Shown: positions 1 through 64,000 of the stretch, piece by piece
How the letters are laid out: each line of letters begins with the position of its first letter
How positions within the stretch are numbered: the first letter of the stretch is position 1
Assembly: GCA_951406725.2 (NCBI GenBank)
Contig: OX597825.1
Coordinates: forward strand, 60,822,001-60,886,000
Direction of reading: 5' to 3'
DNA: 64,000 nt
Source of the DNA: Octopus vulgaris
Lineage: Eukaryota
The notes under the pieces: model-generated
What the model was told of the DNA's origin: nothing
Seen by the model: the letters and a program-made list of their open reading frames with translations, nothing else
Database searches by the model: none
Program-made: the position numbers and the translations under genes

Positions 1-234
1 GACATTCAGAGGGTTCTAGGAGCATTGATATCTGGTACTCATGGTTCCACTCGAGTCCTGTGTTTTTTTTTACATTTCAAATAGAACTACATTTGCTAAT
101 GTCCTTTTTCTCGGTGGAATTTGGACGGAGAATTAACTGATATTTCTAGCAAATCTAGCTAGCTTGTTGGATTATTCTTGACAGTTCTGTATAGAATTAG
201 AACAAGTAAATTTTGGACGACGTTATTCCTGCCG

Positions 235-575
235 TGTCTGAGACCCCCTTCAGTCACGATACAGACCATAGGATTTCACCTAGAAAGTTACCCTCCCAGG
301 CATAAGTCTGGGAAAAGTTGTTTATGGAAGACCTGCAGTCGCCCATACTTACCAACCTACCCTCTCCACGCCACCGGTGTTATCCAAGGGAAAAGGCAAA
401 GGCCGATACAGCTTCGCACCTGTGACGTCGCAACTCATTTCTACAGCTGAGTGAACTGGAGCAACGGGAAATAAAGTGTCTTGCTCAAGAACACAACACG
501 CAGCTCGGTCCGGGATTCGAGCTCACAACCTCATGATCGTAAGCTCGACGCCCCAACTACTGAGCCATGCACCTT
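235..575 (-). mobile_element. tRNA-derived SINE, family C (tail variant 1)
   Basis: Minus strand begins GGTGCATGGCTCAGTAGTTGGGGCG...GAGCTCGAATCCCGG (A/B-box-like), then TGTGTTCTTGAGCAAGACACTTTATTTC shared with 19239-19558, 26495-26775 and 53035-53300. Confidence 0.8.
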
Positions 576-1131
576 CTTTGTGTGTACATCCTGTTTTATT
601 TTGAAACACAATCCGGACTACATTTTCCTATTTGTCGTTCATGTTCTTTTCACACACAGAAACACTCACTACACATACGCACGCGTACACACACATTCAC
701 ACTTGCACACTTATCTAATATTACACACTTATCTATGCCAAATTCTATGCCTATATCTTTGCTGAAGTGTCATACAGTCTGTATTGAAGAGTCTATCTCG
801 TTTTCATTCTTACTCAAAAGCTTCAGATCATCCATGTAGAGCAAATGGTTAATTTTCCCCTTACTGTTTCTGAACTGATACCCTGCCTTTGCCCTCCTTC
901 ATACTAAGCTGAGAGGTGGAGATCAAACATAGGACAAATATTAGAGGAGACAACGAGATCCATAGAAAATTCCTATTTTGATAATAACTTTTCCTAAAAG
1001 TGTGTCACCTGATCGACTTTCCTTTTCTTTATGCTACGGCTAATTAATTATCTTATGTTGTCTGATATACTGAATATACTCAAACATTCACTTATCCATG
1101 AGTGTGGGATCATGTCATAGGCTTCCCTCCT

Positions 1132-1139
1132 ATTATTAC

Positions 1140-1230
<91 letters not shown>

Positions 1231-1500
1231 GATGTTATTGTTATTATTGTTATTATTATTATTATAATTATTTTATCATTATTATTATTATTAGAGCCAT
1301 CATTGTCAATTTTGTTGTTGCTACTATTTTTAATTATTTATTTTATTTTCATTTTATTTCTTTTTTTTAATTTATATATCATTTCATTATTATGTGTAAT
1401 AATACCCCCACACTTAATGTCTATCTCTGTATTGTCCTCCTCATCTTTCGCCCTCGTGGCAAATAAATGAAGTCGTTACTATTATTATTATTATTGTTAC

Positions 1501-1581
<81 letters not shown>

Positions 1582-1582
1582 C
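1132..1582. repeat. (ATT)n/(GTT)n trinucleotide microsatellites
   Basis: Tracts at about 1132-1290 and 1478-1582; they generate the poly-I/V/N pseudo-ORFs. Confidence 0.97.
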
Positions 1583-1895
1583 ATCATAGAAACAAAATGG
1601 CATTGTCTTGAGTATATTCAAAATAAGGACAAATTTATTTTAAAGATCGAGAAGAAGTAAATTCCAAAAACAATATAGCAAATAGAAAGACACGAATATT
1701 ATAAGCATTGAATATAAGAATTCATTACACTCTCATGATTTCAAAATTCGAAGCAACATGACTAGTCTTGAAAATGCCATCATCAATATGAGCAAGTGTC
1801 AAATCAATTATTGGATGCTTTGAGTTTCAGTTTGGGTTCATTGGTTTTTCCAAAAGACTATTTACTTACATACGCACTCCTATACATTTATAATA

Positions 1896-1946
<51 letters not shown>

Positions 1947-1949
<3 letters not shown>

Positions 1950-2364
1950 TAAATTATTATTTTCATTGAAACTTCTTCACTGTTATCGTTCTGTTAACGT
2001 TTTGGCGTTCAGACGTGTGTACTGGCATAGATGTAGCAACATATGATATTTTGTCTAGGTATATGCAGCTGATGAGGACAACTCAAATCTATGTTGTCAA
2101 ACGTATTTGAAGAGTCTGAAACCGGTACTGCATTATCCGATTCTAGGTTTTCCATTTTGCAGATGTTCTTCCTAGAGGTAAGACAAATTTTTTTCATGTT
2201 TGTTGCACACACGCGTCTTTGGTAGTATATACGCAGGGAAACTATACAATAGCGTCGTATTTATTACGATTGCTGTTTTCCAGTAAATATCGGTGCCTCG
2301 TTGTACCATTTATTTACTTTTATATGTATAATTTTACCCTTACGGGCTATCTTTTACTGGAAAA
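1947..2364 (+). mobile_element. Short non-coding hammerhead-bearing element (solo Penelope pLTR or retrozyme-like) between two (TA)n tracts
   Basis: About 415 bp of unique sequence bounded by (TA)n at 1898-1946 and 2364-2428; contains the HHR at 2063-2133. Confidence 0.6.
2063..2133 (+). ncRNA. Type I hammerhead ribozyme, canonical core
   Basis: ATGCAG-CTGATGA-GGAC(...TCAAAT..ATGTT-GTCA-AACGT-ATTTGA...)GTCT-GAAA-CCGG-TA-CTGCAT: perfect 6-bp stem I, extended stem II, palindromic ACCGGT stem III, GUA cleavage triplet (after 2127). Confidence 0.88.
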
Positions 2365-2386
2365 TATATATATATATATATTTATT

Positions 2387-2417
<31 letters not shown>

Positions 2418-2428
2418 GTATATATATA

Positions 2429-2580
2429 GGCGTAGGAGTGGCTTGCTTACCAGCCACATAGTTTCGGGTTCAGTCGCACTGCGTGGCACATTGGGCAAGT
2501 GTCTTTTACTATAGCCTCGTGCTGACCAAAGCCTTGTGAATGGATTTGGTAGACGGAAACTGAAAGAAGCCTGTCGTATA
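2429..2580 (+). mobile_element. tRNA-derived SINE, family A, 5' half
   Basis: GGCGTAGGAGTGGC...GGGTTCAGTCGCACTGCGTGGCAC...GGATTTGGTAGACGGAAACTGAAAGAAGCC, shared with more than 10 copies in the window. Confidence 0.85.
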
Positions 2581-3162
2581 TATGCATATATGTATGTATG
2601 TATATGTGTATGTGTGTGTGTGTGTGTATGAGCTTATATGTACATATATATAGAGAGAGAGGGGGAGAAAGCGAGCGTGAGAGAGAGAGAGAGAGTGTTA
2701 TGCAAATAAATTGATATGTAAAATGGGTATGTAGACGTAGAGGGAAGAATACGAATCTAAATGCATGTTTGTGAATTTGACGATAGAAAAGCTATTAAAT
2801 ATGCAAAAGGAGAATGAGAGTGAAAGAGAGAAAGAGATACATAAAGACCACTGTGCATGAGAGAGAGAGAGAGAGATCGTAAGATAGCATATTGTGTTTG
2901 TCTTTTTTGTTTTTCTCTCCCAATAATCTTCTTTGGACTGAAGATCACTCATCCAAGCATTGCACTGCCTTAGCAACATAGTAACCTATATATTTTTTAT
3001 TGAACTAAATCCACCCTATTCAAAGGTGCATGATTCTGCAACAATTGTTGATGTTGCTTGCAGTGCAGGTTAATCCACCGAGATTTGCCCAGTCAACTTG
3101 ATAAAGTAGATTTATGCTTAAGCTTTCGTCCGTGCTTTCCTTTAGTTTTCTCTTCTTTTTGG

Positions 3163-3201
3163 TATATATACATATATATATATATATACATGCATGCATA
3201 C

Positions 3202-3258
<57 letters not shown>

Positions 3259-3400
3259 TATATACATATACATATACATATATATATGCATATATACACA
3301 TATATACATACATATATATATACATATTATATATATATACATATATGTATATATATATATACATATATATATATATACATACATATATATATATACATAT

Positions 3401-3454
<54 letters not shown>

Positions 3455-3967
3455 CATGTATGTGTGTATGTATATATATGTGTGTGTGTATGTGTGTGTG
3501 TGTGTGTTTGTGTGTGTGTTTTCAACATCCTTTTCGGTAATCACTCTCGTGATGATTTTATTCTTCGTACTTGTATTTTCGTTTGCATTTCTTTATTTAA
3601 TTTTACATTGATGACGATGAAGACGATAATCATGCTAACGTTGTGGATGCTGCTATGATTTTCTGCTGCCTCTCCTCGTTCTCCTCCTCATTCGCCTTCT
3701 CCTTCTTCTTCCTCATTCTGTTCCTCCTCCACCTTCCTCTTTCCTCTTCTTCTTCTTCTTCTTTTTCTTCTTCTTCTTCTTTTTCTCCTTCACCATCATC
3801 CTCATCATCATCATCGTCGTCATCATCATCATTACCAACATCCCCCTCCTCATTCTCATTATCAACATCCACTTCTTTTTTTCCTTTTTTTATCATCCTT
3901 CATAATAATAATAAGAAGAACAATAATAATAATAATAATAATAATGATAATAATAATAATAATGATG

Positions 3968-4029
<62 letters not shown>

Positions 4030-4153
4030 CACCTTATTCTTTTCTCCTTTTTTCTTCCTCCTTCTTCTCCTTCATCTTCTTCACTTTCTCTTTCTTTTCT
4101 TCTCCTTATTACTGTTGCTGCTGCTACTGTTGCTGTTACTATTATTATTATCA

Positions 4154-4222
<69 letters not shown>

Positions 4223-4225
4223 TAT
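3163..4225. repeat. Compound microsatellite region (TA/TACA/TG, CTT/CAT, AAT, ATT)
   Basis: Visible directly; source of many spurious ORFs. Confidence 0.95.
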
Positions 4226-5176
4226 AATCACTAGAGCGTGACTTGTTCAGCTTTAACTAAATATGATATTTACTTTTTAGTCACGCAAATTCGAAAACTC
4301 CATGGTGCAGCTTTATTTAAGCACAGACCTGATTATCTACCTCTTCTTCTACTATCCTTCTCTCTTTCTCTTTCTCTCTATCTGTCTGTTTGTTTCTCTC
4401 TCTCTCTCTCTCTCTCCCTTTCTCTCTCTCTTTCATTTTACTTTGGCTCCAACTTTGAAATACTTTAGGATCACCATTTATAAAACTTTGCTCATTCACA
4501 GATAAGATGCCCTCTAACCAAAACGGCCACAGCTTCGGAAGCGTCACGTAATGTTTGAAATTCTAATTTTTATAAAAGCATTAACACTCACAGAATGTTC
4601 CAAATCAAGTAAGTATTAACGCTACATAAAACGCAATTACTTTCAAGAATTTGGCATCGTCCATTATCCATTGCCATTACAACATAGCATTTCTTTTAAC
4701 TTCATTGTTTGTTTCGTGTGGATGCATATCGAAACGTTGCGGGAATCGTATACAGCAGATACCACGCAATGGTTCCCGTCTTGTGAACGTATTGTGGAAT
4801 CTTCAGATTAAATGGCACAGTTCGCCTAGCTGTAAACAGGTACGTACAAATCCCTGATGTAAACATTGAGAATCTTGTATTCTAGGAATGAAAAAAATAC
4901 CAGATTACTTGCTCTAAATACACCACTTGAGAGAGTATATAGGGCGCATCTATTATTTATTCCAAATATTTTTAAGAAATCCATTCGTGTGCTGTAACTA
5001 CACGGATATGTAATTAAAGTCGAAGTATTACATTGTATCTCCCTTGATATGTATGGTTTGAGTATTGAAGAATATTTTTTTTATTATTTTCGAGAGCATA
5101 AATTAAAGATGCAGAAATTATGGAGATCCCATCACACATACATGCATGCGCGCGCACATATACAATCACTCATATG

Positions 5177-5232
<56 letters not shown>

Positions 5233-5329
5233 GTGTATGTATATATACACCAATATGTGCCTCACATTGCAACATTATGGAATCAGTCTTTATTAATATA
5301 CAGAATCAGCAACTAGCAGAATTTGATTC

Positions 5330-6488
5330 TTATGAATGCCTGTTTTCAAACTGATGATTGTTCTGATCCCGTCACTGCCGTGAACGCGAGGCTGTGGAAT
5401 GGAAAATATCAATAAACATTTCATTCGATATTTGTACGCATTTTCGTCCAGTAACTAATCATATCTCATCGACTTACTGGTTTTGAACCTTAAACTGTGT
5501 ATACCCATATAAAAATATCTAGTGATGAACCGTCTGTTGAACACGGAGTGTATGCTACTGAATCACTTCCTCTAATGCACCTATTTAGCAAAATCACATC
5601 AATGTATGCACTTACATGACTATGGTAATGTGGTGGGGCTTTCAGGAAATAAAATACTCCATCTTGAAATAAAACCTTTCTAGACATAAAATACTCCATC
5701 TTCAAGTAAAATCTTTGTGCAAATAAAATATTCCATCTTCAAAGTCTTCTTGAATAATTGGCATGGCGCATATTGCCGCAACAAGTTCATGTAAATGGGA
5801 ACAGTGTTATTAACGGCAAAGACGAATGGTCCAATTAATTCTTTGCATAATGAACTACACCGTATTGCATCTTCTAGCAAATCAACGTGACGTTCGTCTG
5901 TAATACATGGCTTCTCAGGATCCCCCCAGTAGGTGTAATTTCGGCAATTAATTGAGCCATTTAATTTAAATATAACCTTTTCGCCCCAAATGAATTTTTG
6001 ATGGCAGCAGTGCATCTTCTCCATATCACATCAAGTACAATCATCTTGGATGAGTAAATGAGCGATACTTGGAATGCAACTTTTTCAATGATAATGCCAA
6101 AAAATATAATGGACGCTTGATTTTTTATTTCCTGTCACACGAATCGCTTATCCAACGAATTTTCATAAACTCTCGTCATACGTTTCTGTTTTCCTTTTCT
6201 TGCTTTGTGGCGATCGTCGATTTCCAGGCCAATTTTTGCGGACAATTCCCTCTGCTTCAATCATTTGACATTCAAGTATGTTCAAGTCGCGTAGTTGGGT
6301 CTGTTTGAAACTCTTTTATAAACTGTCTTTGAATTTCGGCTGCGATTTTAATCTTTCAGTAGCATTTTATGATAAATTTCCTTTGTTCATTTCTTATTTT
6401 AGCCTCCTTCCTTATTTCTAAGGAGTTAAATCTAAAGAGAAACGAAAAGAATGTCAAAGTGCGTATACTCTTTTTGACTTACACTATA
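5330..6488 (-). pseudogene. Degenerate Tc1/mariner (DD37D/maT-like) transposon relic
   Basis: ORF fragments FIWGEKVIFKLNGSINCRNYTYW, LIGPFVF and FQDG...APPHYH...YTPCSTD..SLDIFIW correspond to the WSDE..F.LNG.VN..N..YW, IIGPFFF, FQQDGAPPHY and PPRSPDL.PLDFFLW motifs. TIR-like TATAGTGTAAGTCAAAAAG near 6470-6488. Frameshifted. Confidence 0.8.
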
Positions 6489-8309
6489 TTAACACACACA
6501 ATTTGTATCGAGTGCTAAATTTTAGCGAACATATTCACACACATTTTGTGTTTTTCGATGTTTGCTTGTTGTTGTATTTGTGTGTGCTTGTGTGCGTGCA
6601 TGCGTGCTTGCGTGTGCGTGTTTATGTTTACTGCCGAAGAAGCTAGGATTGTGTTGAGAAATGTAATTTTGCTGTTCGGTAAATACAGTTTTATAATTTA
6701 TAAAATTTTTGACTAGAATAAATAATGGAATCAATATAAAGGACAAAGGCCGTCAATGCAGTGCTACAGCATGGCCCGCAATTCATTGACGAAAACCAGT
6801 AAATGAATAAAAGAAGAAAAAGAAATATCAACAGCACCAAGTAGAAGGAATTCTTTTTTGTCGTTTTACTTGGAGACATGTTTTGAGTAATGCATATCTC
6901 TAAGTAAAACGAGCAACGAATTGAATTAATATCTGTATTTGATTTCATATAAATGAAATTTCACTTGCGGGAAATTGTATTTCTGTGTTGGAAATAAAAC
7001 ACATGTAATCTCCGCGTTCATTCCAATCACCACCAGTACTAATATCATCTCGTTTCATTGTATACATTGCAGTGCATAGTAAAGAGATCAAAATCAAATT
7101 GAAGTCGAAATCAAATTTAAATTCAAATCTTGATGGAGTATATAAAAATCCTATTTAGATTGTAATTTAAATTTTGTTTCCGACAAGAATTTGATTCTGA
7201 GAGTCTTTTCTGTATGCTGATACCAATACGAAGAATGGAAATGATTTTTAGCAGCCTTCCACGTCACGCTATACGAGCATAACAGGAATGGCAGCTTTTT
7301 TTGCATTAGATTTATTTTTTTACAGCTGCTCAGGTCACAATTGCATAAATAACATTTCTATAAACTTTCACATACTGAGAATTTCTACTAATCACAGCCT
7401 GGCAGGTATTTTATTTACTTATCTTTAGCTATCATTTTATCTTTTTTTATACAGAGCCGATATTAGGCACGAGCTAAATGCAATCAGTTCTTTACGAGAT
7501 CTCTGGCAAGGCAAAGTTAATCCTTGTCGAAATTCGATCTGACTAAAATATCATAGTAATGGTTATGAATATTTTAGTCTGTCTCCCAGTTGCTTATTTC
7601 TGATTACTTCATCAAGTATATGCCAGATGTATGCGAAAGAAAAACCCAAGATTGAAACGTTGCTACTTGGTTTATGTATAAATTACTGATCTGTGGTGCT
7701 CTGTTTAGGTTGCATTTACAATTAGAGGTAAGTAAATCTCATACAACGAGCTAAATGAACCTGGACACTGCAAAATGGCACCGATGAAGACAGGCATAGT
7801 GTCTGAAGGTGTCGGCATCGTTAAGATGTCCAGTTGATCACTTTCTACACAATAAACAATAACTTTTAATCTGTTACATTTTGCTTCGTTCTTAAATGGC
7901 TTCTGATCGTTTTATCTTTGATAACATTTATTTCTCTCCGGTAGTGAGCAGGATACCAATATCTCCCACTATTACAGGGTTGTTATAACTTCTTTTCAGA
8001 ATCATTAAAGCTTATATTTGGACATGGTCCAAATTAGTAACCGTAAAGTATCCTACTCCTATGGTGGGGGATATGCATCAGTTATTTCACTTGATGTCTG
8101 TATCATTATAGACTCAATATTGCTAGTGCTGGTTTTATAAATATGATATTATCAGACTTCAAGAAATAGGATGTTAAAAGTCTTTAATTTCTTAATGTTT
8201 GAACCAAACAACTAAATGTGATAGATGCATGTGTATGTACGCATATGTGTGTGTGTGTGTGTGTGTACACACATATATGTATATATATTCAGTTCTAACT
8301 ATTGAATTC

Positions 8310-8718
8310 TCACTAATTGTGACAGGGGTTCCGGGTTGCACCTATATTGCTAGAAATAAGAGTTAAAAACCATTAGAGCCGCTAGAAAGCACATTTTTCA
8401 TATACTGACAGGGGAGAGAACCGTCTCACAGCGAGCGAGCGTGATCGCTTTGCTAGTCTAGTTTCACTTGAAAATTACAAGTTCATCAGTAGTGACTAGG
8501 CCTTTGTTGCATGGTTTGAGTAAACCCGGACTGTCAGTATATATATTTACCGTATGATTTTATTGATGACTCAGCAAAATGCTAATGTGAAAATTATAAG
8601 ATAACAAAAGCAGCTATACACAATATAAAACCAAAAATGAAAACTTCAGTTGTCACTAATTGTGACTGAAGGCTCCGGGTTGTACCTATATTACTAGAGA
8701 TAGTTATATAGGTGCAAC
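8310..8718 (-). mobile_element. Direct-repeat-flanked ~343-bp element with a hammerhead-like core
   Basis: About 50-bp imperfect direct repeats TCACTAATTGTGAC...CCGGGTTGYACCTATATTRCTAGARATA at 8310-8358 and 8653-8703; internal 12-bp inverted repeat 8400-8411/8531-8542. Confidence 0.65.
8453..8499 (-). ncRNA. Hammerhead-like motif (degenerate or atypical)
   Basis: Minus strand CTAGTC-ACTA-CTGATGA-ACTTG-TAATTTT-CAAGT-GAAA-CTAG-ACTAG: intact core and perfect 5-bp stem II; the stem I/III assignment is ambiguous. Confidence 0.55.
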
Positions 8719-8939
8719 TATACATTCGATCCTTTTTCCAAGAAATCTAATGCTCGTAGCTTAGTTTTTCCTTGGGGCTGGCCAGATCGGAGCAATCTCA
8801 AGATTAATCAGCCGAAATTGCGAGGATGATCCGGTTCTTGACTGAAGATTAGAGGCTTCGAATAACCCTTCCGTTTTTTGTATCGTCTATTTGAATGCTT
8901 TGCGTTCTTGTCCCATTTTGTATTTTTATATATATTTTT

Positions 8940-9054
<115 letters not shown>

Positions 9055-9268
9055 TATTTTACTTGTTTCAGGAATTTGACAGCGGCCATGTTGGAGAGAC
9101 TTTAGTGGAGCAAATCGACACATGACTTATTTTTTTGTAGCCGAGTAGTTATTTTATGGGAGCCTTTTGCCAAACCGTGTCGTTACGGGGACATAGACAC
9201 ATTATTAGCGGTTGTCTAGTAGTGGTTGAGGACAAACACAAGCACAAAAACTCACAAATTTATATATC

Positions 9269-9306
<38 letters not shown>

Positions 9307-9455
9307 CGAAGGGCTTCCTTTAGTTTCAGTCTACGAAATCCACTCACAAGGCTTTGTTCAGCTAGAGGCTATTACAGAGGTACTACACAGTGGGATTGAA
9401 CCTGGAACCATGCGGTTGGGAAGCAAGCTTCTTGTCACAAAGCCACGTCTGTGCC
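9055..9455 (-). mobile_element. SINE family A, full length, diverged
   Basis: Reverse complement of the head, internal microsatellite and 3' body seen at 31653-32065. Confidence 0.8.
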
Positions 9456-10887
9456 TCCTGGTTATATGTTTACATAAATTCTAAAGTTAAGAAATGAAAC
9501 CTAATCTTGCAAATTTTCATTGTTTTAAATACACCCGCTTTGATTTACATAATGAGTATGTATAAAATATGTGTGTTTCTTAGTTGCCATCCAAAACATT
9601 AATTTTCATTTGGCAAATGCATTAAAGCAAGGGTGCAATTTTCGGTAATAATTCTTGCTCCTTACAATCTGATTTCAAATTCCACCGAAAACAACTTCGA
9701 ATATTATTCGACGTGGATAAAATACCAGTCCTCTATATGTTCTTCTCTTCACCCAGTTTGTTTTCTCTTTCCAAATTTCTCTCTCTCTCTGGAAAAATCC
9801 AGGAGATCAGCACTAAAGAGGGATATCATCAGAGTTACTAATACACCATTGAGTTTCTGAGGACATAAAGAAAGGATTAACCAGTGCTACCAAATTAAAA
9901 ACGTGTGAGAATTAGGTGTGTGTGTGTGTGTGTGTCCATGCGTATACATATATGTATGAATCGATATTATAATGGAGAAAGCTGCTTATTATTTAGATAT
10001 GTAAAAGCTATTATTTAAGGCTTGACCGTCTTGATATTTTGTTATGAATTCATGTTACAAGAAATTTCAGCTAATTTCTGAAGATTATTGAATATTTAAA
10101 TTACAAGTTTTTCACAAATTTAAATATTCATTGCATTCTCTACGGAATAGATTTTAATGCTTGATAATCAACATTATTCATTTGTAAAATTCTCTCTCTC
10201 TCTCTCTCTCTTTGTCGCCTCTATTTTCATTAATGATAATTTCATATACATTCATTTCAATGTTTTCATTTCAGGTTTTAATTCGCTGTTTGCAAATTGC
10301 AAAACAATCTCTCATTCCCTCTCACCCGCCTCTAATTGTTTTCATGAATAATAATTTTCTTAATATATATTCATTGCAATTTCTTAATTTCAAGTTTTAT
10401 TTGTTATTTCAGATGAGAAAACCAGGTATTTTGTTAACTTAAATTCGCTGCCCTCAGTTCATTGTTTATACATACTGGAAAACATTATATTAGACAACTT
10501 ACCAAAACTTGCTGAAGCTTCGAAATCATGTGCCTTATTTCCCTTCCGTTGTTTTCTAAGAATTAGCCAGTCAATTGGTTGCTATGGCTATTTGTTACGC
10601 TATTGATGTTAAAATATATCTATGTCATCGCTGCAATGTTTTTGCTCACTAAATGCAGTTGAACGAACTTGATGTTTCTTTCAGAAAGAGAGATTATGAC
10701 TCTGATAAAATAATGAAAGCAATATTTACTAAGCAAGTAAGCATTATTATACAAAGAAATAACTAGATGTAAAATATATAAATTATTAGAATTAGGAATC
10801 AAATGGGAAAATATCAAGCGGCCAGTAGAAAACCACCCGGAGGGCGGTCTTTCTGCTAGTACATATACTTGCATAAGGTGAGAAAGT

Positions 10888-10911
10888 CTTTTACGTTTCG
10901 AGCCTAGGCTC

Positions 10912-10916
<5 letters not shown>
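10888..10916 (-). ncRNA. 5'-truncated hammerhead remnant
   Basis: Minus strand ATGA-A-GAGC-CTAG-GCTC-GAAA-CG-TA-AAAG; the CUG and the 5' arm of stem I are replaced by the adjoining (TA)n tract. Confidence 0.6.
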
Positions 10917-11004
<88 letters not shown>

Positions 11005-12125
11005 TAGTGTGTATGAGTGTGTGTGTGAGTGAGTGTGAGTGTGTGTTTGCGAGTGTCTGTTTTTCCTTTAATTTTTTCTTGTTCACATCAACAAATAAGC
11101 CAATGTGGTACTCAGTGTGTGGTTGTTCAATTTGCTAGAAATAACAGTCAAATCTCCTTCCTACTATGCACTTGTTAGTATTAGGAAAGGGAAAATGTTT
11201 ACTCCTCTCCATCATTGCGATTAAAATTAATATTTTTGATTTTGTTATACTCTATGAATTTAATTCTGTTTAAATGCTTCTGAGCATTGCTTGATACAGG
11301 ATATTGAAAAATCCTGACCAAAACAGAAATTCTTAACAAAAAATATAGAAAGAGAAAGAAAAGATTCTGTTTTCCAAAGCCAAAAGATGTGATCTTAGCT
11401 GGGGTGTAATTTTATAATTTAAAAAAATTCACAATTTAAAATTCAAAATATAAGATCACGTTATCTGGTTTATAGCCGCAGTTCAAATGGGTACAAAACG
11501 TAAAACAAATGTGTGTGCGTGTAGTTGGGTCTTTAATAGCCAGGGGTCAATTTAAGTTCTATCGCAGAAAAGAATTCAAAACGGCAACACACGCAATCAT
11601 ATACATACAAACATACCCATACACACACACACACGCACACGCAAATGCATTCCTATCAACCACTCTGAAATGCCAGTTTGATCCAAAATTCTGACCACCA
11701 TTCATTATATATTTGCACACAAACACACACACACACAGATACACAGACACACACACATTTAGCTTTTCGCTTTTATTCATTACTTTCTTTTCTTTTAATA
11801 CTATGTCACTATTCATTTGTTTTAGTTTTTGATTTTGTTTTGGGGGGTTTCACTTTAGCGACACCAGTTAAACATGGTGCATGGTCAAAGAGGAAAATGT
11901 GTTTTTTAAGTTTCTGAAAGTTTGAAACAAAAAGGCATGGTATTTTTTAAACCGACTGTCGCAAAGATGTGAAAATCTGCCAGTTAATTACTCGTTAATT
12001 TAAAATAGGCGTTCAATCGTATAATTATATAATAATATAAATAATGAATATATATATGTATATATATATATATATGTGCGTGTGTGTATATATATATACA
12101 TACGTATATGTACATACATCTATAC

Positions 12126-12206
<81 letters not shown>

Positions 12207-12244
12207 TAGATAAGAAAGTTTGTTTGGTAAAGCACGTGGGTGAA

Positions 12245-12583
12245 TATATAAGAAAATAGTAAAGTGTGAAAAAACGACAGAAGGCTTAAATGTTAAAAAA
12301 TATATATATTTGTGTCAAAATGTCTGGAGAATATTGGAAAAATTTTTTTTTCCCTTTCCTTAAAATGACATAATTTTAAAATTTTTAAAGAAATTACCGG
12401 TTTCGCGTGTAGCTTTTCAAATTTCTTGTGACGTTATGTTTATATTGCATGGAATTATCGTTGTTTTTATTTCCAGGAGATTTCTAAATAAGGGGAGGTA
12501 GTGAGTGATTTTTTCCGGTGTAGGGGAGATAATCGCTTAAAAAATTTTTTTCCCATTTCCTTGTTAATTTCTCTGTGTCAGTA
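12245..12583 (-). repeat. 3' pseudo-LTR of the Penelope-like element
   Basis: Reverse complement of 14031-14368 apart from homopolymer-length differences; overlaps the ORF stop codon. Confidence 0.95.
12388..12427 (-). ncRNA. Minimal type I hammerhead ribozyme, U3-A8 core variant
   Basis: AAGAAAT-TTGAAAA-GC-TACAC-GC-GAAA-CCGG-TA-ATTTCTT: perfect 7-bp stem I, 2-bp stem II, palindromic stem III; located in the pLTR as expected for Penelope-like elements. Confidence 0.82.
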
Positions 12584-14039
12584 TGTTCGGATGGTTGAGT
12601 CTGGGTTTGTACTTTTCAATGAAGAATGTTTCCTTGTTCAGTCTCATTTGTGTTGATGATCCGAAAGCACATTGGTAAAATGGGAAGATTAAAAATTGTG
12701 GCAGTAGTTGCTTTGCGCATTTCTCAATGTGCTCACTAAAAGGTATCATTCTATATTCTGGGAATGCAATCTGTTGTCGATGCAGTGTGCATCTGCGCCT
12801 GAGTGATAGTCCCGTGGAACCCACGTAGTCTTGGTGGCAGCCCGAGCATTTAATAACATAAATTATGTTTTCAGAGGCACAAGTAAAGTTAGATTTGATC
12901 TTAAATTTCTGTCCCTCTTTAAAGAAGAATTCTGATCCTTCCAATAGGTTAGGACATGTTGCACAGTTCGATCTACCACATTTTTTTACTTTTGCATCCG
13001 TAATTTTAGAAGACAATTTTGCCTTTGTGAGAATCTTTTTAAGTGATTTAGGCTGTTTGTAGCTTTTAATGATTTGGTGTATGTTTAGAATTTCCTTTAA
13101 TTTTGGGTTTTTATGAAGTATTGGTAAATTCTGGGTGATGATGGTGAAGGCTTCTTTGTTTCTGGGGTTGTATGTAGATATGTAAGGTAGTATTTTCGGG
13201 GAAGGTGTGTTGTTGTGTTGAACTTTTCTTAAAGTTTCTATGTTGATTTCTGTTGCACGTCTGATCCCATCCTCTATGGGTTGAGCTGGGTAATGTCTGT
13301 CAATTAGGGTGTTTTTGAGTTCTTGCAGTCTAAAGTTCCTGGTATTTTGTTCTGACACTATTGTGCATATCCTTCTTGCAAGGTTGAAGGGGATGTTTGT
13401 TTTAGTGTGTCTTGGGTGGCATGAATTAAAAAGAAGGTATTGTTTGGCGTCTGTGGCTTTGTAAAAAATGTCTGTTTCTATTTTAAGGTTAATTTTTTTA
13501 ATTAGTATATCCAAGAACGGGAGCTCCTTTTGGTTGTATTCCATTGTGAACTGTATATTTGGGTTTATGCTGTTCAATAGGTTTTTAAATTTTAGGAGTT
13601 TATCTATGTTTTCATTCCAGAGAATGAAACAATCGTCTAGGAATCGTTTCCAATTCTCTTTTATGTATTGAGAGAGGGAGTTTCCAAAGATTGATAGAGA
13701 TTCCTGGTAAATGATTATTTCCATGTATCCCATTGTTAAGTTCGCAATGACTGGTGCTGCCCTTGTACCCATAGCAATTCCGGATTTTTGACGGTAAAAT
13801 GTATTGTCAAACATGAAGTGGTTATTGTGTAGGATGAATTCAATTGATTTAGTAATGAATTCCTTACTGATCCTTTTTGGTATTTCTTCCGGAAATTGGT
13901 CTAACCAGAATTGTATTGCCTCCAGTCCATAATTATGAGGTATACTGGTATACAAGTTGACTACATCAAATGAAACCAGGATTGTTTCTTCCTTGGTTTT
14001 TTTTAAACCACCTTCCCAAAAAAATTTTTTTACTGACAC
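12564..14039 (-). CDS. Penelope-like reverse transcriptase plus GIY-YIG endonuclease (N-terminally truncated)
   Basis: RT motifs LVSFDVVNLYTSIP, GIAMGTRAAPVIANLTM, WKRFLDDCF, LPFLD, DIFYKATD..QYLLFNSCHP; Cys linker CGRSNCATC (Neptune-like); GIY-YIG NIIYVIKCSGCHQDYVGSTG..LRRRCTLH. The first ~14 aa come from the inversion junction. Confidence 0.95.
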   Translation of the reverse strand: MSVKKFFWEGGLKKTKEETILVSFDVVNLYTSIPHNYGLEAIQFWLDQFPEEIPKRISKEFITKSIEFILHNNHFMFDNTFYRQKSGIAMGTRAAPVIANLTMGYMEIIIYQESLSIFGNSLSQYIKENWKRFLDDCFILWNENIDKLLKFKNLLNSINPNIQFTMEYNQKELPFLDILIKKINLKIETDIFYKATDAKQYLLFNSCHPRHTKTNIPFNLARRICTIVSEQNTRNFRLQELKNTLIDRHYPAQPIEDGIRRATEINIETLRKVQHNNTPSPKILPYISTYNPRNKEAFTIITQNLPILHKNPKLKEILNIHQIIKSYKQPKSLKKILTKAKLSSKITDAKVKKCGRSNCATCPNLLEGSEFFFKEGQKFKIKSNFTCASENIIYVIKCSGCHQDYVGSTGLSLRRRCTLHRQQIAFPEYRMIPFSEHIEKCAKQLLPQFLIFPFYQCAFGSSTQMRLNKETFFIEKYKPRLNHPNILTQRN

Positions 14040-14361
14040 AGAGAAATTAACAAGGAAATGGGAAAAAAATTTTTTAAGCGATTATCTCCCCTACACCGGA
14101 AAAAATCACTCACTACCTCCCCTTATTTAGAAATCTCCTGGAAATAAAAACAACGATAATTCCATGCAATATAAACATAACGTCACAAGAAATTTGAAAA
14201 GCTACACGCGAAACCGGTAATTTCTTTAAAAATTTTAAAATTATGTCATTTTAAGGAAAGGAAAAAAAATTTTTCCAATATTCTCCAGACATTTTGACAC
14301 AAATATATATATTTTTTAACATTTAAGCCTTCTGTCGTTTTTTCACACTTTACTATTTTCT

Positions 14362-14368
<7 letters not shown>
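14031..14368 (+). repeat. Inverted 5' pseudo-LTR copy
   Basis: TACTGACACAGAGAAATTAA...CTATTTTCTTATATAT, the inverted duplicate of 12245-12583. Confidence 0.95.
14187..14226 (+). ncRNA. Minimal type I hammerhead ribozyme, U3-A8 core variant (second copy)
   Basis: Identical to 12388-12427; predicted cleavage after A14219 (GUA). Confidence 0.82.
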
Positions 14369-14393
<25 letters not shown>

Positions 14394-15329
14394 TATATGT
14401 ATGTATGTATGTATGTATATATATATATATATACATATGTCAGCACGGGAAATGTGTACAACAAAAAATTACGAAGTACGAGTACATAGACTATGAACTA
14501 TTTTTTCGAATAACGAAAGACCCAAATGGAAAACAAGACAAACAATACAAAGAACGACCCTTCATCAGTTGTTGGCTGTTTTACCACTCTCGTATTTCGA
14601 GTATTTAACAACAATACACGCTTTCGATAAAACAGTTGCTCCCGCAAAGCAAATTTTTTTAAAAATTGGGATTATGTGAAGGGTCAAAGATGGTAACACA
14701 AACAGGACAGTGAAAACAAACAGGAAGGGCTGCTAAGCCTAAACGAAGTTGTGGTGTCAAACGCGTAAATCAAGCTAGGACAGGAGACAGACAAGAACAC
14801 GTCTTCCTTGATCCAGCTAAAATGGAGAAAAAGAAACACAAGTTAGAAGAAAGATGGCCAATCGTCACGTGGGAGCCACGTGAGCAAGGAAGGAAGAGTG
14901 AAGGAGAGAGAGTGACAGACAGAGAACTGTGAAAGGGAGAGGAAAAAATTGGTGATAGGATAAGTGAGAAAAATACAAGAGAGGAGGGGATAGAAGAATA
15001 AGAACGAAAGAGTAATAGGATAGAATAATGGGAGAAGAGGAGGTAAAAAAATAAGAGACAGAAAGAGAGAAAAACGAAAGAGTAAAAAGATAGCAGAGTT
15101 CGCATCAGAATTGCAGAATAACTGGGCATTATATGTAGACCGATATGTTTATAAGTCTAGACAATCTTTGAAACGAAAGCGTCTATTCTTCAGATTGGGT
15201 GTGACTGGTTATACATTTGACGCATTTCATAAAACGTAGTGTCTTATATTTACCTAAGAAAACAAATTTTGGCATTTCGGTTTCTTGCATGAAGCATAAC
15301 TTTAAAGAATGTTTTTAACAAACAAAATA

Positions 15330-15546
15330 TTCTTATCTACTCTGGGCACAAGGTTCAAACTTTTGGCGGGAGGGGACCAGTCGATTCGATAGACCCTAGT
15401 GCGCAACTGGTACTTAATTTATCAACCCCAAAAGCATGGACGGCAAAGTTAACCTCGGCGGAATTTGAACTCAGATCGTAAAGAGAGTCGAAATATCGCT
15501 TAACATTTCGTCCGGTGTGCTAATGTTTCTGCCAGCTCGCCGCCTT
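15330..15546 (-). mobile_element. SINE family B
   Basis: Minus strand GGCGGCGAGCTGGCAGAAAC...CTGAGTTCAAATTCCGCCGAGGTT..CTTTGCC...GATAAATTAAGTACCAG, shared with many copies. Confidence 0.85.
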
Positions 15547-17070
15547 AATTAACAAATAAAATATTACAAGCTGTAATGGAGTGGTGTGTGCTTAAAGAAG
15601 AGACACAAAACTCCATTCTTCCTTAATTTCAAAGAATTTCTGTAGTAAAATAATTTGAAAAAAAAATAGTACTCTAAATTAAGCAAAATATTTACATAGG
15701 AGGGATATTAAAAGGTAAGAATGCAATTCATCTGCACATTAACATGTAATGCGAGCAAATTCCTATTATATCTTGTGAAATTCGTTTTGTTATACTAAAG
15801 TGTCTTTTGTTATATACTTTTGTAATAGTAAAGTGTCTCGATCTAAATATCTCGATTTAACGACGAAACATTGAATACCACCATTTGTATGACATCGTGT
15901 TTCTTAAGGATGTTCGAATTCTACCCAAAGTTGAGGAGCTACTTGCTTTTGCGTGGACATTTCCAAAGATGGTCAGCAGAGGTTGCATTAGTTTCAGACA
16001 TATCACAGAAATATCCAGTTTATAAAGCAATTTCAAGATAGTGATGTGTCACTAGAATTTCTTCAAAAATATTTTGTCAGTAATGGACTGATTTACAATA
16101 GATTCTTAATAAAATATCATATACATTATGTTATTTTATAGTGTTTACATTGCATTCATATATATATAGCCATGAGAGAAACTTTTTGTATTTAAACAAC
16201 TTACCTTTAATTTTGTTTATACCCCCTTTTTGCTCATATCCCTCTTGCTCTATCGTAAATTTGGCTGTAATGTACATTCATCATAATCTAATGAGTTTAA
16301 TAATTTAAAGTAATTTTCTATAATATCAGTCAATTTCGGTGCAATTTTATCATCACTTAAATCATAATTCTAAAAATTATTCATATATGTTGCATTCAGT
16401 TACATAGCAGATGATAATAATCAAAAACTGCATACATTACACTCTAGCATTTTACGTCTGCTTGTACTGAAATAAATGGTGTACTTTCAACTTCAGTTTG
16501 AATTATATTAACAATTACTCTATTATTTGCAAGTACAATAGAGTATTGAATTTTACTTGAATTTCACGAAAAATGCTTCCATTCTTCTTTGGAAGAAATT
16601 CTAGATACAACATTTTCTATTTCAGCAATATAATTCAATAATCTTTTTATAATTACCTTTCCCTCGTATCCACGCAATGGCAGATTTGCTCGCTAGCATA
16701 AAAGAAACGGTTATGAACCATCTTGAATATGATCTATTTTCTTCGACTAATTTGTTACGCTGTTCTTTTCCAGGGTTTCCAGTCTCACTACTACATATTA
16801 CTATGTAAGATACAGCGAAAATATTTTAAACCTTTCTATTTAAGTGGCTGATAAGCATAAGAATAATGTTTGCAATCACTCAGAAAATGTTTATACATAT
16901 TATAACCTCACTCGGTCACTAATTAATCCGATTTCAACTACAAAAAGCAAAACAAAACCAAAATAAACGAAACAAAACAGAAGGAAACACCCATGGCCAA
17001 CAATAAACTTTTTTACATAATTTACATTATTTACAATTGACGGATATTTGTCCCCATCTTGTTTGTTGTT

Positions 17071-17116
17071 AACACAACGTTTCGACTGATATACCCGCCA
17101 GGATTCATCAGGTGTC
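17071..17116 (-). ncRNA. Type I hammerhead ribozyme (left arm)
   Basis: GACAC-CTGATGA-ATCCTGG-CGGGTATA-TCAGTC-GAAA-CG-TT-GTGTT; stem II partly mutated. Confidence 0.7.
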
Positions 17117-17151
17117 TTGGGAAAATTTTGAACCTGGATTCTCATTCCTAA

Positions 17152-17197
17152 GACACCTGATGAAGGCTGGAGGGTGTATCAATCGAAACGTTGTGTT
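17152..17197 (+). ncRNA. Type I hammerhead ribozyme (right arm)
   Basis: GACAC-CTGATGA-A-GGCTGG-AGGGTGTA-TCAATC-GAAA-CG-TT-GTGTT; palindromic AACGTT stem III, GUU site. Confidence 0.72.
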
Positions 17198-17519
17198 AAT
17201 AACAAACAAGATGAGGACAAGTATCCGTCAATTATAAATAATGTAAATAATGTACATAATTCCTCATTTCTTAAATATAGAACCTTATAAACTTTTTTGC
17301 CGATGCATATGTGCATAACAATAATTTTATTCGTACCATCTGATTGAAACATAAGATTTTGGTGGGACGTTTTATTGCAAGTTATGGATGATTCAATTAT
17401 GGCTACATTGCTTCCAGGCTTAGTTTACGGTATTTTCGCGCCCGACATCACAAAATGCGTCTGAATAAACATTGCCGGACAGCAAATAGAGACTCGAACA
17501 TTGCTTAGAAAATAATTTT

Positions 17520-17609
17520 CATTTTTAACCTCGTATATAGTACGCACTAGGGATTTTGACCTTTAAATTTTGGGAAAAAAATGCGGATTATACTCGAGGA
17601 TTTACGGTA
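17520..17609. mobile_element. pogo/Tc2-like DNA transposon terminal fragment
   Basis: Ends TGCGGATTATACTCGAGGATTTACGG-TA, the CCGTA-type TIR plus TA TSD pattern; no partner TIR seen. Confidence 0.5.
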
Positions 17610-18639
17610 GTCAAAAGTGTATGCGGTTATATCATAAACTAAATCAAGTATAACATTGTGGGTATACAAGGTTGGTTTAAAATCCGCTACAAGCTATGGT
17701 TTGGAAGGGGATGTTCGAGGTGCGAGGACAAGATCATTAAAATTTTCTTTAGTATTTCAACGAATCAATTATTTGTGGGAGATCGACTATAAGAAACGAT
17801 GAATTTTAACCAAGTGTTATTCAAACTTGCTGGAAATAGACTAAATTGGCGATGTTATTTCTTTATTCAAAATTAATAAAAAGAATAAATAAATTAAAAG
17901 CAAAAGAAACTTGTTAAAAAGTTGTTTTTTCTTTTTATTTCTTGTAACTGATGAAGAATGGCTAATATTGGCAACGTTAATCTTCTGAATGACTCAAAAT
18001 TTACTTCACACGAGCAGACCCAACAATTTTCTTCTCGTCCGTTTCCTTCCGTTTTCAACAGACTTCCTGTTTGTGACATCACGGCCTTTGATAAAATAGC
18101 ATGCAACTTTTCAGATGTTTTTGCTTACGTTAAGCTTCTAATTCTCAATACCATCGTGGTTGAGATGATCTTGTCCATGTTTTTGTTGTTAGCTACAGCA
18201 GTTGTTGTTAATGTTGTTGTTTTATTGTTGTTGCCGTTGTTGTTGTTGTTGTGGTGGTGGTGGTGATAGAGTTGAGGTAATGGTAGGGGTTAGTAGCATC
18301 AGTATTTAGTGTGTTAGTAGTTTTCTATTCTGGTAGTGTCGATATTTGTGCTAGGAGCGGAATTGATGTTGTTCGAGACGGTGTTGGTGACAGTGGCCGA
18401 ACAGGAATGGGTTGGCGGTCATTACTAAAAGAGCGTTGGCGATGGTGCTAATACACGAGTGGGTTAATAAATGATGTTTACGAAGTTGTTGGTGATAGCA
18501 GCATATACTGGTGGGTTGGTGGTCATGGTGATGGTAGTATTGGTGATGCAGCGTATTAATATAGGAACGTTGGCATTAGTAGAGAATTAATGGCGTCAAT
18601 GAAAAAACATGTTGATGGTGAAGATTGTATGATCACAGT

Positions 18640-19680
18640 TTTCATAGTAGTAGTAGTGGTGTTGGTAAGTATTTTGGAATGGGTGTACTTAAGGGTCATT
18701 AGAATGGCAGTTGTGCCATTGTTGGAGGCTTGCTTGTCATTGTGATAGCGTTTCATGTAGTGAGTATCTTGTAGGAATACTTATTGGTCATTAGGATAGA
18801 AGTTACCAAGTCATAGAGAAACTTGATGGTCGTTGTGACAGATCTTCCAGTAATGAGTATCATGTTGCACAAATACTTAATGGGTACTTGTGGTTGAGGT
18901 CGTGCTAGAGAGTATCAAATTATTAGAGTACGTAATTGATATTGTGATAGTGATCGTGAGGAGTATCAAGCTATAAGAGTACTTTATGTTATTTGTGATG
19001 AGGCTTGTGGTAGAATGCTTTTTATAAGAGTACTTAGGGATTATTGTGTGATGCAGAGTATCATCTTATTGGTGATCATCGAGATTGTGATCATGGTAAG
19101 GAGTATCATATTTATTGACACATTTAACAGTTATCGACGTACTGCCTAGTGGTTGTTCGTGGTAAGTATAATGTTAGTGGAGTATAACATGCTCATCATC
19201 GTTTGGTAATGGTAGCGAGTACGATATAATTGGAGTACGGTGAGGGCGCGTGGCTTAGTGGTTAGGGCATTCGGCTCATGATCGTAAGGTTGTGAGTTCG
19301 ATTCCCGGCGACGCGTTGTGTCCTTGAGCAAGACACTTTATTTCACGTTACTCCAGTCCACTCAGCTGGCAAAAATGAGTTGTACTTGTATTTCAAAGGG
19401 TCAGCCTTGTCACTCTCTGTGTCACGCTGATTATCCCCGAGAACTACGTTAAGGGTACACGTGTCATGCTCAGCCATTTGCACGTTAATTTCACGAGCAA
19501 GCTGTTCCGTTGATCGTATCAGCTGGGACCCTCGTCGTCGTAACCGGCGGAGTCTTATTAATTGGAGTACATGTTGATTATCGTGAGAGGGGGGGGAGGT
19601 GAGAATAATTCTTGTGGTGTACTTCATGTTCCTTGTAGTGCTATTGTGTTGGGGATGAATATCATGTCAGAGGAGTATTT
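18640..19680. repeat. Degenerate ~51-bp minisatellite interrupted by a SINE
   Basis: Recurrent GAGTATCA...AGAGTACT...TTGTG motifs (e.g. GAGTATCA at 18910 and 18961), continuing after 19570. Confidence 0.55.
19239..19558 (+). mobile_element. tRNA-derived SINE family C, full length, 12-bp TSD
   Basis: GGCGCGTGGCTTAGTGGTTAGGG (A box) and GAGTTCGATTCCC (B box); TSD TAATTGGAGTAC at 19227-19238 and 19559-19570. Confidence 0.92.
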
Positions 19681-19724
19681 CAATGCCACCTTCGGGGCTC
19701 ACAGAACTATGAAGAGAGGACGGC

Positions 19725-19782
<58 letters not shown>

Positions 19783-20100
19783 ACAGCAGCAGTAGTTGTT
19801 GTTGTTGTTGTTGTTGTATTTATTGTTGCTGTTTCGACCACCAGGTCAGCCACGCTCGAGTAAAAGTATGTGCAAGGACGTTCCAGCAATAACAATTTCA
19901 ATTTTTATTCAGACTCTGTATCTGGGATTATCTTATCCAATGGCCCTCATTCCTTTCTGAAGAAAGTAGAGTGTGTGTTGTGAGAGATTTTGTTGTTATT
20001 TCTAGCAGCTGTGGCACACAAACGAAGGCCTCCTCTTGTGATTGTTTACTCGGGCAGCCATTTGTAAGGTTATAAACTATGTCACTATCTGCATCAAATA

Positions 20101-20850
20101 AGGCGGTGAGCGAGAAAATGATTAATGGTATTTCGTCTGCCGCTACGTTCTGAGTTCAAATTCCGCCGAGGTCGACTTTGCCTTTCATCCTTTCGGGGTC
20201 GATTAAATAAGTACCAGTTACGCACTGGGATCGATATAATCGACTTAATCCGTTTGTCTGTCCTTGTTTGTCCTCTCTGTGTTTAGCCCCTAATGGGTAG
20301 TAAAGAAATAGGTATTTCATCTGCCGTTATGTTCTAAGTTCAAATTCCGCCGAGGTCGTCGACTTTGCCTTTCATCCTTTCGGGGTCGATTAAATAAGTA
20401 CCAGTTACGCACTAGGATCGATTTAATCGGCTTAATCCGTTTGTCTGTCCTTGCCTGTCCTCTCTATGTTTAGCCCCTTGTGGGTAGCAAAGAAATAGGT
20501 ATTTTCTCCGTCTTTACATTCTGAGTTCAAATTCTGCCGATGTCAGCTTTGCTTTTTATCCTTTTGCGATCGATAAAATTAAAGTACCAGTTGAGTACTG
20601 GGGTCGATGTAATCGACTTAATCCGTTTGTCTGTCCTTGCCTGTCCTCTCTATGTTTAGCCCCTTGTGGGTAGCAAAGAAATAGGTATTTTCTCCGTCTT
20701 TACATTCTGAGTTCAAATTCCGCCGATGTCAGCTTTGCTTTTTATCCTTTTGCGATCGATAAAATTAAAGTACCAGTTGAGTACTGGGGCCGATGTAATC
20801 GACTTAGGCCCTACTACGAACTTGCTGGCATTGCATCAAAATTTGAAACC
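20101..20850 (+). mobile_element. SINE family B with four tandem ~185-bp units
   Basis: Unit starts GGTATTT at about 20127, 20311, 20498 and 20684. Confidence 0.88.
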
Positions 20851-20904
20851 AATATTTCCATCAACGATATTGCTGCTGCTGGTGTTGTTGCTTCTATTGC
20901 AGTT

Positions 20905-21260
20905 GTTCAGTCCAAATACGTGGCACCTTGGGCAAGTATTTCTACTATAGCCTCGGGCCGACCAAAGCCTTGTGAGTGGATTTGGTAGACGGAAACTGAA
21001 AGAAGCCCGTCGTATATATGCATATGTATATGTATGTGTGTGTGTATATGTTTGTGTGTCTGTCTTTGTTCTCCCAACATCGCTTGACAACCGATGCTGG
21101 TGTGTTTACGTCCCCGTAACTTAGCGGTTCGGCAAAACAGACCGAAAGAATAAGTACTAGGTTTACAAAGAATAAGTCCTGGGGTCGATTTGCTCGACTA
21201 AAGGCGGTGCTCCAGCATGGCCACCGTCAAATGACTGAAACAAGTAAAAGAGTAAAAGTG
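20905..21260 (+). mobile_element. SINE family A, 5'-truncated
   Basis: Standard body ending in an (AGTAAAAG)n tail. Confidence 0.88.
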
Positions 21261-21727
21261 AGTATGCTCCTTGTGGTTGACGTTGTTACCGTTGCGTATT
21301 GTATGTTATGTTTGTTCCTCTTGTTCTTGTTGTTACTGCTGCTTCTATAGCTGTTTGTCATGTTATTGTTGTTTTTTCTATTGTTTATATTTTTGTTGTT
21401 GGTAGTGGTATTGATGTGACAATAGCTTGGTGGTTGTTGGTGGTGATGTTGTTAGTATTAACGGTCTTTGAGAGTTGTTACTCCTTCTCCTTCCGTCGTT
21501 GTTCTTCCTACTGTTTCTGCTGCTGTTGCTGATGGTAGAGGTAGCAGTGTATCTGTTTCTATTATTATTGCTGGTGTTTGTCCTGCTGATGGCGATGCTA
21601 TTAATGGTTATGGCGTTAATGGCGGTGGTTTTAATGGTAATGGTGCAGGTGAGGTTGTTTTCATTTTTGTTCCTGTTGCTGCAAGTAGTGTCAGAGGGTT
21701 GTGGTGCTGGCAGTGGTGATGGTGATA

Positions 21728-22075
21728 TTCTTCTTCTTCTTCTTCTTCTTCTTCTTCTTCTTCTTCTTCTTCTTCTTCTTCTTCTTCTTCTTCTTCTTCT
21801 TCTTCTTCTTCTTCTTCTTCTTCTCCTTCCTCTTTTTCTTGGTCTTCCTCTTCTTCTCCTTCTTCTTCTTCTTCTTCTTCTCCTTCTTCTTCTTCTTCTT
21901 CTTCTTCTTCTTCTTCTCCTTCCTCTCCTTCTTGGTCTTCTTCTTCTTCTTCTTCATCATCATCATCTTCTTCTCATTCTCATTATTATTGTTATTATTA
22001 TTATTATCATTATTATTATTATTATTATTGTTGTTGTTGTTGTTGTCATCGATGTTTGTCGTTGTTGTTGTTGCT
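21728..22075. repeat. (CTT)n, (ATT)n and (GTT)n microsatellites
   Basis: Visible directly. Confidence 0.96.
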
Positions 22076-23026
22076 GATTGTGTGGGTTGTTGATGTTGTT
22101 ATTGGGAATATTGGTATTGGTGAGTATGCTTGTGGTGTTACGGTTTTACAGGAAATTTAGTTTCCGATCAAAATAAAATCCATTCCAAATTGGTTTTTGG
22201 TTTTTCGTCTCATTTCTTAAGTTCTCCATTCTATCGGTTCTCTCTTTCTTTCCCCACCTCTCTTCTTCTCCGTCTTTCACTTTCTGTTTCAAATTTCGTA
22301 CGTCCGTCTGTCTGTTTGTCTCTACTCTCTGCCTCTGCCTATGTGTCTCTGTTCCCATTAATACACAGCGTAATGGTCAACAATACAAATTAATGTTCCT
22401 AGAAGATCAAGGGACATTTCAGTAACTGTTTGGAATGACATATACTTATATACACTGTCTTCAGTAATAACAAGCCTAAACCTTTTTTTCCAATTTCTTG
22501 CCTTTAATAATGTTCTTCATTCTTCCTTTTAAAGGAAAACAACAAAAAGAAACAAACAGAACATGAAATAAAAAATGAAACTTGCTTTCACGACAGGGTT
22601 TATGAGAAGGGCGGGAAGGAAGAACATCGTACATGGATACTGGGATATCCTGAAATCTCTGGAAATAATGAAGAGTGGAATTCACAGAAACAAAGATTCT
22701 CCATCAAGAAACATTGTACCTCTTGAGAAAATTCCATTCACAGGTTTTTAGTAGTTTGCTGTGATTCTGTAGGACTACACACACATCATTAGTTACACTT
22801 CTTGTTGCTTTCAAGGCAATGCATATAGCAAAAACTTTTGAACGTAAGGAAAACTGTTTTGTAGTATTTGTTCCTTCTCATTACATCTGAGATCAAATCC
22901 TGCCTCGGTTATTATCACCTTTCATCTTTCCGATAAAGTAAAGCACTAGTGAAGCACTGCAATCGATTTAATTGACTGCTCTTTCCTTTCAAATTTTAGG
23001 CTGGGTGCCTATGTTAGAAACAATTA

Positions 23027-24045
23027 CACCGGGGAGCATAAATTTAGTCGAGTTAGAATTGATACTGGATTTCGAATAACTTTTAGCCTCTGAATCCAAA
23101 AATAATCCTATTTTCTCTGTATCACGTCTACTTTTCGAACTACAAGATACTCTCACTTTGTCTCAAAAACAAAGAACAACATAAAATTGCCGAATCTAAC
23201 AACTTTGTGTATACAATATTTTTAAAATTTACAGACAATGGAAAATAATAAAACATTAATTGACTCCAAATTCTGTACAAATTTATTTTGTTCATAGAAG
23301 TATATTGTGTGAAAGTATTTTAGATAAAAAAATTTACGCTTATAGCAGTTCCTGAAGTATTCAATCTGTGGACAATTTCGCTTCATATTCAAACAATAGT
23401 CAACCATCATGTTTACATCTCATCGATCCTGATATTGTTCCTCTATGACCTTCAAATCTTGGTGGAATCATTCACCATGTTCATAGCCGGCGTCACCAAG
23501 ATTTTCCGGGATATTGCTAAGATGGTTATGCATAAAATACAACTTGATCCCAAAGTGTGGTACCTAAAACAACCACCTTCAGTTTGCAATGCTTTAACGA
23601 ATTGCTTCATAAGACCTATTTTAATGTGCAGAGGTGGTATTATAATATTTATTATGTCAGCAAGTGGCTCATGTACAATGTGGGGTTCACCAGGTTTGAA
23701 GTTAGATCTTGGAGGTCAATTATTCTAAAGCCAATGCTTCTCTACAGCTTTGCTGTCCCACATACAGAGAAGGTATATCCGTATAGTTGATCAAAAATTT
23801 CAACATAGATGATCCAGTTGTACTTGTGATATTTCAGCAACCCAATGACTCTCTGTCCCCCTATTTGTGAACAATATGGAGACATCAAGTCTTAAGCTTC
23901 AGACCCCAGGACAAAATGCCTTCACACTTCAAACCACCAGTTCACTCAATTTTAATCTTTACCAAAAAAAAAACATGCCAACGAGTGCAAACATGTGCTA
24001 GGCTGAATTAAGATATTCTAAAACAAAATGCATTTGAAGACAGAC
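23027..24045 (-). pseudogene. Chapaev3-like (CMC superfamily) DNA transposon relic
   Basis: Minus-strand translation gives IIIPPLHIKIGLMKQFVKALQTEGGCFRY (about 23560-23650) and GE*FHQDLKVIEEQYQDR*DVNMMVDYCLNMKR (about 23375-23478), hallmark Chapaev3-type transposase motifs. CAC-initiated terminus CACCGGGGAGCATA at 23027. Stops and deletions present. Confidence 0.78.
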
Positions 24046-26166
24046 ACAAGAACGAGTATCTGTAGAAACCTGGTATCGACCTCTCTCTTCTCCTGTGACT
24101 TCTTCAGTGATTTCATTAACGCCGAGTCCGCACCATCGTTAACGTTAACTGAAGTAACTTAACCACCAGCATTGATGTCGTCAATCAGGTGTATGCAATA
24201 ATTATGGATATATTTCTCTGGATGAAGTACCTGCGTTGGGTAGCGTAAATTTCCAGGGTGTAATATGACTGCACAATACCTTGCAGTATGGTGAATTCAT
24301 CGTTGGATACTCCTACAGAGGGGTAGGGGAAAAGAAGTTGGAGATATCTCTTGATGTCTCCACGTTCACCGTTACCAGTGGTCAAACTTCACCTCCAGAT
24401 GCGTGGGCTGGTAGCAGACCATTCACTAATCTATTCTTGCAATTCAGGATGTAAGTAAGATTGGCAAACAGGGTCAAATGATGAAATGACCGTGACACAG
24501 CGGCACCGAATACAAGGAAGAATGCCCATTGATTTGTTGCATCTGACACTAGAAGTCTCCAAGTAAATAACATTCCCCCTTAATATTCGTTTTCTAAGTC
24601 GAGCAATGATATAAAATACAGACATATACAAACCTACATATACACATATCCATACACATGTACAAACCTAGACACACGCACAAACATACATACACACACA
24701 CAGACATATATATAAGACAACAATTGTAGGGTTGTTGAAGCGCTAATCGTTTCAACTCTGTGACTTAAACTCTGCCAAGGTCAATAGTGCCATCTATCAG
24801 TTCATCATTTCGGTGCCCATAAATAACGAGCATATCTCTTATTGGGACCGCTTCTTCTCTTTTCTTCACTCTAGTTACGTCTGGCTTTCTAATATTTGAA
24901 GGAAATCAACTGAAGCAAGGCTCAAAGCAGGATGGCCAGCTCCACGGTGTCTAAAAATGCCCAAGACAGACCGGCATGTTAGCCCTCACTATGACTTCAT
25001 CATGATCCTATGTATACATGTATATGTATGTATCTTAGACTCTAAACCACTATCTTTTCTGCCTTATATTCTACAGTTCAAAGGGAAATAACTTTAATTC
25101 TCTCCTTTTGCTTCTTTCTGTTTTCTTTTTCGTTTTCAGTTTCAACTTTCCACCATTTATATCTACTTCATTCTCGCCTTTTCTCGATTTTTCTCTCATT
25201 CTTTCGTCCAATTTTTAGTTTGTTAGGCCATGTTGGCAATGCCTGAAGATTGTGCTGGGACACCAGATGTGTTACAGATTACTGCCGGCATGCTTTCATA
25301 ACATAAAGCTAATAGTAGCACATAAAAACATACAGTGTGCTCATTAAATAATATTTATATCTCACCCGATGCAATTCATTTTCGTTGATCTTACCATCAC
25401 ATAACAGCACGGTATATGTGAATGTAAAGTTATATATAGGTAGATACACAGGTGTATGCAAATACATGCGCGTGCTTCTAAAATCACGCAGTATCTGAGT
25501 GTTAGTGTTTGTACGTTTATACTTATATACGTACTTATGTACTCAAAATTTCTAAGTCATTTTGTAAAACAACAGTTCCTATATAATAATCAGATGCATT
25601 ATATCGCATCACTGACCTACTTCTGAGATCTCCAACGTATGACACGTTTGTAACAAATGAAGATAAAGTCTTTATGCTAATGAATTATTGCTATTTATCA
25701 TCTGAAATAAATCCCTCTGAAATATACTTTCGCTCACTTACTGGGGGTTCGTCTTTCACATTTTTGATTTGATATATTGTTACGAATGAAGTGTCTCATT
25801 ACTACCTCCCTTAAGATTTAGAGACATAGCTCTGTGTGTGTGTTTGTGTGTTTGTGTGTATGTATAAACATATAAGAAAAGTAGCTAGTTAGAAAATCTC
25901 AGCGGGATTAAAGTAGTAACTATACTGAAAGGTAATGTTTATCGTTACATCAATATGGCTACTTATTTTATCGAGCCCGAAAGAATGGAAAGCAAAGTCG
26001 ACTTCGACAGGATTTGAACACAGAACATATAAAAATGCTGCTAAGTATTTTGCCAGGCCTGCTAACGATTCTACCAGCTCGCTGTTGAAAATTCATCTGT
26101 TTTTCTCACGACAAATTAACGCGAAATATATGATATATATATATATATGATATATATATATATATA

Positions 26167-26245
<79 letters not shown>

Positions 26246-26251
26246 AGGAGA

Positions 26252-26360
26252 ACAGAGTTTTACATATCCAGGTTCAATTATACAGTTAATCACATCTTTC
26301 TTTGACAAAATAAAAAGGATGCGATTAACTGTATAAGAAAACCTAGATATGTAAATCTGT
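26252..26360. repeat. ~110-bp imperfect palindrome (hairpin or MITE-like)
   Basis: TTTACATATCCAGGTT..TTATACAGTTAATCACATCTTT / AAGGATGCGATTAACTGTATAA..AACCTAGATATGTAAA. Confidence 0.85.
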
Positions 26361-26494
26361 GTTTTAATTTTAATTAATCTATTATTTCGTGTCTACCGAC
26401 ATTTTGGAGTCGCGCGCGAGAGAGAGAGAGTTACAAACACCACAAAACAATTTAGCGCGTCACTGATATTTTTGAAGTTATAAACTCACACGTT

Positions 26495-26775
26495 TGGCTT
26501 AGTGGTTGGTTATTCCTGGCGGCGCGTTGAGTCCTTGAGCAAGACACTTTGTTTCACGTTGCTTCACTTCACTCACTCAGCAAAAATGAGTATTACCTGT
26601 ATTTCAAAGGCCCAGCCTTGTCACACTCGGTGTCGCGCTGAATCTCCATGAGACCTACGATAAGAGTACGCATGTCTGTGGAGTGCTCAGCCACTTGTAT
26701 TGTACGTTAATTTCACGAGCAAACTGTTCCATCGATCGGATCAACTGGAACCCGCGTCATCATAATCGACGAAAT
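26495..26775 (+). mobile_element. SINE family C, diverged
   Basis: Colinear with 19239-19558, with a deletion in the head. Confidence 0.82.
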
Positions 26776-27949
26776 ACTAACAAATTCTCACATCTATGTA
26801 CACACGAATATATCTACGAGCATTATTAATATTTCGTTATTTCATTAAACGAACTAACTGCCAAAGAGGCCTTATTTATGCAAATCAGTATTATGGTTTA
26901 ATAAATACATAACAATAACCACTACAGACACAATATCACCATGGACAGTTAGAAACGGTTACTTAGTTACTAATGAAATCTCATGTAAGTTTGATAAAAG
27001 TTAGGTTCTCCCTTCATCTCTTCATATTGATATTGTATGTTGTTAGATTTTAAGACTGTGCAGAGTTTTTAATTAAAATTAAGTTAATCACGCAGTGTTG
27101 GCTGGGATGTGAGGACGTATGCAAATGTGTATATAAATATTATGTGTCTGAGTGTGCATGTTTGTATGTATGTATGTATGTATGTATGTATACAAACAGA
27201 TGTAAGTATGTGTACTGTAGTATATTACAGAAACAAACATTTCTAGTTTCGTTAATTATCTAAGTATATATACATATACACACACACACATATATATATA
27301 TATACAATAATATGTGTATGGGTGTGCATGTGTGTATAAACATATACATATATATAAATATATATATATATAAATATATATATATATAAATATATATATA
27401 TATAAATATATATATATGTATATATGCATATATATATATGTATATATATATATACATATATATATATACATACATATATACATACATATATATATATACA
27501 TATATCTATACATACATACATATATACATACATACATACATATATATATACATATATATATATACATATATACACACACACATATACACGCACACACATG
27601 TATGTCTGTATGTATATGTATTGTCCATTTTCCTGTTGACTTCATCACGCTAGGCGTCTTTAATTAATATTTATCAAAGTATCGTAATGAATACACAATC
27701 TCTTCACCTTTGCTATCTGTATATCAGTAAAGAATCCACTCAGGATACATTAGCCTTCTAAAGTAAATCGTTATTGCAATATTGCTCTGCTCCAATATTT
27801 AACTGGTTTCTTAGACGAAAGCATATATATTTTTTCTTTTTTTTAATTTTAATTTTGGCGGTAATATGTCTGCATATATACGAAGTTATTGCTTACAGAC
27901 TCTATACCGTTGTTACTGTATAATGATAGTTCACCATCACTGACGCCAT

Positions 27950-27965
27950 CATCACATTCATCCCC

Positions 27966-28014
<49 letters not shown>

Positions 28015-28079
28015 TGAGGTCGTCGTCACCACCACTACCACCACCATGATCTTGATGATGATGGTGATGATGATGATGG

Positions 28080-28110
<31 letters not shown>

Positions 28111-28390
28111 CAACATCATCATCATCATCATCATCGAAATCATCGTCTTCGTCGTCGTTTTCGTCGTCTACGTCGTCGTCGTTCTCATCACCTTCATCCT
28201 ACTCCCCTATAATCATCTTTATTGTCATCGTCTTGGTCAGCACTCTTAACATCTTTGTCGTCATCGCCGTCGTCGTCGTTATCATCATCCATTAATATCG
28301 TCATTATAATCATCATTATCATCATCATCATTATCATCATCATCATCATTGTAACCATATTTATTATCGTTATCATCATCATCGTTGTCA
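27950..28390. repeat. (CAT)n/(GAT)n/(CGT)n trinucleotide tracts in alternating orientation
   Basis: (CAT)n 27967-28014, (GAT)n 28047-28110, (CAT)n 28114-28135. Confidence 0.93.
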
Positions 28391-28547
28391 ACGTCTTTTA
28401 CTTCCAGCTTCCCCCATTCCTCATCCATCTCCTCCTCCACATCCTCATCCTCAAAATTTTCATCGCCGTCATTATTAGGGTAATCGGTTATTCAATTCTA
28501 GACTATTCCTAGATTAGTATGTATACTAATTAGTATATATACTCCTA

Positions 28548-28712
28548 GGCGTAGGAGTGGCTGTGTGGTAAATAGCTTGCTTACCAACCACATGGTTCCG
28601 GGCTCAGTCCCACTGCTTGGCATATTGGGGAAGTGTCTTCTACTATGGCCTCGGGCCTACCAAAGCCTTGTGAGTGGATTTGGTAGACGGAAACTGAAAG
28701 AAGCCCGTCGTA
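28548..28712 (+). mobile_element. SINE family A, 5' half
   Basis: GGCGTAGGAGTGGCTGTGTGGTAA...GAAAGAAGCCCGTCG. Confidence 0.9.
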
Positions 28713-28734
28713 TATATATATATATATATACTCT

Positions 28735-28933
28735 ATTTACTTGTTTCAGTTATTTAACTGCGGCCATGCTGGAGCACCGCCTTTAGTCGAGCAAATCGAC
28801 CCCGGGACTTATTCTTTGTAAGCCCAGTACTTATTCTATCGGTTTCTTTTGCCGAACCGCTAAGTGACGGGGACGTAAACACACCAGCATCGGTTGTCAA
28901 GCAATGCTAGGGGGGACAAACACAGACACACAA

Positions 28934-29006
<73 letters not shown>

Positions 29007-29171
29007 CACGACAGGCTTCCTTCAGTTTCCGTCTACCAAATCCACTCACAAGGCATTGGTCGGCCCGGGGCTATAGCAGAAGACACTTGCCCAAGATGCC
29101 ACGCAGTGGGACTGAACCCGGAACCATGTGGCTGGTTAGCAAGCTACTTACCACACAGCCACTCCTGCGCC
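28735..29171 (-). mobile_element. SINE family A, full length
   Basis: Reverse complement of the family consensus, inverted relative to 28548-28712. Confidence 0.92.
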
Positions 29172-29273
29172 TATCTATTTATATATACATACATACATAC
29201 ATACATACATACATACATTCATACATACATGCATGCATACATACATACATACATACATACATACATACATACA

Positions 29274-29305
<32 letters not shown>

Positions 29306-29774
29306 CAAACACACGTACAGCAGCATACACAGAAACGACCGAATACATTTACATAAATACAAAAACACATGTACATACACGATCACGTGCTCTAAATCAC
29401 ATGCATAATAAAAACAAGACAATATGTATGCGCTTATGGTTTGAATAATTTAAATGATTTGAATGTAATACAGATGATATAACAGACAAGTTGTTTTAAT
29501 AACTTTGAATAAAAAGAAATATGCACGGCGTGCGACTGTACTTTTGTAGTTAGATGCGTGTGTAAAAGCTATGCTTAAAATATGTATCAGCCTTGTGTGA
29601 AACGTAAGATAGTTAAATAGTAGAGAGAGATGTGAGATGTCTTATGAATACGGGACGAAAGGCATAACCTCCGCCTGAAAATATGATTTTTACCGAGATA
29701 TTAAATCAAGGCCTTTCTTTTTAACAAACATTTTTGAAGGTTCCCTTTATCTTTAATCACGAAAACAGTTTCTT

Positions 29775-30005
29775 TAATACCTATTTCTTTACTACCCACA
29801 AGGGGGTAAACATAGAGGGGACAAACAAGTACAGACAAACGGATTAAGTCGATTATATCGACCCCAGTGCGTAACTGGTACTTACTTTATCGACCCCGAA
29901 AGGATGAAAGGCAAAGTCGACCTCGGTGGAATTTGAACTCAGAACGTAACGACAGACAAAATACCGCTAAGCATTTCGCCCGGCGTGCTAACGTTTCTGC
30001 CAGCT
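29775..30005 (-). mobile_element. SINE family B
   Basis: Family consensus match. Confidence 0.88.
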
Positions 30006-30231
30006 AATACCTGTCAACTCCCATTAAAACTATCGATGGTTATGTTCAGGTGTGTATTGTAGCTAGCTTTGATCAGAATGATCAAATATAGTAATGTTAA
30101 CCGCAAGCGAATTATACTTTTATCAAAGCTGCTCTCAGTTCAAATCCGGAGAATGATCTGCTATAAGAATTTCCTCGCAACGTGTTTGTTTTATGGCAAC
30201 GAATGAAATCAAGAAACGTATGTGTATATGC

Positions 30232-30271
<40 letters not shown>

Positions 30272-30567
30272 TGGGTGCAGGTGGGGTGGGGTGTATGTCT
30301 GTTCACGTTTCCGATGTATGCAACAAAATCATGTAACAATAATCATAAATTTAAGTTTGACTCAACGAAACATGAGAAAATAACATGAAATTCTTTAATT
30401 CAATTCATAAATAGTTGAAAATTTTAGAAAAGGTTTAGTGGCTATAAAAATATGTGTATACATAAATATACATATATATATAAATATACACACACATACA
30501 TTTATATATATACATATATATATGTATATATATGCACACATCAGTAAGTAATGGATATTTCAATACC

Positions 30568-30810
30568 TATTTCTTTACTACCAACAAGGGGCTAAACAAA
30601 GAGGGGACAAACTAGGACAGACAAACGGATTACCTAAGTCGATTATATCGACTCCAGTGCGTAACTGGTACTTAATTAATCGACCCCGAAAGGATGAAAG
30701 GCAAAGTCGACCTCGGCGGAATTTGAACTCAGAACGTAACGGCAGAAGAAATACCGCTCAGCATTTCGCCCGGCCTGCTAACCTTTCTGCTAGCCCGCCG
30801 CCTTTATTCA
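30568..30810 (-). mobile_element. SINE family B with TSD
   Basis: Flanked by ATATTTCAATACC at about 30555-30567 and 30811-30823. Confidence 0.88.
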
Positions 30811-31059
30811 ATATTTCAATACCAGTTGATTTCACACTGTGATGTGACCAACCAACTCTGGGATCATCAACTGTAATTAACATTTTAACCTCTGCTTCTT
30901 GAGCATTCAGTACGTTAGTTCTTGTGTATCATTATTGTGAGTTTATGGTAATTTTGGAGCCTTGGTTCAGATTTTAGCAAGTCGTATTATATACCCTACT
31001 GATTCTATATTTTACACACAAACACACACACGCACACACACACACACACACACACATAT

Positions 31060-31472
31060 ATTTCTTTACTACCCACAAGGGGCTAAACATAGAGAGGATA
31101 AACAAGGACAGACAAATAGATTAAGTCGATTACATCGACCCCAGTCCGAAACTGGTACTTTATCTATCGACCCCGAAAGGATGAAAGGCAAAGTCAACCT
31201 CGGCGGAATTTGAACTCAGAACGTAGCGACAGACGAAATACCTATTTCTTTATTACCCACAAGGGGCTAAACACAGAGCGGACAAACAAGGACAGACATA
31301 GGTATTAAGTCAATTACATCGACCCCAGTGCGTAACTGGTACTTGATTTATCGACCCCGAAAGGATGAAAGGCAAAGTCGACTCCGGCGGAATTTGAACT
31401 CACAACGTAACACAGACGAAATACCGCTGAGCATTTCGCCCGGCGCGCTAACGTTTCTGCCAGCTCGCCGCC
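31060..31472 (-). mobile_element. SINE family B, two tandem units
   Basis: Two ~185-bp units plus a single head. Confidence 0.9.
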
Positions 31473-31652
31473 TATATATATACACACACACACATATATA
31501 TATATATATACATATACATACACATATATATATATATACATATAAGTATACATATATACATACACATACATAGATATACATATACATTCATATACATGTA
31601 TATATATATACATATGTGTACATATATAGAAATATATATACATATATACATA

Positions 31653-32065
31653 GGTGCAGGAGTGGCTGTGTGGTAAGTAGCTTGCTAACCAACCAAATGG
31701 TTCCGGGTTCAGTCCCACTGCATGGCATCTTGGGCAAGTGTCTTCTGCTATAGCCCCGGGCCGACCAATGCCTTGTGAGTGGATTTGGTAGATGGAAACT
31801 GAAAGAAGCCTGTCGTATATATGTATATATATATATGTATGTGTGTTTGTGTGTCTGTGTTTGTCCCCCTAGCATTGCTTGACAACCAATGCTGGTGTGT
31901 TTATGTCCCCGTTACTTAGCGGTTCGGCAAGAGAGACCGATAGAATAAGTACTGGGCTTACAAAAAGAATAAGTCCCGGGGTTGAGTTGCTCGACTAAAA
32001 GGCGGTGCTCCAGCATCGCCGCAGTCAAATGACTGAAACAAGTAAAAGAGTAAAAGAGAATAAAA
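31653..32065 (+). mobile_element. SINE family A, full length
   Basis: tRNA-like head, internal (TA)/(TG) tract, 3' body and AGTAAAAGAGTAAAAG tail. Confidence 0.92.
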
Positions 32066-32351
32066 GAGAGATATATATGTACATGTATATATACAGATAT
32101 GCATATACACACACACATATATATATATATAGATGTGTATATATACATATTTATTTCTAATGAATACACGCGCTGGCCAATGAGAGATCCTGTACGTGGC
32201 TAATTGCTTTGCTAGAAATTCCAGCGCAGTTATCCTCTGATCATATCCCACCATCTTAAAGAAGAATATATTTGATAATATATGTTAGGTTCCTATATCT
32301 CATTGCAGAACAATGAGATGATTCTCATTGCAGAACAATGAGATGATAACA

Positions 32352-35300
32352 ATATACTCATCTAGAATTAGATACCACGTATACTCATCAATAATTTGAT
32401 ACCACGTATACCCATCTACATTCTGCTACCAAGTATATACGTCTAAAATCTCATACCAACTATACTCTTCTATAATCTGATAACAACCATACTCATCTAC
32501 AATCTGATACCAGGTATACTCATCTAGAATTAGATACCACGTATACTCATCAAAAATTTGATACCATGTATACTCATCAACATTCTGATAGCAAGTATAC
32601 ACATCTACAAACTTATACCAACTATAATCATCTATAATCTGATACCAAGTATACTCATCTACAATTTGATATCAAGTCTACTCATCTAGAGTAAGATACC
32701 ACGTACTCTCATCAATAATTTGATACCATGTATATATACCCATCTGCATTCTGATGCCAAGTATACTCATCTACAATCCGATACCAGGTATACTCATCTA
32801 GAATTAGATACCACGTATACCCATCAATAATTTGATACCATATATACTCATCTACATTCTGATAACAAGTATACTCGTCTAAAATCTCATACCAACTATA
32901 CTCATCTATAATCTGATAACAACTATACTCATCTACAATCTGATACCAGGTAAACTCATCTAGAATTAGATACCACGTATACTCATCAATAATTTGATAA
33001 CATGTATACTCATCTACATTCTGATACCAAGTATACTCTTCTACAATCTCATGCCAACTGTACTCATTTATAATCTGATACCAAGTATACTTATCAACAA
33101 TATGTTACCAAGTATACTCGTGTAGAATTAGATACCACGTATACTCATCAATAATTTGATACCATGTACACTCATCTACATTCTGATACCAAGTAAACTC
33201 GATACCATGTATACTCATCTACATTTTGATCCCAAGTATACTCGTCTAAAATCTCATTCCAACTATACTAATCTATAATCTGATACCAAGTATACTCATC
33301 TACAATCTGATACCAAGTATACTCATCTAGAATTAGATACCACGTATACTCATCAATACTTTGATACCATGTATACTCATCTACATTCTGATACCTCCTA
33401 TACTCATCTATAATCTGATACCAAGTATACTCATCTACAATCTAATACCAATTATATTCATCTAGAATTAGATACCACGTATACTCATCAAAAATTTAAT
33501 ACCATGTATACTCATCTACATTATGATAGCAAGTATACACATCTACAATCTTATACCAACTATACTTATCTATGATCTGATACCAAGTATACTCATCTAC
33601 AATCTGATACCAAGTATATTCATCTAGAATTAAATACCACGTATAATCATCAATAATTTGATACCATGTATACTCATCTACATTCTGATGCCAAATATAC
33701 TCATCTCTAATCTGATACCAACTATACTCATCTACAATCTGATACCAGGTATACTCATCTAGAATTAGATACAACGTATACTCATCAATAATTTGATAAC
33801 ATGTATACTCATCTACATTGTGATACCAAGTATACTCTTCTACAATCTCATACCAACTATACTCATCTATAATCTGTTACCAAGTATACTTATCTACAGT
33901 ATGTTACCAAGTATACTCGTGTAGAATTAGATACCACGTATACTCATCAATAATTTGATACAATGTATACTCATCTACATTCTGATACCAAGTATACTCG
34001 ACACCATGTATACTCATCTACATTCTGATACCAAGTATACTCATCTACAATCTGATAACATCTATACTCATCTATAATCTGATACCAAGCATACTCATCT
34101 ACAATCTGATGCCAAGTATACTCATCTAGTATTAGATACCACGTATACTCATCAATAATTTGATACCACGTATACTCATCAATACTTTGATACCATGTAT
34201 ACTCATCTACATTCTGATACCAAGTATACTCGTCTACAATCTCATACCAACTATAATCATCTATAATCTGATACCAAGTATACTCATCTAAAATCTCATA
34301 CCAAGTATACTCATCTACAATTAGATACCACGTATACTCATCAATAATTTGATACCATGTATACTCATCTACCTTCTGATACCTCCTATACTCATCTATA
34401 ATCTGATACCAAGTATACTCATCTACAATCTAATACCAATTATATTAATCTAGAATTAGATACCACGTATAATCATCAAACATTTAATACCATGTATACT
34501 CATCTACATTCTGATAGCAAGTATACACATCTACAATCTTATACCAACTATACTTATCTATGATCTGATACCAAGTATACTCATCTACAATTTGATATCA
34601 AGTATACTCATCTAGAATTAGATACCACGTACTCTCATCAATAATTTGATACCATGTATACTCATCTACATTCTGATGCCAAATATACTCATCTCTAATC
34701 TGATACCAACTATACTCATCTACAATCTGATACCAGGTATACTCATCTAGAATTAGATACAACGTATACTCATCAATAATTTGATAACATGTATACTCAT
34801 CTACATTGTGATACCAAGTATACTCTTCTACAATCTCATACCAACTATACTCATTTATAATCTGTTACCAAGTATACTTATCTACAGTATGTTACCAAGT
34901 ATACTCGTGTAGAATTAGATACCACGTATACTCATCAATAATTTGATACAATGTATACTCATCTACATTCTGATACCAAGTATACTCGATACCATGTATA
35001 CTCATCTACATTCTGATACCAAGTATACTCATCTACAATCTGAAAACATCTATACTCATCTATAATCTGATACCAAGCATACTCATCTACAATCTGATGC
35101 CAAGTATACTCATCTAGTATTAGATACCACGTATACTCATCAATAATTTGATACCATGTATACTCATCTACATTCTGATACCAAGTATACTCGTCTACAA
35201 TCTCATACTAACTATAATCATCTATAATCTGATACCAAGTATACTCATCTACAATCTCATACCAAGTATACTCATCTACAATTAGATACCACGTATACTC

Positions 35301-38300
35301 ATCAATAAGTTGATACCATGTATACTCATCTACATTCTAATACCTCCTATACTCATCTATAATCTGATACCAAGTATACTCATCTACAATCTAATACCAA
35401 GTATATTCATCTAGTATTAGATACCACGTATACTCATCGAATATTTAATACCATGTATACTCATCTACATTCTGATAGCAAGTATACACATCTACAATCT
35501 TATACCAACTATACTTATCTATAAACTGATACCAAGTATACTCGTCTACAATTTGATATCAAGTATACTCATCTAGAATTAGACACCACGTATAATTTGA
35601 TACCAAGTATACTCATCTACAATCTGATAACATCTATACTCATCTATAATCTGATACCAAGCATACTCATCTACAATCTGATGCCAAGTATACTCATCTT
35701 GTATTAGATACCACGTATACTCATCAATAATTTGATACCATGTATACTCATCTTCATTCTGATACCAAGTATACTCATCTACAATATGATACCAACTATA
35801 CTCATCTATAATCTGATACCACGTATACTCATCTACAATCTGATACCAAGTATACTCTTCTAGAATTAGATACCACGTATACACATCAATACTTTGATAC
35901 CATGTATACTCATCTACATTCTGATACCAAGTATACACCTCTACATTCTCATACCAAATATACTCATCTATAATCTGATACCAAGTATATTCATCTACAA
36001 TCTGATACCAAGTATACTCCTCTAGAATTAGATACCACTTATACTCATCTATAATCTGCTACCAAGTATACTCATCTATATTCTGATACCAAGTACACTC
36101 ATCAACAATCTGATACCACCTAAACTCATCTTTAATCTGATACTATGTATACTGATCTACAATCTGATACCAAGTATATTCATCTAGAATTAAATACCAC
36201 GTATAATCATCAATAATTTGATACCATGTATACTCATCTACATTCTGATACCAAGTATACTAATCTACAATCTTTTACCAACTATATTCATCAGTAATAT
36301 GATACCACGTATACTCATCTACAATTTGATATCAAGTATACTTATCTAGTATTAGATACCACGTATACTCATCATTAATTTGATAACATAAAGACTCATC
36401 TACATTCTGATACCAAGTAACCTCCTCTACAATCTCATACCAAATATACTCATTTATAATCTGATACCAATTTTACTCATCTACAATATGATACCAAGTA
36501 TACTCGTGTAGAATAAGATAACATGTATACGCATCAATAATTTGATACCATTTATACTCATCTACATTCTGACACCAATTATACTCATCTACAATCTAAT
36601 ACCTAGTATACTCATCTATAATCTGATACCAAGCATACTCATCTACAATCTGATACCAGGAATACTCATCTATAATCTGATACCAAGCATACTCATCTAC
36701 ATTCTGATACCAGGTATACTCTCCTACAATCTCATACCAACTATACTCATTTATAATCTGATACCAAGTATACTCGTGTAGAATTAGATACCACGTATAC
36801 TCATCAATAATTTGATACCATGTTTACTCATCTACATTCTGATACCAAGTATACTCGATACCATGTATACTCATCTACATTCTGATACCAAGTATACTCA
36901 TCTATAATCTGATACCAAGGATACTCATCTACAATCTGATACCAGGTATACTCATCTAGAATTAGATACCACGTTTACACATCAATAATTTGATAACATG
37001 TATACTCATCTACATTCTGATACCAAGTATAATCTTCTACAATCTCATACCAACTATACTCATTTATATTCTGATACCAAGTATACTTATCTACAATATG
37101 TTAGCAAGTATGCTCGTGTAGAATTAGTTACCACGTATACTCATCAATAATTTGATACCATGCATACTCATCTACATTCTGATACCAAGTATACTCACCT
37201 ACAATCTGATACCACCTATACTCATCTATAATCTGATACCAATATACTCATCTACAATATGATACCAAGTATACTCGTTTAGAATTAGATACCAAGTATA
37301 CTCATCAATAATTTGATACCAAGTTTACTCATCTACATTCTGATACCAAGTATACTCATCTACAACCTGATTCCAAGCATACTCATCTACAATCTGCTAC
37401 CAAGTATACTCATCTAGAATTAGATACCACGTATACTCATCAATAATTTGATATCATGTATACTCATCTACATTCTGATACCAAGTATACACCTCTACAA
37501 TTTCATACCAACTATACTCATCTATAATCTGATACCAAGTATATTCATCTACTATATGATACCTAGTATACTCCTCTAGAATTAATTACCACGTATACTC
37601 ATCAATAATTTGATACCATGTATACTCATCTACATTCTGATATCAAGTATACTCGATACCATGTATACTCATGTACATGCTGATACCAAGTATACTCATC
37701 TACCATCTGATACCACCTATACTCATCTTTAATCTGATACCAAGTATACTTATCTACAATCTGATACCAAGTATATTCATCTAGAATTCGATACCACGTA
37801 TACTCATATATAACTTGATACCATGTATACTCATCTACATTCTGATACCAAGTATACTCATCTACAATCTTATACCAAATATATTCATCTATAATCTGAT
37901 ACCACGTATACTCATCTTCAATTTGATATCAAGTATACTCATCTAGAATTAGATACCACGTATACTCATCAATAATTTGATATCTTTTATACTCATCTAC
38001 ATTCTGATACCAAGTATACACCTCTACAATTTCATACCAACTATACTCATCTATAATCAGATACCAAGTATATTAATCTACTATCTGATACCTAGTATAC
38101 TCCTCTAGAATTAATTACCACGTATACTCATCAATAATTTGATACCATGTATACTCATCTACATTCTGATATCAAGTATACTTGATACCATGTATACTCA
38201 TGTACATGCTGATACCAAGTATACTCATCTACCATCTGATACCACCTATACTCATCTTTAATCTGATACCAAGTATACTTATCTACAATCTGATACCAAG

Positions 38301-39246
38301 TATATTCATCTAGAATTCGATACCACGTATACTCATATATAACGATACCATGTATACTCATCTACATTCTGATACCAAGTATACTCATCTACAATCTTAT
38401 ACCAAATATATTCATCTATAATCTGATACCACGTATACTCATCTTCAATTTGATATCAAGTATACTCATCTAGAATTAGATACCACGTATACTCATCAAT
38501 AATTTGATAACATGTATACTCATCTACATTCTGATACCAAGTATACTCTTCTACAATCTCATACCAAATATACTCATTTATAATCTGATACCAATTATAC
38601 TCATCTACAATATGATACCAAGTATACTCGTGTAGAATTAGATACCACGTATACTCATCAATAATTTGATACCATTTATACTCATCTACATTCTGACACC
38701 AAGTATACTCATTTGCAATCTGATACCTAGTATACTCATCTCTTATCTGATACCAAGTATACTCATCTAGAATTAGATAACACGTATACTCATCAATAAT
38801 TTGATACCATGTATACTCATCTACATTCTGATACCAAGTATACTCATCTACAATCTCATACCAACTATACTCATTTATAATCTGATACCAAGTATACTTA
38901 TCTACAATATGTTACCAGTATACTCGTGTAGAATTAGATACAACGTATACTCTTCAATAATTTGATACCATGTATACTCATCTATATTCTGATACCAAGT
39001 ATACTCGTCTACAATCTCATACCAACTTTATTCATCTATAATCTGATACCAGTATACTCATCTACAATCTGATACCAAGTATACTCATCTAGAATTAGAT
39101 ACCAAGTATACTCATCAATAATTTGATACCATTTATACTCATCTACATTCTGATACGATGTATACTCTTCTACAATCTCATACCAACTATACTCACTAAT
39201 AATCTGATACCAAGTATACTCATCTACAATATGATACCAAGTATAC
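32352..39246. repeat. 27-bp satellite array (~255 monomers) with higher-order repeats
   Basis: Consensus TATACTCATCTACAATCTGATACCAAG; six variants cycle in a fixed order (162 bp); diagnostic CCTCC variant at 33394, 34382 and 35343. Confidence 0.97.
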
Positions 39247-40186
39247 GCGATACATTACGTTGTTTATAAACAAGAAGGGGTCAATATTTACTTCGAAGCC
39301 CTCATTGAACATTCTACAGTTATGCTTTTCTCTCTTCCCGTCGTGTTATCTCAAGGAGATATAGACTTTTGTGACTCACTATTGTTATACATTTTTCCTG
39401 CCGAGACGTTGTCTCCGTCCAATTTTACATACTGTAAGCAATAGCCGCAAAACTACTCGCATTTACAATCTTCTATGTGCGCTCGTGTGTGAGTGCTGTT
39501 GGAGGCTTAGCTTGTTGTTGTTTTAAAATGTTATGCGTGTGTTGCAGTTCTTATTGCTAAGCAAGTCATTGAAAATATTCTCTGTGTTGTTATCAAGAAT
39601 AAAGTCATTATACTTTCCATTTAAATTTTATTTGTTCCGCTGCAAAACATTCTTGTTCATCGAATATTGTGTTTGTTTGATTTTTTTTTTTTTACTTGTT
39701 TACTGTCTGCAGAAGCATAGTTTGCTTCCGTTCGAGATTTATGTGTCCCCTCTTAAAGAAGCCATTTCATAATATAAATAAATGAAAAAGAAAAGCTTCT
39801 TTTTAAGTCTTCATCTTTTTACTTTTTTTGTCTCAAAGATGGCGGACAGGATGAAATAAAATGCAAACAATTAAGCAGATACTTTCTTATATAGAAGCTT
39901 GACATAAAGTAAACACAATTTGATTAAATCCTACTCCAAATATTTAATACTTGAAAATTCCATGACAAAAGGTTTCGAAAACACAAAACAACGATAACCT
40001 CAAAACATCATAAATATCAGAAATACTGCGATAATAATTATGACTTCTGATTAAAGCAAAGGACCAGGATTTTTTTTTAAGGAAAGGATTGGTCGATATC
40101 AACACTCTCATTACTTCGCTGCTACTTCCTTCTATCGACCTTGGAAGAATAAATGACAAAGTAGACCCTAGCGGAACTAGAACTCA

Positions 40187-40409
40187 GGCGGCGAGCTGGC
40201 AGAAACGTTAGCATGCCTATCGGTATTTCGTCTGCCGTTACGTTCTTGAGTTCAAATTCCGCCGAGGTCGACTTTGCCTTTCATCCTTTCGGGGTCGATA
40301 AATTAAGTACCAGTTACGCACTGGGGTCGATCTAATCGACTTAATCCGTTTGTCTCTCCTTGTTTGTCCCCCTCTATGTTTAGCTCCTTGTGGGCAATAA
40401 AGAAAGAAG
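40187..40409 (+). mobile_element. SINE family B nested in an older opposite-strand copy
   Basis: Family consensus; TAGAACTCA duplicated on both sides (about 40178 and 40413). Confidence 0.85.
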
Positions 40410-41935
40410 AATTAGAACTCAGAACATCAAAAAGCAGAAGTGCCGAATCAAGATACATCCTCCCACATTCAACGTTGAACTGCCATGGGGATATTTTAAG
40501 AAGTCATTCCTGTTTCTTCTTACATCAACCGCAGACAGCTCTACATTCAATGTTTGAGATTATTATCATTTGAAATTAGAATTTAGAATAAATTCAAGTA
40601 CCTATAATGAAAAGGCTGTAGAACGAACAGTAATATAGCGTAAGGTGCGCGGAGAGGCGGAGCGCACAAAGAGGTTACTTTAATATATGTAAGTGTGTCT
40701 GTGCCTGTGTCTCTGGTGGTGAGTGAGTGTTGTAGTCGGAGGTGTGCTACCTTAGGAAAGAGGCTGTCAATTTAGCTACCGAACAGGATGGTAATTATCC
40801 ACGCTACGCCACTAGAAAAAAAAGAAGTAACCACTGACTAAACACATCTGATTTGTTTGTTTATATAATTACTTCAGGTTTTGTCCAACAGATATCTGTA
40901 AGTGTCTCCATCTGGTATTGACCCGTTCTCAATATATGAAAAAAAGATTACTCCGGCTTATTCGAAGGAAATTTTAAAAGCTGTAATGCAGACCACCATT
41001 TTCTTTAGTTTGTTAACTATGTATGGGATCAAGTAGAGGATCATGCAATCAAATAGAGGATTGTGGAGAAAGCTACGCAATATATGAATGAATCAAAGTG
41101 ATGTAAGTTAGCTGAATAATAGCACATTACATAATTCCAGATACGAATGTTCTAGCAGATGTAGGCACATAGAAAAGTCTCTTTTTTTGAACTGGAGGTC
41201 ACAAACTGCTCCGCATTGAGTAGCTATCTCATATGCTTTGACTCATCTGCCTAATATTCTACACCAATTAGATTAATCATGACTTCTACAAACAAAGAGA
41301 ACGAAAATCTTGGGTTATTTTTACTTTTCTTCTGTTTCTTCTCGTTCCAATTTTTGCATCAATCTTCTTCCTGCTTCTTTCCCGTTTTTCTCGTGATTTC
41401 GCCAGCCTCATGATTTTCAAAGAGATCTAATGGCATACACTGAGTCTCTGGTAAATGATTGTATTTCTACAGCACAAAAATATTCGTAGCTCTTTTTTGA
41501 AATTGGGCGTATCAAATGAACAAACAAAAGGAGAGCTTCAACACACATATTGGGAGTTACATGTAGGAATCAAAGCAGTTTGATTCAAATTCCTTGGTAC
41601 TCCGAGTTTCAAAGCATGATACTAATCTCAGCCATTGGATATATATCTATATATATACGCACGTGTGCATGCATGTATGGGGTATTGCATATGGTCAAGT
41701 GGTTTGCACCACTTCTTTACAAGCAGAAGTGGGAAGGCTCGAAAATCTGCAAAACTTGAGTACATGATTATGAATTTTTAATTTATTTATTAAATATTCT
41801 GCACAGATCGCAGGCTTGAAATAGGTGAAAGTAATATATCATTATCACTTTCATTTTCGAGTTTAACATGGTGTGTTTAGTCCGATATCAGGTCTCACCG
41901 AGCAGGCATATGATCAAACCACTCAAGTACATATG

Positions 41936-41966
<31 letters not shown>

Positions 41967-43023
41967 ATGTATATGCATTTATGTATGTATATATATATAC
42001 TATATGTATATAATATATATGTGTGTGTATACGAATGTACTTATATACATATTATGAGTGTATATACACGTATAGGTATTTATTATGCTTAGAGAGTTAC
42101 ACACATATACTTACACGTATATAGAGATTAATGTGTGCGCGTGTATATATACTCTTTTTCCTATGTAAATTTATATACGCGTGCGTGAATGCGAGCATGT
42201 GTACTGTATACGTGCTTATAAACACAAACACACACGAAAACGCAGACACACACAGACTCATACATACACATATATATATAATTCTATGTGTATACGTGTG
42301 TCTATCGAAAATGCCATAAATAAACTCTGGAATGAAAAAATAATTAGAATAAAAGAAAAAAATCCTTTCCATCAAATTTGACGAGTTTCCTAATTCTAGA
42401 CCTGAGACACGAAAGCAGAAAGAAAAACAGTATGTTGTTAAAGTAGTATAGTTGTCATATAAAACACTAGATAGCCTAATTAGGTCCATAGCAAACCGCC
42501 CATTATCTGTCTCCTCTTTAGGTGAACATTCGTCAACTGATGCCGTATAAATTATTTTCTGACCTTGTAGAATAACTTAGTTGTCTTTGTGTTTGCTGTG
42601 TGTTCAGTCTTCACCGCCATAGTCGCTGAGCTGTCGATCAGTTTTCAATTCATGGGTATGAACCATTATTATTTTTTTTTACTTAGACATTGTTTTGCGG
42701 CCATGCTGGGGTACAGACCTATCGGGTTTCGTCGAATAAATAGATCTCGGTACTTGTTTTTTTTTAAACTTGGTATTTATCCTATCTCTACCTTTTGCTG
42801 AGCCACTAAGTAATGGCGGTAAACAAACCAGCACCGGTTGTCAAGTGTTGGGTGTGAGGTAAACACAAAGTATCACGCGTGTGCTCACTTACACACACAC
42901 ATATACACATACATAGACAAGTTTGTTGTCGAAATGGAGGGCTTCAGCCGTTCAAGAAAGTGTAACACCCTGATTTTGGCCTCCTCTGGGTTGTATTATT
43001 CTACACCAGCTACATTGATTATT

Positions 43024-43410
43024 TGGATGGAAGCACTCCGTCTGTTACGACGATGAGGGTTCCGGTTGATCCGATCAACGGAACAGCCTGCTCGTGAAAT
43101 TAACGTGTAAGTAGCTGAGCACTCCACAGACACGTGTACCCTTAACGTAGTTCTCGGGGATATTCAGCGTGACACAGAGAGTGACAAGGCCGGCCCTTTG
43201 AAATACAGGTACAACAGAAACAGGAAGTAAGAGTGAGAGAAAGTTGTGGTGAAAGAGTACAGCAGGGATCACCACCATCCCCTGCCGGAGCCTCGTGGAG
43301 CTTTAGGTGTTTTCGCTCAATAAACACTCACAACGCCCGGTCTGGGAATCGAAATCGCGATCCTACGACCGCGAGTCCGCTGCCCTAACCACTGGGCCAT
43401 TGCGCCTCCA
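43024..43410 (-). mobile_element. tRNA-derived SINE family C variant, 14-bp TSD
   Basis: Head GGAGGCGCAATGGCCCAGTGGTTAGGG...GATTTCGATTCCC; TSD CTACATTGATTATT at 43010-43023 and 43411-43424; 3' tail shared with 19239-19558. Confidence 0.92.
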
Positions 43411-43847
43411 CTACATTGATTATTATTTCTACAGTCAAAGGAGACAAAGATCTTGTTTTTTGTTTCTTTTTAACTTTCATTCTTTGCGCTCCAGTTTTTG
43501 CATCAGCCTTCTTTCCGTTTATATCTTCATTTTTTTTCTCATGTTTTCTCACAGACCAGCGTCCTGGTTTTAAATACACCAAAGTATATGCACTGAGACT
43601 GAAATATTGATTGAAGATACATGGCACGCTATATGAATCTGCCAAATCACTGTATCTCTATAGCATGAAACTATTAGTAGATCTTTTCTAAACTGTGTGT
43701 GTGTGTGTGTGTGTGTGTACAAAGAAAGAGAGAGAGAGAGGGAGTGAGAGAGAGGATAGAGAAAATGTGCGATACATGAATGCATGTATATCTAATACAT
43801 ACATATCTATCAATCTATCTGTCTATTTATCTCTCTATCTCTCTCTC

Positions 43848-43921
<74 letters not shown>

Positions 43922-44109
43922 TGCGTGCGTGTATGTATGTATGTATGTATGTATATATTGGACGAAATGAGATAACAAAGCCAAGGCTTCGAGGAGTTTT
44001 CAGGACATTAATAAGGAAAAGATATAGGTGTAGTCTTACAGCTGTTTCTGAGCTATTATATATTATATATTGCAATTGCTTAATAATAACAATTATTATT
44101 ATCATTTAA

Positions 44110-45880
44110 TGCGGTGCTCAAGCATGGCCACAGTCAAACGACTGAAAGAAGTAAAAGAATAAAAGAATTACTTTTATTATTATTTGCGCTCTATGCACGC
44201 GGCCTAGAATTTTGTGGACAGGTGTCTTGTCAATTGCATTGACATCAGTACGCAACTGGTACTTAATTTACGAACCTTGGAATGTTGAAAGACAAAGTTA
44301 ACCTTGATAGAACTCGAACTTGAAGCAGAAGGCCGCCAGAAATGCCGCTAATAATTTTGTCCTCATACTAACGATTCTGCCAGCTCTCTGCTTTGATAGA
44401 CTTTCTTTAATAAAGGCACTAGGTGTAACATTTGACGACTGTACTCTTTTACTTGTTGCAGTCATTTGATTGCGGCCATGCTGCGACCGCCTTTAGTCGA
44501 GCAAATCGACCCCACGTCTTATTCTTTGTAAGCCTAGAACTTATTCTATTGGTCTCTTTTGCCGAACCGCTAAGTTACGGGGACGTAAACACACCATCAT
44601 CGGTTGTCAAGCGATGATGTTGGGGGACAAAAAAAGACATACAAACATATACACACACATACACACATATACATATACATATATACGACGGACTTCTATC
44701 AGTTTCCGTCTACCAAATCCACTCACAAGGCATTGGTCGGCCCTAGGATATAATAGAAGACACTTGCTCAAGGTGCTACGCAGTGGGACTGAGCCCGGAA
44801 CCATGTGGTTTACAAACAAGTTACTTACCACACAGCCACTGATGATCCGTAAATAATTTACCGACTTAAGAACATGAAAGACGAAATCATCATCACTGAT
44901 ATTTGAACTCAAATCGTGAAAAACCGGGAAAATGCCAGTAAACATTTTATCCAGTGTAGCAATGATACTGCCAGCTCGATATCTACATAATTGTTTCAGA
45001 TTTTGGCCCAAAGCTAATAAGTTTGCTTAAGGAGCTAAATCGATTACATCGACTGCAGTTCTCTATTGAACTTATCAGTAAAATATGTCACTAAACATTT
45101 TATCCGGCGTGCTAATTATTTCGGCAGCTGACGTCTTAATAATCCGCCCTGCTGCAGGTGGAAGGCCTGAAATTTTGGGGGAAGGGGCTAGTTGATTACA
45201 TCAAACCCTCCACTGTTCCACTGGTATTTATTTTAACTGCCCCGAAAGGATGAAAGGTAAAGTTGATTTCGGTGATATTTGAACTCAGAACGTGACGACG
45301 GACGAAATGCCGCTAAACACGTATCCCTACAAGGTAACAATTCTGCCAGATTGCCGCCTTATAATTTCTGATTTATGGCACAAGGCCAGCAATTTCGGGG
45401 TAACGGGTAAGTCAATTCAATCGACACCAATGTTCAACTGGTATTTATTTTATCAGTCCCGAAAGGATGAAAGGCAAAGTCAACCTCGGAAGAATTTGAA
45501 CTCAGAAAGTGAAGACATTGAAATGCTGCTATGCATTTTGCCCAGCTAACGATTCTATCACCTCATCAATAAAGGGCAAATTCGACATCGGCGGAATTTG
45601 AACACAGAACGTATGGACGGACGAAATGCCGCTAAGCATTTTTCCCGGCGCTATAATAATTCTGCCAGCCTTAATATTAATACTAATGCTTAGTGCTAAC
45701 TCCCTAACAGAGCATAACGCATGTGGTATCTTACTAACGGTGTAACAAGCAGAATTATATGATTCTTTCTATGATAGGCACGAGGCCAGAAAGTTGGTGA
45801 GAAACAGAATATTCGATTACATCGAAACTATAGATTAACTTGTACTTATCATATCGACCCCGAAAGGATAAAATGCTAAG
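44110..45880 (-). mobile_element. Cluster of SINEs: one family A (44443-44840) and about six diverged family B copies
   Basis: Repeated CCCGAAAGGATGAAAGG..AAAGT / TTTGAACTCAGAA / TTCTGCCAGC motifs. Confidence 0.8.
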
Positions 45881-45899
45881 TTGTTTTTAGAATTTTATC

Positions 45900-46122
45900 C
45901 TAAACAACAGTAGCTTTCTTGAACTGGATACACGTCGTTGATTGGTTAAAATTACCCAAATACGTCAACTTTAACACGAAATATCTTCTAAATTACGAAA
46001 TTTTGTCAAAAATGCTGAAAGTAAACCACGTTCAGCGTCAGAAATTACACCGATATACGAAATTTCAAAATGTTTAGTTAAAAAAATAATTTTTAAATCT
46101 GTGAGCGAAACTGAACAGCTAG
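45900..46122 (+). mobile_element. Possible Helitron 3' fragment
   Basis: Ends GCGAAACTGAACAG-CTAG-T, resembling a decayed GCGAAGC hairpin plus CTAG terminus. Confidence 0.3.
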
Positions 46123-47815
46123 TCCCCTCCCCAAAAATTTGAGGCCTTGTACCATTAGTGAAATGGATATTTTGTTCGCCGTGATAACTATTCTCCCAGT
46201 TCGCTGCCTTTACAATAACATTTTTTTAAAGTCCTATACATATTTACTTATATTTATTGCAATGTGAATTTGCAGGTCGCAAAGTCAAAACATGCAAACA
46301 GACATATGCAATTATATACGCACAACCTCATACATTTATATGTACATATATGTATACGCCTAATTTTTGTGATTTAAGAGTATTGATGATAGACAAGTTG
46401 ATATGTGGTCTTGTGTTAAGAAAGTAGTTACGAAACCGCGTCTCTGAAGCCAATTATTCCAAAGTGTTATTGCATGTGTCTTTGACAAGCGATCAAAAAG
46501 TGTATATATATATATATATATCAGCAGCACCGTCTCATATATCTGGAAAGTATTCTAGTGTAGGTGTTATGTGAGGTTGCAATGCGTCACAAAATGATGA
46601 CAAATAGACAAAATTTGGTTTCTTTTTTCCTATTAAGTCGGAAAAAATATACATGATGTTGTTTCGAGATCTGATCAAAGATTGTAAGTTCTAAAATTTG
46701 TAGGTAATCTTAGACACTTAATTGAGTGTTATCGATGTGTAGATGTTAAGTAATTTCCTGTCTAATGATTGCGACTTATTAAAATTGCAAAAGATATTGT
46801 TATCTCTTTGTTGAAAGCTGATTACTCGCTTCGTTTTCATAGACAAGTGCTCGTGTACTGAGAGGTTTACTGACGAGCATGCGTGTAGTTTGGTGCATTT
46901 ATTTAGAAAGCTAAAGAACGAAAAATGCAGTATCATCTAAAGAGAGTAACAGTTGAGTTATGATTATAATAAAAAAAATCTAGTTTTACAAACATAAAAA
47001 CCGATCAAAATGTGGTGTCCTTTCGAGGGTCACTCAATCTGTTAGAAACCGCATCAAATTAAATCTTACCGTCTCAAAATAAGGAGACGTATATGCATTC
47101 AGCCTCATATATTTTAAATACATTGTATCTAAAATAAAGGTGCGGTTTTTATCGTCTGAGCGTCTTTGGCAACAGGTTTGATTATCGGAAGATAATAAAA
47201 CTACAACAAAAATCAACAACAGAGACTGGTGCATGATTTAGATATAACGAAGCCTTAAGGTACCAGAGGCAGCCTTATCGGCCAAGGATACGTTGCGTGT
47301 GAAGATTTTAGTATCCATTTGATCAAGATGTGATCTTAGCCCTTTGGCTTACATTTCAGAGAGAATCGACTGTTTAATCAAAATAAACAATATTGCTTTG
47401 AACGAGCTTCTCAACCATATTAGATGAGTGATGCCAGACACTGAAGGGCAACTTCCTTGTTTGTCTGGCCCCTCGATAACACTACAGATTCTCAAATCGC
47501 GGTATAAATGTCGTCATTTGTTTTGAAATGCCGAAAATAACAATGACAGAGTTTATGTTTTGTTGTTGTTGTTTACCGTTCGGCTATAAGAAACTCTGTG
47601 ACAACAGATCACGTATATCTTTCCATCGCCTGTGAGATGACACACCTACAATTCTTAAGCCAGACAAGTCGTTGAATGTAGAGAAAGAAATCACAAAGGA
47701 GAGGCAGTTCTGAAAGAAATATTTGGTTATTCCCACTAAGCGATACTTTGGAATTTGGTAGTCGTATATATATACGTATGTATGTATATTTATTTATATG
47801 TATATGTGTCGTAAA

Positions 47816-48152
47816 ATGGTATGATTATAAAGAGGGCAAATTTTAACCATTTCTCCGCAGACTGAAAAAAAAAACTATGAACAGCCTTAATCGACTTTCG
47901 AACCTTAATAGGTTTTCATCAGAGATGTCCACATTATTCTGAGAGTCTCCAGAAAAACAAGCAGCCAAACTGTTTATATACTCAGCAAATGCAGCGGTTA
48001 CTCTATGAAGGGGTCCCTAATTTGCATACCGAAAGTGTTTAACACTCCATAAATACCAGCGGCTTGTCAACGGTGATCTTACTCCACACAGTACCAAGGG
48101 ATGATAGAATATATATGCAACATGGTATAATTATAAACAGGGCAAATTTTAA
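47816..48152 (-). mobile_element. Direct-repeat-flanked 306-bp element carrying a hammerhead
   Basis: 31-bp direct repeats ATGGTATRATTATAAASAGGGCAAATTTTAA at 47816-47846 and 48122-48152, between TA-rich tracts. Confidence 0.7.
47885..47925 (-). ncRNA. Minimal type I hammerhead candidate
   Basis: TCT-CTGATGA-A-AACC-TATTAA-GGTT-C-GAAA-GTCGAT-TA-AGG; near-palindromic stem III AGTCGATT, short stem I. Confidence 0.65.
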
Positions 48153-48680
48153 TATATATATATATATATATCGTTTTGAGATTTGGTTTGCAAGATACAT
48201 TCACCGGTAAGTAAATGAGTGGAAATTTTACCGGTGAGTATGTTAAATTATAAAGCATCAAATTATAAAGCATCAAAAGTAAATAACTCTCTCTCTCTCT
48301 ATATATATATATATATCTTAGAACCTCTCTTTCCCACTCCAGTTTACTTAGGAATCAGTCTAGCTGACGTCTTTCTCAACCGGGTCGCTGACCTTAGGTA
48401 TCATATTACACACTTTCATGAACTATATTCTTAATCTCAACGACCACATTTGCTGATCATCCTCCTAATTCATAGTTGACATCGACACACTTCAGTTACA
48501 TCCATGCTGTATTCTTGGGATATTCCTTTCTTTGTCAAATTACTTTTCATCTGATGATTACGATTTTTTTGTAATGAAGTAATGTTCTCATTTTCTATTA
48601 AAAATGATACGCAAGAAACAGTTGTAATGAGGTGACAGTTATCCATCGTATGCTATTATTCATTTGATTATATATATTTT

Positions 48681-49075
48681 GGCGCAGGAGGGCCTGTGTG
48701 ATAAGTAGCTTGCTTACCAACCACATGGTTCCAGGTTCAGTCCCACTGCGTAGCACCTTGAGCAAGTGTCTTCTACTATAGCCTCGGGCCGACCAATGCC
48801 TTGTGAGTGGATTTGGTAGACGGAAACTGAAAGAAGCCCGTCGTATATATATGTATATATATGTGTGTGCGTTTGTGTGTCTTTGTCTCCCAACATCGCT
48901 TGAAAACCGATGCTGGTATGTTTACGTCCCCGTAACTTCGCGGTTCGACAAAAGAGTCCAAAAGAATAAGTACGCGGCTTACAAAGATTAAGTCCTGGGG
49001 TCTATTTGTTCGACTAAAAGCGTTGCTCCAGCATGCCCACAGTCAGAGGAATGAAACAAATAAAAGATTAAAGGA
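48681..49075 (+). mobile_element. SINE family A, full length
   Basis: Family consensus match. Confidence 0.9.
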
Positions 49076-49359
49076 AAAGAAAATATATATGACTCAAATA
49101 TGTGAATATGTGTGTATGTACGAAAGTATGTATGCGTATGTGTAAATATATACGCACATGCATACATACTTTCGTGCATACACACACACATTCACACACA
49201 CACACATATATATGCTGCGTGTTATGCTTCTACTTGTCCTCGGAAACCACGTGACAACCAGCGTTGGTTTGTTTATGGCACCGTAATTTAGTGGCTCGGA
49301 AAAGAGACCGATAAATATAAGAAAAAGTAGGCATAAAAAAATAATTACTGGAGTCTATT

Positions 49360-49776
49360 ATTTCTTTACTGCCCATTAGGGGCTAAACACAGAGGGGACA
49401 AACAAGGACAGACACTTGGATTAAGTCGATTACATCGACCTCAGTGCATAACTGGTACTTAATTTATCAACCCCGAAAGGATAAGAGGCAAAGTCGACCT
49501 CGACGGAATTTGAACTCAGAACGTAACGGCAGACGAAATACCTATTTCTTTACTACCCACAGGGGGCTAAACACAGAGAGGACAAACAAGGACAGACAAA
49601 CGGATTAAGTCGATTATATCGACACCAGTGCGTAACTGATAATTATTTAATCGACCCCGAAAGGATGAAAGGCAAAGTCGACCTCGGCGGAATTTGAACT
49701 CAGAACGTAGAGGCAAACGAAATACTGCTAAGCATTTCGCCCAGCGTGCTAACGATTCTGCCAGATTACCACCTTC
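49360..49776 (-). mobile_element. SINE family B dimer inserted in an old family A body, 13-bp TSD
   Basis: ACTGGAGTCTATT at 49347-49359 and 49777-49789. Confidence 0.92.
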
Positions 49777-50193
49777 ACTGGAGTCTATTTCTTCAACTAA
49801 AACCTTCCAGTCGGCGCTCCAGAATAGCTGCAGTCCAATGACTGCAGCAAGTATAAGATAAAAGATAAAAAGCTGTGGTTGTTACCGATTTCCAAGCAGA
49901 GTTACTTTTTCCTTTTCGTTTAATATGAGAGACTATATAATTCAATACCGTAGTATCTCTCTGTTAACATGGAAAGAATTTATGATAGATTTAAACAGGG
50001 CTACATTCAAAACTACAAGATTAATTATTGTCACAAGAGTAAGAAGTACTAACACAGAGAGTGTAAAAGACTGAAATGTCTGACAGAGTTTGAGCTACGT
50101 AGAAAGGGGAAGTTTGTAAAATACTAAAAAAATTAGTGAGGCTAAGAGCTAGATATCATTACGATATATATTCTAATATTTTGACCAAATATA

Positions 50194-51005
50194 AGGCAGC
50201 GAGCTGGCAGAATCGTTAGCACGCCGGGCGAAATGCTTAGCGGTATTTTGTCTGCCGTTACGTTCTGAGTTCAAATTCCATCGTGGTCGACTTTGCGTTT
50301 CATCCTTTCGGGGTCGATTAAATAAGTACCAGTTACGCACTGGGGTCGATATAATCGACTTAATCCGTTTGTCTCTCCTTGTTTGTCTCCTCTGTGTTTA
50401 GCCCCTTGTGGGTAGTAAAGAAATGGGTATTTCGTCTGCCGAGGTCGACTTTGCCTTTCATCCTTTCGTGGTCGATAAATTAAGTACCAGTTGCATACTG
50501 GCGTCGATCGAATCGATTGGTCCCCCCCCCACCAAAATTTCGGTCCTTGTGCCTAGAGTAGAAAAGAATCGTTAGCACGCCGAGCAAAATGCTTGGTAGC
50601 ATTTCGTACGTCTTTACATCCTGAGGGCAAGTTCCACCGAGATCCACTTTGCCTTTCATTCTTTCGGATGGATAAAATAAATACCAGTTGAACACGGGAG
50701 GAGGGCAATGTAATTGATCAGCTTCCAACCCCAAAACTTCTGGTCTTGTGCTAAAATTTGAAACCAGTATTGTGACTGACCATTAGGCAGGGCAGCTGGC
50801 AGAATCGTTAACACACCGGGCAAAATACTTAGCGGCATTTCGTCTCTCTACGTTCTGAGTTGAGATTCCGCCGATGTCAACTTTGCATTTCATCATTCAG
50901 GGTCTATAAAATAAGTACCAGCTAAATACTGGGGTAGTTGTAATTGATTGACCTCCCCACTCCCGCCTCCGATCTTACTGACCTTGTGCTAAGAAGTGGA
51001 AACAA
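50194..51005 (+). mobile_element. Three consecutive SINE family B copies
   Basis: Starts at about 50194, 50566 and 50785. Confidence 0.85.
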
Positions 51006-51476
51006 TATTTTGACCGACCATAACACTGTGACAATTCTTCTTTATGACTATATTTCGCAACATTAATCCGTTTAGAACGAAAGAACGATACAATTTTTAT
51101 TTCATTATTCATCTCTAAAAATCGCTGGAACATCTGACCCTAGCAACACGAGATCCTATAAATCCAAGATACATCATTATCCATCTCTTTAAGTATATAT
51201 TTTTTGATATACAGGAAGTTATTGTTTTTTTTTAAGCTATATTTCTCTAAAACACATCGTTACACATAACATTTGAATATCACCGACTTTGTATATTTAT
51301 GTGCGGGCAAAAACGGTGTTGTACATTATATGTATTCGGAGGTGTATTAATTTCTAGCCATTTATGTAGGTATATATGCCGGTATACGTACATTCATACA
51401 CATACATATATACATAAATATACATACGTATGCATATGTGCATATGTGTATATATATTTATCAATATCAACATCTA

Positions 51477-51547
<71 letters not shown>

Positions 51548-51550
51548 ATG

Positions 51551-51584
<34 letters not shown>

Positions 51585-51767
51585 TATATGTATGTGTGTG
51601 TTTGTGCGTGCGTGTATAAGTATATGTGTGTATATATACATAGACACATATGCACATTTTGATGTATAGAAATATATGTATACATACAATCGCAAATATA
51701 TAACGCGTATGATATAAGTAAATTTATAATCTAATATATACATTATACGAATGTATGCAAGCGTATG

Positions 51768-51837
<70 letters not shown>

Positions 51838-52137
51838 TATATGTGTGCGTGTGTGTGTATGTGTACTCATATAGGTGTATATGAATAATACTTGCACATA
51901 TATGTATGAGCCTGTATGGACATATGCCTGTGTTTTTCTCCTTATGTATGTATACGTGTGTGTGTATATATATGTAAATGAACAAGTGAAAGGATGTGGT
52001 GATATTAAATTTTATCACTTTAATTTCAAGGGAAATTGCTTCAAGTCATTGAAGCGTGAAAATTTACCACTCAGTCTACAATTTTTCCTTCCGTTCAATG
52101 ATTCACACCACACATCAGCTGTTCTTGACTACACACG

Positions 52138-52202
52138 CGCACACATACGGACACAGAGGCGCGTCCGCACACATACGGACACAGAGGCGCGTCCGCACAC
52201 AC
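52138..52202. repeat. 28-bp GC-rich tandem repeat, ~2.3 copies
   Basis: CGCACACATACGGACACAGAGGCGCGTC repeated exactly. Confidence 0.92.
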
Positions 52203-52246
52203 AAACGCGCAATATATATATAGAGGTAGACACTTACATAGATAAT

Positions 52247-52289
<43 letters not shown>

Positions 52290-52301
<12 letters not shown>

Positions 52302-52569
52302 ATCTATGTACATAGATGTATACATATATACATATATTTACATTTATATACAAATATGCATTTATATATAATGATATATATAAATATATACATTTACACA
52401 CACACACACACGCACATAGATTTATGTATGTGTGTGTGTATCTATGTACATAAATATATACATATATACATATATTTACATTTATATACAAATATGTATT
52501 TATATATAATGATATATATATATAAATATATACATTTACACACGCACATAGATTTATGTATGTGTGTGC

Positions 52570-52570
<1 letters not shown>
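52290..52570. repeat. ~138-bp tandem duplication of TA-rich sequence
   Basis: ATCTATGTACATA...CGCACATAGATTTATGTATGTGTGTG occurs twice. Confidence 0.85.
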
Positions 52571-52615
<45 letters not shown>

Positions 52616-52673
52616 ACTCAAATATTTACATATAGGTAAACAGACACACATGTACATAATGATATGTGTGTGT

Positions 52674-52720
<47 letters not shown>

Positions 52721-53034
52721 CACGCACTGATGCAGACGCAGATAGGCACATACAGGCATGGCCTATTGGTCAGAGTTTCGATTTCCACACGAGGCTCTGT
52801 TTGTGGTCTTCTGCAAAGCATTAAATTTTGCGCTCCTTCAGTGCACCCCGGATAAAATGTACGGCAGAAATAGAGCGCCGATGACCTGGCATCTCTTCAG
52901 TCCTCCATACGGCATGAAAGTCGCTGTAAGTTCTGGCTTCCGTAATTTCTTGACTCTGAGTCATATACATATGCGTACGTTCGTGTATGAATGCATATAT
53001 CTAAGTATGTATTTATGTACGTATATATGCGTGT

Positions 53035-53300
53035 GGAGGCGCGTGGCCTAGCGATTAGGTTGTTGCACTCACGATCGCTAGAGCGTGGGTTCGACTCCAA
53101 ATCTGGTAGCACGTTGTGTTCTTGAGCAAAACGCCACACTTCACGTTACTTCAGTCACCCTTTCGATCAGTGGGGAATGTTGGCTTACTCACCGTGCCAG
53201 CGAAATGGCATCATTCGAAGACAAATGATGCAATGTGCATTATGACCAGCGATGTGTAACAAAATTTGATAATGTGGTCGATCACGGGATTACATGATCT
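53035..53300 (+). mobile_element. SINE family C (tail variant 3), diverged
   Basis: GGAGGCGCGTGGCCTAGCGATTAGG...GGGTTCGACTCC...TGTGTTCTTGAGCAAAAC. Confidence 0.78.
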
Positions 53301-53706
53301 GTATGTGCGTGTACATATATATACACACATCTGCCATAAATGGAGGAGCGGTGACGAGTGACAATTCTATAAATAAGAATAATATTTATAAGCTGAAAGG
53401 TTATAAGCGATTAGGCTACTGTTAGGGAAAAATCCACTTATGAGGCTTTCGTCGGCCCGAGGCTATAATAGAAGACAGTTGCCCAAGTTGCCACGCAGTG
53501 GGACTGAACACAGAACAATGTTGTTGGGAACCAAATTTCTTACCACAAAGCCACTCCTAAAGTTGTTAGAAGAAAATTCTTGATGCGGTCACATTAGCAT
53601 AATCCTGATAGGAAGAAATTTCTGTTTAAGCGCTTTTGAGATGCACATTTCATAAGACATATGTACGTGCGTGTATGTGTGAGTGAGTATGTGTATGTAT
53701 ATATGC

Positions 53707-53771
<65 letters not shown>

Positions 53772-53777
53772 TATATG

Positions 53778-53815
<38 letters not shown>

Positions 53816-53887
53816 CATATATATGTATATATATATATGTATATACATATATATATGTATATACATATATATGTATATGTATATATG

Positions 53888-53987
<100 letters not shown>

Positions 53988-54726
53988 GTCTGTGTATATA
54001 TACACATATATGCATATATGGAGGGAAAGGCGAAGTGAAGGCGAAGTGAAGGCGAAGTTGTGAAGTGGAAGCATTGAAATGTTAGCTTTTTCAGTCGGAG
54101 TCCACGACATGGCGTAAAATATTTACTGCAATGCTCGACAAATTCTGGTCCATAACATCTTGCGTGCTTATTGAAGAATGCTAACATGAGTTAGCTTGCA
54201 GCAGTCATCCCCAGTATCACCACTACAACAACGGCCACTTAAGACGTCTCTACCTTTGAATATATCTACTAGCAACGGCAGCTATATCTTCAAGTCTCAT
54301 TTCTATTGCCTTAAAAACCAAGGAGGGACAGGTTATTGTGGCCATTGTAGATCTCGTCTCATTCAGGTGTCCTGAATTTAAAAGACAACGGCCACACATG
54401 CAGCATTATCGCCACCACCCAGGCGGCTTTATTCCTCTGTCTAATTCACCTTTTCCATCTCACCCTCATTTCATTTTCTTCTGTCTTATCGCTTTCTTTC
54501 TTTGTTCTTCTCGTCTGCATCTTATTTCTGTACATATTCTTCCATTCCTCTCACACTCTCTCTCCTTTATTATATATGTGTGCGTATATTTATACATGTA
54601 TATACTTATATACATACATATGACTATGTGTATATGTACGTACGTATGTATGTATGTATGTATGTATGTATGTATGTATGTATGTATGAATGTATGTATG
54701 TATCTATGTATCTATCTATCTATATA

Positions 54727-54761
<35 letters not shown>

Positions 54762-54769
54762 GTTTGTGT

Positions 54770-54804
<35 letters not shown>

Positions 54805-54930
54805 CTCCCATCTCTGTATATAAACATCTTTATATATATATCCCAATTTTTCTATAAATTTCATTCTCATTCTCTTTCACCCACTTTCGTTTTCCAACTC
54901 TCTTTCTCACACATTATACACACACACACA

Positions 54931-54972
<42 letters not shown>

Positions 54973-55677
54973 TCAGTTTTTGCTCATCACTTCTTTGCTC
55001 TGGATGTTGCTTCCTTATCCCCCCCTTCTTTCTCTACCTTTGTATTTTTTCTTCTTTATTTTTCATTTACTATTGATGTTCTTTCTTTACATATTTTTTC
55101 CCACTTCACCAACCGTAACACCATGCTCGCCCCCTTCGTTACTTTATTTTCCCCATCCTTCAATTCACTAGTACCCGTAACAACCAAGCCACGACTAACA
55201 ATAGAACTATATCTATGTACAAGCCAGAGGATTTATCAATAGCTAACAGAACTCCCACAGAACATGACGTCGTTCGCCTCTGTTTGCTTCTATACAAAAT
55301 GGCGCCATGTAAAGCTAGCGTATTATTCTGCTTCACTGATGTCAGTCGATTGACCTTTTAGCTAATGTTCCGATTGACTTTAAGATTAGTGATCAGGGAT
55401 ATTTAAGTATTTGTGTGTCTGCATGTATGTGTATGAGGGCATATAGCTAAATGTGTAAACATAGCAGCGTATATACCATACAACACACACGCACACACAT
55501 GAAATGCATATATACTTACATATATACTTACGTATATGATGTAATATTTTCAAAAAAATGTATGAAAAAATCATTAAAATAACAAAAATACAGAAAAGAT
55601 ATTTCGCAACGCTCATAAATATACTCAAACACTTATGCAGACGCACGCATGCATGCGCGCAAATCAAAAGCATATAA

Positions 55678-55740
<63 letters not shown>

Positions 55741-56017
55741 CATACATACATACATATAGATATACACACACACACACACACATATATATGTGCGAGTGTA
55801 TAAGAGTATATGTGTGCGCACGTACCTATGGTTCTGAGTGTGTGCATGTATATAGATATACGCAAACATATTACGCCTATATATGCATATATATATGAAC
55901 GGTATATATTTTTTGTTGTTAACTCTATCTTTCTAGCTCTTCATAAACAAGCATGCACACGCACACTCGCACTTAAATACGTTGTGTACACACATGCATG
56001 CTTACGTACATACATAC

Positions 56018-56107
<90 letters not shown>

Positions 56108-56109
56108 TA

Positions 56110-56161
<52 letters not shown>

Positions 56162-56181
56162 TGTGCGTGTGAGTATATATA

Positions 56182-56243
<62 letters not shown>

Positions 56244-56284
56244 AATATTTATCTATATATATATCTATATATATATATTTGTGC

Positions 56285-56432
<148 letters not shown>

Positions 56433-57799
56433 AAACATGCCTACAAACATTCTACGTGTTTTGTGTTCACTCAATGTCTGAAAATGAAAATCTTTGTTCA
56501 TAGATCTTTCGGATCAGAAGAGTGATATGGTTCATTGAAAGCGTTCTGGCTAATATGCCGCTTGTCCAGTTGGAAGTTATATTCTGAGCAGGAACATATG
56601 AGAGAGAGAGAATGAACTTCAATTCATCGCGCTTTGTTGAAAAGAGCACTGGCGAATCATATTTACCATGAAGATAAGGAGAAGAAACAGTATTTCAAGG
56701 AAAATAATAAACAAAACAAAAATGAATACATAAATAAATGAATAAAAGATGCAGCATCAATAGGTGGATTGAAGTGGCAGATTTAAGTTGCAGGTTGCGA
56801 GATTTGAAGATCAGAGTTCATTAAAAAATCAGTAGAAGAGATGTAGGGGAGACACAACGCAACGATGATTCAAAGAGAGGTGTTTTTTTACTGCTTTTTT
56901 TTTCTGTAAGAATATATTTAACGATCAAGTAGATTTGTCGCCGTTGTCGTCGTTGTTATTATTGTAGTTTAGCTTGTGACCAACTTTGATCAAGTAGAAG
57001 TCTTCTTTAGTGTAAAGCATGCAGTTACTATGGTAGTTGTTCTTGTTTAGTGTTGATGTTGTCGCGTTATTTTGCTCGAAACCAGCTTTCTCCGATTGTG
57101 GAGATCTATGATGAAAGACATGGCAGCCGTTACAATTTCATCCCACCCTCTAAACAGTACGTTTAGGACTTCAACGTCGAACATGCCCTTCCTTCTTTTA
57201 AAACAAAGGATATTATTGAAGGGGATTTGGCTGTTAAGTCCAGCAGGGCAACGAACCATATAATTTTCATGGGATCATTGGACATACAATCAGAGACCAG
57301 CGAAGAATTGAATTGCTCTTTCCCGTGTATAGGAGCAGTACACAATACTGGGATACTTTTAAGGGGCTCGTAAATAACTCAGTAATGGTTCAAGTAAAGC
57401 ATTTTTGCTACTATTTAGTCAGTGATAGAAGGGCAATATTCATGTCCTCCATTGTCTTTCTTTTACGTTCTTTTTTTCAGGGTTTTGCAAACTGGTGACT
57501 CTAAATCAGAAGGTTATTGTTAACCGGAGACGTGGCTCAAATGCTTGCAAAAGGAAGACAAGCAACAGGTGTTTGTGTTAATTTGGGTGAAACATATGAA
57601 TACAATACTTGAAGATGTTTCAACAAAATTTTTTTTTTTCCGAGCAAAACCATTACACACGTTCTGTCCAAACCTATCCGTCTATCTCTACCTAATCTTT
57701 CTCTGTCTTTCTTCCTTTTTTCTTTCTTTCTCTCACGGTCTGTCTGCCTGTATCCCCTTAACTCAGTATAATATGATATGGGTCTCAGTTTCTAGCACA

Positions 57800-58215
57800 T
57801 AGCCTGCAATTTCGGGGTAGGCGGAAAGTTAATTCTATCTACATCAGTGTCCCACTAGTATCTATTTTATTGACCACGAAAGATGAAAGACAAATTAGTC
57901 CTTGGCGGAATTTGAACTCAAAACATAAAGACAAACGAAATGCCGCCAGGTATTTTGCCCAGCATGCTAACGATTCTGTCAGCTCACCGCCTTATATTAT
58001 CCTTTCTACTATAGGCACAAGGCCTGAAATTTTGGGGAGGGGGCAAGTCGATTATATCGACCGCAGTGCGTAACTTGTACTTATTTCATTGACCTCGAAA
58101 GAAAGAAAGGTAAAATCAACCTTGGGGTAATTTGAACTCAGAAAGTAAGAACGGACGAAATACCGCTGAAGATTTTGACCGGAGTGTTAACGATTCTGCC
58201 AGCTCGCAGCCTTAT
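57800..58215 (-). mobile_element. Two diverged SINE family B copies
   Basis: Family motifs at 57800-57995 and 58000-58215. Confidence 0.82.
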
Positions 58216-59737
58216 AATGTGAATTAATATTGGATCATATTTCTATTCGAATATTCACACGCAAATTTATTCGTTTCATTCACTTTTACATCCGTTTTTC
58301 CATGCTTACATGGGTTTTGACCGGTTGATCCTTTGTGTTTGAGACATTCCAATACGGTATGACCTGTCCAACCAACTAAAATCACTGAGGCTAAATGTAA
58401 AGAGTTGAATCCAAGCAAACAGTTGAGGATGTATACCATTAACAATTGATCAAATGAAGAATTAATAAAAGGTCGGTATCTTAAATTGCGGTGAAGACTG
58501 GAAATTTATAACTTTTCGTGATCATACAGAACAAAGAATAGAGAAAAATGAAGGCGTGGTTGGACATTGGTCCGTCTGTTGGCAGTAAATGGAGTGGGAA
58601 GACGCAGTGGAGGAAAGATGTTGTTACTATGTTTATCATCTGTCGGTGGTAACTCACCAAATCTGCGAATACAATCCGATATATCACGAGCTACGCTTTA
58701 CAATAACTAACGAAACTAAAGACACACATATGCACACACAGAAATACACACGTATATATGTATATGTAAGTGTATATATTTTATACATATATGTATATGT
58801 GTATATAAATAATGTGCACATATATACGTATTAATGTGTGTAAGCATGCTTGTAGGCATGCGTACGAATGTATGTATACATGTATGTATATACGCGCATA
58901 CATTCATTTATATTCCATCTTTCCTTCCCACACACACCTTGTCTCACTTTCTTCTCATTTATATCTACCAAAGGAATAAATTTTATGGAATAACAATAGA
59001 ACAATTGGGCTCACAATGAGCTTTGCCATTACATTGCTTCAATTTCCGGTTGACTTTGTTTCAATTCTTGTACTGGAAGATAAACCAACAACATTATCTA
59101 CAACACATACAAGACTTCCTGAAGTTTCTGTATATACCATTTTCCGAAGCAAACCTTTCTCTATTTTCTTGAAAAGTCTCTATTTCGTTAATCTATCACC
59201 ACCAATCATTTAAGGACTTAGCAATATCATTTATATTTTGTTTTCGAATCTCATCAACAACTCTTCAGCTATCAAAAGAGAGCTATTCAAACTCTCTGTG
59301 TTATGTAAATGTCTATTTTATGAGGTAGGTGTATTTATTAATTGATTGTTATTTACTTCTCACTTTCTCTCGTGCTAGTAATCTATCTCGCATCCCCACT
59401 TTACGTACGTCCTCTTTTCTAGCACTTTTAATCATAACACCAATCACTCTCCCCTTCTCTCTATCTCTCCTTTCTCTTTTAATACGTTTATTGCTATTAT
59501 CTTTAATATTTCATTCTAAAGATCGCTCTTCTATCATATGTACACACACTCTAAAAAGAATTTTATGGCTACCGTGTAAGACTGTGAAATATATTGCTCA
59601 CGTGACCTTACATTTAATTAAGGAACAAAATAGCGTCCATTTATACTCACACAAACACACAAAGAGCTACACAAAAATATCGTACATAGAAAGTGACACG
59701 CTCACACACTAATAGACTTACATAAATACACGTTCAT

Positions 59738-60245
59738 ACATACTCGCATAATGTATATATACAAACACATCAAACATATCTACACACGCATACACATATG
59801 GGCAGATGGAAATATATGTAAGCATGGATTGAAATATATATTATTTGTGGAAGAGTGTGTATATACATATATATATATATATATGTGTGTGTGTATGCGT
59901 ATACATATATGTATATGTGTATATAAGTATGTGTATGAATATATGCGCGTATACACACACACATATATGTCTATATATAGATATACATACACACACTCAT
60001 GCATACTCGCATAATATATATATACAAACACATCTACACACACGCATGCACATATGGGCAGATGGAAATATATGTAAGTATGGATTGAAATATATATGTA
60101 TCATGTATGGATGAGTGTGTATATATGTGTGTGTGTGTGCGTATATATATATGTGTGTGTATATAAGTATGTGTATGAATATGTGTGCGTATACACACAC
60201 ATATATATATGCATGTATATAGATACACATACACACTCATATATG
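59738..60245. repeat. ~264-bp tandem duplication
   Basis: CATACTCGCATAAT...CACATATGGGCAGATGGAAATATATGTAAG.ATGGATTGAAATATATA starts at about 59738 and 60002. Confidence 0.88.
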
Positions 60246-60881
60246 TAGACATGCATAAGTACATATGTATTTTAGCGTTCTAAAGGTGCGTGATGGTGTG
60301 CGTTTGCGTGTTGATCAGAAATTATTATATTTAATATTCAAGATCATAATTGAATATTGAAATATATCAAGTAAACGGAAATCAAGAATGATAAGCAGTT
60401 AATGGATTTCTCATAAAATGCAAACATCGGGTTTTGTGGGGATGAGAACATATGATGTTACGACACATGAAAGCATCTACCTTCAGGTACCGGAAGTGAA
60501 ACAACTTTAAACGGAAATTGAAACAATGTGAAGGCACAGCTAGTTCTGACCCCAATTGTTCTCCCATACAACTTGCTATATTCCTTAATCAAACATATGT
60601 GGAGAGACAATGAAAGAGGGGAAGAGAGGCTGAAAGACAGAATATAATTGTGTATACGCAGTTGCTTGTATACAATTATATGTGTATATACATATTTCTC
60701 GCTATATGTGTGCATACGCCCCCGCATACAGACGTGTAGCTAGGTATAGGTGTATATACAGATAGATTGATCGATACATCATTGCTGACACATGCGCACA
60801 AGACTCATAATAAGAGTGCTCCTATATGATACGAAAAGTACTGTTAATATATAGAAAGCATGCAAGAGGTTTAGCATATAT

Positions 60882-61255
60882 AGGCGCAAGAGTGTGTTAA
60901 GTAGCTTGCTTACCAACCACTTGGTTCCGGGTTCAGTCCCACTGCGTGGCACCTTGGGCAAGTGTCTTCTACTATAGCCTCGGGCCGACCAAAGCCTTGT
61001 GAGTGGATTTGGTAGACGGAAATTGAAAGAAGCCCGTCGTATATATGTATATATATGTGTATTTGTGTGTCTGTGTTTGTCCCCCCCCCCCCAACATCAC
61101 TTGACAACCGATGCGTGTGTGTTTACGTTCCCGTAATTTAGCGGTTCGGCAAAAGAGACCGATAGAATAGGTACTAGGCTTACAAAGAATAAGTCCTGGG
61201 TTTCATTTGTTCGACTAAAGGCGAATGACTGAAACAAGTAAAAGAGTAAAAGAGT
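60882..61255 (+). mobile_element. SINE family A, full length
   Basis: Family consensus with AGTAAAAG tail. Confidence 0.9.
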
Positions 61256-61344
61256 ATATCATGTGATCTACGTATAAAATGACGTTCACGCTTGCTCACA
61301 CGCATGCGTACGCACATCAGGTTTCTATACACTTATGAAAGCAT

Positions 61345-61805
61345 TCTTTTACTTTGTTTCAGTCATTTTACTGTGGCCATGCTGGATCACCGATTTTAGA
61401 CATGGCCTGTCGACGCTGCCTACGGTCACTCCTGGGCATCTCGTACCAAGACAGAGTGAGAAACAGAGGTGACAAGAAGAGCAGGCATGGAGAGTTTGCA
61501 GGATTCTGTGATTAAGCGGCAGATAGATTTACTGGCCATATATTTTACGTACTGTTTTTAAATGCGGTAATTAATCTTTTGCCGAACTGATAAATATTAC
61601 GGGGGCGTAAGCAAATCAACAATGATTGTCAAGCAGCAGTCACACACACATATACGACTGGCTTTTTTACTTTCCGTCCACCAAATTAACTCACAGGTCA
61701 CTGGTCGGTCCGAGACTATAGTAGAAGACACTTGCCCTAGATGCCACGTAGTAGGCTGAACCCGACACCATGTGATTAAGAAGCAAACTTCTTACCTCAC
61801 AGCAA
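61345..61805 (-). mobile_element. Old SINE family A interrupted by a LINE fragment
   Basis: Tail at 61345-61398; body and head at about 61550-61805. Confidence 0.75.
61411..61546 (+). pseudogene. Non-LTR retrotransposon (RTE-like) ORF2 C-terminal fragment
   Basis: Translates, with two frameshifts, RRCLRSLLGISYQDRVRN/EVTRRAGMESLQDSVIKRQ/RFTGHIF, matching the RCLR.ILGI.W.D.V.NEEV..RAG...R..GHI motif. Confidence 0.72.
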
Positions 61806-61888
61806 CACACATTAACACATAAAATACATAATATATATGTATGTGTATATATATATATATATTTCTAAATTTAATTATTTAATTGTTA

Positions 61889-61925
61889 CAGTTGAAAAGG
61901 TCTCAAATGACCGAAACCGGTATTG
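61889..61925 (+). ncRNA. Minimal type I hammerhead, U3-A8 variant, in a ~115-bp element inside (TA)n
   Basis: CAG-TTGAAAA-GGTC-TCAAAT-GACC-GAAA-CCGG-TA-TTG. Confidence 0.78.
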
Positions 61926-61973
61926 AAATGTTCTTTATAAAATTATTTTAGCATTTTCTATCTTGACTTGTTT

Positions 61974-62020
<47 letters not shown>

Positions 62021-62897
62021 ATATGTATGCATGTACACACACACACGCATATATATAAATATGTATATATAGAGAGAAAGAGAGAAAGAGAAAGAGAGGG
62101 AGGGAGAAACACTATATATATATATATGTAAAACATATATATATATGTGTATGTATAGTGTACAGTCGAGTACAGGGCAGAAAAATGAAATTAAATAAAT
62201 TACGAGGGAATGTGAATGTATGTAATAAATTTCATTAGCTTACAGTCATTTTTTAACCTTTTGCTCTAATTAGAAGCTAGAGCATGAACATAAGTGGGCT
62301 ATGTGGCCTACACAGACGTCTAGTGACTAGTGTGAAGATGATGACTTCACCATCTAGAGAACAACACACATTCAAATCATACTCTTTTCCCTTACGCTTG
62401 TATGTAAGTGTAATCGAAATGGAAATTCTCGAGGCGGTACCTAGATGTGTTATAAGTTGATTCTTACCTAGTTTTCTTCAATTATAAATACATACACATA
62501 CACAAACACACATATACACGTCCATAAGCATGTACACACACAGAGACACACACACATATATGCGTGTGGTGTGTGTGAGACAGTGAGGTAGACGTACATT
62601 TAATTAGTAGATATATGAAAAAATCTTAACCTCTGTTTTAAGTATCTGTATGCGTATAAGATACTGTACGCGTAGGCAGATTGCGACTTTGCTGCACGGT
62701 CTTTGAGAAATCTTAACCAATTCATCTTCAAATCACATTGTGACAGCATCGTTGTTATGGTTTCTACCACTCTACATCTATCTCCATTCTCATGTGTATT
62801 TATACTCTTCATATAGTAGTTATTCATATACCTTTCTGAATCATATAAAAGAATAAAAGCATACATATATATGTATATGTCTCTCATTCTCACCCTG

Positions 62898-63008
<111 letters not shown>

Positions 63009-63520
63009 TACAGGTGAAGTTATTCAGCTAAATAGTCATGTATAGCCATAAGTCAAATAGAATTAGACACCAGAACTCTGAACTGAAATGAAAAAATGAT
63101 TAAAGCAAAACGTGTATTTAGTACAGATATATTTCTATAGTGTCTTGCAGTACTTCTCTTCCTACCATTAGTTTACACATCAAAGTGGAATGTAGTAATA
63201 CAACGAAAGAAAACAATTTTATACAAGAATTTCTAAATTAAATTGAGGTTTAATTCAATAATAAGAAATGTTAGAGATTAAAATTTGAAGGACATTAATT
63301 TCGACGAATTCGTTGCAATATTTTATAGATGCATTAGACGAGATTTTAAGATCATTACCTCTAAGTTGTATATAACTACACACATATACACATATGCCTA
63401 TATGTGTGTATTTGCGTGTGTATGTGTGAGTGTGTGTGAGTGTGTGTGCATATGTATGTAAATATATATGTACATATACGTATATGTATATAAATATATA
63501 TATATATATACATAGGCGTG

Positions 63521-63558
<38 letters not shown>

Positions 63559-63813
63559 ATAATCAAGGATAAAGTCATTAAAAATTAATAATTGTATCAG
63601 TGGCCAGCATATAATAAAAGCCATAGAGGTAAAAATCAATATATGAATATATAATTATGTAGATATAATCATAATTAAGGGCACTTAAGGAACAGCACCT
63701 ATATGCTAGAAATAGACGTCGAATGACACTAAACCACTTTGAATTAGCTCTTTGTTAGCACAAGATTGAATGTGAGGAAAATGGATAAACATGTCGTAAA
63801 ATTATCATAGTTA

Positions 63814-63879
<66 letters not shown>

Positions 63880-63962
63880 TGTGAAAAGGAACACACGTGT
63901 TGAAATTTATGAAAAAGCAAGTAAAGATAGAAAATGCTAAAATAATTTTATAAAGAACATTT

Positions 63963-64000
63963 CAGTACCGGTTTCGGTCATTTTGAGACCTTTTCAACTG
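63963..64000 (-). ncRNA. Minimal type I hammerhead, U3-A8 variant (same family as 61889); the element runs off the window end
   Basis: CAG-TTGAAAA-GGTC-TCAAAAT-GACC-GAAA-CCGG-TA-CTG; 63908-64000 is the inverted homolog of about 61889-61980. Confidence 0.8.

Follow-up and report, generated by a model that had tools for sequence, protein, structure and literature searches.

The UUGAAAA motifs carried by a 64,000-nt stretch of Octopus vulgaris DNA (contig OX597825.1, positions 60,822,001 to 60,886,000; hereafter the window) are probably minimal type I hammerheads with a U3-A8 pair, located in the pLTRs of two related, recently active Penelope-like families, where slow cleavage as same-family dimers likely trims the element RNA. 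The U3-A8 swap in Penelope hammerheads, UUGAAAA core included, is already published, as described in PMC4209133 (Cervera and de la Pena 2014), and because both the variant and its Penelope context are in print the motifs carry little weight as a discovery. What is added here is how large the class is, its association with the ACCGGU palindrome, a limit that stem I sets on heterodimers, a U3-A17 pair predicted by folding and a natural series of alleles. The features of the window are the following.

2063..2133, plus strand: canonical C3-G8 hammerhead of a dispersed repeat family, with a long stem II and the ACCGGU palindrome
12207..14366, no strand assigned: Penelope-like insertion of family A, truncated on the 5' side, where an inverted 3' copy is attached, in (TA)n; ends approximate
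12207..12243, minus strand: tail of ~37 nt at the left end only, matching the 30-40 bp tail described in PMC8557442
12388..12427, minus strand: family A minimal type I hammerhead with a U3-A8 core; predicted cleavage after A17 at 12395
12564..14003, minus strand: C-terminal 479 aa of an RT + GIY-YIG-type ORF, equal to residues 333-811 of the family's 811-aa frame
14187..14226, plus strand: the same family A hammerhead, identical in sequence, within the inverted 3' copy; cleavage predicted after 14219
17071..17197, cores at 17111 (-) and 17157 (+): two minimal hammerheads placed head to head, both canonical (CUGAUGA) and with ACGU as 4-nt palindrome
61885..61929, plus strand: family B hammerhead with a U3-A8 core, in a 3'-end fragment of ~120 nt between TA repeats
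63963..64000, minus strand: second family B hammerhead; the fragment runs on beyond the window end

Four UUGAAAA...GAAACCGGUA motifs occur in the window, at 12420 (-), 14194 (+), 61892 (+) and 63997 (-), which bears out the original observation that TTGAAAA stands in place of CTGANGA in the pLTR hammerheads and in those at 61889 and 63963. All four fit the core N3-UGA-N-N8-A...GAAA...UH, as UUGAAAA...GAAA...UA with a complementary 3-8 pair. The family A motif consists of TTGAAAA, stem II GCTACACGC and GAAACCGGTA at 14194-14219 (+) and 12420-12395 (-), the two sequences being identical, with a 7-bp stem I (AAGAAAT/ATTTCTT). The family B motif consists of TTGAAAA, stem II (GGTC/GACC) and GAAACCGGTA at 61892-61922 (+) and 63997-63966 (-), with a stem I (CAG/YTG) of 3 bp followed by a mismatch and further pairs; the copy at 61885..61929 has a G.U at pair 2.1-1.1. 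Stem II contains G10.1-C11.1 in both families, spanning 4 bp in B (-4.0 to -4.6 kcal/mol) and only 2 bp in A, where it is not stable when folded alone. The sequences thus agree with the claim of different stems joined to the same GAAACCGGTA end, an end common also to the canonical hammerhead at 2063, whose CUGAUGA core at 2069 (+) has a 41-nt stem II region. The pattern TTGA.AA.{6,45}GAAACCGGTH has four matches in the window and none in each of 200 first-order Markov sequences, so these motifs are not chance occurrences. A TTGATGA site at 30870 (-) was considered as a further motif and excluded from the count, as it has no proper stem III and is no real family B match.

Searches built on CUGANGA had been expected to miss the variant, and they do: Rfam returned no hammerhead match for the family A copy at 14194, and the first descriptor of Cervera missed the variant too. 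Among the Rfam hammerhead families (clan CL00010), HH9 gave 18.4 bits for family B and 22.9 bits for the hammerhead at 2069, both below the threshold of 52, and in a scan of the whole window the 150 matches listed, out of 338, were microsatellite noise.

The family A hammerheads of the window lie in an insertion with TA repeats adjoining both ends and inverted arms at 12340-12583 and 14031-14274 that agree at 99%. A frame of 505 aa without stops runs along its minus strand (14081-12564) and matches RVT_1. Many ORFs of the family are 99-100% identical, and its 811-aa frame is open in several genomic copies, with 85 scored matches 98-100% identical. RVT_1 is above cut-off for families A and B, the C-terminal GIY-YIG domain is below the Pfam cut-off of 22.6 (13.9 and 20.8 bits, respectively), and a CX4CXXC linker reads CGRSNCATC in A and CGRPNCGIC in B. 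The family A hammerhead is on the minus strand, sense to the ORF, with U3 144 nt past the stop, and in ORF-selected copies UUGAAAA is fixed and the motif is 3' of the RT/endonuclease ORF (34 of 34 hammerhead matches in 30 of 30 loci, some of which overlap and one of which is the window). Fuller copies carry two direct-orientation hammerheads ~4.0 kb apart (loci L161 and L162), the upstream one 211 nt ahead of the ATG of a 451-aa first ORF; direct tandem hammerheads of families A or B were seen in L161, L162, L166 and L184. At L161:3641-4996 (-) the ATG-started first ORF overlaps the ATG-less 811-aa RT/EN frame, suggesting a frameshift or a splice. In contigs of run X2, window positions 12230-12900 show 20 A>G differences that cluster where the inverted repeat lies, a pattern that RNA editing might produce. 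In the contigs of four runs, which cannot show RNA ends, no difference among those listed falls within the hammerhead.

The family B copies of the window are short 3'-end fragments, 93.6% (61885..61929) and 86.6% identical to the end of an intact element. Many copies elsewhere have an ORF open for 784 aa, and among 20 ORF-hit stretches the motif is on the ORF strand in 19 by a strict pattern and in all 20 by a looser one, the latter giving TTGAAAA in 22 of 23 matches from the 20 ORF-selected loci. Where both lie in one stretch the ORF end and the motif are ~570-860 nt apart, and tandem units of 4.4 kb occur on one strand.

The two families had been taken to be unrelated, which does not hold. 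Their RT/endonuclease proteins share 57% amino-acid identity over 771 aa, so A and B are related Penelope-like elements, with 3' UTRs that have little in common beyond the core. A third U3-A8 family (one locus, L015) is 57% identical to both, and of the C3-G8 families the L235 family is 47% and L228, a fragment, 33-43% identical to the U3-A8 families. Trees of 5 and 7 rows, both omitting two short rows, leave the relevant forks open, and the protein comparison fits one origin of U3-A8 in the Penelope-like group. The L235 family itself (L235:4961-4995 (-) and L186-L215) is a young Penelope-like family with a 775-aa frame, a 4,271-bp tandem period and 47% identity to A; 30 of its 31 matches combine a CCGAAGA core (U4C) with the palindrome AGUACU. 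For the 2069 family and the ACGU families, no convincing linked ORF was found in sets of 20 and 30 loci, nor in 19 further canonical loci apart from one endonuclease fragment.

By its linker and (TA)n targets, as set by the published description, the host element appears Neptune-like. It resembles the Neptune/Nematis EN+ elements described in PMC8557442 (Craig et al. 2021) in its C-terminal GIY-YIG, CX2-5CxxC linker and (TA)n targets, and the Penelope-like elements of that paper in its inverted 5'-truncated copy, one-sided 30-40 bp tail and hammerhead near the 3' end; the traits of EN+ Penelope-like elements present here thus include a pLTR or partial tandem, an inverted truncated copy and a one-sided tail. 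The nearest published hammerheads are those of the Cercyon Penelope-like elements of Schistosoma mansoni, in which, according to PMC4209133, U3-A8 replaces C3-G8 in ~1,300 hits. Cores given in Figure S3 of that paper include UUGAAAAA (PLE-linked), UUGAUAAA and UUGAAGAA (U3.G8). The octopus motifs share with them the type I fold, vestigial palindromic stem III, pLTR location and U3-A8 pair. However, the Cercyon U3-A8 examples in PMC4209133 have 4-nt palindromes, a long stem II and U or G at N17, whereas those described here have the 6-nt ACCGGU, a stem II of 2-4 bp, A at N17, about nine times more copies and a Neptune-like host element. Several other natural hammerheads with the same U3-A8 covariation are reported in PMC3088659 (Perreault et al. 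2011), which cites earlier in vitro activity and, in the parts concerned with this covariation, does not describe Penelope pLTR dimers. Small PLE-associated hammerheads with a short palindromic stem III, like those analyzed here, cleave as dimers according to the summary in PMC6765202 of Lunse, Weinberg and Breaker (RNA Biol 14:1499), and the same dimer model is adopted here. A literature search on U3-A8 returned Cervera 2014 alone, with Lunse et al. and Przybilski and Hammann 2007 outside its reach; a search combining hammerhead and octopus gave nothing on the motif among the papers listed.

Genome-wide, the counts are of pattern matches without a structure filter, which may overlap and which represent copies, not events. 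The exact 26-nt family A core has 690 matches in the 2.8-Gb genome and none in the reversed control. With the GAAACCGGTH end and a spacer of 6-30, U3-A8 gives 11,634 matches (control 118), C3-G8 438 (52), U3.G8 453 (69) and C3.A8 362 (90). The paired 3-8 states therefore far outnumber the mismatched ones, in agreement with the proposal that U3-A8 is a compensatory pair, and the single-change states are 25-30 times rarer than U3-A8. The high match counts reflect the copying of few masters, not independent events. A genome-wide dominance of U3-A8, which the figures of 11,634 and 438 taken by themselves might suggest, is ruled out by two other counts. First, ACCGGU with a spacer of 31-60 gives 1,483 matches over all cores (control 476), mostly C3-G8 among the matches listed. 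Second, the GAAACGTH end with a spacer of 6-36 gives 22,710 matches for C3-G8 (control 2,370) and 5,016 for U3-A8 (control 5,597), the control for this class being rough because the reversed sequence lacks CpG. The suggested count of U3-A8 against C3-G8 cores thus depends on the palindrome: U3-A8 leads with ACCGGU and C3-G8 with ACGU, and only with the 6-nt ACCGGU is U3-A8 enriched. The variant accounts for about nine tenths of the matches with ACCGGU and about one third of those in all the classes counted (ACCGGU and ACGU palindromes), and this third of the minimal hammerheads counted, two young autonomous families included, is what searches limited to CUGANGA would miss. The head-to-head pair at 17071-17197 belongs to a very abundant ACGU-palindrome repeat family, the commonest class genome-wide.

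The dimer reading makes specific demands on the RNA. A monomer would not form stem III (predicted P(15.1-16.1)=0.00 on folding). Two copies would join through their ACCGGU palindromes and exchange the arms of stem I, each 5' arm being matched with the 3' arm of the opposite strand, so that two cores arise. In folding, the minimum free energy homodimer of A and of B is a double hammerhead with a palindrome duplex of P=0.97, and the trans 2.1-1.1 pair has P=0.92 in A and 0.99 in B, conditional on bound strands. Among 21 hand-picked ACCGGU copies, at least three core-proximal stem I pairs form in 16 of 21 self combinations as against 48 of 420 cross combinations, the latter mostly among relatives, which shows that stem I is kept by covariation. 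Going by published work, U3-A8 would take the place of C3-G8, and cleavage would be aided by a chaperone or by the protein of the element; the hammerhead of an Anolis Penelope element, as reported in PMC11167929, cleaves only with protein present and relies on its 3-8 pair. If the upstream pLTR is cleaved, the RNA would gain a 5' end 211 nt ahead of the first-ORF ATG.

Several observations leave room for a different view, in which the motifs are hammerhead-derived and essentially non-cleaving, the fold being kept for dimerization or protein binding or simply carried along with the pLTR. U3-A17 pairing is predicted in both families (P=0.72 and 0.84 on folding), and the cleavage site in A and B, if any, follows GUA. 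A C3-G17 pair is the presumed cause of poor cleavage in minimal hammerheads, as stated in PMC3884650, and by analogy the U3-A17 pair would be predicted to slow cleavage in A and B. Moreover, in a subfamily ~97% identical to A the core is U3.G8 and the 3' arm lacks one base; an active dimer is not predicted for this subfamily, yet it has spread, accounting for 39 of the first 100 U3.G8 matches listed (counted by eye). The predicted U3-A17 pair and the spread of this subfamily argue for low or dispensable activity. The 2-bp stem II of family A points the same way, as do reports that metazoan minimal hammerheads have low in vitro activity (PMC4209133) and that in the Anolis element hammerhead mutants left in vitro insertion unaffected, with no reads ending at the cleavage site (PMC11167929). 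However, families with wholly different stems have all retained G5, A6, G12-A14, A15.1-U16.1 and a non-G N17, and by far most matches have a complementary 3-8 pair. We consider the essentially non-cleaving reading unlikely.

A more elaborate version of the dimer model, which we offer as speculation and judge rather improbable as a whole, gives the unusual features a regulatory role. The U3-A17 pair would act as a latch that keeps the dimer inactive until it is opened by the protein of the element; ACCGGU, as the stronger palindrome, would support the weaker core and let thousands of non-cognate pLTR RNAs trap one another in dead-end dimers joined by stem III only; and stem I would serve as a family code that restricts productive cross-cleavage to compatible families, B and 2069 being an example.

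It had also been proposed that heterodimers could form between families through the ACCGGU palindrome that they share, so that hammerheads of one family would activate those of another. The ACCGGU duplex is indeed strong (-8.3 kcal/mol, as against -1.7 for ACGU), and B and 2069 can form three stem I pairs at both cores. At L164:5234-5355 (-), a family B 3' end lies 96 nt upstream of a pLTR hammerhead of the U3.G8 A-subfamily on the same strand, a natural tandem of two families. However, an active heterodimer needs more than the palindrome, since stem I must pair across strands too: no core-proximal pairs form at either core in A x B or A x 2069, the L164 pair gives 0 and 2, and B and 2069 are more stable as folded monomers (-28.2) than as an active-like dimer (-25.1). 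By these models A x B pairing through the palindrome would at most be a dead end, and cross-family activation is very unlikely. A literature search for cross-family heterodimers of Penelope hammerheads found no paper, Lunse et al. being outside its reach.

Finally, the possibility that U3-A8 matches by chance, or is C3-G8 decayed by mutation in an AT-rich setting, draws on the 35% GC of the window and on CpG loss, which could give CUGACAA from CUGACGA (compare the tandem array at L022), but is exceedingly improbable given the empty Markov controls and the rarity of single-change states, and for A and B it is refuted by the fixation of U3-A8 in the youngest, ORF-intact families.

Closely related elements of this genome provide a natural allelic series, with U-A, U.G, C-G and C.A at the 3-8 pair and A, C and U at N17, so that the question of whether Penelope hammerheads must cleave becomes easy to test.

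Variation at the 3-8 pair also occurs in other repeats. A 359-bp tandem retrozyme-like repeat has C3-G8 in L019, C3.A8 in L022 (94%) and U3-A8 in L021 (88%) and L020, and a separate switch between C3-G8 and U3-A8 is visible within L019-L022; tandem retrozymes are tied to Penelope pLTRs in bioRxiv 10.64898/2026.07.22.740005, according to that preprint. Another repeat family (L029 and L124) has UUGAUAA (U3-A8) and UUGAUGA (U3.G8) cores in copies 74-81% alike. The window also contains an array of a 27-bp repeat with more than 200 copies, from ~32230 to at least 38900, and a dispersed repeat of ~245 bp at 20116-20358, 49495-49775 and 50193-50441, which includes an inverted pair 417 nt apart.

What the first reader, a model, noticed from the sequence alone, without database searches (positions are those of the whole stretch)
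17003..17298. 270-bp palindromic two-ribozyme element with a 12-bp target-site duplication
Seen: two ~108-bp inverted arms around a ~23-nt spacer, each beginning just upstream of a CTGATGA hammerhead and pointing outward, plus a ~30-nt unpaired extension on the right and a perfect 12-bp TSD. It has the same architecture as the 12.2-14.4 kb element with the ORF removed. The arms' mutations are complementary, so the consensus stem II (GGCTGG/TCAGTC) can be rebuilt. Inference: a MITE-like but retro-mobilised unit with a ribozyme on both strands, in which the long hairpin competes with ribozyme folding.
Basis: partly seen in the sequence, partly recalled or inferred. Interest (0 to 1): 0.8.

Follow-up and report, generated by a model that had tools for sequence, protein, structure and literature searches.

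The report
Truncated Penelope retrotransposon end, inverted pair
This 272-bp hairpin is not its own mobile element but two head-to-head, truncated copies of the ribozyme-bearing end of an old Penelope-type retrotransposon (an arrangement already described for that group), and the parent carries an unexpected tRNA-like segment at which most of its short copies begin, likely marking an internal promoter.

Summary
Observation confirmed: 110-bp inverted arms (11 mismatches), 21-nt spacer, 32-nt one-sided extension, perfect 12-bp TSD, and a minimal hammerhead in each arm, both with damaged stem II. Interpretation largely refuted. The arms are the pseudo-LTR (pLTR) and first ~45-54 codons of an old Penelope-like element (RT + GIY-YIG; at least 11,398 arm copies). 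The 'spacer' is parent sequence, and the extension is the PLE 'tail', which runs straight into the ORF in 28 of 30 long copies. Junctions vary: 20 classes in 31 short palindromes, and the window's exact junction occurs 6 times against 7,848 unjoined. Same-junction copies form no clade and carry the tail on either arm. The tail is on exactly one arm in 88 of 98 pairs, and TSDs differ between copies. This is the published inverted-pLTR + tail + TSD structure. The 12.2-14.4 kb element is an unrelated, younger family. Not found in my searches: the parent pLTR holds a tRNA-like head with A/B boxes, and 32 of 44 copies reaching it stop there, suggesting an internal (possibly Pol III) start that yields SINE-like solo pLTRs. 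The scan had no earlier relevant finding.

The parts
17003..17014 (+). left target-site duplication (12 bp)
   Evidence: identical to 17287-17298; family TSD test 57/88 vs 6/440
17015..17152 (-). tail-less, longer copy of the Penelope pLTR core (sense on minus); includes the so-called spacer 17124-17144 and the probable ORF start codon at 17145-17143
   Evidence: matches natural-copy core columns 14-152; reads as the parent ORF N-terminus
17071..17116 (-). minimal type I hammerhead, core intact, stem II 4 of 6 pairs (damaged)
17145..17152 (.). junction microhomology shared by both arms (7 of 8 match between the long arm's end and the short arm's start)
   Evidence: 6-nt overlap of arm alignments
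17145..17254 (+). shorter copy of the pLTR core (sense on plus)
   Evidence: core columns 45-181 with the tail
17152..17197 (+). minimal type I hammerhead, core intact, stem II 5 of 6 pairs; predicted cut between 17192 and 17193
   Evidence: layout as in PMC4209133
17255..17286 (+). PLE 'tail': parent sequence between the two 3' end points, continuing into the ORF in long copies
   Evidence: 28 of 30 long copies run tail-to-ORF; on exactly one arm in 88 of 98 pairs
17287..17298 (+). right target-site duplication (12 bp)

Best explanation
The element is a single, decayed insertion of an old Penelope-like retrotransposon, made of two 5'-truncated copies of its hammerhead-bearing pLTR joined head to head at a short microhomology, likely because the element's RT-endonuclease nicked both target strands 12 bp apart and started two cDNAs at the two internal start sites (one with the ~30-nt tail, one without), whose 3' ends then annealed and were filled in. 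Shown: parent identity, variable junctions, one-sided tail, individual TSDs, tail-to-ORF continuity. Inferred: the two-cDNA route and the microhomology annealing. The palindrome lacks the tRNA-like head upstream and the ORF sequence downstream of the tail, so it is predicted to be a dead end with both ribozymes trapped in the hairpin. Second, more speculative step: most short copies of the family are solo pLTRs that would arise when RT starts at the pLTR-ORF junction, about 300 nt from the RNA's 5' end, and runs to a start site just upstream of a tRNA-derived A/B-box segment in the pLTR.
For: Parent: copies extend upstream through an (AAT)n linker and a 75-nt head into an ORF end; RT RVT_1 E=1.4e-10; C-terminal GIY-YIG clusters score 0.97. 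Tail continues into the ORF N-terminus in L303 and in 28 of 30 long copies. The arm is an open frame from an ATG in the pLTR; the two common subfamily variants fall at third codon positions, one at the tolerant hammerhead position 7 (plus that frame). Inverted partner within 1.5 kb for 67 of 99 position-ordered arms. Tail on exactly one arm in 88 of 98 pairs, against 48.8 expected if independent (P=4e-17). Junctions: 20 classes in 31 short palindromes, 26 of the 31 with overlapping arm ends. Eight same-site copies are 8.8-10.1% apart, against 10.3% to other palindromes, with no private allele beyond the junction base and a CpG site. The tail sits on the shorter arm in 22 and on the longer in 8 of 31; simple cDNA fold-back cannot put it on the shorter arm. 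Published: inverted pLTR + 31-bp tail + 9-10-bp TSD (PMC3846280); dual minimal hammerheads 100-700 bp apart on opposite strands from truncated PLEs (PMC4209133); both strands cut and extended, two internal RT starts flanking the tail, cleavage not needed (PMC11167929). In agreement, 74 of 78 arms extend upstream past the predicted cut site.
Against: Arms of one insertion are more alike than arms of different insertions (8.6% vs 9.7%; rare variants shared 31 vs 7.3 shuffled; two shared in the window copy), which fits one template with fold-back or later gene conversion as well as two RNAs from one source. Full haplotype swaps between arms, expected if two unrelated RNAs were used, occur in only 1 of 70 pairs. 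The window junction class is the commonest among the 31 (7 of 31), though that set was selected with the window as query. No empty-site allele was checked. No expression data bear on the ribozyme or the start site.
Confidence: 0.85

Rival explanations
1. A discrete MITE-like, two-ribozyme family: a palindromic master of fixed spacer is transcribed and retro-mobilised as a unit.
For: The same junction recurs in 7 of 31 short palindromes, plus two more resolved at the same site; each has its own flanks and TSD.
Against: Only 6 exact junction 21-mers genome-wide against 7,848 unjoined. Same-junction copies carry both subfamily alleles and the tail on either arm, form no clade and show no fixed left/right differences. 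The junction is an 8-nt microhomology that predicts recurrence. No promoter head, and no ORF sequence beyond the tail.
Confidence: 0.04
2. Same identity (truncated PLE), but the inversion arises by fold-back self-priming of a single cDNA or RNA before integration, with the tail trimmed from one end when the endonuclease resolves the intermediate.
For: Proposed in PMC3846280 (self-priming) and PMC8557442 (tail from EN-mediated resolution). Arms share rare variants and subfamily alleles (Fisher P=1.5e-7 and 1e-6). Many full-length pairs turn on a small palindrome at the head start.
Against: Fold-back makes the second arm the shorter one and copies it from the first, so a tail on the shorter arm only (22 of 31, including the window) needs extra trimming of the first arm. 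11 of 77 pairs differ at hammerhead position 7, a transversion. In vitro data show two RT starts and extension of both strands.
Confidence: 0.3
3. The pile-up of 5' ends at the tRNA-like head is not a Pol III start. It is an ordinary internal Pol II start (as in D. virilis Penelope), an RNase P cut of a tRNA-like fold, or an RT stall/annealing hotspot at the small palindrome there.
For: D. virilis Penelope has a TATA-less internal promoter in the pLTR (PMC2377424). ARAGORN calls no tRNA in 15 of 15 loci and Rfam gives no tRNA hit on L042. The mRNA must be translated, which Pol III RNAs do poorly (own knowledge). A 5-bp palindrome spans the head start.
Against: The head aligns with this genome's tRNA-Arg/Ala genes at z about 6-6.7, with A- and B-box-like motifs in register. 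31 of 75 short copies keep 3 or more nt of leader and only 3 keep 8 or more, which an RNase P cut at +1 would not leave. About six copies that end there have no inverted partner. No T4 terminator in the unit, and none shared by all four long copies over about 2 kb (weak, 2-4 expected by chance).
Confidence: 0.5

Closest known systems
Endonuclease-containing Penelope-like elements (Penelope/Poseidon type), e.g. Pen2a_Av of Adineta vaga and Poseidon of Anolis carolinensis
   Same: RT plus C-terminal GIY-YIG ORF; pLTR overlapping the ORF start; hammerhead in the pLTR; inverted 5'-truncated partner; ~30-nt tail on one end; TSD of about 10-16 bp
   Different: The pLTR here holds a tRNA-like segment and an (AAT)n linker, and short copies begin at that segment. 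The assignment to the Penelope/Poseidon clade rather than another C-terminal-EN clade rests on recalled motifs, not on a tree.
Minimal type I hammerheads of metazoan PLEs (PMC4209133)
   Same: Short helix I, long helix II, extra base before stem II, palindromic helix III; pairs on opposite strands 100-700 bp apart are described there as truncated PLEs
   Different: Activity not tested here; both window copies have stem II mismatches
Schistosoma SINE-like hammerhead repeats (Pol III promoter plus hammerhead; seen only via the review PMC6765202)
   Same: A Pol III-type promoter segment next to a hammerhead in a short retroposed unit
   Different: Those are tandem repeats not reported there as part of a PLE; here the segment is inside an autonomous-type PLE's pLTR and copies are dispersed, often inverted, with PLE tails
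Non-LTR retrozymes (PMC7229834; bioRxiv 10.64898/2026.07.22.740005)
   Same: Short, non-coding, type I hammerhead, related to PLE pLTRs
   Different: Retrozymes are head-to-tail tandem arrays processed by the ribozyme; these copies are solo or head-to-head and were copied from uncut RNA
MITEs (own knowledge)
   Same: Short, inverted repeats, TSD
   Different: No fixed ends, spacer or TSD length; one-sided tail; the parent is a retroelement

Membership tests
EN+ Penelope-like element (fragment of) | parent ORF with RT and C-terminal GIY-YIG endonuclease | tested here: met
   RVT_1 E=1.4e-10; GIY-YIG atlas clusters 0.97, family on 18-27% of members; Pfam scan itself missed the GIY-YIG
EN+ Penelope-like element (fragment of) | [quoted passage not shown] | tested here: met
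   pLTR core both upstream and downstream of the ORF in L303; partial tandems in 4 of 30 long copies
EN+ Penelope-like element (fragment of) | inverted 5'-truncated copy and 30-40-bp tail at one end | tested here: met
   67 of 99 arms with an inverted partner; tail on one arm in 88 of 98
EN+ Penelope-like element (fragment of) | minimal hammerhead in the pLTR | tested here: met
   motif and stems present; 36 of 172 scored arms fully intact
Penelope/Poseidon clade | RT phylogeny with reference PLEs | not tested
   no reference PLE set was fetched; label from recalled motifs
MITE-like discrete family | uniform length, spacer and ends; copies form a clade | tested here: not met
Non-LTR retrozyme | head-to-tail tandem monomers cut at the ribozyme | tested here: not met
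   74 of 78 arms extend upstream past the cut site; arrangement solo or head-to-head
tRNA-derived SINE (for the family's solo pLTRs) | tRNA-related head with A and B boxes at a discrete 5' end | tested here: met
   z about 6-6.7 to this genome's tRNA-Arg/Ala genes; 32 of 44 copies stop within about 14 nt
tRNA-derived SINE (for the family's solo pLTRs) | own lineage, amplified from non-autonomous masters | tested here: not met
   same core divergence as ORF-linked copies (5.5% vs 5.4%), same alleles, no diagnostic column at P<0.01 in 21 vs 76 copies
tRNA-derived SINE (for the family's solo pLTRs) | transcription by RNA polymerase III | not testable with these tools
   only assembled contigs were available
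Active hammerhead ribozyme (window copy) | self-cleavage | not testable with these tools
   folding predicts sequestration by about 70 kcal/mol

The most novel reading that the evidence does not exclude
A Penelope retrotransposon captured a tRNA-derived segment and uses it as a Pol III internal promoter inside its pLTR. Internal RT initiation on these transcripts floods the genome with tens of thousands of SINE-like, hammerhead-bearing solo pLTRs, and a dimeric RT primes two cDNAs at once to give the head-to-head pairs, so this family is a large natural record of both the promoter and the unresolved PLE inversion mechanism.
Probability: 0.35. Interest if true: 0.62.

Novelty: new variant of a known kind. 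Interest (0 to 1): 0.35.

Why it matters
The palindrome itself is ordinary PLE debris, and recognising that prevents a false 'two-ribozyme MITE'. The family is still useful. How PLEs make inverted pLTRs and tails is described as unresolved (PMC8557442, PMC3846280), and the counts here (tail on exactly one arm, on either the longer or the shorter; microhomology junctions; uncut templates) favour two internally primed cDNAs, extending the in vitro result of PMC11167929 to genomic copies. The sharp 5' end at a tRNA-like head suggests a route by which a PLE generates SINE-like elements without a separate SINE lineage. About two thirds of sampled copies are inverted pairs, a possible source of long double-stranded RNA where they are transcribed (inference, untested).

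Tried and rejected
Rfam: no hit at gathering score in the window; E-value scans of the element and of L042 gave only generic hairpins. Folding single arms did not give the hammerhead as the lowest-energy fold (z from +0.2 to -1.75), as expected for a minimal motif. ARAGORN found no tRNA in 15 of 15 head loci. The idea that the 12.2-14.4 kb family is the parent was rejected (3 of its 30 loci merely have copies of the old family nearby). The idea of a separate, younger SINE lineage was rejected; heads of short copies are somewhat less diverged (7.5% vs 11.1%, P=0.016, 54 vs 9 copies), a weak result in a sample partly chosen by an exact head motif. Ribozyme-cut templates: 4 of 78 arms start at columns 92-96, two of them apparent internal deletions; not significant. 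Expression: no RNA holder listed on record; four runs guessed to be RNA hold contigs over ORF end, head and core, but contigs cannot show start, strand or level, and the depth step near the cut site coincides with a 3-nt deletion in the reference copy. siRNAs and A-to-I editing could not be examined. Earlier scan findings: two unrelated bacterial notes, otherwise none. Literature searches that found no tRNA-headed pLTR or two-cDNA model for PLEs. Repbase and Dfam were not available and no supplements were read, so the family may already be catalogued under a Penelope or SINE name.

Full report
Observation. The sequence is as described. A 12-bp direct repeat (17003-17014, 17287-17298) encloses two inverted arms, 17014-17123 and 17145-17254, that align over 110 bp with 11 mismatches, with 21 unpaired bases between them and 32 extra bases on the right. 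Each arm has a hammerhead core pointing outward, at 17157 (+) and 17111 (-). Rfam does not detect them, but the layout is that of the minimal PLE hammerheads of PMC4209133 (parts 1-2 of 4 read). Both window cores are intact; stem II has 5 of 6 pairs on the right and 4 of 6 on the left. The whole element folds at -157 kcal/mol, against -84 with the ribozyme stems forced. On either strand the complement is made before the ribozyme.

The family. The window lies in a 2.8-Gb genome whose organism I did not establish. A 21-mer from the arm matches exactly 11,398 times; at about 5% divergence that implies roughly 30,000 arms (estimate). Searching with one arm showed longer copies: an (AAT)n linker and a 75-nt head upstream. 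Searching with the head found the arm downstream in 28 of 30 best hits and 23 of 30 position-ordered hits. Some copies run on upstream into an ORF end, and a search with that ORF end returned copies with RT and C-terminal GIY-YIG features followed by head, linker, hammerhead and tail. In near full-length copies the tail continues directly into the ORF N-terminus (L303; 28 of 30 loci), and the arm is an open frame from an ATG in the pLTR. So the arms are the pLTR core and the first ~45-54 codons of a Penelope-like element, the spacer is extra parent sequence on the left arm, and the extension is the PLE tail. The 12.2-14.4 kb element has the same layout but is a separate, very young family (150 of 150 scored matches at 99-100% aa identity; no DNA match; 22% identity over 58 aa).

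Family or recurrence? From 104 arm pairs found in loci L001-L216 (the 30 young-family loci excluded) I kept the closest pair per locus and dropped one duplicated locus, leaving 98. The tail is on exactly one arm in 88, on both in 2 and on neither in 8 (48.8 expected if independent). The 31 short palindromes, mostly selected with the window as query, fall into 20 junction classes; 7 share the window's class, with both subfamily alleles and both tail sides. The exact junction 21-mer occurs 6 times genome-wide, the unjoined parent 21-mer 7,848 times. Eight copies joined at this site are 8.8-10.1% apart, against 10.3% to other palindromes, and share no private allele apart from the junction base and a CpG site. 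The junction is an 8-nt microhomology. TSDs differ between copies and are found in 57 of 88 pairs against 6 of 440 shuffles.

Mechanism. PMC11167929 (parts 1-2 of 4 read) shows a PLE protein cutting and extending both target strands, starting RT at two internal sites that bound the tail, needing ORF sequence downstream of those sites, and not needing ribozyme cleavage. Two cDNAs, one from each site, that anneal at their 3' ends by microhomology give exactly this structure. Simple fold-back (proposed in PMC3846280, passages read) makes the shorter arm a copy of the longer, yet the tail is on the shorter arm only in 22 of 31 cases and on the longer in 8 (sample biased towards the window's type). 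Against the two-RNA reading: arms of one insertion share subfamily alleles (11 of 77 and 12 of 86 discordant) and rare variants (31 vs 7.3), and full haplotype swaps are 1 of 70. So both arms usually trace to one source or one period, and one versus two RNA molecules is unresolved. Templates were uncut: 74 of 78 position-ordered arms extend past the predicted cleavage site.

The tRNA-like head. Three natural heads align with this genome's tRNA-Arg and tRNA-Ala genes at z about 6-6.7 (30 tRNA loci of 8 anticodon types compared), though ARAGORN and Rfam do not call them tRNAs. In 99 position-ordered arms (93 fetched loci covering the first 100 listed matches), 38 were classed as starting at head positions 1-4. 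I removed 3 spurious matches to the partner arm and 1 duplicate and moved 2 with about 20 nt of upstream sequence to the read-through class, leaving 32 that stop within about 14 nt and 12 that go on; the upstream rate predicts 1.7. Partly overlapping samples agree: 24 of 30 and 20 of 24. Leaders of 3-7 nt are common and 8 or more are rare. Short and ORF-linked copies have the same core divergence and alleles, so the short copies are not a separate SINE lineage; they look like solo pLTRs made when RT starts at the pLTR-ORF junction and reaches the RNA's 5' end. A Pol III start is the boldest reading; an internal Pol II start as in D. virilis Penelope (PMC2377424, abstract and Discussion read), RNase P processing or a local palindrome hotspot remain open. 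The absence of shared T4 runs in four long copies is weak support. RNA data were contigs only and do not bear on this.

Comparison and novelty. Inverted pLTRs with a tail and TSD are standard for PLEs (PMC8557442 and PMC8969392, passages; PMC3846280), and opposite-strand hammerhead pairs from truncated PLEs are noted in PMC4209133. Retrozymes are tandem and ribozyme-processed (PMC7229834, passages; bioRxiv 10.64898/2026.07.22.740005, part 1 of 5 and passages). Schistosome SINE-like repeats combine a Pol III promoter and a hammerhead (seen only in the review PMC6765202, passages). Passages of PMC6962438, PMC13282606 and PMC10294476 did not describe this unit. Nine searches found no tRNA-headed pLTR; repeat databases and supplements were not seen and may list the family. 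Verdict: the flagged palindrome is an already known PLE insertion structure; the parent is a new variant because of the tRNA-like pLTR head and its sharp 5' end. Interest 0.35.

Noticed in passing
window 12210-14370: Very young, probably active Penelope-like family: 150 of 150 scored matches at 99-100% aa identity over the endonuclease part, open frames often 811 aa; head-to-head pLTRs with two 3' end points about 38 nt apart, inserted in (TA)n. An ideal system to test the inversion mechanism.
   Followed up: partly
window 14194 (+) and 12420 (-): The young family's hammerhead-like core reads UUGAAAA, the U3-A8 covariant noted in PMC4209133, with a very short stem II.
   Followed up: partly
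window 49400-50520 and 20100-20500: Inverted and tandem copies of another short repeat with tRNA-like boxes (probably a SINE; label from recall).
   Followed up: no
window from 32230 to about 39000: Large array of a 27-bp satellite with strong GC skew.
   Followed up: no
L045, L053, L059, L080, L124 (AAT linker): The (AAT)n linker of the old family is a frequent landing site for other retroelements with AAT tails (SINE-like and non-LTR 3' ends; labels from recall).
   Followed up: no
family-wide, hammerhead position 7 (window 17161): Arms discordant at this T/A site are mostly not discordant at the linked site (9 vs 1 of 70 pairs); unexplained: a hypermutable site, a third co-expressed source, or patchy conversion.
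   Followed up: partly
L169 and L171 (G000:C1 about 21.30 and 22.16 Mb): The same inverted insertion occurs twice in opposite orientation about 857 kb apart, suggesting a segmental duplication.
   Followed up: no
L303-L306: The parent's sense strand has no T4 run shared by all four long copies over about 2 kb, whereas the young family's ORF has six in 1.4 kb; weak, near chance.
   Followed up: partly

Follow-up and report, generated by a model that had tools for sequence, protein, structure and literature searches.

The 27-bp tandem repeat that occupies 6.9 kb of this assembly of O. vulgaris raises the question of whether its nested layers of repetition signal a function, in particular at a centromere, or record a history of duplication. 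We consider it probable that the array is an ordinary, putatively euchromatic, non-coding 27-bp minisatellite with a well-preserved duplication history, a joint estimate covering its identity as a minisatellite, layering that arose without selection and the lack of a sequence-specific function.

In the window, i.e. the whole 64-kb stretch of DNA analysed, TRF reports a period of 27 at 32,344-39,246; the first complete monomer begins at 32,353 and the array tail (39,242-39,253) is the beginning of a 16-mer-like junction (Table 1). Decomposition yields 245 monomers of 27 bp, six of 16, three of 26, two of 25 (one being the first monomer, clipped by the start point chosen for the decomposition), one of 31 and one of 17 bp. 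The array is AT-rich (31% GC) and contains all six monomer types named in the initial annotation, which differ pairwise by 1-6 positions. The type D slot is most often absent (35 D monomers vs 41-47 for each other type), as slippage among the near-identical C, D, E and F types would predict. Rfam and ARAGORN found 0 matches and 0 genes in the window, an exact search of metagenome contigs with the type-A monomer gave 0 matches, and the literature search found neither a description of the repeat nor its core motif, which repeat libraries deposited outside papers may contain.

Table 1. Coordinates of the array, its internal duplications and its flanking features in the window
Feature	Position	Strand	Remarks
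27-bp minisatellite array	32344..39253	+	258 monomers, 42 units of six types (ABCDEF, 162 bp), partial monomer at each end
Recent block duplication, copy 1	33318..34305	+	988 bp, 37 monomers, 6 units, one extra B monomer; 98.0% identical to copy 2
Recent block duplication, copy 2	34306..35266	+	961 bp
Partial third copy of the 988/961-bp block	35267..35563	+	297 bp, 95-96% identical to the heads of copies 1 and 2
Most recent block duplication, copy 1	37405..37933	+	529 bp, 20 monomers, 3 units; 98.9% identical to copy 2
Most recent block duplication, copy 2	37934..38460	+	527 bp
First of six 43-bp out-of-register duplications	33158..33243	+	Junction reads as a "16-bp monomer"
Example of an older unit pair, P then Q	32951..33317	+	
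Perfect 25-bp tandem duplication with short hairpin	32298..32347	+	Abuts the left array end; hairpin read from sequence
Unique right flank	39254..40180	.	One contig of run X4 across junction and flank, 8 differences in 966 bp

The order A>B>C>D>E>F>A is followed in 203/257 adjacent pairs, whereas 10,000 shuffles average 40.5 such pairs and never exceed 65. The fixed order of six types in a 162-bp unit proposed in the initial annotation therefore stands, and the random monomer order that by its own account would have undone this reading is not what formal analysis returns. A type-free measure gives the same picture: identity at a lag of six monomers is 0.850 vs 0.806 (maximum 0.818 in 1,000 shuffles). 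With identities of 0.88-0.93 within types and 0.70-0.86 between types, the array has the structure of a higher-order repeat, i.e. its types are ordered and monomers at the same position are closer to each other than neighbours are. Among the 42 units, 25 hold six monomers, eight hold five, five hold eight, two hold seven, one holds four and one ten; the 20 full 162-bp units have a mean identity of 89.4% (range 81.5-99.4%). The AccI/BstZ17I (GTATAC) digest that had been proposed would yield a 27-bp ladder: its 167 sites in the array cut most monomers, and 96/166 gaps measure 27 bp. TCTAGA (XbaI), with 26 sites and 10/25 gaps of 162 bp, is better suited to displaying the unit.

Above this unit, the 988- and 961-bp super-repeats one monomer apart and the duplicate of about 529 bp were both recovered; the copies of the former are separated by 19 mismatches and one 27-bp gap, those of the latter by 6 mismatches. 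Both duplications are recent. The claim of three nested levels holds insofar as the hierarchy is real, and indeed deeper than claimed, but the third level consists of two one-off duplications of unlike length, with 2 to 2.3 copies each, and is no periodic higher-order repeat. The additional depth is an older layer of ordered unit subfamilies, absent from the initial annotation. Units of subfamily P start at 32951, 33750, 34738, 36337, 36947, 38461, 38758 and 39080, and a Q unit follows directly in 7/8 cases, the eighth P being terminal. The order in unit similarity survives removal of the recent duplicates (r = 0.284 among 31 units, a value reached in 0/2,000 shuffles), indicating that block duplication was ongoing throughout the history of the array. 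The recurrent 16-bp monomers (starting at 33194, 33993, 34981, 36850, 37648 and 38177) were indeed copied along with blocks, as had been noted, but they are no deleted monomers: they are the junctions of one 43-bp out-of-register tandem duplication copied six times, the two halves showing 1-4 mismatches at 6/6 sites.

Combining these layers, we suggest that (i) a short run of 27-mers would have diverged into six types 1-6 differences apart, (ii) a six-monomer block would have taken over as the expanding unit, pairing in register (about 89% identity) being favoured over pairing out of register (70-86%), (iii) units would have diverged into subfamilies while blocks of 2-12 units were re-duplicated and the 43-bp slip was carried to six places, and (iv) the 988-bp and 529-bp duplications would have been the last events. 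The pathway may have been unequal sister exchange or template-slipped repair synthesis, which are indistinguishable by sequence. The layering is likely to have arisen without selection, by repeated tandem duplication and by deletion between misaligned similar copies, and the array most likely has no function that depends on its sequence and acts as a VNTR-type locus of variable length. Smith-type models yield periodicity without selection (PMC8122249, in part). In a simplified neutral toy model with 90 tuned runs, stopped at the observed identity of 0.81, 10 runs yielded both a long duplicated block and an excess at higher order: 5/15 and 4/15 in the two best settings, 1/15 in another and 0/45 across the remaining three, by a test (lag excess) that is weaker than the end-to-end regularity of the real array. 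The periods obtained were arbitrary, from 3 to 12, so six is not special. A first, untuned set of 30 runs was discarded; all of them diverged far past the observed identity and were not comparable. Counting against our explanation are this low success rate of the toy model, the mildly unlikely freedom of the array from insertions and the excess depth in two public runs, X4 and X9, both described below.

The array had also been called young or actively homogenised. This fits the two kb-scale duplications only. The mean divergence of monomers from their type consensus is about 5.7% throughout the array (3.9-6.6% in bins of 30 monomers), like that of the younger SINE-like copies in the neighbourhood, which have diverged by 4-9%. 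The flanks are rich in SINE-like repeats and microsatellites, and interspersed repeats reach both array ends. Neither kind of element lies inside the array, as had been observed, whereas 28 dispersed-repeat sites in 57 kb predict 3.4 per 6.9 kb (P of none = 0.034); the longest flank stretch lacking both is 3,855 bp.

This uninterrupted state is among the points for a centromeric or pericentromeric satellite whose 162-bp unit was selected for nucleosome positioning, as are a unit length within the common 150-180 bp satellite range (PMC5615363, in part) and the lack of any description of an octopus centromere in the literature searched. We nevertheless regard this reading as very improbable. The 162 bp correspond to 15.4 helical turns, and the power of AA/TT/TA at 10-10.5 bp is 0.07-0.12 in the array vs 0.13-0.46 in one flank; without 10-bp phasing, the nucleosome-scale length is so far a coincidence. 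No block of conserved positions beyond base-specific rates is found (heterogeneity P = 0.14, best window P = 0.12), and the hairpin potential of the array is not unusual (z = -0.99). A centromeric array might be expected to be long and embedded in satellite, to have units as alike as those of alpha-satellite higher-order repeats (>95% or 97-100% identity; PMC5615363 and PMC8122249, in part) and to carry a conserved protein-binding box or phasing signal. Here, 6.9 kb lie between ordinary interspersed repeats, the units are 89% alike and neither box nor phasing is present. Even by the highest depth ratio (see below), the repeat would amount to roughly 60 kb, compared with the 87.5 Mb annotated as satellite in O. 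vulgaris (PMC13282606, in part). A weaker point is that the type-A CpG is not hypermutable (1/84 vs 82/2,004, P = 0.26), which may argue, weakly, against long-term germline methylation. The centromere-type organisation suggested in the initial annotation is thus unsupported, given a one-off upper level, no box, no phasing, flanks of SINEs and microsatellites and an apparent abundance in the tens of kb; the array gives no sign of centromeric or other function.

Its closest likeness is to minisatellites and VNTRs (PMC8122249 and PMC5615363, in part), with a repeat unit within 10-100 bp, an array within 0.5-30 kb, interspersed variant repeats, euchromatin-like surroundings and longer units built through cycles of duplication and divergence. 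Minisatellites form arrays of 0.5-30 kb in euchromatin (PMC8122249, in part), and both the length of this array, 6.9 kb, and its neighbourhood of SINEs and microsatellites agree with that; the octopus array differs in being AT-rich and in a six-monomer period that is unusually regular from end to end. It shares with primate alpha-satellite higher-order repeats the ordered, diverged types, 70-86% alike, in a repeated multimer, but the monomer has 27 rather than 171 bp and unit identity is 89% rather than >95-97% (PMC8122249 and PMC5615363, in part); moreover, the array spans only 42 units, and its upper levels are one-off duplications.

The Helitron-carried satellites of Crassostrea gigas are likewise short molluscan tandem arrays outside obvious heterochromatin, with up to about 90 monomers compared with 258 here (PMC10048060, in part). 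That our array is the internal tandem repeat of a Helitron- or Helentron-type element, for which this molluscan precedent, common in oysters (PMC10048060, in part), and the small hairpin-bearing duplication at the left array edge might be adduced, is extremely unlikely: no element ends or terminal inverted repeats were found, neither array-adjacent flank matches the rest of the window, and the right flank, on which the presence of multi-copy element sequence beside the array was judged, is single-copy in reads, with no variant family at 85% likeness. Almost as doubtful is a decayed coding repeat on the minus strand, (WYQIVDEYT)n, open through all six consensus types. That frame has 0 stops in the 54 codons of the consensus unit vs 2-9 in the other five, array ORFs reach 159 aa and synonymous changes are in excess (35 vs 27.7 expected, P = 0.023, uncorrected for six frames). 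Yet stops are not avoided (25 stop-creating changes vs 24.1 +/- 2.9 expected; 42/382 in all, copied with the duplications), and with about 10% of substitutions making a stop (47/486), 12 type-defining changes without one have a chance near 0.3. The length of 12 monomers deviates from 27 bp, in most cases with a shift of the frame. No protein was found by word-index searches and no family by Pfam; among 81 HMMER matches, the eight inspected are unrelated periodic stretches with other units, and of four targets looked up, the three with names, from two snails and a plant, are all singleton gene models. A coding origin was rejected on the lack of stop avoidance, the frame-shifting monomers and the lack of a protein family.

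Public reads bear on whether the assembled copies are real and on whether the repeat is confined to this locus. Three studies, under three organism labels, contain the right junction and flank at about 99% identity; the flank is single-copy in three runs from two of these studies, and the third study spans the junction and part of the flank. In X4 and X9 one contig of even depth covers the flank, in X6 two do; the flank contig of run X1 ends at 39,518. No public run holds half of the sampled array words, the best share being 0.25, a low value that would fit near-identical super-repeats created by misassembly but may also reflect the loss of rare variants from contigs, as only 27.5% of the distinct 31-mers in the array occur twice or more. 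Since 19 and 6 substitutions, along with indels, separate the copies, which carry older variants common to other parts of the array, and since independent contigs confirm the right array junction, an assembly artefact is scarcely credible.

Array words occur in public runs under 4 organism labels from 6 studies. No RNA run is among those listed, which is evidence neither for nor against transcription. Depth was compared in X1, X4, X6 and X9, whereas X2, X3, X5, X7, X8 and X10-X13, with small word shares, contributed their labels only. The terminal monomer is about 3,100 times as deep as the flank in X4 (at most 71 contigs) and 1,600 times in X9 (at most 34 contigs), compared with ceilings from one array alone of about 363 and 264; no array 31-mer occurs >17 times. 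The repeat appears several-fold more abundant in these two samples, and the family may be multi-locus; the highest ratio would correspond to roughly 60 kb, i.e. an abundance of tens of kb. The array might then belong to a low-copy satellite family dispersed over several loci, or represent the short allele of a far longer array, with homogenisation due in part to exchange between arrays. We hold this to be unlikely, as summed contig depth is no copy number, a single study, with possible library bias, supplied both X4 and X9, X6 (259-364) lies at or slightly over the one-array range for its contig number, X1 (116) lies inside that range and the window has no second copy. The ratios, again no copy numbers, vary about 30-fold among the 4 runs. 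The local mechanism would in any case be identical to that of our preferred explanation.

If that explanation, an ordinary minisatellite layered without selection, is correct, the array carries little biological weight and offers a clean, small worked example of nested repeats in a 7-kb locus. With a flank about 99% alike under three organism labels, it would then be a likely multi-allelic marker for closely related taxa. It also cautions that a higher-order repeat of about 160 bp does not by itself mean a centromeric one. More speculative, and rather improbable, is the view that a satellite is just emerging here: a minisatellite with 27-bp repeats would have settled into its 162-bp unit and, as the depths in X4 and X9 may hint, would already be undergoing several-fold expansion in certain individuals or sister species. 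If so, the array would be a natural, datable model for the origin of nucleosome-sized higher-order satellites. It would also be a first candidate for a repeat of heterochromatin or of centromere-adjacent DNA in a group whose centromeres no paper found in the literature search describes. Should the hint in the depth data reflect arrays that are far larger in relatives, the locus would matter more, since comparing alleles could then reveal how a minisatellite becomes a higher-order satellite.

As to the remaining surroundings, the Pfam scan covered 113 translations, 112 flank ORFs and one array ORF, with exons of at least 62 codons in reach, and found no host-gene domain in the flank ORFs. Once the SIR2 match of a retroelement ORF and two other weak matches had been discounted, the only meaningful match was that of the same ORF to RVT_1, just below the cut-off.

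Wrap-around alignment decomposed the 27-bp tandem array into 258 monomers, from which the six monomer types named in the initial annotation were recovered as consensus sequences, with type D off at one position among unambiguous members. Monomers are 88-93% alike within a type and 70-86% alike between types. The fixed order ABCDEF is seen in 203 of 257 adjacent pairs (shuffles: mean 40.5, maximum 65) and, independently of typing, identity at a lag of six monomers is 0.850 versus 0.806. The proposed 162-bp unit is likewise supported: 25 of 42 units have six monomers, and identity among the 20 intact 162-bp units is 89.4%. The super-repeats of 988 and 961 bp are exactly as claimed, differing by 19 mismatches and one extra monomer, and have a partial third copy of 297 bp; the smaller duplicate was also borne out (529 versus 527 bp, 6 mismatches).

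The recurrent 16-bp monomers had been read as deleted monomers; instead, each lies where the two halves of a 43-bp tandem duplication meet, and the duplication spans the end of B, the whole of C and the start of D. Given that the two halves are 1-4 letters apart at all six sites, six units most likely inherited a single slip out of register. The tail of the array looks like the beginning of such a junction. Shared variants additionally mark older subfamilies of units, P and Q, which had not been reported: seven of the eight P units have a Q unit directly after them and the remaining one is terminal. Even with recent duplicates removed, unit similarity predicts neighbor similarity (r = 0.284 for 31 units and 0.257 for 28 units; 0 of 2,000 shuffles), and older block pairs are 92-95% alike. 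Thus, of the three nested levels proposed initially, the nesting stands and the fixed tiers do not, since the 43-bp slip, the older subfamilies and the older block pairs make the array a continuum of duplications of varied lengths and ages. If the O. vulgaris scale in an excerpt of PMC13282606 (JC 0.065 = 18 My) applies, monomer divergence would date back ~16 My, and the two duplications ~2.8 and 1.6 My, assuming taxon, clock and absence of conversion.

Passages of PMC5615363 describe higher-order repeats (HORs) as arising when several adjacent monomers are amplified and homogenized jointly, and longer units as being built from short ones via cycles of duplication and divergence; part of PMC8122249 states that periodicity is obtainable from unequal exchange without selection. 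A toy model was restricted to point mutation and similarity-favored duplication/deletion. A first, untuned set overshot divergence. When the model was halted at the observed identity, a higher-order excess (0.058 or more) and a long near-identical block appeared together in 5/15 and 4/15 runs in two settings, 1/15 in a third and 0/45 in the remaining three, with periods of 3 to 12 monomers. The runs with both features therefore indicate that neutral turnover can produce the pattern, though not always; in the model it can do so if exchange prefers similar partners and is frequent relative to mutation. We consider it probable that the layering of the array would have arisen in this way, by point mutation combined with duplication and deletion between similar partners.

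Part of the array words was found in 13 public sequencing runs (X1-X13; 6 studies, 4 organism labels), at a share never above 0.25 and highest in X1-X3 (0.23-0.25); no RNA run was among them, which is evidence neither way. The last monomer and 0.93 kb of right flank were compared with four runs. In X4 a single contig runs across the whole stretch with 8 differences. Coverage begins at 39,228 in X9 (6 differences, 28 gap letters) and takes in the junction and 39,215-39,797 in X6. In X1, a small run of 68 million letters whose library may have been reduced or enriched, it takes in the junction and only 39,244-39,518 of the flank (depth 159, 0 differences). As the flank is flat single-contig sequence, the junction is real and does not mark the edge of a multi-copy element, and organism labels A, B and C all share it. 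An element-borne array and an assembly artefact are the least probable readings. In X1, X4 and X9, loose ends behind the monomer lead on to an A-like one, so these runs share the F-to-A order as well. That the array belongs to a multi-locus or long-allele family is unlikely, yet the best placed of the alternatives. Relative to the flank, the monomer has a summed depth of 116 in X1, 259-364 in X6, 1,594 in X9 and 3,104 in X4; for this array by itself, de Bruijn simulation gave 50-534, with a ceiling of 264 for 35 contigs and 363 for 70. X4 and X9 thus lie about six- to nine-fold above one-array values; this excess is a lead only, because summed depth is not copy number and a single study supplied both runs. 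At face value it would correspond to about 60 kb of repeat, tiny against the 87.5 Mb (3.12%, 80 families) of annotated O. vulgaris satellite in the excerpted PMC13282606.

A decayed coding repeat is very improbable. One minus-strand frame, (WYQIVDEYT)n, runs through the consensus unit without a stop, but changes that create stops are as frequent as neutrality predicts (25 versus 24.1 +/- 2.9 expected) and a small synonymous excess (35 versus 27.7, P = 0.023) is lost on correction for six frames. Word-index and Pfam searches found no protein relatives, and the 8 examined of 81 HMMER matches are unrelated periodic stretches. Long 9-residue repeats occur in P0121, P0122 and P0127, which are public gene models (two snails, one plant); these repeats are probably minisatellites taken into predicted exons. 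A centromeric role, as the suggested likeness to centromere-type HORs would imply, is if anything slightly less probable still: the array lacks the identity, size and conserved box of alpha-satellite-type HORs. It works like higher-order tandem repeats generally, and the sizes of its unit and array place it among minisatellites. Literature searches gave no prior description of the repeat, although separately kept repeat libraries may include it.

The monomer has no conserved block beyond base-specific rates (P = 0.14), the array lacks 10-bp AA/TT/TA periodicity (162 bp being 15.4 turns), and folding of one unit is no more stable than that of shuffled sequences (z = -0.99). The CpG of type A is not hypermutable in a weak test (1/84 changed); part of PMC9476566 reports octopus satellites as relatively methylated. 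The lack of insertions has P = 0.034 at flank density, and growth from a small seed with shedding of blocks by unequal exchange would explain it without selection.

Features of the array and its surroundings (window positions)
Feature	Position	Strand	Remarks
Frame resembling a decayed Tc1/mariner transposase piece	5,683-6,030	minus	no Pfam match
Penelope-like retroelement fragment	12,142-14,438	minus	unbroken ORF 12,567-14,081, 505 codons; RT end, relatives carry GIY-YIG
Inverted repeat of this fragment	12,142-12,583 and 14,031-14,438		442 bp, 90% identical
SINE-like, head-to-tail	20,111-20,856		3.6 copies
Fragment with motif PPLHIKIGLMKQFVKAL	23,324-23,787	minus	no Pfam match
420-bp dispersed repeat	28,534-29,234		two copies, apparently fused in opposite orientation
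SINE-like, head-to-tail	31,059-31,479		2.0 copies
Perfect 25-bp tandem duplication	32,298-32,347		adjoins left edge of array; hairpin, 8-9-bp stem
Array	32,344-39,253		partial monomer from 32,344, first full monomer from 32,353
Decomposed region	32,355-39,241
Super-repeats, 988/961 bp	33,318-35,266
Super-repeats, 529/527 bp	37,405-38,460
Motif AAGATGGCGG	39,836-39,848		in single-copy, CpG-containing right flank; possible chance occurrence
SINE-like, head-to-tail	49,358-49,775		2.0 copies

The window has a GC content of about 34%, and the + strand of the array is strongly C-skewed (GC skew about -0.5). (TA)n and other microsatellites are abundant throughout, and dispersed repeats of three families occupy 28 sites. 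We take these SINE-like repeats to be octopus elements. A SINE-like element forms head-to-tail arrays with a period of 184-186 bp, through which satellite-like DNA might arise by a second route. Motif PPLHIKIGLMKQFVKAL is, we presume, of the kind in DNA-transposon-derived proteins and AAGATGGCGG presumably YY1-type. The named eukaryotic relatives of the retroelement ORF are molluscs, the closest named one by identity bearing an Argonauta label (54%), which makes an octopod source of the DNA likely. The retroelement family may be recent because a 326-aa relative, P0002, is 99% identical.
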